A stretch of 49,601 bases of DNA, counting the filler, from Brevibacterium luteolum (GTDB lineage Bacteria; Actinomycetota; Actinomycetes; Actinomycetales; Brevibacteriaceae): the NCBI RefSeq assembly GCF_013004595.1. It is 7 parts of 7 records of this genome, joined end to end, with 100 filler letters (N's around TTAATTAATTAA, not from the genome) between each part and the next. Parts side by side here need not be neighbours in the genome. Positions count along the whole stretch, not along the records: positions 25,440 to 34,666 come from NZ_JABEMC010000016.1; 6 more parts are not named here. The stretch is one strand, 5' to 3'. This document shows positions 1 through 49,601 of the stretch, piece after piece. Below the pieces are notes generated by a model. It saw only the letters and a list, made by a program, of their open reading frames with translations. It searched no databases and was not told the DNA's origin. The position numbers and the translations under genes were made by a program. Numbering within the stretch: the stretch's first letter is position 1; every line of letters begins with the position of its first letter.

Positions 1-121
1 TTCCGTCATTGACGAGATCGAGCGCTGATTGCTTGAACTCATCTGTGTAGATCTTGGGCATGACTTCTATCCTTCCTGGAATCTGTCCAGTCGTGAAGTC
101 AACCAAACCTTCAGCAGTCCC
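1..121 (-). mobile_element. Left end and orfA start of an IS3-family element ('IS3-A'), running off the contig
   Basis: Reverse complement begins GGGACTGCTGAAGGTTTGGTTGACT and encodes MPKIYTDEFKQSALDLVNDG. Same sequence at 25219 and 46852; a variant at 32766. Confidence 0.9.
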
Positions 122-956
122 GTTCCTGGTTGTACCAGGCCACCCACTTCGACGTCTCCGCCATCACCTCGATCAACCCCGACCACACCCTCCGGTCGAT
201 AAGCTCGGCCTTGTAGACCGAGTTCAACGCCTCGGCCATGGCGTTGTCATACGAGTCCCCACGCGACCCCACCGACGCCACGACCTCTGACTCCGCCAGG
301 GTCTCGCCATAGCGAATCGACCGGAATTGCACCCCGCGATCCGAGTGGTGCACGAGCCCGGAAACGTCTTCGCCGGCCCGGTATTTCGCCGCGAGAGCCA
401 TAGTGAGTGCGTCCCTGGCTAGTGACTCCCGCATATGGTTCGTTACCTGCCAGCCCACGATCTCGCGGTGGAAGACATCGAGGATGAACGTCGTGTACAC
501 CCACCCAGCTTGAGTCGGAACATACGTAATATCGGCGACCCAAACGCAGTTCGGGCCAGGTGCTGTGAACTCGCGTTCGACAAGATCGTCCGGACACTCC
601 TCAGCCCTGGCCGAGGCCGTCTTCGGACGTTTCCGCTTCCGCCGGATTCCGTCGATGCCCAACCGGCGCATCAACCGCTCCACCGTGCAGCGGGCCACCG
701 GACCGAACCGGTCGGCGTAGTCGCGGTTGATCGCCTTCCACATCTTCCGCACCCCATAGCAGGAGTAGTTCGCCTCATAAACATCCTGGATAACCACCAT
801 CAGTGCCTGGTCCCGGCGGGCCCTGGCCGATGGCTGACGCTTCTTAAACGCGTAATACGAGCTCACAGCAATCCGTGCAGCAGTCCCGGACAGGGCGCGC
901 ACGATTGGCTCGACTCCGAACTCGTTGCGATTGTCGTCGATGAAGGCGACGATCAC
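122..956 (-). pseudogene. IS3 OrfB DDE transposase, C-terminally interrupted
   Basis: Motifs WVADITYV, HHSDRG, GDSYDNAMAE; breaks at WYNQE(R) where IS3-A begins. Confidence 0.9.
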
Positions 957-1264
957 TTCGATGGGCGGTCGAGCTCCGCCGCGAAGAAAGCCGAGGCCCT
1001 CTTCAGGATCTCATTGGCCCTCTTCGCTTCAGCCAACTCAGCCCGCAGCCGGCGATTCTCCGCTTCCAGGTCGACCGACTCGGCCGGGGTAGCTTTCCCG
1101 GAGTCTTTGTGCTTACGCACCCAGACTCGCAAGGTCTCTTTACTCAGACCGAGCTCACCGGCGACACGGGTGATCGCCCCGTTCGCGGTGTGCGGGTCGG
1201 CCTGGGCATGGATGACGAGCTCGACGGCACGAGCCTTGAGTTCGTCGGTATATTTCACTGGCAA
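953..1264 (-). CDS. IS3 OrfA (HTH)
   Basis: KYTDELKARAV...ANEILKRASAFFAAELDRP; TTG start after a GAAGGAGA RBS; 4-nt overlap with orfB. Confidence 0.88.
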   Translation of the reverse strand: MPVKYTDELKARAVELVIHAQADPHTANGAITRVAGELGLSKETLRVWVRKHKDSGKATPAESVDLEAENRRLRAELAEAKRANEILKRASAFFAAELDRPSK

Positions 1265-1318
1265 GAGAGAATCTCCTTCTTCCAATCTCCCTGCCTCTAT
1301 TATCCCCGGGGCGATTCA

Positions 1319-2406
1319 CGGAGGTTAGGTACACGCGGCGGGTCGGCTGGACATAGGGGAAGACCCCTGAGTGAAGTGTGGGACTTACGACAAAACCCAT
1401 TTCACGAAACAGAGGTCTTCCATGTCCCACCGTAACGCCATCTTGACCGAAACTGGACGTTTGCGCCTTGCTCGGCTCATCGTCGACCATGGATGGCCGC
1501 TTCGTCGAGCAGCGCAACGCTTCGGTGTCGCGGTCACCACGGCACGCCGCTGGGCTGAGCGCTACCGTGACCTTGGTGCTGCGGGCATGGCTGATCGGTC
1601 GTCGCGTCCGAAGCGCTGCCCTCGCCAGTTGTCGCGGCGTACCGAGCGTCGGATCGTTGGGCTACGGGTCACACGGCGCTGGGGACCGGCCCGGATCGCC
1701 TACCACCTCCACTTGAACCCCTCGACCGTCCACAAGGTCCTCACGCGTTACGGCTGCCCACCGTTGGCATGGACTGATCCGGCCACTGGGTGCCGGATCA
1801 AGACCTCACCGGCTCAACGACGCAGCTACGAGCACGCTGCCCCCGGTGACCTGATCCACGTCGACATCAAGAAACTCGGACGGATCCCCGATGGCGGCGG
1901 CCACAAGGTCCTCGGCCGTGCCGCTGGCCGCCGCAACAAAACCCGCACGGCCATGAACCGTCGCCCCGGCTACGCCTACATCCACAACGCCATCGACGAC
2001 CACTCCCGACTGGCCTACAGCGAAATCCTGACCGACGAGAAGAAGGAAACCGCAGCCGGATTCTGGACACGCGCCAACGCGTTCTTCGCTGCCGCCGGGA
2101 TCACCGTCACACGAGTGTTGACCGACAACGGAGCCTGCTACCGCTCCAACGCCTTCAAACACGCCCTCGGCAGCAACGTGACGCACAAACGCACCCGGCC
2201 CTACCGACCACAGACCAACGGCAAGGTCGAACGCTTCAACCGGATCATGCTTGAGGAATGGGCCTACGCCCAGCCCTACACCTCAGAAACCCAGCGCGTC
2301 CAAGCGTTCGACCAATGGCTGCACCACTACAATCACCACCGAGGCCACACCGCACTCAAGGGACAACCCCCAGCCGCGCGTGTACCCAACCTATCCGGGG
2401 CTTACA
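1319..2406 (+). mobile_element. IS481-family element, left IR interrupted by IS3-D
   Basis: Right end ...CCGGGGCTTACA at 2406 followed by target GCTAGC; the left IR remnant GGAGGTTAGGTACA lacks its TGT terminus. Confidence 0.88.
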
Positions 2407-2411
2407 GCTAG
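1422..2411 (+). CDS. IS481-family transposase
   Basis: MSHRNA..., HVDIKKLGRIP, DDHSR, TDNG, PQTNGKVERFNR; the TAG stop lies in the target site. Confidence 0.93.
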   Translation: MSHRNAILTETGRLRLARLIVDHGWPLRRAAQRFGVAVTTARRWAERYRDLGAAGMADRSSRPKRCPRQLSRRTERRIVGLRVTRRWGPARIAYHLHLNPSTVHKVLTRYGCPPLAWTDPATGCRIKTSPAQRRSYEHAAPGDLIHVDIKKLGRIPDGGGHKVLGRAAGRRNKTRTAMNRRPGYAYIHNAIDDHSRLAYSEILTDEKKETAAGFWTRANAFFAAAGITVTRVLTDNGACYRSNAFKHALGSNVTHKRTRPYRPQTNGKVERFNRIMLEEWAYAQPYTSETQRVQAFDQWLHHYNHHRGHTALKGQPPAARVPNLSGAYS

Positions 2412-2568
2412 CGTGCTCGTCGGCCCTGTCGAGGACCACGTAGGCGCGGTTGGCGTCCTTGCCGCGGGTCATCGCGACGTAGAAGTTCTCCCGCGTCGTG
2501 GTCGGTTCAACCAGGACGTGTGAGGTGTCGACGGTGACGCCCTGCGCCCTGTGGGTGGTGACCGCGTA
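2407..2568 (-). pseudogene. 3' fragment of the outer MobF relaxase-helicase (continuation of 18681-21231)
   Basis: YAVTTHRAQGVTVD...FYVAMTRG are SF1B/RecD-like helicase motifs V-VI. Joins in frame to ...HIDLG at 18683; cut again by IS481. Confidence 0.9.
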
Positions 2569-2594
2569 GCCGAGGTACCCCAAACACACCTACC
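2551..2594. other. Left att junction
   Basis: Host ...GGTGACCGCG, TA, then arm GCCGAGGTACCCCAAACACACCTACC. Confidence 0.85.
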
Positions 2595-2832
2595 GTGATC
2601 GTGTGTCTGTGCGCCCCAGTCTACGGCGGTGGGTGCCGATACCGCGGCCGTGAGTTGCGGGGACCCACCCTGCCAGAGGTCTGAGTTGCCGATCCGGAGC
2701 ATTGGCCTTACATCGATCCAGGCAGTGACTGCGCTCGGCAACAGGGTCCCGCCAGTAGACGCTCGTGAGGCTCTGCGTCTCCTTCAGCGCGCTCCGTCAG
2801 TCGTCAGTTGGTCCTGATAGGACGGGAGTGGA

Positions 2833-2870
2833 GTGAACCTAGGAGTGCCTGGGCGCTACTGATCTGGTGA
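2833..2870 (+). promoter_or_regulatory. Putative ECF-sigma promoter 1
   Basis: GTGAACCT-N13-CGCTACTGATC-NN-GTGA, repeated with identical spacing at 4278; GAAC-type -35. Confidence 0.7.
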
Positions 2871-2909
2871 TGGACATCGGACGGGAACGGCGGAGCGAGG
2901 TGAAGCTGG

Positions 2910-3473
2910 TTGGTGCAGAGCGGGGATGTGCAGACCGATGATCACCTACTGGCTCTGGTCGGTGGGGGCGACGAGCGTGCGCTCGGCCACTTGTATGCCC
3001 GCTACGCGTCGGTCGTGTTCGCGTTCGTTCTCGCCCGGGTCTCGGACCGTGGGGTCGCGGAGGAGGTGAGTGCGGATGTTTGGCTGGGATGCTGGCGATC
3101 GGCGCGCGCGTTCCGGCGCGACGCGAAGGTGCTCACCTGGTTACTCGGTATCGCGAAGCGCCAGATCTACATGCACACCCGCCGCAAACGCCTGCCACAG
3201 GTGCCCCTCGACGAAGAGCAGGCGAACGAGCTGCCCTCGGACGAACTCGGCCCGGCCGAACTGGTCTTGGCCGCCGATCAGGCGGCTGCCGTCTTGGATG
3301 CGCTCGATGCGCTCCCGGAGAGCTTGGCTGAGGTGGTGCGGTTGGCGTGGTTGCACGAGCTGCCGTACGAGGAGATCGCCGACGTTGTCGGTGTGCCGGT
3401 CGGGACGGTCAAGAGCCGGGTGTCACGGGCGCGAAGGCAGCTGCGTGAGGAACTGAGGAGGCAGGATGCCTGA
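2910..3473 (+). CDS. ECF sigma-70 factor
   Basis: Region 2 (AEEVSADVW...TWLLGIA) and region 4 (YEEIADVVGVPVGTVKSRVSRAR). Confidence 0.93.
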   Translation: MVQSGDVQTDDHLLALVGGGDERALGHLYARYASVVFAFVLARVSDRGVAEEVSADVWLGCWRSARAFRRDAKVLTWLLGIAKRQIYMHTRRKRLPQVPLDEEQANELPSDELGPAELVLAADQAAAVLDALDALPESLAEVVRLAWLHELPYEEIADVVGVPVGTVKSRVSRARRQLREELRRQDA

Positions 3474-4281
3474 ACACGAATCGAACCAGAACCGGGGCGA
3501 GGACATCCGCGACGTGCTGCGCCGGTGGGAGTCCGAGCGTGCCGCGCAGGCCCCGGACTTCTCGACGATCCATCGCCGTATAGCCGCGCAGCCGTCCCCG
3601 CTCGACGCACCGCGCTGGTCCGCGGCCCGGAGCCTGCGATTGGCTGGGGCGTTGGCGTGGGCGCAGGTGCGGGTGGTGCCGTGGCTCGTGCTGCCGGTGG
3701 TGCTGGTGACGGTGACGATGGCGGTGCTCGCCGCCCGTTTCCTCGGGGTGAGCCAGGGGGCGTCGGCGGCCGTGACGGGGTTCTCCGCACTGATGCTGCT
3801 GGGCGTGGCGGCGACGGTGACGATGGCGTTGTCGCCGAGCCGAGCGGATGCAGTGTCGCTGTCGACGCCGCTGGGGCCGCAGGTCGTCGTGATGGCGCGG
3901 ATCGGGATCGTGCTGGTTCTCGACGTGGTCTGCGGGACCGCGGCGTCGGTGGTGGTGACGGCGTGGGGGCACACCGGTGGACTGGGCGCGGTACTGGCCG
4001 GCTGGATGGTCCCGTTGGCGGTGATCGCTGGTGTCGCGACTTTCGTAGCGATCTGGGCAGTGCCGTGGGCGGGCATGATCGCCGGCCTGGTGTTGATTCC
4101 GCTGGTGACTCCGGCGTCGAACAGCACGATGAGCATCGGTCTCGGTGCGATCTCTGGCGTGGTCTGGGAGGCGATCACCCCGGCCGGTGTCGCGGCGCTC
4201 GGCATCCTGATCCTTGCCGCTGCGATCATCTCCGCCCGGTCTGCCGCTGCCCGCCGCGGAGGACTTCCTGAACCGGTGTGA
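3466..4281 (+). CDS. Multi-pass membrane protein, probable anti-sigma/permease
   Basis: Overlaps the sigma stop; polar N-terminus followed by about 6 hydrophobic segments. Confidence 0.75.
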   Translation: MPEHESNQNRGEDIRDVLRRWESERAAQAPDFSTIHRRIAAQPSPLDAPRWSAARSLRLAGALAWAQVRVVPWLVLPVVLVTVTMAVLAARFLGVSQGASAAVTGFSALMLLGVAATVTMALSPSRADAVSLSTPLGPQVVVMARIGIVLVLDVVCGTAASVVVTAWGHTGGLGAVLAGWMVPLAVIAGVATFVAIWAVPWAGMIAGLVLIPLVTPASNSTMSIGLGAISGVVWEAITPAGVAALGILILAAAIISARSAAARRGGLPEPV

Positions 4282-4315
4282 ACCTTCCCCGTCCGGACCG
4301 CTACTGATCCAGTGA
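4278..4315 (+). promoter_or_regulatory. Putative ECF-sigma promoter 2
   Basis: Second copy of the bipartite motif, upstream of the transporter genes. Confidence 0.7.
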
Positions 4316-4355
4316 AGGCCGAACAGCACCCTGCGCGTCGGCCTGGTTCAGGAAG

Positions 4356-4991
4356 GTGGATCGGATGTCGGGAGCGCTGCTGGGCACGCAATGGCGCCGC
4401 GTTGGCCTGCCCATCGCCGTAGGTCCGGTGATCGCGGGCGGCCTGGTCGCGGTCGCGGGCTGGCTGGTGTCGTCGGCGTGGCCGACATCGCAGGCGATGA
4501 CGCTGGTGACCTGGCTGGCGCAGGTCTTTGTGATCTGCGCCGGGGTGTGCGTGGCAGTCGCCCTCACCGGTGACCCGCTGATCGAGCTGCACGAGTCGAC
4601 GACCGTCGGTTTCCGCACCGTCCAACTGTTGCGCGGCCTACTCGTCACCGTCTCGGGGCTGGCTGGTGCGGTCGTGATGGTCGTGCCCCTGCATCTGCTC
4701 GGGATGTGGCCGCGCGATATCGGGTGGGCCAGCGTGGCCTCACCTGCCGGGGCAGTCGTGCTCGTCGCGGTGATCGCCCTGTTCGCAGCGGCATACGCCG
4801 GGACCGCGTCAGCCACGACGATCGCAGTCGTCGCAGCGTGGATGTTCCTCGCGATGCTCTGGGACCCGTACGTGCTCCCACTGCACTTGCAGCGGGGCGT
4901 GCCGCTTGCGGCCGCGGCGGTCCTGCTGGTCCTGGCCTGGCAGCGGCTCGGCAACTCGGAACGCAACATCGCGAAGGTGGCAACGGTATGA
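4356..4991 (+). CDS. ABC permease-like membrane protein
   Basis: About 6 TM segments and an ELHEST loop; coupled to the next gene by ATGA. Confidence 0.75.
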   Translation: MDRMSGALLGTQWRRVGLPIAVGPVIAGGLVAVAGWLVSSAWPTSQAMTLVTWLAQVFVICAGVCVAVALTGDPLIELHESTTVGFRTVQLLRGLLVTVSGLAGAVVMVVPLHLLGMWPRDIGWASVASPAGAVVLVAVIALFAAAYAGTASATTIAVVAAWMFLAMLWDPYVLPLHLQRGVPLAAAAVLLVLAWQRLGNSERNIAKVATV

Positions 4992-5752
4992 CCCTCATCG
5001 ACCTGGCCCGCACGCATTCCCGAGTCGCGCGGAGGCAGAAGGCACTCTGGTTCACCGCGATCCCGCTGACCGCATTCGCGACACTGCTCGCGGTCATCTC
5101 CCCAGCCCGGCCCGGTACCGGCGGGATCGCAGACCTCGCGTTCTCGGGGCAGATCATCGCGATGTTCACCGGGATCGCCTACGCGGCCGCGTTCGCGGAC
5201 TTCTTCACCGCACAAGCGAAGCTCGGCATGCACGAGCTCGAAGCCTCGACTCCCGCCCCGGGTGCGCTGCTGCGGACCGCGCGGGTGCTCGGAGCGTTCA
5301 GTGTCGTCATCGCCCCGTCGCTGGCGGTGCTGCTGGTGATGGGGCTGATGCAGACGATCAGCGGGCATCCCTGGTCCCTACCGGGCGCGCTGGCCGTCAC
5401 CGCGACCATCGTTGCCCCGGCGGCGTTGATCACGATGGCACTGTCCGGGGTCTGTGGTGTGTTGATGCCGAAAGCGCTGGGACGGATCGTGGCGGTGCTG
5501 GTGTGGTTCTTCCTGATCTTCTCCAGCTCTGTGCTGCCGCTCCCAACCCCGAACGGCACCGTGTTCTCCGTCATCGGCGACGCGATCGTCGCCGGCTGGT
5601 TCGGTGCCGATTCGATCTATCCCGCCTCAGGTCCCCTCGGGTTCGACGGCACTCCGTTGAACGCGGCCATCTCCTTGGTCCTCCAACTCGTCATCATCGC
5701 CGCCCTGCTGCTGGCCGGGTCGTCGCTGGCCGAACGCACCCGGAAGCGTTGA
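4988..5752 (+). CDS. ABC permease-like membrane protein
   Basis: ATG at 4988, hydrophobic, ELEASTP loop, precedes an ABC ATPase. Confidence 0.78.
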   Translation: MTLIDLARTHSRVARRQKALWFTAIPLTAFATLLAVISPARPGTGGIADLAFSGQIIAMFTGIAYAAAFADFFTAQAKLGMHELEASTPAPGALLRTARVLGAFSVVIAPSLAVLLVMGLMQTISGHPWSLPGALAVTATIVAPAALITMALSGVCGVLMPKALGRIVAVLVWFFLIFSSSVLPLPTPNGTVFSVIGDAIVAGWFGADSIYPASGPLGFDGTPLNAAISLVLQLVIIAALLLAGSSLAERTRKR

Positions 5753-5763
5753 AAGGAAACCGC

Positions 5764-6636
5764 ATGTTCATCTCGATGGATCATCTCGGCAAGGACTTCC
5801 GCAAGAAGCCGGCCGCACTCGATGACGTCACCCTCGATCTGCCGCAGGGCATGATCGGGCTGCTCGGCTCCAACGGGGCCGGGAAGACCACCCTCATGCG
5901 CATCCTGTGCGGCATCATCCAGCCGACTCGCGGCCGGGTGCAGATCGATGGCCACGACCTCGCCGACGCGTCCACCCGGCGGGCGGTGAAGAAGACGCTC
6001 GGCTATCTGCCGCAGGACGTCGAACCGTACCCGAACCTCACCCCGCTGGAGTTCCTGGACTACGTCGGCGTCCTCAAGGGCATCGACAACGCGAGCGCAC
6101 GAAAGGGGCAGGCCCGCGAGCTGATCGCCCGGGTCGGGTTGACCGACGCGCAGGATCGGCGTATCGGCGGGTTCTCCGGCGGGATGCGTCGCCGCGTCGG
6201 CATCGCGCAGGCGCTCATGGGTGACCCCAGGCTGTTGATCGTGGACGAACCCACCGCCGGACTCGACCCGGAAGAGCGGATGCGGTTCCGCACCCTGCTG
6301 GCCAGCCTCGGCCAGGACCGCACCGTGATTCTGTCCACCCACATCCTCGACGATGTCGCCCAGACCTGCCCGTACGTGTTCGTGCTCCGCGACGGCCGGG
6401 CCCGCTACGACGGCCCCACCGAGGGGCTGATCGACGCCGCCCGCGGACGCACCTGGCTCACCGCAGCCCGCACCGCACCGCCGCCCGAGCACGTCACCGT
6501 CGTCAACGCGACGACCACCGGGGCGGGAACCCAATACCGGATCATCACCGACACCCCACCCGCCGACGCGAGCCCGGCCGACCCCAACCTCGAGGACGGC
6601 TACATGGCACTCGCCCAACTGAAGGAGACCCCATGA
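5764..6636 (+). CDS. ABC transporter ATP-binding protein
   Basis: GSNGAGKT, FSGGMRRR, LIVDEP; AAAGGA RBS before ATG 5764. Confidence 0.93.
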   Translation: MFISMDHLGKDFRKKPAALDDVTLDLPQGMIGLLGSNGAGKTTLMRILCGIIQPTRGRVQIDGHDLADASTRRAVKKTLGYLPQDVEPYPNLTPLEFLDYVGVLKGIDNASARKGQARELIARVGLTDAQDRRIGGFSGGMRRRVGIAQALMGDPRLLIVDEPTAGLDPEERMRFRTLLASLGQDRTVILSTHILDDVAQTCPYVFVLRDGRARYDGPTEGLIDAARGRTWLTAARTAPPPEHVTVVNATTTGAGTQYRIITDTPPADASPADPNLEDGYMALAQLKETP

Positions 6637-7025
6637 CCCCCATGACCCCGCGCCGCCGCACCGGACGGCTCGCCGCAGCGGCCGGTGCCCTCATCCTCGG
6701 CACGATTGGGCTGGCCGGGTGCAACGGCATGCAACATCCCGAGGACTTCCCTGTCGACGGGCCGAAGGTAACCGCGACGAGCAACCCGGCCGAGGTCAGC
6801 AAGGACGACTTCGGGCACTCCTGGAACCTCACCGTCGACCACGGCACCGTCGCCTGCGAACAGAACTCCGACAGCGACCCGGTCCTCACCTTCACCGCCC
6901 CTGACGGCACCGTCTACGCGCTCAACGCAGTCGATCAGAACAAGGACCTGCCCGACATCGGCGAGATCTCCGACGGCTCCATCGGCACGCTGCGCACCTT
7001 CGCGTTCACCGTCTGCGACGCCTGA
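6633..7025 (+). CDS. Lipoprotein, YebY/DUF2511-like
   Basis: LAGC lipobox. FGHSWNLTVDHGTVAC...DGTVYALN resembles DUF2511 from recall; not searched. Confidence 0.75.
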   Translation: MTPMTPRRRTGRLAAAAGALILGTIGLAGCNGMQHPEDFPVDGPKVTATSNPAEVSKDDFGHSWNLTVDHGTVACEQNSDSDPVLTFTAPDGTVYALNAVDQNKDLPDIGEISDGSIGTLRTFAFTVCDA

Positions 7026-7055
7026 CCCCATCATCCGCGAAAGGAGAACCACGCG

Positions 7056-7841
7056 ATGGTCTCTCATGACGATCACGCACGCCCATCCGCCACTGCCGTC
7101 GACCGAAGCGCCGCCGCTGTCCGCTGTGTCGATGTGCGGCTGCAACGCGGCGATACGGTGGTGCTCGATGGCCTCGACCTCACCGTCACCACCGGGCGGG
7201 TCCACGCCCTGCTGGGCCGCAACGGTGCCGGGAAGTCCACGACCTTCCGCATCCTGCTGGGGCTGATGGACGCCGACTCCGGCACGATCGACGTACTCGG
7301 GGACACCTCGATGCGAGGCGGGCGGAGCCGGACGACGTTGGAGCGGATCGGGGCCAGCATCGACGGCCCTGCGATTTACGGTCATCTCAGCGCGTTCGAC
7401 AACCTGCTCGTGCACGCCCGTCTCACCGGGGTCGGCCGGGAACGTATCGAGGAAGTCCTCGACATCGTGGGACTCGCCGGGACCGGCCGGAAACGTGCAC
7501 GGCACTTCTCGATGGGCATGAAGGCCCGGCTCGCGCTCGGGATCGCGATCCTCACCGAACCAGACCTGCTCATCCTCGATGAGCCGCAGAACGGGCTTGA
7601 CCCGCAGGGCATCGTCGAACTGCGGCATCTGCTGCGCGACTACGCCGCCGCCGGGCGGACCGTGCTCGTCAGCTCCCATCAGCTCGGCGAGATCACCCAA
7701 CTCGCCGACGACATCTCCGTCCTGGCCGATGGGCGCTGCCGCTACCAGGGAACCCTCGAAGACTTCGCGCCCGCCGGGCAACTGGAGCAGGCGTTCCTCG
7801 ATCTCACCCTGCCCGATGCCGCACGGTCGGAGGCCGCTTGA
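7056..7841 (+). CDS. ABC ATPase, LanF/BcrA-like
   Basis: GRNGAGKST, FSMGMKARL, LDEPQNGLDP. Confidence 0.9.
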   Translation: MVSHDDHARPSATAVDRSAAAVRCVDVRLQRGDTVVLDGLDLTVTTGRVHALLGRNGAGKSTTFRILLGLMDADSGTIDVLGDTSMRGGRSRTTLERIGASIDGPAIYGHLSAFDNLLVHARLTGVGRERIEEVLDIVGLAGTGRKRARHFSMGMKARLALGIAILTEPDLLILDEPQNGLDPQGIVELRHLLRDYAAAGRTVLVSSHQLGEITQLADDISVLADGRCRYQGTLEDFAPAGQLEQAFLDLTLPDAARSEAA

Positions 7842-9286
7842 TGCGCCCGCTCGTCGCAGCCGTCCGCGCCGAGACCGTACGCACCCGCGGTTCGGCCGCC
7901 GCCTACCTGCCCTGGCTCGGGCTGGTGATCGCAGGCATCAGCTTCGCAGGCATTCTGATCACCCCCGAGAGTCAGGAGCGGGCGGCTCTGTTGTGGCAGA
8001 CGCTGTACGTCACGGGGATGGCCGCCCCCTTGCTCACCCTGCTGGCCGGGCTTACCACCGCCCGCGAAGCAGTCGCGCGCGAGGGCGGCACGCTCTGGCG
8101 GCCGGTCAGCCCGCGGACCATCGTGCTCGCGCGCTTCCTCGTCCTCGCCGCGCTATCGGCACTGTTCCATGCACTGGCCTTCTGGACCGTCATTCCGTTC
8201 TCGCTCCTGGCCGGAGCACCGACCGACGTCACTGGAATCCTCTGGGCCGGGGCCAGCTGCTGGATCGCCACCCTCGGTGTGCTCGCCCTCGCCTACGTCG
8301 CCACCGAAGCCTGGGGACTCATCCCCGTCTTCCTCGCCGCGTGGGCCTGGCAGGTCATCGGCAGCCTCGCCGCGGAGATCACCGTCTGGCCGGTGCTCCC
8401 GCCCACCTGGGCGGTGCGGGCGATGTTGCCGCTGCTCGGCGCGCACCAGAACGCCGAATCCCTCGATCCCACCGATCCGCTCGCCCAGGAGTCCCCGGCA
8501 CTCGCTCTCGTTCTCGGGCTGCTGCTCGCCGCTGTCGTCCTCGGCGTGCGACTCATCCGGGTCGGCGCTGCGCGTACGGAGGGCCGGACCGACAATCGGC
8601 CGGTCGGCCGACGCAGCACCCGCCCCGGCGCGCTCGGCGCGATACGCACCGTCATGCGCTCCCGCGCCGTGATCCCGCTCTGCGTCGCGGCGGTCGTGCT
8701 GGCTGTCGCAGTCGCAGCCGTGTACCCGAACAGCTACCTTCTCGGCCTGCACACCTACGCGATGCTCCCACTCGGCGCCTGCATCATCGTCGTGCTCGCC
8801 TGGCAGGCTCTCACGCCCGGCTGGCGCATCCTCGTGCTGCGGCGCGGCAATATCCCTGCTGCCGTACGCAGTTGGCTCGTGCTGTGCGTCACCGTCGTCA
8901 CTCTCGCCGTCACCCTCTGCACACTCGCGAACACCGTCCTGCGCGGCGAGACCGACCCGGCGACCATCGTCTCGCTGCTGCGTTCCGGACTGCTCTGGCT
9001 GATCCTCGGCACGGCCGGCGTCCTCGGAGCACTCTGGCTCACCGTCCGCTACGGCGTCGGTTGGGCGCTCGGCGCAACGGTCATCATCATGATCCTCGGG
9101 ATCACCCTCGGCGGAGATGTCCTCGCCGATACCTGGCTTTGGGTACTCGGCCCCACCGCTTGGCCGCTCACCGCCGACACGCCAGCCCGTCTTACCCTCG
9201 CGGCGCTGATCGGACTGCTCATCGCCGCGTCCACCTGGCTGCTCAGCGGTCGCGTACTGCGAACCGCAACCGCACGAGGCGTCTGA
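7838..9286 (+). CDS. Double-length ABC permease (fused LanE/LanG-like)
   Basis: 482 aa with two hydrophobic halves and a basic linker; coupled to the ATPase. Confidence 0.75.
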   Translation: MMRPLVAAVRAETVRTRGSAAAYLPWLGLVIAGISFAGILITPESQERAALLWQTLYVTGMAAPLLTLLAGLTTAREAVAREGGTLWRPVSPRTIVLARFLVLAALSALFHALAFWTVIPFSLLAGAPTDVTGILWAGASCWIATLGVLALAYVATEAWGLIPVFLAAWAWQVIGSLAAEITVWPVLPPTWAVRAMLPLLGAHQNAESLDPTDPLAQESPALALVLGLLLAAVVLGVRLIRVGAARTEGRTDNRPVGRRSTRPGALGAIRTVMRSRAVIPLCVAAVVLAVAVAAVYPNSYLLGLHTYAMLPLGACIIVVLAWQALTPGWRILVLRRGNIPAAVRSWLVLCVTVVTLAVTLCTLANTVLRGETDPATIVSLLRSGLLWLILGTAGVLGALWLTVRYGVGWALGATVIIMILGITLGGDVLADTWLWVLGPTAWPLTADTPARLTLAALIGLLIAASTWLLSGRVLRTATARGV

Positions 9287-9353
9287 CCATGACTACCGCC
9301 CGGCCACAGCTCCAGTGCCTACCTCCGGCAAGGGGGCGGTACGAGGGCAGGAG

Positions 9354-10286
9354 ATGACCGGACACGCCGCTTTGCGGGCAGTCAACCGGACGATCTACCG
9401 GTCCGTCGGACCCGTCGCGTATGACTTCGTGAAGCTGATAGTCGTGCGCGACGGGTCGGCGATCCTGTTCAGCGAGTTCGGGGAACACCCGATCAACGTC
9501 GGCGATGTCGTGCTGCTGGCCGCGAACACATTGTGCGGCTCCGAGCCGGAAGGGCACATCACGGTGTCCACGATCTACGCCGACTCCGATTACGTGCTCG
9601 ACCAGCTCTTCTGGCAACACGTCGATATGCTCTGCGACCGCCTCGACACTCAGGACTTCGCGGACACGATCTATACCGAACCGGCCCAGATACTCCGGCT
9701 GGGTGAGCACCGGGCAGGCATGTTGATGCCCTGGGTCGATGAGTTGGTCGCTCTGACCACGGACGAGCTCGCCCGGAGCCGGTTCCACCGGGCCCAGGCG
9801 TTGTGGTTTTCGATCATCGACCAGGTGTCGCCGTTCATCGAGGTATCGCCCCACCGGATCGCCCCGAACCAGCGTGCCCATATCCGGCCCACCCTGCCGC
9901 GCGAGCGCAGGTTCGCACCGTTGCGGGCCGAGGCTCGTCAGGTCGAGGCGCTGCTGCGCGGCGATGTCGCGCATGACTGGAACCTGACGGAGCTGGCCGA
10001 CGCAGTTCATCTGTCGCCGAAGCAGCTCAGCCGGGTGTTCGTGGAGGCGTTCGGGAAGACACCGCTGGCGTACCTGACAATGCTGCGCGTGCAGGAGATG
10101 AGCCGCCAACTACGCGAGCCCGAGGTCTCGATCGCGGAAGCAGGCCGTCGGGTCGGATGGCAGTCGCGGAACCGTGCGACGGAGGCGTTCCGCGAGCATG
10201 CGGGGATCACTCCGACGCGGTACCGGCAGATGCAACTCCATCCGGAGTCTCGGAGACCAACGGTTCTAAGACCGGCGGTTCTATAG
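9354..10286 (+). CDS. AraC-family regulator
   Basis: C-terminal LTELADAVHLSPKQLSRVF...GKTPLAYL...GITPTRYR. Confidence 0.9.
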   Translation: MTGHAALRAVNRTIYRSVGPVAYDFVKLIVVRDGSAILFSEFGEHPINVGDVVLLAANTLCGSEPEGHITVSTIYADSDYVLDQLFWQHVDMLCDRLDTQDFADTIYTEPAQILRLGEHRAGMLMPWVDELVALTTDELARSRFHRAQALWFSIIDQVSPFIEVSPHRIAPNQRAHIRPTLPRERRFAPLRAEARQVEALLRGDVAHDWNLTELADAVHLSPKQLSRVFVEAFGKTPLAYLTMLRVQEMSRQLREPEVSIAEAGRRVGWQSRNRATEAFREHAGITPTRYRQMQLHPESRRPTVLRPAVL

Positions 10287-13200
10287 GGTCCGTGTCGGCC
10301 CGTCTGACCGAGGGTCGTGGCGGTGGGTGTCATGTTCGAACGGGTCGCGGAGCTGCTGTGCGCGTTCAGCCGCTCGCTGCCGCTGGTCGGCCCGCTCGGC
10401 CTGCTTGGCGTCGATGCGGGCGGCGGCTTCGACGATCGGCAGAGCGCGCAGCTGGTCGGCTTCGGCACGAGTGGCGGCGGCCTCGGTACGCGCGGCGCGG
10501 GCACGGCGGTGTGGGTCGGGCTCACGCATGCCGAGGTGGATGCGGCGGGCGCGTTCGGTCCCGTACTCGCTGACCAGCAGTGCCAGGTGTTCCTGCTCGT
10601 GACGTTCCCGCATCGTCTTCTGCCCGGCCGTCACGGCCGCCACGCCTTGCACCGCCTCGGTCACGCGGGGATCGGCCTCGGCGTGGCTGGCGGCGACTCT
10701 GCTCGCCCATGCGGTGAGCTGGTCAGCAGCGCTCGGGGTGGTGCCCCATTCGTTGGCGACCTGTCCGCGCAGCTCCCGGGCGCGTTCGGTCGCGGCGCGA
10801 TGCTCGGTGCGGGCCTTACGCTTGCCGAACCGGCCGACAGCAGCGAGGCGGGCGCTTGCCGTGGTCTCGTCTGCGACGGCGGAGAGGTAGGCCGCGGCAT
10901 CGGCCTCAGCCCGGGCGGTGAGCGGCCCTGCGACCTCGACACGTATCTGCTCGACCGCTTCTTCGGCCTTGCGGAGGGCTTCGGTGTTCTCGTCCGTCTC
11001 GGCGCGGTGAGTCTCACGTTGGGCGTCGAACCTGTCGGCGATCTGTTCCCAGCGTTCCGCCGCCCGCAGCGCGCGTTCGACCTCACCGTAAAGGCGAGCG
11101 AGTTCGTCCGTGACCAGCCGCACAGGGCCGTTGGTGACCAAGCCACGCACGGCTTCGACTGCTTGGGTGGTGGCGTGGTCGAGGCCGCGGTCTGCTGGGT
11201 CGTGTTCCATGGCGTCGTTGAACTGCGCCCGGGCGTCTGCGAGGTCTTCGGCGACGACGTGCAGCTGGTTGGTGTCGCTGCCTCGGGTCATGCCGACGTA
11301 GACGTTTGCCGCGGTCGTCGCTTCCGACAGGATCGTGTGGGCGGTATCGACGGTTGCGCCTTGGACGCCGTAGGCGGTCGTCGCATAGGACAGGTGCGCG
11401 TACTCGTTCACGTACTCGGGCGGGAGGGCGACAGTGCGGAGGTTCTTCTGCTTGTTGCCGACCTCACGTGCGTACACGGTGCCATCATCGATGAGCCGTT
11501 GCACGATCCATTGCTGCCGGTTCGCGACACCCAGGCTGGTGTCGTTCTTCCGGGTCTGGATCAGGTCACCGGCCCCGATGGGCAGGCCGTCGCTGCCGGT
11601 CGCCGTCACCGTGTCGTCCACCTCGCCCTGTTCGACCCGGCCGGTGCGGATGCGCTCATTCACCGCGGCAGCTTCCTCGTTGGTCGCCACCGTGATCGCC
11701 TCCCCGTCTCGGGCGTTGGCGGTGATGTGGTCGCGGGCCGCGTCGTCGTCGGCGTGCAGGGTCACGACGCCCATCGTGACCAGTTGGTCGAACACGTCGC
11801 CGGGGTTCTCCCGGTCCCGCATCTTGAGAGTGAGCGCGGCGTAGGCGGAGTCGGTGAAGCGGTGCAGCTCGGTCATGTCGTAGGTGCGGCCTCTGATCTG
11901 GGCGGCCATGTCGAGTACCCCGCCCCGTCCCACGGCGGGCAGCTGGGCGCGGTCGCCGACGAGCGCGACTGTTGCGCCTGCCTCTTGGGTGATGGTGAGG
12001 AGGGCGTGGGCGGTGTCTTGGTCGAGCATCCCGGCCTCGTCCACGATCACCCGCTCACCCCGCACCAGCCGCCCTTCTTCGGTCGGGCCGGTGAAGCTGC
12101 GCCCGGTGTCGGGGTCGATATCGCTCTGCGCGAGGCGGGTCCAGACGCCGTCATCGTTCCATCGCCACCCATGCGCATACACGAGCGCCGCAACCGAGGT
12201 GGCGGGGATGCCGAGGCCGTCGTGTGCGACTTGTGCTGCTCGTAAGGTCGGGGCGACCACTCGCGACCCACGGCCCTGCTCGGCGGCAACGTGGATGGCG
12301 ACGCCGAGCATCGTCGTCTTCCCGGCCCCGGCCGCACCCTCCACGATCACCAGCGGATCAGCCGACGCGACCGCCGCAGCGGCGGCCGTCTGCCCCTCAT
12401 CGAGCTTTGCCGCCTGCGCGGCCTCGGTGACGTCCGGGTGTTCCGGCTCCTGGTGTGGTGTTGCGGTGGTGAGTTGGTCGCGTAGCGCGGTCTCGGCGGC
12501 GATCACGCCGAGACTGGTCAGGTGGGCGACGTGTTCCGGTGTCGGCGCATCGGGTGGCAGGATCGAGAAGCAGTCATCGATCGCGAGATCGGTCGCAACC
12601 GCGATGAACTTCCGCAACTCCGCCGGTGTGGCCTGCGCGCCTGCCTCGGTCGTGATCCGGGTGATGTGCTCCTGGATCGTGTGCCGGGTCCACGCCGACG
12701 CCCCGGCGGCGCACCGGTCGAGTGCCCGCGATGCGACCTCCTGCACGGCAAGGTCATCTAGCGACATCGCGGGTTGCACGGGCTTGCGTTCCAGATGCTC
12801 GGGTTCGTAGCCGGCGTCGGTGAGTTCTTGCCGCCACCACTGCTCGTTCTTGAGATCGGCCGGCTTCTTCCCGGGGCGCTGGTGTGCCCACGCGATGCCC
12901 TGCAACCGTGCGCTCATCACCGGCCCCAGCTGCTCACCGTGGTGGGCTTGTTCCCATTCGGTTTCGAGCCGGTCGAGGTTGCGGCTGATCTGTGCCAACC
13001 GCTTCGACATCACCGGGTTGAACGGCTCCAGCTCCGCCACCTCGCCCGATACGGGGTCGAGGGTCAGGCCGTGCTCGGTGAGGGTCTGGGTGAGCTGCGG
13101 GTGCGCGGCGATCACCGCGCTGCCCATCGCGCGGATCGCGCCCTGCTGCTTGAACAACGCCACCGTGTCCAACGCTCGCCACTTCCCAGCCGCGAACACT

Positions 13201-13736
13201 CTGGTGCCGATCTGCATGTGGATGTGCCGGTGCGGATCACCCGCCCGCGAGGTCTTGTGCCGGATGCCGACGACCTGCATGTGCTCGATCGGCACGACCT
13301 CCTGCGCGCCCCTCGGGCCGACCCGAGTCACGCTGTGTTGGCCGAGCCAGCGGCGTATCTCGGCGAGGGCGTCCTGCTGCGCGGCATCGAGCGCTGCGGA
13401 GACGTCGGGGTGGAGGGCGGCGGCGACCGACAGGCTCTTGGGGGCGTTGATCGTCATCTCCGCGAACAACGGCGACCCTTTGCGCCCGTCACCCGGCAGA
13501 CGTGGAGTACCCATCTGCTCGCCCGTGACCGGGTTGATCCAGTCCACCCACCCCTCGTATTCAGCAGACGTCAGCGACCGAGAGACCGTCACCTCGCCCA
13601 TGGCGTCGAGGACCGCGTACTCGGCCACGGCGTCGTCGGCGCCGAGGTAGTACTCGTCCGCGCCGGACCGGTCGGACTCGACATAGCGGCGAGCGGCGGC
13701 ACCGTTGCCGCGGAACAGGATCACGCCGCCCTTCAC
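10281..13736 (-). CDS. MobF (TrwC-like) relaxase-helicase of the integrated element
   Basis: N-terminal Tyr (DEYY), APKSLS, HUH motif DPHRHIH, Walker A GAAGAGKT, DEAGM, YVGMTRG; GTG start after GGAGG. Confidence 0.93.
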   Translation of the reverse strand: MKGGVILFRGNGAAARRYVESDRSGADEYYLGADDAVAEYAVLDAMGEVTVSRSLTSAEYEGWVDWINPVTGEQMGTPRLPGDGRKGSPLFAEMTINAPKSLSVAAALHPDVSAALDAAQQDALAEIRRWLGQHSVTRVGPRGAQEVVPIEHMQVVGIRHKTSRAGDPHRHIHMQIGTRVFAAGKWRALDTVALFKQQGAIRAMGSAVIAAHPQLTQTLTEHGLTLDPVSGEVAELEPFNPVMSKRLAQISRNLDRLETEWEQAHHGEQLGPVMSARLQGIAWAHQRPGKKPADLKNEQWWRQELTDAGYEPEHLERKPVQPAMSLDDLAVQEVASRALDRCAAGASAWTRHTIQEHITRITTEAGAQATPAELRKFIAVATDLAIDDCFSILPPDAPTPEHVAHLTSLGVIAAETALRDQLTTATPHQEPEHPDVTEAAQAAKLDEGQTAAAAAVASADPLVIVEGAAGAGKTTMLGVAIHVAAEQGRGSRVVAPTLRAAQVAHDGLGIPATSVAALVYAHGWRWNDDGVWTRLAQSDIDPDTGRSFTGPTEEGRLVRGERVIVDEAGMLDQDTAHALLTITQEAGATVALVGDRAQLPAVGRGGVLDMAAQIRGRTYDMTELHRFTDSAYAALTLKMRDRENPGDVFDQLVTMGVVTLHADDDAARDHITANARDGEAITVATNEEAAAVNERIRTGRVEQGEVDDTVTATGSDGLPIGAGDLIQTRKNDTSLGVANRQQWIVQRLIDDGTVYAREVGNKQKNLRTVALPPEYVNEYAHLSYATTAYGVQGATVDTAHTILSEATTAANVYVGMTRGSDTNQLHVVAEDLADARAQFNDAMEHDPADRGLDHATTQAVEAVRGLVTNGPVRLVTDELARLYGEVERALRAAERWEQIADRFDAQRETHRAETDENTEALRKAEEAVEQIRVEVAGPLTARAEADAAAYLSAVADETTASARLAAVGRFGKRKARTEHRAATERARELRGQVANEWGTTPSAADQLTAWASRVAASHAEADPRVTEAVQGVAAVTAGQKTMRERHEQEHLALLVSEYGTERARRIHLGMREPDPHRRARAARTEAAATRAEADQLRALPIVEAAARIDAKQAERADQRQRAAERAQQLRDPFEHDTHRHDPRSDGPTRTL

Positions 13737-13748
13737 GCCTGTCACCGC

Positions 13749-13815
13749 CTCCCGCAAGGTCGTCCTTGCAGGAGAGGTGCGCACTACGGCCCCGGCCGTA
13801 GCATCCGTGCATAGC
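13749..13815. other. Candidate oriT
   Basis: Two hairpins (CTCC.GCAAGG/CCTTGC.GGAG and CTACGGCC-CC-GGCCGTAG) flanking AGGTGCGCA directly upstream of the relaxase. Confidence 0.5.
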
Positions 13816-13849
13816 TTCTTGACGGTAGAGCGGGGTTGCGCGAGCCAGT

Positions 13850-13873
13850 TACATACGGATTATCATGTATATA
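13850..13873. promoter_or_regulatory. Putative TetR operator
   Basis: TACATAC-N10-GTATATA imperfect palindrome abutting the TetR start codon; AcrR-operator-like. Confidence 0.55.
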
Positions 13874-14460
13874 TGAGACGTTCGGTTGAGGACGCGGAGA
13901 GAACGCGTCTGTCGCTGTGTGAGGCGGCGTTGATGGCCTTCGAAGAGAAGGGGTGGCGGGGGGCAACGTTCGAGGCGATCTCAGAACGGGCGGGTGTGAC
14001 CCGCGGCGCGCTGCACCATCACTTCCGCGACAAGGCCACGCTCCTGAGCGATGCGCTCGCGTGGGGATGGGGCGAGTACGCCGACCGCGTGTTCCCTGCA
14101 GACCCCGCCCAGGACGTATCCACTGGACTGTCGAGCCTGCTCTCGGAGTACATGCGCCTGCTGAGCGTCGATCCGCTGTTCCGAGCGCTGGCGTTCTCCA
14201 CGGTGCTGGTCGCACCCCAAGCGTTCGACGATGCATCGGAGAAAGCTGCGGGGCTCGATGACTGGCACGTCCGGCTGACCGAGTTGATCGCTACCGATAC
14301 CTCAGCGACGAGCACGCTGCCGCCTGCGCAGATTGCGGGCCTCGTGCTTGTCCTGCTTCAAGGGCTCACCGTCACTGCGGTGACCCGACCACAAGACCTT
14401 CCACAACCCTCACACCGTGAAAGCGCGGTCGCCGCGCTGGTTCGGGGGTTGCTCTCCTAG
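13873..14460 (+). CDS. TetR/AcrR-family regulator
   Basis: HTH GWRGATFEAISERAGVTRGALHHHF. Confidence 0.92.
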   Translation: MRRSVEDAERTRLSLCEAALMAFEEKGWRGATFEAISERAGVTRGALHHHFRDKATLLSDALAWGWGEYADRVFPADPAQDVSTGLSSLLSEYMRLLSVDPLFRALAFSTVLVAPQAFDDASEKAAGLDDWHVRLTELIATDTSATSTLPPAQIAGLVLVLLQGLTVTAVTRPQDLPQPSHRESAVAALVRGLLS

Positions 14461-14478
14461 AAAGACCATTCGTTCTAC

Positions 14479-15663
14479 ATGACAACCCCACACACCGCCC
14501 CCGCCGGGGGCACGACTCCAACGCGCGCACTGATCGTGTCGTCAGCGGCACTGTTCACCGACATGCTCGTCCACGGTCTCGCCGTTCCGGTGCTGCCGCT
14601 CCTGCCGTCCGTCGTGGCGGCCGGGCCAGAAGCCACCGGCATCCTCTTCTCCTCATACGCAGCGGCAATGATCGTCGCGACACTGTTCGCCGGGCGCATC
14701 GTCGACCGGTACGGACCACGCACACCGCTCCTCATCGGCCTCGTCGGGCTCGCGGCAGCGACGCTGCTGTTCGCCACCGGAGGACCCTACTGGCTGCTAC
14801 TGGTCGCTCGCCTCGCCCAAGGGATCGCAGGCGGCATGTCCTGGGTCGCTGCACTCTCGCTGATCGCTGCCACCACACCGATGGAAAAACGCGGCCAGTC
14901 GATGGGCATCGCACTGTCGACCATCACTCTCGGCGTGCTCATCGGCCCGCCGCTGGCCGGGTTCCTGGTCGAGCACTTCGGCACGGCATCCCCGTTCCTG
15001 TTCGCCGCCGCCGTCGCCCTCGCAGACGGCGTGCTGCGGATCGTGTTCGTGAAAGACTCACCCCGCGTCACCGATGACACCGCCGGGCCACTCGCGGTGC
15101 TCAAAGTACCGGGGTCGTTCTCGATTGTTCTCGCCGTCGCTGTCGGCGCGGCGGTGCTCTCCGGCATCGAACCCGTCTTGCCCGTGCACCTCGGCGCAAG
15201 CGCGCTCACGGTCGGGTTGTTGTTCGGTCTCGCAGCGCTCGCCTCGATCATCGCGAACCCTGTTGTTGGCCGTCTCGTGACGACCACATCCCCGCGGATG
15301 CTCGTCGGTGCCGGGGTCGCCGCGGTCACTGCGGCGCTCGTGGTGACCGGGTTCGCGACCGAACTGTGGCAGACCTGCATCGGGATGATTCTCCTTGGAG
15401 TCTCCTCGGCACTGCTGCTCGCCCCAGCCACAACGCTCATCAGTGAACAGGGCTACAAGTCGAACCCGCCCACACTTGGCGGCTCGTTCGCGCTGTACAA
15501 CCTCGCCTATGCCGCAGGGCTCGCAGGCGGGCCGCTCCTGACCGGCATCAGCACTGGGCAATGGGGCTTCACCACAGCGATGGTGATCACCGCTGTGGTG
15601 CTCGCAGTGATCGGAGGTGCTTCGCTCATGCGTCTCCCACGAGTAGCCCGACAAACCGAATAG
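14479..15663 (+). CDS. MFS transporter (efflux type)
   Basis: About 12 TM segments; motif A GRIVDRYGPR. Confidence 0.92.
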   Translation: MTTPHTAPAGGTTPTRALIVSSAALFTDMLVHGLAVPVLPLLPSVVAAGPEATGILFSSYAAAMIVATLFAGRIVDRYGPRTPLLIGLVGLAAATLLFATGGPYWLLLVARLAQGIAGGMSWVAALSLIAATTPMEKRGQSMGIALSTITLGVLIGPPLAGFLVEHFGTASPFLFAAAVALADGVLRIVFVKDSPRVTDDTAGPLAVLKVPGSFSIVLAVAVGAAVLSGIEPVLPVHLGASALTVGLLFGLAALASIIANPVVGRLVTTTSPRMLVGAGVAAVTAALVVTGFATELWQTCIGMILLGVSSALLLAPATTLISEQGYKSNPPTLGGSFALYNLAYAAGLAGGPLLTGISTGQWGFTTAMVITAVVLAVIGGASLMRLPRVARQTE

Positions 15664-15859
15664 TCACGTTCCCCGGTGATCGGGCGGAACCAACGTGGGC
15701 AGCTCACCCACAGACGATTCCGCCCGATCACGGGATCGCGTGCCCGCACCGAGAGGTGACAAAACAGCGCGCCTGCCGACAAACGGCAGGCGCGGGGCGA
15801 GCCGATGCGCGCCCTGATCTGGGTGTCAGTGGCGCACCTCCCTTGTGGGAGGCGTCACC

Positions 15860-16735
15860 GTGGACGAACACACCTCACCCGCCAGCGACGATGCTGCGGC
15901 CCCGCATGGCTCGACCAGCGGCGGTTTCGAGAGCCCGGAAGGTCTACGCGCTCTGCTAATCCGGCTCGACAAGTCCGGCCCGGGGGCATGGCGGGGTGAT
16001 CGTGAAGCGGCTGAGCTGATGCGGTTCACGGCGGTGAAGTATCAGCGGTTGGCACGCAAGTACAGACTGGATGCCTGGGCGGTCGCTTCGGCGGCATTCG
16101 AGGTGATGCTCGCCCCGTCCACACGGAACGCGGCAAACCCGTGGGCGGTGGTCACTCACGCGGTGCGGATCACCTGTCTCGCCGAGGCTCGGGCCGCGGG
16201 AATGCTGACCTCGACCAGCAAAGTGCGCCACAGATCCAGGATCGCAGGGTTCCATGATGCGATCCGGTTCGCCGAGCGCGAGCAGCTGGCCGACTACCAC
16301 CCCGCATTCGCCGTCGATCCCACGACCGATGACAACGACGATGAGGCTGACGACACCGACCGCATCCGTGTCACCACGGCACTTTCGGACACCGTGGGGT
16401 TGTTCGTCTCGACGGGCTGGGATGTCGCGCTCGTTGTGGCGTGTGTTGAGCATGTCGCTTACCGGCTTGCTGATCTGCCGTCTCGTGCTCGCGCCGTCGA
16501 GGTACTGCGCCGTGACCGCGCCACCCCTGAGCGGCTGGGCATCCCACCAAGATCATGGACAGCACTGGTGCGGATCGTCCTCGGAAACCCTGACCGCAAG
16601 CACGCAGGCTCCCCGACCGGCGAAGGCATTCTGCTGCGCCTCCTCGACGGAGAAGCTCTTGACTCGCTGCGCTGCGACACTGGCTTGTTGGCTGCGATCT
16701 GGGCAGCCAATCCGAGTAAGTCAGATTCATCCTGA
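15860..16735 (+). CDS. Hypothetical element protein
   Basis: About 290-aa ORF with GGAGG before GTG 15860; no recognisable motif. Confidence 0.7.
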   Translation: MDEHTSPASDDAAAPHGSTSGGFESPEGLRALLIRLDKSGPGAWRGDREAAELMRFTAVKYQRLARKYRLDAWAVASAAFEVMLAPSTRNAANPWAVVTHAVRITCLAEARAAGMLTSTSKVRHRSRIAGFHDAIRFAEREQLADYHPAFAVDPTTDDNDDEADDTDRIRVTTALSDTVGLFVSTGWDVALVVACVEHVAYRLADLPSRARAVEVLRRDRATPERLGIPPRSWTALVRIVLGNPDRKHAGSPTGEGILLRLLDGEALDSLRCDTGLLAAIWAANPSKSDSS

Positions 16736-16774
16736 GTTGCAACGGCGCGCGGGCGGGGCGTCGTACCTGTCAGT

Positions 16775-17005
16775 ATGAGCACCTCGACCACCTTCACCAC
16801 CTCGACGGACGCCACCGTCGCACCATCACTGTTTTCTGTGGGTTCAACGCTCGGCGAGCGCCTGGCTGAGACTTCCCGTCGCGCACAGGGATTCACCACC
16901 GTCATAGATGACCCCGCTGTGCTGGCCGAGTTGCGCGGGCTCTGCACAGCACCCAGGCCCCTGGAACTGCCGATCTCTCAGAACCGTGATGGCCCCGCAC
17001 CTTGA
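16775..17005 (+). CDS. Small hypothetical protein convergent on the integrase
   Basis: 76-aa ATG ORF filling the gap before the integrase 3' end. Confidence 0.5.
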   Translation: MSTSTTFTTSTDATVAPSLFSVGSTLGERLAETSRRAQGFTTVIDDPAVLAELRGLCTAPRPLELPISQNRDGPAP

Positions 17006-17052
17006 ACCGTCATCAGTCGAGGGCGGGGCCGTCCGTGCTCCATGGGTGCGGT

Positions 17053-18624
17053 TCATGCGCGCCAGACGAACTCGACCCGACGTTCGAGCACTGCGGCACG
17101 GTGCGCGTCGCGGCGCACATGGAACGCCTCGGTGCTCTCATTGCGGCGCTTGGGCACAGCGGTCATCATGTCCGCCGGATGCGCGTGCACGAGCACCGCT
17201 TGCAGGATCAGACTCGCCGCTTGGTACTGCCACATCGGAGTACGCCCCTCCCATTCCGCCGCAACCGTGGTCATATCGATGCGCGGGCCGACGTGCTGCT
17301 CGGGCATCGTCGCCGCGTACTCGCGGCGGGTCGCGTCGATGCGCTCCGCGATCCTCGCGCGTTGCCGCACCCACATGGCCTTGTCGATCAGCCCGTCATA
17401 GTAGTCATCATCGAGCCGCGCCAGTCGCTCTCGGTCGGCGTCGAGCGTCGCCGTCAGCCCAACCCGCGCCGCGAGACCCGAATCACTGGATTGGCGACTG
17501 CTGGGGTGAAGGGTGATCTGCGCGAACGTCGCGAGCACTGCTTCTTCCACAAGCCTCTCGATTTCAGCGGAGCGAATCGACCGCGTACACCCACCAGGTG
17601 TCGGCTGAATGCACTGATACACGCCGCCCCGGTGAATCATCGACGTTCCACACAAAGAGCAGCGAATCAGCCCTGAGAACGGATACATCCGCACGGCAGC
17701 ACCGCTGCCCGGCTCATGGAAGTTCCGCGCCTCCTTCCTCGCGTCGAGCACATCGGAGACCTGCTGCCAAGTGTCCTCGTCCACCAGCGCAGGCCACGCC
17801 GCCTGCACATGCATCTTCGACGTTCTCGCGCGACTCCCGTCAGGGAGCACGGGCCGGTACTCACGTACTCCCTTGTTCGAGGGATTACGCAGCACCATCT
17901 TGAGCGTACGATCTGACCACATGCAGCCGTGCGTGGTGAGGATGCCGCGCTCGTTCCATTCCTTCCGAATCCGATACAACGACTCACCAGCCAACACCCG
18001 CTGGTACATCTCGACCACCAGTGGCCCGGTCACCGGGTCGACCATGAGCACGCCGTTCTCGGCGCGGTATCCGAACGGTACCCGGCCGCCGTGCCACGCG
18101 CCCTCGACAGCCTGCTGCTTCGCCGCCCGAGCGACACGGCGAGCGGTGTCGGCAGATGACTTGTTCGCCATCGCGACCAGCACCCTGGCCATCGCCACAT
18201 CAGAATCCGTATCCAACCGCAGCGAGCCCGTCACAGAGCGGACGGTGAACCCGCCGAGCACCTTCGCGTCGATAAGGTCTTCCAAGTCGCGCGGGTCGCG
18301 CACCGCTCGGTCGAGGTCGTAGGCGATCATCACCTGCGCATCACCAGAGTCGAGGTGCTTCAGCATGGCGCGGAACTGAGGGCGGATCACTCGCCGCACC
18401 CGCTCACCAGACGGCAGCGTGATTGTGCGCTGCTTGAAGGCCGACGTGTCGTTTTCACGGAACACCGCCGCGACTTCCCACCCGTGCGCAGCGGCGTAGG
18501 CGCGGCAATCGGCCTCCTGCCGATCCACACCCCGCTCGGTACCCTCGGGGTCGTCACTGATCCTGACGTACACCACCGCCCTCAACGGCTCGGTGCTCCG
18601 TTGTTCCTGCTGTTCGTGGCCCAT
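17053..18624 (-). CDS. Large serine recombinase (integrase)
   Basis: Catalytic YVRIS, DLDRAVR, recombinase domain, Zn ribbon (CSLC...C...C) and coiled coil; ATG at 18624. Confidence 0.95.
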   Translation of the reverse strand: MGHEQQEQRSTEPLRAVVYVRISDDPEGTERGVDRQEADCRAYAAAHGWEVAAVFRENDTSAFKQRTITLPSGERVRRVIRPQFRAMLKHLDSGDAQVMIAYDLDRAVRDPRDLEDLIDAKVLGGFTVRSVTGSLRLDTDSDVAMARVLVAMANKSSADTARRVARAAKQQAVEGAWHGGRVPFGYRAENGVLMVDPVTGPLVVEMYQRVLAGESLYRIRKEWNERGILTTHGCMWSDRTLKMVLRNPSNKGVREYRPVLPDGSRARTSKMHVQAAWPALVDEDTWQQVSDVLDARKEARNFHEPGSGAAVRMYPFSGLIRCSLCGTSMIHRGGVYQCIQPTPGGCTRSIRSAEIERLVEEAVLATFAQITLHPSSRQSSDSGLAARVGLTATLDADRERLARLDDDYYDGLIDKAMWVRQRARIAERIDATRREYAATMPEQHVGPRIDMTTVAAEWEGRTPMWQYQAASLILQAVLVHAHPADMMTAVPKRRNESTEAFHVRRDAHRAAVLERRVEFVWRA

Positions 18625-18654
18625 GCTCCGGCCCACCTTCCTACTCGTGTGAGA

Positions 18655-18697
18655 GGTAGGTGCGTTTACAGAACCTCGGCTAACCCAGATCAATATG
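18655..18697. other. Right att junction
   Basis: Arm GGTAGGTGCGTTTACAGAACCTCGGC, TA, then host ACCCAGATCAATATG. Confidence 0.85.
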
Positions 18698-21231
18698 GTC
18701 GGTCACGTAGGCGGCCGGGAGGACGATGGAGCCGCCGAACCGGCGGCCGGTCTTGCGGATCGTGACCGACCCGTCGTCGCGGACGCCGGTGATGGTCCAG
18801 GTGTCACCGTTGCGCACCCAGGTCTTCCCGTTGCGTAGGCGGCGGTCGTTGCGGCGGGTGATGATCATGTCCCCCACCCCAGCAGTGGTGCCGTCGTTCA
18901 ACTCGACCTCGCGGCCCGGCTTCAACGTGCCGTCGAGAATCAGGTCCGCACGAGCACGGGTGTTGAGGGCGCTCACGTGGTCGCGGGTCTCGGCGACCAG
19001 CACCGACACCAGCCCTTGGTCGCGGTCGGTGCGCCATGCGGTGTAGGCGGCGTCGGTCATCGCCTCGGCCTCGCCGTCGTGGATACGGTCATGGTCGAGG
19101 TAGGTGTCGATCACCTCGGTGCGGCCGTGCCGCAGGGCGAGGGAGGCGGTCTTCTCCCACTCATGGGTAAACCGGTGCACGTCGACCCGCTCGGGCGCAT
19201 CGTCCCGGTCACCGACGAGGAGCCCGAACGCGCTGCCAGCGTCCACGGACTGGAGCTGGGCGAAGTCGCCGACCAGCAACACCTTCGCCCCGGCCCGTTC
19301 GGCCAGGTGCGTGATCCGATCCAACGAGAGCGTTCCGGCGAGAGAGGCTTCGTCGATGATGACGAGCTGACCTTCCCGGAAGTCTTCGCCGTGGACGAGG
19401 TGGTTCTGCCACCACTTCGCCGTGTTCTCCGTCGCGATTCCGAGGTCGTCGGCGAGGACCTGTGCCGCGACCGCCGACGGTGCGAGCCCGATAACGGACC
19501 CGGCGCCGTGTTCCTTCTCCCACGCACGCCGCAGCGCGGACATTGCCGTCGTCTTCCCGGCCCCGGCCGGTCCGACCACCACATCGAGGACACGGCCGGA
19601 GACTGCGATCTTCATGAGCGCGTTGGCCTGGTCCTCGCCGAGCATCCGACCCTCCGCATCGGGACGAGCGGTGATCTTCTCGACCGTCGCCAGCGGCACG
19701 GTCGGCCCGGTCGTGGTGCGGGCGCGGTCGAGCAGTCGGTCTTCGGCGGCCAGGAGCAGCTCGGAGGAGAACACGGTCGAGTGCTTGGGCCGGAACACAC
19801 TGGTGCCATCCACCCGCCGAAACGTGGCCGGACTGGTGGCGAGGTCGGGCGGCGTCAGCCGGAGCGAGGCTTGCTCGGCGGCGTCGGCGATCATCGCCAC
19901 GATGGCTTCGCGGTCGTGCATGGTGGCGAAGCGCCAGCCCATCGTCTGCCGGGACGCCTCGGCCATCAGGTTCCACCGCAGCCACGTGGACCGCTTCTCA
20001 CCCACCACCCCGACCACGGTCTGGCCGAGTTCGCCGATGGCATCGAGCGGCACGTCATCGGCTCGCAGCAGTAGCGGCTTGTCGTTGTCCATCACCCCAC
20101 GTGCCCAGGTGGTGGCGTCCTGGCCGAGCACGCCCGCGGCACGGGTGCGCCACTCGGTAGTCAGGTCGGCCAACGCCCGTACCTCCTTCTCCGGACGCGT
20201 GGTCAGGGTGGCTTGGGCACGCAACTTGATCACGGTCGCCGTGGAGGGCTGGCGGCCGTGCCGGGCGACGTACTCGGCGATGAGCCTGTTCTTCTCGGCG
20301 TCGATGTGCCGGGCACGGGTCGAGAACTCCTGGACCAGCTCCTCCGGCACGGTGCTGATCGCCCATGCCGGGTTCCGGTCCCGGCCCATGTCGCGGGCCT
20401 CCCACTCGACTCCGAAGGTGCGCGTCATGTGGTCGGCGAACACCGCCTCGTGCAGCTCCGACAGGGCGACCACGGCGGCGTGCATCGGCCGCCCATCCAA
20501 GCTCCGCCACTTGTCGTCGAAGGCGGTCTGGACCTTGTTGGAGATGACGACGTGGGTGTGTAGATGGGGGTCGCCGGCGCGGGAGTCGAAGTGATCGAAC
20601 GCCGTCGCCACCAGCCCGGTCACATCGACCTGCGCAACGGCCCCGTCCCCGGCGGTTGCACCTGACCGGGTGGCGGCAACCTCGCGCTCCATGAACGCAA
20701 CCACCTCCGCAACCGCCGCATGATGCGCCTCACCAATGAGCGCCTGCGTCCCCGCGTCGGCGACCGCCCACAACGCCGAGGCGGACTTCGGGACCGAGAA
20801 GGTGAAGTCGAACCCCGCCACCGCTCGTCGCCTGCCGCGCTCGGCCTCCTCGGCCTCGATCCGCGCGACCGCCTCACCCTTCGCCCCGGACTCAGCGATG
20901 GGTCGAGGTCGGCAATGCGGGCCTCGATCCGCTCCGGCACCGACTTGTAGGCTGGGAACGCATGCCCGAGCGGGTCGCCGGTGATCGGATCACGGCCCAT
21001 CCCCATCAAGAGCTGGAGCTGGGCCTCCGACACACGGTCCCCGACCGCGAGCTGCCCTTTGCCGAGCGCGGCGACGCCAGACCCGAGCCATTGGCCCGGT
21101 GGGGTTCCCGCCTCTACGTAGTACCTGGTCAGCGGTGTTGAAAGGGTGCGGTCGCCGTCTGCGGCCGCGACGGTGCGCAGCAGGTACTTGTACCCGTCGC
21201 CCGCGCTCATCACGCGCATCGAGACCGTCAC
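18681..21231 (-). pseudogene. Outer MobF relaxase-helicase, frameshifted near 20885 and interrupted at 18681
   Basis: MSAGDGYKYL/TRYY, FSVPKS, DPHLHTH, GPAGAGKT, DEAS; the two track ORFs join if one G is added to the run at 20884-20887. Confidence 0.92.
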
Positions 21232-21284
21232 CACGCCACCGCCTTTCGACGATCAGGTGAGCAGGCGTCGACCGCGCGAACGCA

Positions 21285-21302
21285 TGTCAACTTTGGTTGA
21301 CA
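21285..21302. other. Perfect hairpin upstream of the outer relaxase (candidate oriT or operator)
   Basis: TGTCAAC-TTTG-GTTGACA. Confidence 0.4.
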
Positions 21303-21517
21303 AACCTCGACCTGCAAGACGCGTGGCAGCTCCGATGGCGGGCTGAGCGAGGGGCAGATCGGTGTCGGCCCGACGGCCGGGAGTGGGCGTGCCTGGTCGC
21401 GTCGTCAGCGAGGCATCGGCGCCGGCTGAGCAGTGTCGTCCACCTGGCAGGTGATCAGCCCGGCGACGGGCTCCGTGAGGGGCTCGGGTCCGGGGTCACC
21501 GAACTGCCGGAGCCCTC

Positions 21518-22633
21518 ATACACAACCACACCCCTTCTGGTGGGCGTCGTCTCCGGGTCGGGTCGCTGTTCTCCGGGCACGGCGGCCGGGACCTAGCCGT
21601 CGAGCACGTCTTCAACGCCGAGACCATCTGGTTCTCCGCGACCAACGAACCCGTCGCCGGCTTCTTCGCCCGCCACTGGCTCGACGCGCCGAATCTCGGC
21701 GACATCACGACCATCCACTGGACCGGCGTGCCACAAGTGGACATCTTCTGCGGCGACTTTCCCTGTCAGGACGTCTCAACAGTGGGCAAGCAGGCCGGCC
21801 TCGCACCTGGCACCCACTCGGGGCTCTGGTCGTATATGGCGGCCGCGATCGATGCGCTGCAACCGGAGTTCGTGGTGATCGAGAACGTGCGCGGTCTGCT
21901 TTCCGCACCGGTGGTCCGTAACCTCCCGGAAGGAGCAACCGATGTCCGAAGCATCCCTGCCGCAGCAACCCCGCCGACGATGCGAGTGCAACCCTTCGCG
22001 AGGTGGAACCCGACCAGTGGGGTGTGGGAGACGATGCAACCTGACCTCTCCGGGCGTTTGGTGCCGTGGCGGGAGACCTGGCCGACCTGCGGCGCGATGC
22101 GCGATGGATCGTCCTACCGGCATCAGTCATCGGCGCTTCGCACCACCGCTTCTGTGTCTTCGTCCTCGCCCACCGTCCTGTTCCGGACACCGTTGGCCTC
22201 GGACTCCTCGCGCGGCGGGGAGAGTCTGGAGCAGGTGAGGGCGCGGCGGGGAACGATTGCGCTGTCGCATCGGATCATCGACCTGGCCCTGAACGGACCG
22301 GATGGCTCACCCGAGGCAGAGCGCCGAGTCGGAGACTCTGTGGTCCCTGGTCGAGGGTATTTTCACCGCTGGGGACGCTACGCCCCAGCTATCGCCCGAT
22401 GGGAACGCGTCACCGGACGACCCGCGCCAACGCCAGCACTCCTGAGCGAGGCGAAAGGGCCACGGCCCGCACCGTCATTCGCGGAATGGTTGATGGGACT
22501 TCCAGATGGCTGGGTCACCGATGATCGCTACGGGCTCACGGACAACCAGCAGCTCACCGCGCTGGGCAACGGAGTCCTTCCGCTCCAAGCGGCTGTGGCT
22601 TTGGGAGGACTTGCGCTCGCCGCAGGCACGTAG
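21518..22633 (+). pseudogene. C5-cytosine DNA methyltransferase, degraded
   Basis: Motif I SLFSGHGG, IV FPCQ, VI ENV, X ALGNGV. The motif VII-VIII block is in another frame behind TGA 22042. ATA stands where a start is expected. Confidence 0.85.
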
Positions 22634-22672
22634 GACGACTTGAACTGGTGACGCTGGGGCGGGAGTGCACGA

Positions 22673-23648
22673 TCAGTCCGCGAGGTGGCGGCGTAGGTGT
22701 TCGGCAGTATGGGTATTGCTGTCTGCGGTCATCTGGTCCGAGGTGCCCTCGAAGACGATGTGGCCTCCGTCGTGTCCGGCCTCGGGGCCGATGTCGATGA
22801 TCCAGTCGGCGGCGGCGATGATGTCGAGGTTGTGCTCGATCACAACGAGCGTCGATCCGGCATCGATAAGCCTGTCGAGCAGTCCGATGAGCCGGGAGAT
22901 ATCGGCGATGTGCAGTCCCGTAGTCGGCTCGTCAAGGATGATCGTGCGGCCGGGGGTGCCGAGTTCGGTGGCGAGCTTGAGTCGCTGACGTTCGCCGCCG
23001 GAGAGGCTGGTGAGGGTCTGCCCGAGGGTGAGGTAGTCGAGTCCGACGTCGTGGAGCCGGGACAGGATGCGCCCGATGGCGGGCTGGGTGAAGTAGTCGA
23101 TTGCATCGGTGACGCTCATCTCGAACACGTCGGCGATGTTCTTGCCGGCAACGTGATGCTCTTGGGCTTCAGGGGTGAACCGTCGTCCTTCGCAGACTTC
23201 GCAGCGGGTGATTACGCCTTCCATGAAGGCGAGGTCGGTGTAGATGACGCCGTTGCCCTCACAGGCCGGGCATCCTCCGGTGGAGTTGGGGGTGAACAGC
23301 CCGGCAGGTGCTCCGGTGGTCTTGGCGAACACGTCACGGATCAGGTTGAGCAGGCCGGTGAAGGTGGCGGGGTTGGAGCGACGCGATCCTCGGATGGGGC
23401 GTTGGTCGATGACGATCGCGTCGGGTTCGACGGTGGGGAGGTTGCCGAGGATCAGGCTGGATTTGCCCGATCCGGCGACTCCGGTCACGGCGGTCATCGC
23501 GCCGCGCGGGACGCGGGTGGAGACGTGCTTGAGGTTGTTGGTGGTGGCATCGTCGATGTTGATCCAGCCGTCGGGCTCACGCCGTGTCCGGGTCGCGCGC
23601 CGGTGCTCGCGCAGCCCCTGCCCGGTGGGGGTGTCGGCGTGGGTGAGG
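22673..23648 (-). pseudogene. UvrA-like (class II/DrrC-type) ATPase, C-terminal part only
   Basis: NNLK, GVAGSGKSS, CPAC/CEVC, LSGGERQR, LDEPTTGLH; 5' part cut by an IS3 at 23649. Confidence 0.9.
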
Positions 23649-23979
23649 TGAAGCGTCCTGGGTTTCGTTCCTAGATGGTTGGTAAAGACAGTTCATCGTT
23701 GGTGAGGGTTTCGGCGTATTGCGCTTCGACTTCTGCTGGCGTCTGGTAACCCAGCGCTTCGTGCAGCCGGGCGGTGTTCCACCAGTGGACCCAGTTCATG
23801 GTCGCGAACTCGACATCGGTCAGGCTGTTCCAGGCCGGCTGGGAGTAGATCAGCTCGGCCTTGTACAAGCCGTTGACGGTTTCAGCAAGAGCATTGTCGT
23901 AGCTATCGCCGACTGTTCCGACTGATGGGGTGATTCCTGCGGTGATGAGGCGTTCAGTGTAGGCAATGGCAACGTATTG
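23649..23979 (-). mobile_element. IS3-family ('IS3-C' isoform) right end and orfB 3' part
   Basis: End TGAAGCGTCCTGGGTTTCGTTCC; GDSYDNALAE; cut at the SQY motif by IS30. Confidence 0.88.
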
Positions 23980-24958
23980 GGCAGGTTCAACCGGTGGTTG
24001 CAACACCGGCCTGTTTCAGGGATTGTAGTGCTTCGCCGAAGACTTCGGCGGGGGTCTTCCAGCCGAGGGTCTTGCGGGGTCTGTTGTTGAGGGTGTGGGC
24101 CACCGCTTCGAGGTCGTCTGCGCTCCAGCGGGACAGGTCGGTGCCCTTGGGGAAGTACTGACGTAGCAGGCCGTTGGTGTTCTCGTTGGTGGGCCGTTGC
24201 CACGGGGAGTGCGGATCAGCGAAGAACACCTTGGTGCCAGTCTCAAGAGTGAACGCGGCATGTCCTGATAGTTCCTTGCCGCGGTCCCAGGTGATCGTCT
24301 TGCGTAACTGCTGGGGCAGGGTCGTGATCGCAGCGGCCAGAGCCGCGTTCATCGCGACTGCACCGTAGCCGCCCAGCGCGGGGCCGTTCTTGACCGGAGG
24401 GTGCTCGCCCCAGCCGTCGAGGCGGGGCAAGTGGACCAGGATCGTCGCGCGGCTGCGACGCTCGACCAAGGTCCCGATCGCACAGCGGCCGGTCCCGATG
24501 ACCAGGTCACCTTCCCAGTGTCCTGGAACAGCACGATCAGCGGCTTCTGCGGGGCGTTGGCTGATCACGACCTCGGCGCCGACATGACCGCCGGGTTTGT
24601 TCCGGGAACGCTCACGGGGCTGTCGCAACGCCCTGCCCGTTCGCAGGCAAGCCACCAGCTCACGCTTCAGTGCGCCGCGGCCTTCGATGAACAACGCCTG
24701 GTAGATCGCCTCATGACTGATACGCATTGACTCATCATCAGGGAAATCCAGCTTCAAGCGGTGACTGATCTGCTCCGGGCTCCAACTGGTGGCCCACCGT
24801 CGATCTTGCCGACGAGGCTTGTTCAACCCCTTCCACGTCGGCGTGACCGGCCCTTCCACCGGCGTCCCGTCCGGGCCAGTGACCTTCCCAGAGAGTCTGT
24901 CCTGGACATAGTCGCGAAGCCGCAGGTTGGCCACCAGCTTCGCGGTCTTGGGTCGTTT
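23980..24958 (-). mobile_element. IS30-family element with a 5'-truncated transposase (stop at 23987)
   Basis: WSPEQI, SHEAIY, GHWEGD, TWDRGKE, ENTNGLLRQYFPKG; end GGCAGGTTCAACCGGTGGTTGCAACA. Confidence 0.9.
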
Positions 24959-25218
24959 TGTCGCGCGTCAGACTTAGTGGCAGGGCCGTTATGTAGGTCC
25001 TGAAGGAGAGTCAGACATGGGTAGACCACCCTCGATTCCGGCGGAGAAGAAGACCCGGATAGTGCTGAGCGTGCTGGCCGGCGAGATGTCCATCGCCGAA
25101 GCGGCACGCAAGGAGAAAGTCAGTGAGCAGTCCATCGGACGGTGGAAGGCCGAGTTCCTGGAAGCCGGCAAGACCGCCCTGGTGGCCGGCAGGTCCGGAC
25201 CATCCTCCCGAGAGGAAC
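24959..25218 (+). mobile_element. IS left end with HTH orfA ('IS-B', probably IS3 family), interrupted by IS3-A
   Basis: TGTCGCGCGTCAGACTTAGTGGCA end, also present at 45467 on minus; ORF MGRPPSIPAEKK... from 25017. Confidence 0.8.
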
Positions 25219-25339
25219 GGGACTGCTGAAGGTTTGGTTGACTTCACGACTGGACAGATTCCAGGAAGGATAGAAGTCATGCCCAAGATCTACACAGATG
25301 AGTTCAAGCAATCAGCGCTCGATCTCGTCAATGACGGAA
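25219..25339 (+). mobile_element. IS3-A left end
   Basis: Reverse complement of 1-121. Confidence 0.9.
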
Positions 25340-25439
25340 NNNNNNNNNNNNNNNNNNNNNNNNNNNNNNNNNNNNNNNNNNNNTTAATTAATTAANNNNN
25401 NNNNNNNNNNNNNNNNNNNNNNNNNNNNNNNNNNNNNNN
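25340..25439. other. Artificial contig spacer (also 34667-34766, 40001-40100, 45246-45345, 46977-47076, 48409-48508)
   Basis: 100-nt N block containing TTAATTAATTAA (six-frame stops). Confidence 0.98.
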
Positions 25440-25566
25440 CGACGGTCATCGGTGCATTACGGTGAGTCATGGAAGACCTCCGGTTCGAGTGAGTGTGGTT
25501 ACCCACTTCGATATCGGAGGTCTTCTTTCACCTCAAATCCCGATCACAACCTCCCGAGGAAGTACA
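25440..25566 (-). mobile_element. Left end of the IS481 element seen whole at 48509-49601
   Basis: Reverse complement of the start of contig 7; abuts target CCTAGA. Confidence 0.9.
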
Positions 25567-25637
25567 CCTAGACGGCAGTTAAAGTATCGACTTGTCTTGC
25601 CACGGTTTCAAAATGCTTAGCTTCGACCTCGGCCGGG
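25567..25637 (-). repeat. 71-bp orphan fragment of IS3-C
   Basis: Identical to 30969-31039. Confidence 0.9.
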
Positions 25638-27102
25638 GGGCCTGTCAAATGGTGTGTGTAAGGGGTGTGGCACCACCCCCTGAAGGAGACACACTGTGAC
25701 GATTGACGCCATGCCGAAGATGAGCGCCGAGGAGCGCGCTGAGCGTCGTAGAAAGCAGGCCGAGCTCGCGGCCGAGCTCAAGACCACCGGAGCCCTGGAT
25801 GAGGTCTTCGCCCGGATCGATGCCGGTGAACCGCTGACCGGAGACGGCGGGGTGCTGGGCGGGATGCTCAAGGCCGCCCTGGAGCGGAGCCTGGAGGCCG
25901 AGCTGAGTGAGCACGTGGGCTATGAGAAGGGCGCGGTCGACGCCGCCGACCACCCGAACTCCCGTAACGGGCACTACGCCAAGACCGTGACGAGCGAGGT
26001 CGGGGACATCGAGCTCGCGATCCCGCGCGATCGGGCCGGGACCTTCACCCCGATGCTGGTAGGCAAGGGTCAGCGCCGCCTGGACGGGGTCGACGGGATG
26101 ATCATCTCGCTGTACGCCGGCGGGATGACGCTGCGCGACATCTCCCACCACCTAGCCTCCACGGTCGGGGTGGACGTGAGTCACGAGACGATCGGCAAGG
26201 TCGTGGACTCCATCGCCGAGGAGGTCCTCGCGTGGCAGCGCCGTCCGCTGGAGTCGCTGTACCCGGTGATCTACCTCGACGCGATCATGGTCAAGGTCAA
26301 GGACGGCTCTCACGTGGTCAACAAGGCCGCCCACATCGCCGTCGGCGTGGACATGGACGGCATCAAGCACGTCCTGGGGATCTGGGTCCAGACCCACGAG
26401 GGCGCGAAGTTCTGGGCCCAGGTCTGCGCGGACCTCGCCAACCGCGGGGTGCGCGACGTGCTGATCGTGTGCTGCGACGGGCTGACCGGCTTCCCCGAGG
26501 CGATCGAGGCGACCTGGCCGCTGGCCACCGTGCAGACCTGCGTGGTCCACCTGATCCGCGCCGCGATGCGGTTCGTGTCCTACGGGGACCGCAAGGCCGT
26601 CGCCACGGCGCTGAAGCCGATCTACACCGCCGCCAGCGAGGACGCGGCTCTGGAGGCGCTGGAGGCATTCGAGGCCGGCCCCTGGGGCACGAAGTACCCC
26701 GCCGCGGCGCGGACGTTCCGGGCGGCCTGGGAGCGGTTCATCCCGTTCCTGGCCCTCCCGCCCGAGCTACGCCGCGTCATCTACACGACGAACGCGATTG
26801 AGTCGCTGAACTACCAGCTGCGCAAGGTCACCAAGAACCGCGGCCACTTCCCCAACGACGCCGCCGTGGTCAAGCTGCTGTGGCTGGCGATCTGCAACAT
26901 CGAGGACAAGCGAGCCCGGGAGCGCGAGAAGGAACGCGGCCTACCCGCCGCTGAACGCCGAGCCCCCGGACGCCTCATCGAAGGATCGGTAACCACGAAC
27001 TGGAAGGCCGCCCTCGGCCAACTCGCCCTCGTCTACCCCGAACGAATCGAACCCTACCTGTAACCCCCGTCACACCCCTTACACACAGGGATTGACAAGC
27101 CC
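25638..27102 (+). mobile_element. IS256-family element
   Basis: IRs GGGCCTGTCAA...TGTGTGTAAGGGG and CCCCTTACACACA...TTGACAAGCCC; no flanking duplication. Confidence 0.92.
25696..27063 (+). CDS. IS256 transposase
   Basis: RNGHY, PRDR, YLDA, DGLTG, QTCVVH, TTNAIES. Confidence 0.95.
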   Translation: MTIDAMPKMSAEERAERRRKQAELAAELKTTGALDEVFARIDAGEPLTGDGGVLGGMLKAALERSLEAELSEHVGYEKGAVDAADHPNSRNGHYAKTVTSEVGDIELAIPRDRAGTFTPMLVGKGQRRLDGVDGMIISLYAGGMTLRDISHHLASTVGVDVSHETIGKVVDSIAEEVLAWQRRPLESLYPVIYLDAIMVKVKDGSHVVNKAAHIAVGVDMDGIKHVLGIWVQTHEGAKFWAQVCADLANRGVRDVLIVCCDGLTGFPEAIEATWPLATVQTCVVHLIRAAMRFVSYGDRKAVATALKPIYTAASEDAALEALEAFEAGPWGTKYPAAARTFRAAWERFIPFLALPPELRRVIYTTNAIESLNYQLRKVTKNRGHFPNDAAVVKLLWLAICNIEDKRAREREKERGLPAAERRAPGRLIEGSVTTNWKAALGQLALVYPERIEPYL

Positions 27103-27107
27103 ACCGA

Positions 27108-27450
27108 TCAGCGACTGCGGAGGGCTCTGACGAATGAGGTGACCATGGTGTCGAAGACCATCGCCCAGACCGCTGGTCCGATCCAGAACCAGTGCTGGCC
27201 GACCAGTTCGATCGCCGGCACACGACCCGGGCGGCCCAGATGCATGCTCGCCGCCGTTCGCATGCCCAGCAGGAAGACCATGCTCCACAGTCCGGCCGAA
27301 AAGGTCATCGGCAGCGTGTGGACGGCATGTCGCCAGATTCCCTCGGCGCCGATCGACATGACGCCGGTCGCCATCACCGAGGCCCAGCGTCGACGGGCTC
27401 AGCCCCCACCGTCTGTGCATTCCGGTGGGATTGCGATCGGCCGTGCTCAT
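27108..27450 (-). pseudogene. Tellurite-resistance/C4-dicarboxylate (TDT/SLAC1) transporter remnant
   Basis: N-terminal MATGVMSIG sits directly next to C-terminal WSMVFLLGM, implying a large internal deletion plus a frameshift. Confidence 0.6.
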
Positions 27451-27800
27451 TCGCTTCTCATTCTCGTCGCCGTGTGTCAAGGGACATCGACGTCTTCGGT
27501 AGTGCGACCCTACCCCTGAAATCGCCTTACGGTCCCGGCCATCTAGAGGGCGCCGCGGTCCCATCGAAAGACCGCACGGACTCTGTGCAGGAAACCGATG
27601 TGCAATTCGTGACAACTGGGTCTTCTCGGGTCACTCTCCCACTATTTTCATGAGAGAATTCATTGGAGTTACCAATGGGTAATTTCGCATGGAGTCGCCC
27701 GTTGCGCACCCCCCCCACGTGCCGGTAGTGGCGTATTCTGCAGTCACCTGCGCGGTGCAGAATTCTTCGGCACTGACCGGAGCGACGAAGGCACAGACGA

Positions 27801-28673
27801 TTGGGAGCGATGGCTATGGAGAGCACGATGAACACTCTCGCCGAGGACACCGACATCGACGCGCCAGCGGTCGCGGTGCGCGGTTGGTCGCTGTCCGGCA
27901 AACAGGGCGATGTGTTCACCGATATCGACCTCGAGGTGCCGACCGGTGCCATCGCTGTCGTCCGTGGTCCCGCTGGCAGCGGGAAGACCTCTCTCCTCCT
28001 GTCCTTGGCAGGAAGGATGCGGGTCTCCGAGGGGGAGGGCCGCCTCGGCGATATCGATATCCGCAAGCAGGCCCGCACCGTGCGCGGGCAGGTTGCGGTC
28101 GGACATATCGGCGGGCTGACGGACCTTGAGGACGATTTCACGGTTGCACAGCACGTCGCAGAACGACAGATCATGCTCCAGCCCTGGTACAAGCCGTGGG
28201 CGTCGAAATCGACCCTGCGTGAGGTCATCGGTCTCATTCGGGACACCTTCACCACGGCCAAGGAGATCATTGACGAACTCCCGCCGGGGACGTTCTCGAA
28301 GCAGGACGCCCAGCGCGCGGACTTCCTCATCGACGATGACGGAGAGGTATTCGTCTCTGAGCTGAGTGAGCTGCAGAAATTCTTCCTCGAACTCGGGCTG
28401 GCGAGTCTCAGCCGCCAACCCGTCGTCGTCATCGACAACATCGACTACCTGCGCGAATCCGCCGACCGAGCCCGTGCTTGGGCCGGGATCCTCATCTACC
28501 AGCAGCTGCGCAGATCACGGGATCCCGAGGACCTGCTCACGGTCATCGTCTCCTGCGAGGACTCGAGCGAACTCGACATCGCCACCAGGTCGCTCGGCTC
28601 CCGCGCGGAGCCGTCGATTGTCGAACTCGAACTGCCGCCCCACCCTCCCGCTCATCGCGGGTCCAAACACTGA
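27801..28673 (+). CDS. ABC ATP-binding-like protein (degenerate signature and Walker B)
   Basis: GPAGSGKT; ELSELQK and VVVIDNID replace LSGGQ and hhhhDE; start uncertain (27801-27828). Confidence 0.8.
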   Translation: MGAMAMESTMNTLAEDTDIDAPAVAVRGWSLSGKQGDVFTDIDLEVPTGAIAVVRGPAGSGKTSLLLSLAGRMRVSEGEGRLGDIDIRKQARTVRGQVAVGHIGGLTDLEDDFTVAQHVAERQIMLQPWYKPWASKSTLREVIGLIRDTFTTAKEIIDELPPGTFSKQDAQRADFLIDDDGEVFVSELSELQKFFLELGLASLSRQPVVVIDNIDYLRESADRARAWAGILIYQQLRRSRDPEDLLTVIVSCEDSSELDIATRSLGSRAEPSIVELELPPHPPAHRGSKH

Positions 28674-28712
28674 ACTTCCTGCCCACGTATACGAATCCGA
28701 GGAGATTCCCGA

Positions 28713-30890
28713 ATGTTCTCCCTGCCCTGGTTAGAACTCTCACGATTCAAACGCCACACGATCACGCGCTTGGCGATGATCGTCATCATCGTCATCCCGT
28801 CGATCTACGGTGGGCTCTACCTGGCCTCGAATTGGGACCCGGCCGGGCACCTCGACAAGCTGCAGGCAGCGATCGTCAACGAGGATACCGGCGCCGAGAA
28901 GCCCGAGTCGGACGGAGAGAAGCTCGACGCCGGTCAGGAACTCGTTGACGAGCTCACGCCGAAGGGCGAAGGCGGATTCGACTGGCAGGAGACCAGCCAG
29001 AAAGAAGCCGACGAGGGGCTGGCTAAAGGGAAGTACTTCGCGGTCCTCGAGATCCCCTCGGACTTCTCCGAGATGCTCGTGTCGACCGGCGGTGACCATC
29101 CGGAGCAGGCAGGGCTGCGGCTGCGCACCGACGACGCCCACAACTTCATCGTCGGGCAGATGGCCGGGACCATCCTCTCCGAGATCAAGGACGGACTGAG
29201 TAAGACGACGACCGCCGAGTACGTCAACCAGGTGTATCTCGGATTCAACGATATCCACTCCGAGACGGAGAAGGCTGCAGACGGTGCGGCCGAACTGCAC
29301 GACGGAGCAGACCAACTCCACGACGGTACCAGCGAACTCGTCGGTGGGACGACGAAGCTCGACAAGGGCATCGGAACCCTGCAGACCGGGCTCAACGACC
29401 TCGATAAGGGCGCAGGTGAACTGAAGAAAGGCAGCGGCGACCTTGCCGACGGTGCCGACACCCTGGCGAAATCCACCACAGAGGCGAAGAACGGTTCGAA
29501 GAAACTCGCCGACGGCGCAGGACAGGTCGCCGACGGCACCTCGGAGCTGCGTGATACCGCCGACGAGGCCACGAGGAAGGCCGAGGACGTCAAACGAAAG
29601 GCCGATGACGTCGTCGATGGGGCCCGCCCCGAGCTCGAGCGCGCCGAAGGGGACTTCGACGATGCTCGAACCACCGTGCGAGGGGATATGGACGACCGGA
29701 TCAAGCAGCTGCAGGAGGACTATCCGGACGACCCGAACGTCAAGAAACTCGCCGAGGAGGCCGACGGCCTCGGCGAGGACCTCGATTCCGCGCACCAGCG
29801 CGCCTCCGATGCCAAGGATAAGGCCAAGAACCTCGAGGACAAGCTGACCGACGCGGTCGACGGGGTGATGGACGAGATCCGCACGGCGGATAAGAAGATC
29901 GGTCAGCTCGACGACGGAGCGCAGGAGGTCGCGACCGGTGCCGACGACCTCCACTCCGGGCTGATCAAGCTCGACACAGGTGCGGGAAAGCTCGCCAAAG
30001 GTGTCGGGGACCTCCATGACGGTGCCGTCCAGCTCAAGGACGGCACGGCGAAGGCCAAGGACGGAGCCGGTGATCTCAAGGACGGTTCGGAACAGCTCGT
30101 TGACGGGTCGACCGAACTCGACAAGGGCGCGGGCAAACTCGTTGACGGCTCCGGCGAACTCGCCGATGGTCTGCAGAAGGGACTTGAGCAGATCCCGACC
30201 TATGACAAGAAGGACCGGGAGAACCGTTCGAATGTCGTGGCTGTTCCCGTCGATGCAGACAAAGTCAAGGACAACGCGGTCGACGCCTATGGCGAGGGAC
30301 TGTCCGCGTTCTTCGTCTCCTTGGCCCTGTGGATCGGCGGAATGATCACCTATATGGTCATCAACGCCATTCCATATCGGGCGCTGTTCTCATCGGCGAC
30401 TTCGTCGCGCATCGCCTGGGCCGGCTACGTTCCCGGGCTGCTCTTCGGTATCGCTCAAGTCGCAGTTCTCTATGCGATCCTCGCATTCACCTTGGACTTC
30501 TCGGCCGGAGCGTGGCTGTGGACGGTGCTGTTCTCGATGCTCGCGGCGGCGTGTTTCCACTCCGTGCACCAGTTGTGTGTCGCGGCCTTGGGCGGTGTCG
30601 GCAGACTGATCGCCCTGGTCCTGCTGATGCTGCAGATCGCTTCGGCAGGCGGAACCTATCCGGTGGAGACGGCACCGAAGATCTTCCAGATCATCTCGCC
30701 GTTCCTGCCGATGACGCACGCGGTCAAGGGCCTGCGGACCCTGGTCGCCGGCGGCGACATGTTCATCGCCGTGCAGGCGGCAGTGGTGCTGCTGCTGATG
30801 ACTGCAATCCCCCTGGTCGCCACAACCGTGGTCTGCAGTCGCAAGCGTATGGTCACTCTCACTCAGCTCCACCCGAGCCTGCAGCTGTAG
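28713..30890 (+). CDS. YhgE/Pip-family membrane protein
   Basis: N-terminal TM plus WDP/AIVNED, long LxxG heptad region, C-terminal TMs with GGTYPVE and LPMT. Confidence 0.92.
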   Translation: MFSLPWLELSRFKRHTITRLAMIVIIVIPSIYGGLYLASNWDPAGHLDKLQAAIVNEDTGAEKPESDGEKLDAGQELVDELTPKGEGGFDWQETSQKEADEGLAKGKYFAVLEIPSDFSEMLVSTGGDHPEQAGLRLRTDDAHNFIVGQMAGTILSEIKDGLSKTTTAEYVNQVYLGFNDIHSETEKAADGAAELHDGADQLHDGTSELVGGTTKLDKGIGTLQTGLNDLDKGAGELKKGSGDLADGADTLAKSTTEAKNGSKKLADGAGQVADGTSELRDTADEATRKAEDVKRKADDVVDGARPELERAEGDFDDARTTVRGDMDDRIKQLQEDYPDDPNVKKLAEEADGLGEDLDSAHQRASDAKDKAKNLEDKLTDAVDGVMDEIRTADKKIGQLDDGAQEVATGADDLHSGLIKLDTGAGKLAKGVGDLHDGAVQLKDGTAKAKDGAGDLKDGSEQLVDGSTELDKGAGKLVDGSGELADGLQKGLEQIPTYDKKDRENRSNVVAVPVDADKVKDNAVDAYGEGLSAFFVSLALWIGGMITYMVINAIPYRALFSSATSSRIAWAGYVPGLLFGIAQVAVLYAILAFTLDFSAGAWLWTVLFSMLAAACFHSVHQLCVAALGGVGRLIALVLLMLQIASAGGTYPVETAPKIFQIISPFLPMTHAVKGLRTLVAGGDMFIAVQAAVVLLLMTAIPLVATTVVCSRKRMVTLTQLHPSLQL

Positions 30891-30969
30891 GCCGGGCCGG
30901 GTGCGGGGTCGTGCCTTGGGGTTCGGGCTGCAGAGTTGTCGCGGGACTGAACCGTCCTGGGTTTCATTC

Positions 30970-31887
30970 CTAGACGGCAGTTAAAGTATCGACTTGTCTT
31001 GCCACGGTTTCAAAATGCTTAGCTTCGACCTCGGCCGGGGTCCGATGTCCGAGTCCTTCATGCAGCCGGCCGGTGTTCCACCAGTGCACCCAGTTCATCG
31101 TCGCGAACTCCACCTCGGTCAGCCCAGCCCACGCCGGCTGCGAGTAGATCAGCTCAGTCTTGTACAGCCCGTTGACCGTCTCAGCCAGTGCATTGTCATA
31201 GCTGTCTCCTACACTCCCCACAGACGGCCGGATACCCGCGTCAGCGAGTCGCTCGGTGTAGGCCACGGCAACATACTGCGAGCCTCTGTCAGAGTGGTGG
31301 ACTAGCTGCTCAGCACCACCGCGGGCAGTGTTCAGCGCATGCTCCAAAGCCTCCAGCGACAGCGCCTCAGTCGTCATCGACGACCGCGTCGCCCACCCGA
31401 CGATGCGGCGGCTATACGCGTCGATGACGAATGCGGTGTAGACGAATCCGCACGAGGTCCGCACGTAGGTGATGTCAGCGACCCACAGACGGTTCGGCGC
31501 CGGCGCTTTGAAGTCCCGCATCACCAAATCCGGACGCTGATCCGGCACACGGGCCGGCACCGTCGTACGCGGCTTCCGACCGCGCACGACCCCTGTCACG
31601 CCGGCCACGCGCATGAGCCTCGCTGTCTGGTCCCGGCCGATATCCCACCCGGCTCGGCGCATCGCGTGCCACATCTTCCGCACCCCGTAGACGCCGTAGT
31701 TCGCAGCATGGAGCCGCTTGACCTCCTCGACGAGAAGACCATCGCGAATGGCGCGAGCTGCGGGCTTCCGGGATTTCGCTGCCCGGTAGCCACGGGAGGT
31801 GATGAACCCACACGCCGTCGCGCCCAGGACGCGACAGATGAACTCGACCCCGAAACGACCCCGGAACGTGTCGATGAACCGGATCAT
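30970..31887 (-). CDS. IS3 OrfB transposase
   Basis: WVADITY, HHSDRGSQY, DNALAE. Confidence 0.93.
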   Translation of the reverse strand: MIRFIDTFRGRFGVEFICRVLGATACGFITSRGYRAAKSRKPAARAIRDGLLVEEVKRLHAANYGVYGVRKMWHAMRRAGWDIGRDQTARLMRVAGVTGVVRGRKPRTTVPARVPDQRPDLVMRDFKAPAPNRLWVADITYVRTSCGFVYTAFVIDAYSRRIVGWATRSSMTTEALSLEALEHALNTARGGAEQLVHHSDRGSQYVAVAYTERLADAGIRPSVGSVGDSYDNALAETVNGLYKTELIYSQPAWAGLTEVEFATMNWVHWWNTGRLHEGLGHRTPAEVEAKHFETVARQVDTLTAV

Positions 31888-32201
31888 TTCGTCGTGGGAC
31901 GGTCGAGCTCCGCGGCGAAAAACGCTGACGCGGTCTTGAGGATCTCGTTCGCGCGTTTGAGCTCCTTGACCTCGCGGCGCAACCGCTTGAGTTCCTCGAG
32001 GTCCGCGCTCGTAGGACCTTCTTCGACACCGGCGTCACGGCGGGCCTGCTTCGACCATCCCCGCAAAGTATGCGGCGAGACGCCCAGCTTCTCCCCGACG
32101 GCAGTCGCCGCTGTCCATTCCGAGGTCTCCTCAATGCGGCGATGGTCCTGCATCACCCGCAGCGCCCGCTCCTTGAACTGCGGGGTATACGACTTGGCCA
32201 T
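31884..32201 (-). CDS. IS3 OrfA
   Basis: MAKSYTPQFK...ANEILKTASAFF; GAGGAGG RBS. Confidence 0.9.
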   Translation of the reverse strand: MAKSYTPQFKERALRVMQDHRRIEETSEWTAATAVGEKLGVSPHTLRGWSKQARRDAGVEEGPTSADLEELKRLRREVKELKRANEILKTASAFFAAELDRPTTK

Positions 32202-32252
32202 GTTCCAATCCTCCTCGATCACGTAGATCGGAACGAAACCCAGGACGGTTCA

Positions 32253-32336
32253 ACCCGGAACGATGACGCGAGACATCACCCCCAAAACAAAAAGAAATCT
32301 CGGGACATCGAGTGAACGATGTCCCGAGACTTCACA
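32253..32336 (+). mobile_element. Right end of an IS481-like transposon with repeated binding motifs
   Basis: Ends GTGAACGATGTCCCGAGACTTCACA; 13-bp perfect IR at 32298-32329; related motif near 32259-32276. Confidence 0.7.
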
Positions 32337-32352
32337 CTTGTGGAGCTAAGGG
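32337..32352 (-). other. 16-bp inter-element spacer matching a tRNA-Ala 3' end
   Basis: Minus strand CCCT-TAGCTCC-A-C: T-stem end, Ala acceptor 3' strand with U70, discriminator A. Confidence 0.65.
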
Positions 32353-32765
32353 TGTCCGGTCTCACGACATAGTTGACACTCTGCGGCCTGGTTGAACGCG
32401 AGTGATAGTTGACAGGTGTCTCGGGACATCCTTGACACTTCGCCGGAGGTGATAGTTGACAGGTGTCTCGGGACATCGTTGACAGTCTCGGCATGGTCAG
32501 AGCATGCGCAATCATAAGAATCTGGTCATTGTCCGATCTGTTATCGATCACGGGGTGAGCGTTGCGGCAGCGGCGAAGAAGTTCGGTGTCTCCCGGCAGT
32601 GGATCTATCAGCTCATTGCCCGCTATCAAGCATTCGGGCCTAGCGGCGTGCAGCCGCGCAGTACCGCCCCGCACAGCCGGCCGATCACCACCTGTGAAGC
32701 AGTCCGGGAACGGATCATCAACCTGCGTGATGAGCTGATGGCTACAGGCAGCGAAAACGGTGCAG
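32353..32765 (+). mobile_element. Left end and transposase N-terminus (ATG 32504) of an IS481-like element, interrupted by IS3-A
   Basis: Starts TGTCCGGTCTCACGACATAGTTGAC; 36-bp direct repeats at 32402-32437 and 32449-32484; HTH AAKKFGVSRQWIY...RSTAPH. Confidence 0.85.
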
Positions 32766-33523
32766 GGGACTGCTGAAGGTTTGGTTGACTTCACGACTGG
32801 ATAAATTCCAGGAAGGTGAGAGGTCATGCCCAAGATCTACACCGATGAGTTCAAGCAGTCAGCGCTCGATCTCGTAGGCGACGGAATGTCCCAGAGGCAG
32901 GTGTGCGCTGATCTCGGGATCTCGAAATCAGCCCTGCAAGCCTGGGTGCGTGACTCACGGCTACGCGACCACGGACTCGAGCCCGCGACCGAGCCCGACG
33001 AGTCACGCGCTCAAGCGGCAGCGCTGAAGCGCATCAGGGAACTTGAACGAGAGAACAAAATTCTCCGCGAGGCTGCAGCGTATCTCTCGCAAGCGAATCT
33101 GAAACTTGGTGGCAACCACCCAAAATGATGTACCCGCTGGTCCGCGACCTTGCTTCCACCGGAGTACCGGTGGCGGTGACCTGTCGGGTGCTCGGCTTTA
33201 CGAAGCAGGGGTTCTACAAGTGGTGTGCAAATCCGGTCTCGACTCGGGACTGGGACGAAGCGCACGTGATCAATGCCGCCTACGACGTGCACATGGACGA
33301 CCCGGAATTCGGGCACCGGTTCATCGCAGATGAACTCCAGGCGTCCGGGCACGAGGCGTCAGAACGTCGTGTGTGGCGATTATGCTCGCAGCAGGAACTG
33401 TTCTCCCACACGATCAAACGAGCCCGGAAACACGGTAAGAAGCCTGGCCCGCCGGTGTGTGATGACCTCGTCGAACGCGACTTCTCATCCTCGGCAATAA
33501 ACGAGTTGTGGTTGACCGACATC
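32766..33523 (+). mobile_element. IS3-A isoform, 5' part (host of the group II intron)
   Basis: GGGACTGCTG end, orfA, and orfB 33125-33523 up to LWLTDI. Confidence 0.9.
32826..33128 (+). CDS. IS3 OrfA
   Basis: MPKIYTDEFK...ENKILREAAAY. Confidence 0.9.
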   Translation: MPKIYTDEFKQSALDLVGDGMSQRQVCADLGISKSALQAWVRDSRLRDHGLEPATEPDESRAQAAALKRIRELERENKILREAAAYLSQANLKLGGNHPK

Positions 33524-34539
33524 GAGCGCCACGAGGCGCTTCTGGACCTTGCGGTGGTGAAAGGACACCGCTTCGCGTCTGTCGCAGCAGGCGTGTGATA
33601 GCTGGAGGACGATCTGCCGTGTTGGCGTGAATGCGGCGGGTGGAGCAGTCCTCGACAACGACGAGTCGTATCAGTACTGCCAGATGGTGCGGGCTCGGCT
33701 AGCGAGACGGAGAGGCATACGGATAGGAACCAGTGGCTGAAAGCCCCTCAATTGAAGACCACCGACTCCAACCTGGTGGATGTGGGTCGGGTTGCATCGC
33801 GCACCCTCGCCGCTTCGGTGGTGGGGAGAACTCCTGGGCTGGGTGATGTCGCCGGTCGGGAGGCCACGGTGAATGACTGCGGCGTAGTCGTGGCGAGGAT
33901 GCTGGGGCATAACTGGGTGCCGATCCCGTCGAAAGGTTCGGAAGTGAACGTGGGAACCATCCCGGTTCCGCCGGGGCACCGTCGCAGCCAGCGACGATTT
34001 CCTCGGCTGAGTGCACGGTCTGCTGATCGGGCCGGGGTGGGGCGGAGGGCCTGTAGTAGTCCGAGGCCGGGAAAGCCGGTCACATGGCGAAGGGGTCCAG
34101 TGTGATCGCAGTGACAGAAGCAGAAAAGGAGGCACAGCCGTGAATGCGGATGTTCCGTGGCCTGCCGACACATCGGAGGCGTGGGCGCGGGTACTGACTA
34201 TGCAGACGAAACTGCACCGATGGGCGACGGGCGATCCTGCTCGTCGTTTCGATGATGTGTTCAATCTGGTCTATGACCCCGCGTTCCTCGCCGCGGCGTG
34301 GAATCGGGTGGCGGGAAACAAGGGAGGCCGCACTGCTGGAGTCGATGGGATCGCGCCGCGATCCGTCACCCCGGACCGAGTGTCGGGGATGCTCGCCGAT
34401 CTGCGCGAGAGCGTCAAGAACGGCGAGTTCGTCCCGGAACGGGTGCGTCAGAAGTCGATCCCGAAGGGCAACGGCAAGGTCCGTAGCTTGGGGATTCCGA
34501 CGATGACGGACCGGATCGTTCAGGCCTCCCTGAAACTGG
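33524..34539 (+). ncRNA. Group II intron, 5' part (domains I-IV start)
   Basis: Starts GAGCG where transposase homology stops; EBS1 GATGTC (33845-33850) is complementary to IBS1 GACATC (33518-33523). Confidence 0.88.
34140..34539 (+). pseudogene. ltrA: Group II intron RT/maturase, N-terminal part
   Basis: AAAGGAGG plus GTG; RT0 NKGGRTAGVDG, IPKGNGKVRSLGIPT, DRIVQ. Confidence 0.9.
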
Positions 34540-34666
34540 GGGACTGCTGAAGGTTTGGTTGACTCCGGGGTTTACGCCGCCAGAGCGACGGCCTTGTGAT
34601 GAACAAGCTCGTATTCAACCGGGGTCAGTTTACCCAAACGCCGTTGCCGACGCTTGCGGTGATAGG
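34540..34666 (-). mobile_element. IS3-A right end
   Basis: Same 25-bp IR; minus strand encodes YHRKRRQRRLGKLTPVEYE. Confidence 0.9.
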
Positions 34667-34766
34667 NNNNNNNNNNNNNNNNNNNNNNNNNNNNNNNNNN
34701 NNNNNNNNNNTTAATTAATTAANNNNNNNNNNNNNNNNNNNNNNNNNNNNNNNNNNNNNNNNNNNN

Positions 34767-34941
34767 AGACTGCGTCCTTCACTTCGGTTTCGGCAGCCTG
34801 GGCTGGCAGCGCCGAGAGCACTCCCGCACTGCCGATGGCCACGGCGATGCCAGCGGCAAGCCCCGCGCGCCATCCGCGGCGCCGGCCGGCGCTCGCTGTT
34901 GACTTCATGATGCTCCTTCGATCAGGTGTGGCTTCACTCAT
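34767..34941 (-). CDS. Secreted protein N-terminus (possibly HtaA-type), cut by the contig end
   Basis: Signal peptide ending AQA; divergent from the hmu operon. Confidence 0.5.
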
Positions 34942-34973
34942 GGATTAGGTCACAAGAGTTTGACGTAACTCCA

Positions 34974-34992
34974 TCAGCTGAGGCTATCCTTA
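34974..34992. promoter_or_regulatory. Putative DtxR/IdeR box
   Basis: TCAGCTGAGGCTATCCTTA matches TTAGGTTAGSCTAACCTAA at 14/19 positions; lies between divergent genes. Confidence 0.65.
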
Positions 34993-35047
34993 TTCAGGAA
35001 ACCCTAAACGTCAACTCCGAAGACTCTGATGGTGCCGCCGACCGGGA

Positions 35048-36334
35048 ATGGGTTCCCGGTCTGAGCAGTCACCGCAGCCGACCCACCAAGCGAGGCCCAG
35101 CATGAGATTCACCCGCCGCACCCGTCGGCGCACCGCAGCTGGTGCGCTTGTGCTCACTGCTGCGCTGCTGCTGTGGAGCAACGGGATCCACAACGTCGGC
35201 ACCCTGAATTCCGCCGCAGCTGCCGGCTGCCAGTCCCGGCCGGCGGCACCGACCCCGCAGCTTCCGGAGATCCCGGACGTTCCGGAGTCCAAGCGTCTGC
35301 CCGTCGACCGGATCCTCGGACCCACCACCGCCCACACCCGCGCGTCTGAGATCCGCCCGATCACCGACTTCGCCGCCGAACAGCAGCAGCTGCCGGTCAC
35401 CGTCGCGTCCAGCGATGGCACCGAGCAGACCGTGACCGACACCTCGCGGATCCTCGCCCTCAACCAGAACGGCGGCCTCGCCTCTGCAGTCATCGGGCTG
35501 GGGCTGGGCTGCAACCTCGTCGGCCGCGACGTCGCCACTCAGGTCTCAGCGCTCATGCCCGGCCGCGCTGAGCTGCCCCTGGTGACCCAGAACGGGCATG
35601 AGCTCAACGCCGAGGCGATCCTCAATCTCGCCCCCACCGTGGTGCTCACGGATACGAGCATCGGGCCATACGACGTGCAGATGCAGCTGCGTGCGGCCGG
35701 CATCCCGGTCGTCTTCATCCCCTCGACCAGCGAAGACGGTGTCGAAGGGGTCGCACCGCAGATCGCCGCGGTCGCTGAGGCCCTGGGTCTCGGTGAGCTC
35801 GGCACCCAGCTCGCCCAGCGCGTCGATGAGGAGATCCGCGCCACGCAGCAGAGGATCAGCGCTCTGGCCCCCGCCGATCCTGCTGACCGGCCCCGCACCG
35901 TGTTCCTCTATCTGCGCGGCAGCATCTACTACTGGTTCGGCGAAGGCTCCGGAGCCGATTCGCTCATCGAGTCGATCGGCGCCCGCGACGTCGCCAGCGA
36001 AGTCGGGTTCGCCGGAATGTCCCCGACGAACGCCGAGGCACTGGTCAAAGCGGCCCCGGACGTCATCATCGTCATGACGAAGGGCCTGGCAAGCGTCGGC
36101 GGGCTGCAGGAGGCCATCAGGCTGCCCGGCATCGCACAGACACCCGCCGGCAAGAACCGCCGCATCGTCGACATGAGCGACTACGAAGTCATGAGCTTCG
36201 GTCCGCGCACCGCAGAGGTCATCGCCGCGCTCGGCATTGCCGTGCACGCCCCGGACTACGCCTATCAGCCACGCGAATCCGATCCACCGGCCGCGGCCAC
36301 CGCCGCCGCACCGGCAGAAGGAGCCCACCAGTGA
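35048..36334 (+). CDS. hmuT: Heme ABC transporter substrate-binding protein
   Basis: VTQNGHELNAEAIL (His ligand), YYWFG (Tyr), GIAQTPAG; start uncertain. Confidence 0.88.
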   Translation: MGSRSEQSPQPTHQARPSMRFTRRTRRRTAAGALVLTAALLLWSNGIHNVGTLNSAAAAGCQSRPAAPTPQLPEIPDVPESKRLPVDRILGPTTAHTRASEIRPITDFAAEQQQLPVTVASSDGTEQTVTDTSRILALNQNGGLASAVIGLGLGCNLVGRDVATQVSALMPGRAELPLVTQNGHELNAEAILNLAPTVVLTDTSIGPYDVQMQLRAAGIPVVFIPSTSEDGVEGVAPQIAAVAEALGLGELGTQLAQRVDEEIRATQQRISALAPADPADRPRTVFLYLRGSIYYWFGEGSGADSLIESIGARDVASEVGFAGMSPTNAEALVKAAPDVIIVMTKGLASVGGLQEAIRLPGIAQTPAGKNRRIVDMSDYEVMSFGPRTAEVIAALGIAVHAPDYAYQPRESDPPAAATAAAPAEGAHQ

Positions 36335-37581
36335 CGACCACCAGACCCACCGACGCCGAGGCGCCGGGCGCCTCGGTCTTCGCCGGTTCACCGCTCGAGG
36401 AGGGCCCTCCGGTCACCCGCCGCGATGCGCGTCGTGCACATCGCGGCCTCACCGGCACCGGTGAGCCGGGTGCACCGACGGGATCGGGCACACCTGACTC
36501 ACCGGGCGGTGCGCGCAGCGCTCATGCGCGTGTGAGGGGCGGGGCGAGTGCCGGCCGCGCGACCGGAGTGTTCACCATCCTCGTCATCCTGCTCGCCGGC
36601 GGCGCGCTGCTGTCGGGCATGATCGGCCAGCTCTACATTCCGCCGGCAGAGGTGCTCGGCGCCGTGCTGCGTGCTGTCGGCCTCGACTGGCTGCCAGGCC
36701 CCAGCCACGAGTTCGGGGCCGAGGCGCTGTGGGAGGTCCGCTTCCCGCGCATCGTCCTCACGCTGTTCGTCGGTGCCTCCCTCGCTGTGGCCGGTGCTGT
36801 CATGCAGGGCATCTTCGGCAATCCGCTGGCCGAACCGGGCACGATCGGCGTGTCCGCCGGGGCGGCGGTCGGGGCGGCGTTCGCGATTCTCAACGGTCTG
36901 AGCTTCGTCGGCGGATTCACCGTGCCGCTGCTGGCCTTCCTCGCCGGCCTCGTCACCACGATCCTCGTCTACGTCCTCTCCCGATCCAACGGCCGCACCG
37001 AAGTCGTCACCCTCATCCTCACCGGCGTGGCCGTCAATGCCGTCGCCGGGGCGCTCATCGCCTTCATCGTGTTCAAAGCACCCACCCAGGCGCGTGAGCA
37101 GATCGTGTTCTGGCAGATGGGCAGCTTCAACGGCAGCCGCTGGGAGCAGGTCGCGCTCGTCGTGCCGCTGGCTCTCATCGGCATCGTCTTCACCCTCTTC
37201 CTCGCCCGCGGTCTCGATCTGCTCGCGCTTGGGGAGAAGGCCGCCCGCCACCTCGGCGTCGATGTCGAAGCGCTGCGGCTGAGCGCAATGGCGCTCGTCG
37301 CGCTGCTCGTGAGCGCAGCAGTCGCCTTCGTCGGCATCATCGCCTTCGTCGGGCTCGTGGTGCCGCATCTCATGCGCATCATCCTCGGGCCCGGCCACCG
37401 GCTGCTGCTGCCTGCCAGTGTGCTCGGCGGTGCGGTCCTCATGACCTTCGCCGATCTGGCCGCCCGCACCCTCATCGAGTTCGCCGATCTGCCGATCGGG
37501 ATGCTGACCGCGCTCATCGGCGGCCCGTACTTCTTCTATCTGCTCCGGCGCAGCCGGCGCGCGGCAGGAGGATGGGCATGA
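36331..37581 (+). CDS. hmuU: Heme ABC permease (FecCD family)
   Basis: RFPR, NPLAEP, FVGLVVPH, LPIG. Confidence 0.9.
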   Translation: MTTTRPTDAEAPGASVFAGSPLEEGPPVTRRDARRAHRGLTGTGEPGAPTGSGTPDSPGGARSAHARVRGGASAGRATGVFTILVILLAGGALLSGMIGQLYIPPAEVLGAVLRAVGLDWLPGPSHEFGAEALWEVRFPRIVLTLFVGASLAVAGAVMQGIFGNPLAEPGTIGVSAGAAVGAAFAILNGLSFVGGFTVPLLAFLAGLVTTILVYVLSRSNGRTEVVTLILTGVAVNAVAGALIAFIVFKAPTQAREQIVFWQMGSFNGSRWEQVALVVPLALIGIVFTLFLARGLDLLALGEKAARHLGVDVEALRLSAMALVALLVSAAVAFVGIIAFVGLVVPHLMRIILGPGHRLLLPASVLGGAVLMTFADLAARTLIEFADLPIGMLTALIGGPYFFYLLRRSRRAAGGWA

Positions 37582-38429
37582 TGCGCTCCCTCCGCTCCCC
37601 GCTGCGCACCCACCTGCCGGCCGAACCGGTGCCCGGCGCCGAGGTGCTGCGCGTGTCCGATGTCAGTGTGTCCTTCGATGAGCAGCGCCGTGTCCTCGAC
37701 GGCATCGACCTGAGTGTGCGTGCCGGTGAGGTGCTCGCCCTCGTCGGCCCGAACGGGGCGGGGAAGTCCACGCTGCTCGGTGTCATCACCGGTGATGTCG
37801 AAGCCGCCGCCGGCAGTGTGCACATCGACGGCCAGCCCGCCCAGGCGTGGAACGCCACGGAGCTGGCGATGCGCCGCGCCGTGCTGCTGCAGCATGTCGA
37901 GGTCGCCTTCCCGTTCTCCGTGCTCGAGGTCGTCGACATGGGCCGGGCGCCGTGGCAGCGCACAGGGGCCAGCCGCGACGATGAGCGGATCGTCTCCGCT
38001 GTTCTCAACCGGACCGAGACGACCCAGTTCGCCGCCCGGACCTTCACCTCGCTGTCCGGCGGTGAGCGCTCCCGCGTCGCTCTGGCCCGCGTGCTCGCGC
38101 AGGCTGCCCCCGTGCTGCTGCTCGACGAGCCGACCGCGGCGATGGATATCCGCCATCAGGAGCTCGTGCTCTCCACTGCCCGCCAGTACGCGGCAACCGG
38201 TTCGGCCGTTGTCGTAGTGCTCCACAGCCTCGATCTCGCCGGTGCCTATGCAGACCGCATCGCGCTGCTGCACAACGGGCGCATCACCGCTGACGGTCTG
38301 CCCGAGCAGGTGCTCACCGCGGAGCGGATCTCCGCGGCCTACGAGCACCCTGTCACCGTCGTCACCGATCCGGTCTCCGGCACGCCGCTCGTGGTGCCGG
38401 TGCGCCCGGCCCGAAAGGAACAGCCATGA
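37578..38429 (+). CDS. hmuV: Heme ABC ATPase
   Basis: GPNGAGKST, LSGGERSRVALARVLAQ, LDEPT. Confidence 0.9.
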   Translation: MMRSLRSPLRTHLPAEPVPGAEVLRVSDVSVSFDEQRRVLDGIDLSVRAGEVLALVGPNGAGKSTLLGVITGDVEAAAGSVHIDGQPAQAWNATELAMRRAVLLQHVEVAFPFSVLEVVDMGRAPWQRTGASRDDERIVSAVLNRTETTQFAARTFTSLSGGERSRVALARVLAQAAPVLLLDEPTAAMDIRHQELVLSTARQYAATGSAVVVVLHSLDLAGAYADRIALLHNGRITADGLPEQVLTAERISAAYEHPVTVVTDPVSGTPLVVPVRPARKEQP

Positions 38430-39844
38430 TCCGTCCTCTCCCCGCAACCGCCTCGGCGCCGGTCGTCAGCCGGCTGGCCGCTGCGGCACTGGCCCTGCTG
38501 CTGGCCTGCGGAATGCACCTCATGACCGGTGCTGCGGAGGCTGCCCCGGCCGAGGCGGCAGCCCGGGTGAGCGTGTCCGGAACCCCGAATCCGGACGGCA
38601 CCTCGACGCTCAAGCTCAGCGGCCGCGGCTTCCAGTCGGTGCAGAACGGCTTCGGCGGGATCTATGTGCTCTTCGGCGTCGTCGACGGCACGTGGCAGCC
38701 GAGCAAGGGCGGCAAGACCGGCACGAATCTGCGCTACGCCTACGACAACGAGTCGAAACCGGAGGGCTTCCAGCTCTTCGTCACCTTCCCAGGCTCCTCG
38801 ACAGCGCATGCCGCCAACGGCGGCACGCTGGCCGCAGACGGCACGTGGAGCGGTGAGATCAAAGTGCCCGGGGCGAAGTTCACCTCCTATGACCGGCAGC
38901 GCAATGCCGTCGACGTCGACTGCACCAAGGAGCAGTGCGGCATCATCACCATCGGCGCCCACGGCGTCGTCAACGCCAACAATGAGACCTTCACCCCCGT
39001 CGAGTTCGCAGCCGGCAGCGGGCAGGCTGATGAGGCCGGTGGCACGCAGCAGGCCGGGCAGGCCGCTGAGCAGACCCAGGCCCGAGCCCCCGGTGAGCAG
39101 ACCGCCCGACCTGGCGGCGGGCAGGCCGGCAGCGGGCAGCCGGTCACCGCGCCTGTGCAGCCGGTGATCGAACCGATCATGGGCCCCGAGCAGGTCGATC
39201 AGCTCAACGCCAACGGCACCCGGCTCGTTCTCCTACTGCTGGCCGCCAGCGCCGTGGCGCTGTGCCTCATCGCCCTCGCGGTGGGTGTTGGAGCCTACCT
39301 GGCGATGAAGGCCCTGCTGCTCGGCGTCAACCCCGAAGCCCTCGAACGGGTGCGGGCACGCCGGGCGAAGCGGGCGATCGCTGCCGAGCACAGACGCAAG
39401 CGGAAGGTCTTCGATTACCGCGCCAAGCAGGAGGCCCGCACCCGCCGCCGGGAGCAGCTGGCCGAGGCGAAGCTCGCCCGCAGCGGCTTCGACCGCGCCG
39501 CGACTCTCGGCATCGACAGCCCGGCCCCAGCCCACACGGCCGATCCTGCCGCCGCACCCGACGGAAGCGCGCAGCACGAGCCGGCACCTGCAGCCGGCCC
39601 GATGCGGTTCTTCGACCTCATCGGCGCGCAGCCCGCCACCAGCCATCGCGCAGACGGGGGACCCCTCCACGGCCACCTGGACGGGGGATCCGCCCAGGGC
39701 CATGCGGGGGTCGGATCCGTGGCCGGCCGCGCGGCTGACACCCCGACCCTCGTGCTCGACCGAGAGAGGCTCACCGCGCCTGCCGGCGCAGTGCCGCCTG
39801 CCGAGACCCGCCCAAGCTCACCGCCAGAAGGAGACCAGAGATGA
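38426..39844 (+). CDS. Membrane-anchored surface protein of the heme locus
   Basis: Signal peptide, extracellular domain with CxxxxC/GAHG, a TM segment and a basic tail; ATGA-coupled on both sides. Confidence 0.75.
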   Translation: MIRPLPATASAPVVSRLAAAALALLLACGMHLMTGAAEAAPAEAAARVSVSGTPNPDGTSTLKLSGRGFQSVQNGFGGIYVLFGVVDGTWQPSKGGKTGTNLRYAYDNESKPEGFQLFVTFPGSSTAHAANGGTLAADGTWSGEIKVPGAKFTSYDRQRNAVDVDCTKEQCGIITIGAHGVVNANNETFTPVEFAAGSGQADEAGGTQQAGQAAEQTQARAPGEQTARPGGGQAGSGQPVTAPVQPVIEPIMGPEQVDQLNANGTRLVLLLLAASAVALCLIALAVGVGAYLAMKALLLGVNPEALERVRARRAKRAIAAEHRRKRKVFDYRAKQEARTRRREQLAEAKLARSGFDRAATLGIDSPAPAHTADPAAAPDGSAQHEPAPAAGPMRFFDLIGAQPATSHRADGGPLHGHLDGGSAQGHAGVGSVAGRAADTPTLVLDRERLTAPAGAVPPAETRPSSPPEGDQR

Positions 39845-40000
39845 TCCGCCGCCTGAGCACAGGACTGGCCGCAGCGACTGCGGCCCTGACACTGACACTC
39901 CTCCCCGCAGCTGCCCCGGTCGCTGCCGCCCCCTCCCAGCACAACCCGCACGAGACACCCGCACAGCCGAGCACCGAGCTCGAGCTCACAGACGCGATCC
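39841..40000 (+). CDS. Secreted protein N-terminus (possibly HtaA-type), cut by the contig end
   Basis: Signal peptide; operon position. Confidence 0.55.
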
Positions 40001-40100
40001 NNNNNNNNNNNNNNNNNNNNNNNNNNNNNNNNNNNNNNNNNNNNTTAATTAATTAANNNNNNNNNNNNNNNNNNNNNNNNNNNNNNNNNNNNNNNNNNNN

Positions 40101-40207
40101 CTTACTCTCCCACACCCTGTCGAGTGCAGTACCATCAGCGCTGGCAGGCTTAGCTTCCGGGTTCGGAATGGGGCCGGGCGTTTCCCTGCCGCTATAGCCG
40201 CCGCAAA
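40101..40207 (-). rRNA. rrf: 5S rRNA (3' end clipped)
   Basis: Minus strand contains CCATTCCGAACCCGGAAGCTAAGCC; ends approximate. Confidence 0.95.
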
Positions 40208-40329
40208 ACCATGTGTGTTGCTGGTTTTGTGGATTTGTGTGTGGACGCGTAGCGATCGTTTTGTTGTGACACGTTTAGTTGTGTGTCTTGTGTTACCCGA
40301 CCCGTAACACACCAAATTGGTGGTGGTTG

Positions 40330-43420
<3,091 letters not shown>

Positions 43421-43789
43421 CACACACACCACAACGGCGTGCACGAGTCGGATAACACAAGAAACACAACAAAAACAAAATCACAACAGAAGAAACACAA
43501 TAGTGTTTCCCCAGATGCTCGCGTCCACTATCCACTTACACAACAACACCCAGACACCCACACCCACCACCAGCAACCACTGGCGCAGCATGCAGGGCCG
43601 GAAACACCAGAAAAACAACCACAACCACAAAGGTCATGGGCCTGTTCTTCCAGGACCCAACAACGTGTTTGCCCCACCACACACACCCATGAAGGCATGT
43701 ACAGCAGGAGGTTCATGTGATGTTCCACCCATGAGCAACCACCACAGACACGTACGGCCTGTGCGTGGCAACACCAATATGTGTTAGCT

Positions 43790-45245
<1,456 letters not shown>

Positions 45246-45345
45246 NNNNNNNNNNNNNNNNNNNNNNNNNNNNNNNNNNNNNNNNNNNNTTAATTAATTA
45301 ANNNNNNNNNNNNNNNNNNNNNNNNNNNNNNNNNNNNNNNNNNNN

Positions 45346-45467
45346 CGGCCAGCACGCTCAGCACTATCCGGGTCTTCTTCTCCGCCGGAATCGAGGGTGG
45401 TCTACCCATGTCTGACTCTCCTTCAGGACCTACATAACGGCCCTGCCACTAAGTCTGACGCGCGACA
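45346..45467 (-). mobile_element. IS-B left end
   Basis: Reverse complement of the sequence starting at 24959. Confidence 0.88.
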
Positions 45468-45714
45468 CGACGAGCCCATAATGCCGTAAGGTCTGCTGGA
45501 ACTTCCGGGAACGAAATTGCGACCCGCGGTCCGAGTGGACCACGCAACCGGCCACGACGCCGGCCCCGCCACGGCGGGCTACAGCATCGTCAATCGCTTC
45601 CACAGCCAGCCGTGATTTCATTCTCGCATCGATGGCATAGCCAACGATCCTATTGCTGAACACATCCTTGACCGCGCACATGTATAGCTTGCCCTCATTG
45701 GTGTGGTGCTCGGT
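45468..45714 (-). pseudogene. IS3 orfB downstream exon, cut by IS-B
   Basis: TEHHTNEGKLYMCAVKDVFSNRIVG...HSDRGSQF; in frame with LWLTDI ending at 33523. Confidence 0.9.
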
Positions 45715-46851
45715 GTAGGGTCGGCCAGCAGCGCCCTGCCAGTCTTTGAACTGGTGGGTTTCTGCTGGCCGCCCTCCGAACCGGACGTGCCCATTCCTGA
45801 GCATCCGGCTCTCCATGTGATCATGCCAAGGCGTTCGTCCATGGTGTGGGAATGCGGGTGCCTCGATACCGGTAGCGGGCCACGGTGACCTGCTGGCATC
45901 GGAAGAACTCGATTCCTTGGTCGCGGATCTGCCAGCCGGGCAGATGCCGACGTACCAGGGTGCGCATGTTCAGTTTCGGGTGTCGTTTCTTCAACCAGCC
46001 GACGATCCGCCAGAAGGCGAAGTGGTCGATGTAGCTGAAGAGGTGTTTCACGACGCCGTGTTGAAAGTATGTGCACCAACCCCGCAATGCCGGGTTTAAC
46101 CGGCGTAGCAGGTCGGCGAGTGTTCGATGAGATGCCCGGCGGGTCAGCGTCCGCACCTTGTCCTTGATGGAAGCCAGGGACTTCCGTGACGGGTAGGTGT
46201 AGATCGCGGTTTTCCCGCCATGACCTCTGATTCGGCGGCGCTGGATGTGCCACCCGAGGAAGTCGAACCCGGTGTCTATGTGCGTGACCATCGTCTTCTC
46301 GACCGACAGGCGTAAACCCATCGGCGCGAGCACTGCAGCGACTTCGTCCCAGAGCGCTTCGGCATCAGCGTGGGTGCCACGGACGAGGACCACGAAGTCG
46401 TCCGCGTAGCGGACCATCTTCATCGTCGCGCCCCCAGCGCGTTGATACTTCGTGCGCGACCATTGCGGTCCGAGCGCATCCCACTTGCGTTGGAAATGCT
46501 CGTCCACCACGGACAGGGCGATATTTGCCAGCAACGGCGACAGAATCCCGCCTTGCGGGGTACCGGTGAACGTGTTCCTGTTCACACCGTCCTCACTGAG
46601 GACTCCCGCTTTCAGGAAACCGCGGGTCAGACGCAATACGCGTTTGTCGGTGATGCGACCGTGGACACGCTGCATGAGCGCGTCGTGGTCGATCTCGTCG
46701 AAACACGCGGTGATGTCCGCTTCAAATACCTCCACGTAGCCACGTGAGGCGTAGTAGTGGATCTCCGCGATCGCGTCCTGCGCCCGACGGTGCGGCCGAA
46801 ACCCATACGAGGACGGCACAAAGTCCGCCTCGAAAATCGGTTCCAGCACCA
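45715..46851 (-). ncRNA. Group II intron, 3' part (rest of DIV, DV, DVI)
   Basis: DV GAGCCGGATGCTCAGGAATGGGCACGTCCGGTTC with AGC triad; DVI hairpin ending CCCTAC. Confidence 0.92.
45821..46849 (-). pseudogene. ltrA: Group II intron RT/maturase, C-terminal part (no endonuclease domain)
   Basis: SYGFRP, GTPQGGILSPLLANI, RYADD, FDFLG, X domain LNPALRGWCTYF. Confidence 0.93.
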
Positions 46852-46976
46852 GGGACTGCTGAAGGTTTGGTTGACTTCACGACTGGACAGATTCCAGGAA
46901 GGATAGAAGTCATGCCCAAGATCTACACAGATGAGTTCAAGCAATCAGCGCTCGATCTCGTCAATGACGGAATGAC
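46852..46976 (+). mobile_element. IS3-A left end
   Basis: GGGACTGCTG end preceded by CCA (TGG duplication on the other strand). Confidence 0.9.
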
Positions 46977-47103
46977 NNNNNNNNNNNNNNNNNNNNNNNN
47001 NNNNNNNNNNNNNNNNNNNNTTAATTAATTAANNNNNNNNNNNNNNNNNNNNNNNNNNNNNNNNNNNNNNNNNNNNTGGATCGCCCTGAGTTCGGTGGAG
47101 AGC

Positions 47104-48039
47104 TCATAGCGGTACGTCAGCCACCTCTGGCCGACTGGTTTCAGTGTAGTAGTGTTCCTCGAACTGCGCTGGAGCGAGGTCTCCGCAGTACGAATGCGGG
47201 CGAGTGTGGTTATACCAATGAACCCATTCCAAAGTCGCGAATTCCACAGCATCACGACCGGTCCACGGGCCCTCGCGCCACACCACCTCTTTCTTATATA
47301 GTTTATTCAGCGCTTCTGCTGCGGCATTATCATAAGAATCTCCAATCGAACCGACCGAGGCTTCTATTCCAGCTTCACGTAGACGCTCTGTATAAGCAAT
47401 GGAAACATACTGGCTCCCCTTGTCCGAATGATGAATTAACTGGTCGATGCTCCTGTTCTTTCGTTTCCTTTCCCATAACGCGTGTTCCAGAGCATCCAGC
47501 GCCAAATCGGTTCGTAGAGTCGTGTCGACTCGCCACCCAACAATCATTCGGGAAAACAGATCCGTGACGAAAGCGACATAGGAGAAACCAGTCCATGTCG
47601 GCACATAGGTGATATCGGCGACCCAGCGAGTATCAGGAGTATCTGCGGTGAAATCCCGCTGGACGAGGTCACCCGGATACGAAGCGGTCTTGGTCTGCCG
47701 TGTCGTAGTCGTCGACCGGGCATTGGACACCCCGGCCAGCCCCAGGGCGCGCATACGGCGTTCGACCGTGCACCTGGCGATCGGCTCGTTCGGGTAGAGC
47801 CGGCGCAGCATCACCCACACTTTCCGTGCTCCGAACAATCCACGATTGTCAGAATGCACTTTCCGAATCCGATCATCCCATTTCGCGTCAGCTTGTTTCC
47901 GGGCTGAGGCCGGTCTCGTCTTTCTCGCGTAATACGAGCTCGCAGCGACCTGTACACCTGTCTGAGACAGTGTTCGACAGATCGGCTCGACTCCGAACTC
48001 ATGGCGATGATCATCGATGAAACCATCGATATCTGTCAG
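47104..48039 (-). CDS. IS3 OrfB (no canonical start; likely reached by -1 frameshift)
   Basis: Frame open from LTDIDGFIDDHRHEFGVEPICR through WVADITY, HHSDKGSQY, DNAAAE. Confidence 0.85.
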   Translation of the reverse strand: MTDIDGFIDDHRHEFGVEPICRTLSQTGVQVAASSYYARKTRPASARKQADAKWDDRIRKVHSDNRGLFGARKVWVMLRRLYPNEPIARCTVERRMRALGLAGVSNARSTTTTRQTKTASYPGDLVQRDFTADTPDTRWVADITYVPTWTGFSYVAFVTDLFSRMIVGWRVDTTLRTDLALDALEHALWERKRKNRSIDQLIHHSDKGSQYVSIAYTERLREAGIEASVGSIGDSYDNAAAEALNKLYKKEVVWREGPWTGRDAVEFATLEWVHWYNHTRPHSYCGDLAPAQFEEHYYTETSRPEVADVPL

Positions 48040-48356
48040 CGGCGGTCGAGCTCCGCCTGGGCAAAATACGCACTCGCTTTCCGCAGGATCTCATTAGCCC
48101 GGCGCAGTTCTCGAACTTCCTTTTCCAAGTCCGTGATGCGTTGTTTGTCATCGCTCGTCATTCCTGGCGCTTTACCGGAATCCACATGGTTTTGCTTCAC
48201 CCAATTACGGAGGGTGTTCTTGTTGATTCCGACCTGTTCACCGACCAGCCGGCACGCGGCACTCACAGCCAGTGCGGGTTCGCAGGCCAGCTTCTCGTTG
48301 ACCATACGCACAGCACGGTCACGGACTTCTGCAGGGTACTTACTCGGTGCGGGCAT
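48036..48356 (-). CDS. IS3 OrfA
   Basis: MPAPSKYPAEVRDRAVRM...ANEILRKASAYF. Confidence 0.9.
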   Translation of the reverse strand: MPAPSKYPAEVRDRAVRMVNEKLACEPALAVSAACRLVGEQVGINKNTLRNWVKQNHVDSGKAPGMTSDDKQRITDLEKEVRELRRANEILRKASAYFAQAELDRR

Positions 48357-48508
48357 GTTCCTATCCTCTCGGTTAGATCAAACCCTCCACCAGACCCGGG
48401 GCGATCCANNNNNNNNNNNNNNNNNNNNNNNNNNNNNNNNNNNNNNNNNNNNTTAATTAATTAANNNNNNNNNNNNNNNNNNNNNNNNNNNNNNNNNNNN
48501 NNNNNNNN

Positions 48509-49601
48509 TGTACTTCCTCGGGAGGTTGTGATCGGGATTTGAGGTGAAAGAAGACCTCCGATATCGAAGTGGGTAACCACACTCACTCGAACCGGAGGTC
48601 TTCCATGACTCACCGTAATGCACCGATGACCGTCGAGGGTAGGCGCCGGATGGTCGCCCTGGTTGTTGAGGCCGGCTGGTCCCAGCGCCGCGTGGCCGAA
48701 CGGTTCCAGGTCTCCCCGGCCACCGTGTCCCGCTGGGTGCGCCGCCACCGATCCGGGGCCGGGCTGCAGGATCGCTCCAGCCGTCCGCACCGCAGCCCGC
48801 ACCGGCTGGCGCAGCGCACCGAACGGCGGATCATCGCCATGCGGTTCACCAAGCGGTGGGGTCCGCACCGCATCGGCTACCACCTGGGCATCCCGCGGTC
48901 GACGGTGGGACGGGTGCTGGCCCGCTACCGGATGCCGAAGCTGGAGTGCATCGATCAGGCCACCGGGCTGCCGGTGCGGCGACCACAACCGCACCGCTAC
49001 GAGGTCGATGCTCCCGGGCAGCTGGTCCACGTCGACGTCAAGAAGCTGGGCCGGATCCCCGACGGCGGCGGCTGGCGGGCTCACGGCCGCGGTTCAGTCC
49101 AGGACCTGCGGGCGCAGTCGGCCCGCACCAAGGCGGCCCGCGCGAAGGCGTCCCCATCACGCGGGTATCGGTACCTGCACCACGCCGTCGATGACCACTC
49201 CCGGCTGGTGTACTCCGAGATCCTCGACGACGAGAAGAAACACACCGCCGCCGGCTTCTGGAACCGGGCGAACGCCTTCTTCGACACCATCGGCGTCACC
49301 GTGGAGGCGGTGATGACCGACAACGGGTCCTGCTACCGGTCCGGCGACTTCAGACAAGCTCTCGGCCCAGACATCAAGCATAAGCGCACCAGACCTCGCC
49401 GGCCGCAGACGAACGGGAAAGCCGAGCGGTTCAACCGGACCCTGATGGTCGAATGGGCCTACGCCAGGCCCTACTCCAGTGAAGCCGAGCGGGAAGCCGC
49501 CTACGAGACGTTCCTCCACGACTACAATCAGCATCGAGCCCACACCGCTATCGGAGGCCTCACCCCAGCCGACCGCGTTCACAACCTCACGGGGAACTAC
49601 A
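48509..49601 (+). mobile_element. Complete IS481-family element (1093 bp, whole contig)
   Basis: TGTACTTCCTCGGGAGGTTGTGA...TCACAACCTCACGGGGAACTACA. Confidence 0.93.
48605..49601 (+). CDS. IS481 transposase (no stop inside the element; absent from the ORF track)
   Basis: My translation: MTHRNAP...HVDVKKLGRIP...DDHSR...TDNG...PQTNGKAERFNR...HNLTGNY. Confidence 0.9.
   Translation, partial: MTHRNAPMTVEGRRRMVALVVEAGWSQRRVAERFQVSPATVSRWVRRHRSGAGLQDRSSRPHRSPHRLAQRTERRIIAMRFTKRWGPHRIGYHLGIPRSTVGRVLARYRMPKLECIDQATGLPVRRPQPHRYEVDAPGQLVHVDVKKLGRIPDGGGWRAHGRGSVQDLRAQSARTKAARAKASPSRGYRYLHHAVDDHSRLVYSEILDDEKKHTAAGFWNRANAFFDTIGVTVEAVMTDNGSCYRSGDFRQALGPDIKHKRTRPRRPQTNGKAERFNRTLMVEWAYARPYSSEAEREAAYETFLHDYNQHRAHTAIGGLTPADRVHNLTGNY

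Follow-up and report, generated by a model that had tools for sequence, protein, structure and literature searches.

IS481-family insertion sequences of one actinobacterial clade target tRNA genes at the T-loop

A clade of single-gene insertion sequences of the IS481 family in Actinomycetota targets tRNA genes in general. The sequences compared here indicate that the target is the T-loop common to tRNAs and not tRNA-Ala, and both the targeting and its geometry can be regarded as close to certain. The locus under study belongs to Brevibacterium luteolum (genome G000) and lies in a window of 49,601 nucleotides, i.e., the whole stretch of DNA analysed, in which separate contigs are strung together by N-linkers; the locus itself is on contig C8 (window 25440-34666).

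The tRNA-Ala(CGC) locus of B. luteolum

An earlier note had described positions 32253..32765 as a right end and a left end separated by a spacer of exactly 16 bp that fits a tRNA-Ala 3′ end. Re-checked on the sequence, this description is exact, the spacer occupying 32337-32352. The features of the locus on C8 (window coordinates) and on contig C19 are as follows.

30948..32252, minus strand: IS3-family element (orfA 31884-32222, orfB 30970-31887) that truncates the older right end
32253..32336, minus strand: right-end remnant of an older element from the same clade (clade A), recognised by the right-end matrix and by matching ends in G000 and in the relative L036
32337..32352, minus strand: 16-bp target duplication, made up of tRNA-Ala(CGC) positions 62-74 and 3 flanking bases, with the other copy at G000:C19 1421-1436
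32353..32503, plus strand: left end of the newer element, with a TGT terminus and several repeated motifs resembling transposase-binding sites; 99% identity to the left end of the intact relative L037
32504..32765, plus strand: N-terminal 87 codons of an IS481-family transposase (helix-turn-helix region), with helix-turn-helix matches
32763..32765, plus strand: CAG, repeated at G000:C19 401-403, a 3-bp duplication by the IS3 element that splits the transposase gene; on L037, these 3 bp are exactly the overlap between the two pieces
32766..34666, plus strand: nest of later insertions within the transposase gene (IS3, group II intron reverse-transcriptase fragment, second IS3 end)
G000:C19 403-1308: remaining 302 transposase codons, which cover the DDE core and C-terminal beta-barrel; the right end comes next, with its tip at 1420
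G000:C19 1424-1497, minus strand: intact tRNA-Ala(CGC), beyond the right end and the 16-bp copy

The older right end, read on the minus strand from 32336, is TGTGAAGTCTCGGGACATCG; it is 94-98% identical to ends found at tRNA-Ala(TGC) and tRNA-Ser(GGA) of the same genome and matches the right end of L036 at 90%. The left and right flanks of the IS3 element that truncates it are not alike, so the remainder of the older element has probably been deleted. Within this IS3 element, an ALIL frameshift signal is found at 31813-31926 with an Rfam score under the gathering threshold. The left end of the newer element, from 32353, is TGTCCGGTCTCACGACATAG and carries several TTGACA-containing repeats ahead of the transposase ATG at 32504; Rfam detects no RNA family in the element ends within the window. 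The window copy of the transposase gene is dead, being split by an IS3 element. In the nest that follows, a group II intron reverse-transcriptase fragment (TIGR04416, E 6e-21, under the cut-off because the fragment is incomplete) sits inside IS3 orfB, and another IS3 end, reversed, lies in the intron at the contig end. These IS3 ends recur at many of the assembly's contig ends. Elsewhere on C8, an IS256/Mutator-family transposase gene (25696-27063) is preceded, at 25567-25638, by a 72-bp exact copy of the IS3 orfB end (30969-31040).

In the 2.97-Mb genome, the 16-mer has two exact occurrences, one in the window and the other at the 3′ end of tRNA-Ala(CGC) on C19, where the transposase C-terminus is followed by a right end, the same 16 bp, and the tRNA gene on the opposite strand. 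The tRNA-Ala on the minus strand that the earlier note had expected beyond the downstream right end is therefore present on C19, and no tRNA was found within the window, as the note had stated. Its view of an IS481-like DDE element inserted at a tRNA 3′ end, with a duplication of about 16 bp that rebuilds the gene, also holds: the same 16 bp stand on both sides and the tRNA is intact. In the relative Brevibacterium sp. p3-SID960 (L037), an uninterrupted element of 1451 bp is flanked by the same 16-bp pair; bases 54-496 of L037 match C8 and bases 494-4422 match C19 with 99% identity and a 3-bp overlap. Because of this alignment and the 3-bp CAG duplication, we infer that C8 and C19 are joined in the genome, and from the same matches the locus would run from the tRNA through one copy of the duplication, the newer element, and the other copy to the older right end. 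The L037 transposase (L037:235-1425) has a tandem duplication of seven residues in its C-terminal barrel that the copy in G000 does not have.

A right-end matrix trained on relatives finds five sites when the whole of G000 is scanned, namely, both ends in the window and three ends located 23-24 nt from a tRNA T-loop. The arrangement of the ends and the 16-mer in G000 is far beyond chance. Behind tRNA-Ser(GGA), a 389-bp transposase-free element lies between 15-bp repeats (L003, G000:C1 138246-138634), while at tRNA-Ala(TGC) there is a bare right end only. At tRNA-Val(TAC), about 1.5 kb of DNA carrying genes for an AraC regulator and a glyoxalase-type protein lie between element-like ends (L002:1238-2850, G000:C15) and are followed by an imperfect duplication and then a second right end; this region is a transposase-free cargo cassette in a stack. 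Weaker end remnants are seen at tRNA-His(GTG) and tRNA-Ala(GGC). Among the tRNA-Ala(CGC) genes of 11 relatives, two have a clear right end at offset 23, one is borderline, seven are empty, and one is unreadable.

Targets and insertion geometry across the clade

Homologues were gathered on protein similarity alone. A quick IQ-TREE run with SH-aLRT support only, on 86 proteins of at least 340 aa (close duplicates omitted), places 59 rows in clade A (SH-aLRT 99), which takes in Micrococcales and Solirubrobacterales. After fragments had been assigned by HMM and three same-place duplicates removed, clade A comprised 96 loci, 78 of them with a scorable right end (end locatable and flank present). 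The 18 unscored loci include ten without the C-terminus, four at a contig edge, and four missed by the matrix, two of which do adjoin tRNAs. The outgroup rows L026 and L138 were caught by a loose tree-label pattern; both are without a tRNA call and without a defined end. The metagenome set, of 79 loci, was fetched separately and scored with the same matrix.

The motif TTCRANY lies 23-25 nt from the right end in 73 of the 78 clade-A loci (23 nt in 41, 24 nt in 29, and 25 nt in 3) and at 22-24 nt in 54 of the 62 scorable metagenome ends; since kin loci, same-genome copies, and shared insertions are not independent, these totals are counts and not a statistical test. A full head-on tRNA is called by ARAGORN at 65 of the 78 right ends, with 22 anticodon labels. 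In the metagenome set, a tRNA or tmRNA is called at 37 ends, with Asp, Gln, Thr, and Trp newly added; aside from the eight ends without the motif, 15 of these loci are too short and in two no end was found. Right ends lacking the motif (5/78 and 8/62) include one tandem junction in each set, and most of the others, having no duplication, may be rearranged; L057 shows a near-duplication beside only four of nine motif bases. The targeting rule is kept across distant classes of the phylum. Viral contigs gave 26 loci, 11 of which were inspected, with one clade-A copy at tRNA-Pro, and one record of a plasmid collection matched.

The strongest single case for general tRNA targeting is genome G131, where one element is present in six copies at six tRNAs: Pro(GGG), Pro(TGG), Ser(CGA), Ser(GCT), Ala(GGC), and Ala(CGC). 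Moreover, the clade-A element L219 stands behind a tmRNA gene in the same register, so that a T-loop outside tRNA genes is usable as a target. In three of the G131 copies (L100, L102, and L103), the flanking duplications are cyclically exchanged among tRNA-Ser(CGA), Ser(GCT), and Ala(CGC), which points to recombination between copies having rearranged the chromosome. Flanks of mismatched tRNA type are also seen at L012, L036, L121, and L125.

The clade-A right end stands head-on to the tRNA, 23-25 nt from the first T of the T-loop TTC. Exact duplications are 15 bp (n=27), 16 bp (n=11), or 17 bp (n=1) long, and they start 8 nt after that first T in 39/39 cases of the first set and in 15/15 of the metagenome set, which we take to be tRNA position 62 in the standard numbering. 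The cut on the tRNA side is constant, the far cut is variable, and the tRNA is left whole after insertion. The T-loop lies outside the duplication and is not copied; therefore, each newcomer inserts between the tRNA and the preceding element, and copies stack with the newest closest to the tRNA. Beyond the far duplication, a tandem right end is found in 6/37 elements, and the window is alike, in agreement with the stacking that the earlier note had proposed. At L196, the left junction is irregular.

Right ends frequently carry a hairpin. When hairpin strength was scored against 20 block shuffles per end, strong hairpins in the tRNA direction were found at 26/36 clade-A right ends, at 7/36 left ends, and at 0/12 right ends of sister groups. 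The older right end in the window has an intrinsic-terminator-like hairpin with a T run (32333-32294, tRNA direction; z -5.9) and is a canonical terminator-like site. Such hairpins fit a role in replacing the displaced tRNA terminator, but the right-end hairpin could also stop the transposase transcript. In L076, L079, L082, L090, and L097, the right-end hairpin contains GGGTTCGG, a sequence similar to the T-loop motif, which may be chance, a decoy, or a binding site. When the ends were searched by eye for a guide RNA, one subclade showed T-loop-like letters in its right-end hairpins, but this was not general.

Recognition of the target

While the duplicated bases are variable, tRNA positions 52-62 are almost invariant. 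GGTTCRA alone occurs 980 times in G000; the 13-nt motif RGGTTCRANYCCY (tRNA positions 51-63) occurs 43 times, 37 of them within tRNA calls, and matches 70/78 targets, a fit that is partly circular as the motif was derived from tRNAs. Because it is nearly confined to tRNA calls in G000 and matches most targets, the linear motif appears to be sufficient as a target. Sites without a T-stem bear on the same point: at L045, a perfect 16-bp duplication stands beside GGTTCGATT and keeps the +8 register, with one of five T-stem pairs and no tRNA, while L222 (two of five pairs) and L242 resemble it but have no confirmed duplication, so that among the three stemless sites a perfect duplication is seen in L045 only. 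The targets of L042, L046, and L059 are orphan 3′ fragments of tRNAs; at the exceptional target sites, Rfam recognises no RNA family except tRNA. The stemless and orphan sites suggest that the transposase reads a linear DNA motif, and direct readout of the T-loop motif in this form by the transposase alone is, in our judgement, the probable mode of recognition.

The mechanism proposed below is built on end products seen in genomes. The transposase would read the linear motif RGGTTCRANYCCY in DNA. The left end would be joined to the 61/62 bond of the tRNA-sense strand, which is fixed, and the right end to the other strand 15-17 nt onward, a position that is looser; host gap filling would then rebuild the acceptor strand. 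As the motif falls mostly outside the duplication, the sole remaining target would be the one adjoining the tRNA, and the next element would enter between the tRNA and the earlier copy, shifting older copies outward. The right-end hairpin, where present, as it often is, might stand in for the displaced tRNA terminator.

Several other explanations should be considered. The targeting may be real, with the T-arm recognised as a DNA hairpin or cruciform, or on single-stranded DNA, rather than as linear sequence. Almost all targets indeed have four or five of the five T-stem pairs, and the target of casposons, in the available part of the source, also includes the T-arm palindrome (PMC5137440); however, L045, L222, and L242 do without the stem, and the linear 13-mer is by itself already nearly tRNA-specific in G000, so we consider structural recognition unlikely. 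Slightly less probable again is the recruitment of the transposase by a host factor or RNA (a tRNA-gene protein, a transcription complex, or an R-loop), as proposed with XerCD for the ISAba32 group, a precedent suggested in the sections available of the IS1202 preprint (10.1101/2022.12.17.520857). Such recruitment would agree with the fact that the element encodes no separate target selector, but insertions at orphan 3′ fragments and at non-tRNA sites, where there is no tRNA promoter, keep to one and the same register, and the rule is common to distant classes of the phylum. A further point against host recruitment is that no bacterial T-loop DNA-binding protein is known to us. It is improbable that the N-terminal helix-turn-helix domains bind the T-arm as a mimic of a transposon end. 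Targeted insertion beside end-like sequences does occur in IS911 and IS30, and tRNA positions 46-53 (GTCGNRGG in many class I tRNAs) are like the end core GTCTCRGG; nevertheless, the Ser, Leu, and Tyr genes do not have that stretch and are frequent targets, the stemless sites retain GTTCRA, which is absent from the end core, and sister groups with similar ends have different targets.

Two further possibilities have a probability close to nil. According to one of them, elements insert loosely and selection retains only the copies behind tRNAs; a minority of ends do lack the motif and genomes display survivors only, but a base-exact register with a fixed orientation at more than 120 sites is beyond the reach of selection, and sister IS481 elements with similar ends are located elsewhere. 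According to the other, a narrow version of the reading in the earlier note, the element is specific for tRNA-Ala and recognises the duplicated acceptor sequence, as the window copy and its near-identical relative, both at tRNA-Ala(CGC), might lead one to think. The duplicated bases, however, vary freely, the older end type in G000 is found at a Ser and two Ala genes, and Ser, Ala, and Val sites coexist in that genome; at the clade level, this specificity is already contradicted, being ruled out by the six tRNAs that hold one element in G131 and by the 22 anticodon labels in clade A.

The transposase, its relatives, and known systems

Intact elements are 1.27-1.46 kb long and are occupied by one ORF, with terminal inverted repeats TGTCCGG / TGTCCTG that match at 22/26 positions. 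In L037, it is a single ORF of 396 aa with an N-terminal HTH and a DDE core, whose catalytic residues D145, D204, and E249 (L039 numbering) are invariant in the clade; K256, seven residues past E, is present in 98% of clade A. By analogy with IS3, transposition of IS481 elements would follow a copy-out, paste-in route via a circle. The NCBIfam IS481 profile gives 254.7 bits for L037, 266.5 for L039, and 253.5 for L043 against a cut-off of 224, confirming the family proposed in the earlier note. The ISNCY model (NF033594), which we take to stand for the IS1202 group, gives 80.8 bits against a cut-off of 250; this score, together with K and not Q after the catalytic E, leads us to reject membership in IS1202, and the comparison with IS1202 drawn in the earlier note is one of resemblance only, the 15-17 bp duplication being shared with the ISTde1 subgroup.

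About 90 C-terminal residues extend beyond the IS481 profile. An AlphaFold model of L039 (pLDDT 88.7) predicts an RNase H-fold DDE enzyme with the domain order HTH-HTH-DDE-beta-barrel, the nearest structures being IstA, TnsB, and MuA. When the C-terminal domain was folded alone, the five best structure matches were again IstA/TnsB/MuA proteins with weak Z scores of 4.6-5.2, Foldseek returned no match for this domain at E 0.001, and Pfam and PDB sequence searches with it gave nothing useful. In TnsB, the middle domain contacts target DNA according to the part of the source available (PMC9527255). The C-terminal domain contains residues conserved in clade A only, as do the catalytic core and other regions, and sister groups without tRNA targeting have the barrel too. 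On the predicted structure, the beta-barrel would be the likeliest reader of the target, a tentative assignment that falls just short of an even chance.

Among known systems, IS481 members with duplications of about 15 bp, in the portion of the IS481EU paper available (PMC10045372), likewise have a single DDE transposase and TGT...ACA ends; clade A, with duplications of 15-17 bp, differs from them in its strict, oriented T-loop targeting, in stacking, and in the extra C-terminal residues. The word "tRNA" occurs 0 times in the main text of that paper, as it does in the main text of the IS1202 preprint (10.1101/2022.12.17.520857). The latter, as far as its available text goes, describes a subgroup, ISTde1, with the same duplication length of 15-17 bp, for which no target is given, and insertion at xer sites for the group with 5-6 bp duplications. 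Its ISAba32 subgroup resembles clade A in oriented, tandem build-up with the newest copy closest to the site, but the left end adjoins xer sites there, whereas the right end adjoins a tRNA here, and IS1202 has Q where clade A has K, seven residues past the catalytic E.

The closest functional analogue is provided by the casposons of Aciduliprofundum boonei and Methanosarcina mazei. In the parts of the sources available (PMC5137440, PMC6977970), one enzyme acts on a target that includes a tRNA T-loop segment, with a duplication of 14-15 bp and a predicted tandem build-up in which the newest copy is beside the tRNA. Unlike clade A, however, casposons are large and self-synthesising, use one tRNA type each, and have a duplication that covers only the last 4-5 bp of the gene; they rely on a Cas1-type enzyme, while clade A has an RNase H-fold DDE transposase and no Cas1-family integrase. 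The Dada transposons of eukaryotes, as described in the accessible part of PMC3706591, are a looser parallel: they are DDE elements specific for RNA genes (tRNA and snRNA) and occur in tandem, but they belong to an unrelated superfamily, make 6-7 bp duplications, and insert inside the gene, each family using one RNA gene. With Tn7-like TnsB, phage Mu MuA, and IS21 IstA, clade A shares the predicted domain order and repeated end motifs, but its element of 1.27-1.46 kb contains no TnsC ATPase or TniQ/TnsD selector, and its duplications are 15-17 bp instead of the about 5 bp of Tn7-like, Mu, and IS21 elements. A tyrosine-integrase att site was also considered and rejected: the repeat starts at position 62 and abuts TGT...ACA ends, and both hallmarks of integrase islands at tRNAs, an integrase gene and an att repeat that includes the T-loop or a longer part of the tRNA, are absent from between and within the L037 repeats.

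No description of tRNA targeting by an IS481 element was found in the full-text literature, a search whose scope excluded ISfinder, TnPedia, and most subscription journals; PMC9569102, PMC2991359, PMC3751702, and 10.1101/2025.05.28.656266 contain nothing on it in their available parts. The homing of an IS481 clade to tRNA T-loops is real. Bacterial transposons that are site-specific normally depend on additional selector proteins or on guide RNAs, while a transposase of about 390 residues appears to locate every tRNA gene end alone and to leave the gene working. If true, this would offer a compact safe-harbour integration tool for actinobacteria as well as a testable case for the long duplications and target choice of a DDE enzyme. 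Genome annotation is affected as well: where short tRNA-end repeats enclose integrase-free "islands" in these bacteria, they can be traces left by this transposase, and the regions behind different tRNAs are exchanged when its copies recombine.

Sister IS481 elements have similar ends and 14-15 bp duplications and are not located at tRNAs. Four copies in G071 (L028, L111-L113) and four in G100 (L094, L114-L116) each occupy a fixed place in a short REP-like repeat typical of the respective genome. A separate clade of four rows, clade B, adjoins tRNAs by its left end and is co-directional with them, the duplication starting +13/14 from the T-loop TTC; the tRNAs are Arg, Lys, Met, and Thr (loci L093, L117, L139, L145, L252-L259, L261, L274, L276, L278, and L279). 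A search with a clade-B query found a co-directional tRNA 121-167 nt ahead of the gene in 13/29 loci, and four of the search loci have a 15-bp duplication at offset 29. Clade B is probably an independent origin of tRNA targeting.

A wider interpretation, which is possible but falls somewhat short of an even chance, is that the long-duplication IS481 lineage consists of site-specific integrases that are single proteins and have an aiming domain able to evolve. The barrel would have adapted on two separate occasions to reading the T-loop (right end, +8; left end, +13/14), and in sister groups to reading short genomic repeats. As the target survives each insertion, autonomous and cargo copies would then assemble into ordered arrays anchored at tRNAs, a DDE counterpart of CRISPR arrays and casposons. 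The search also returned longer relatives with ORFs of about 600 aa (L262, L266, L267, L269, and L273), whose left ends lie shortly after a common non-tRNA motif that starts with TTGA and contains GAAA, possibly a third target type.
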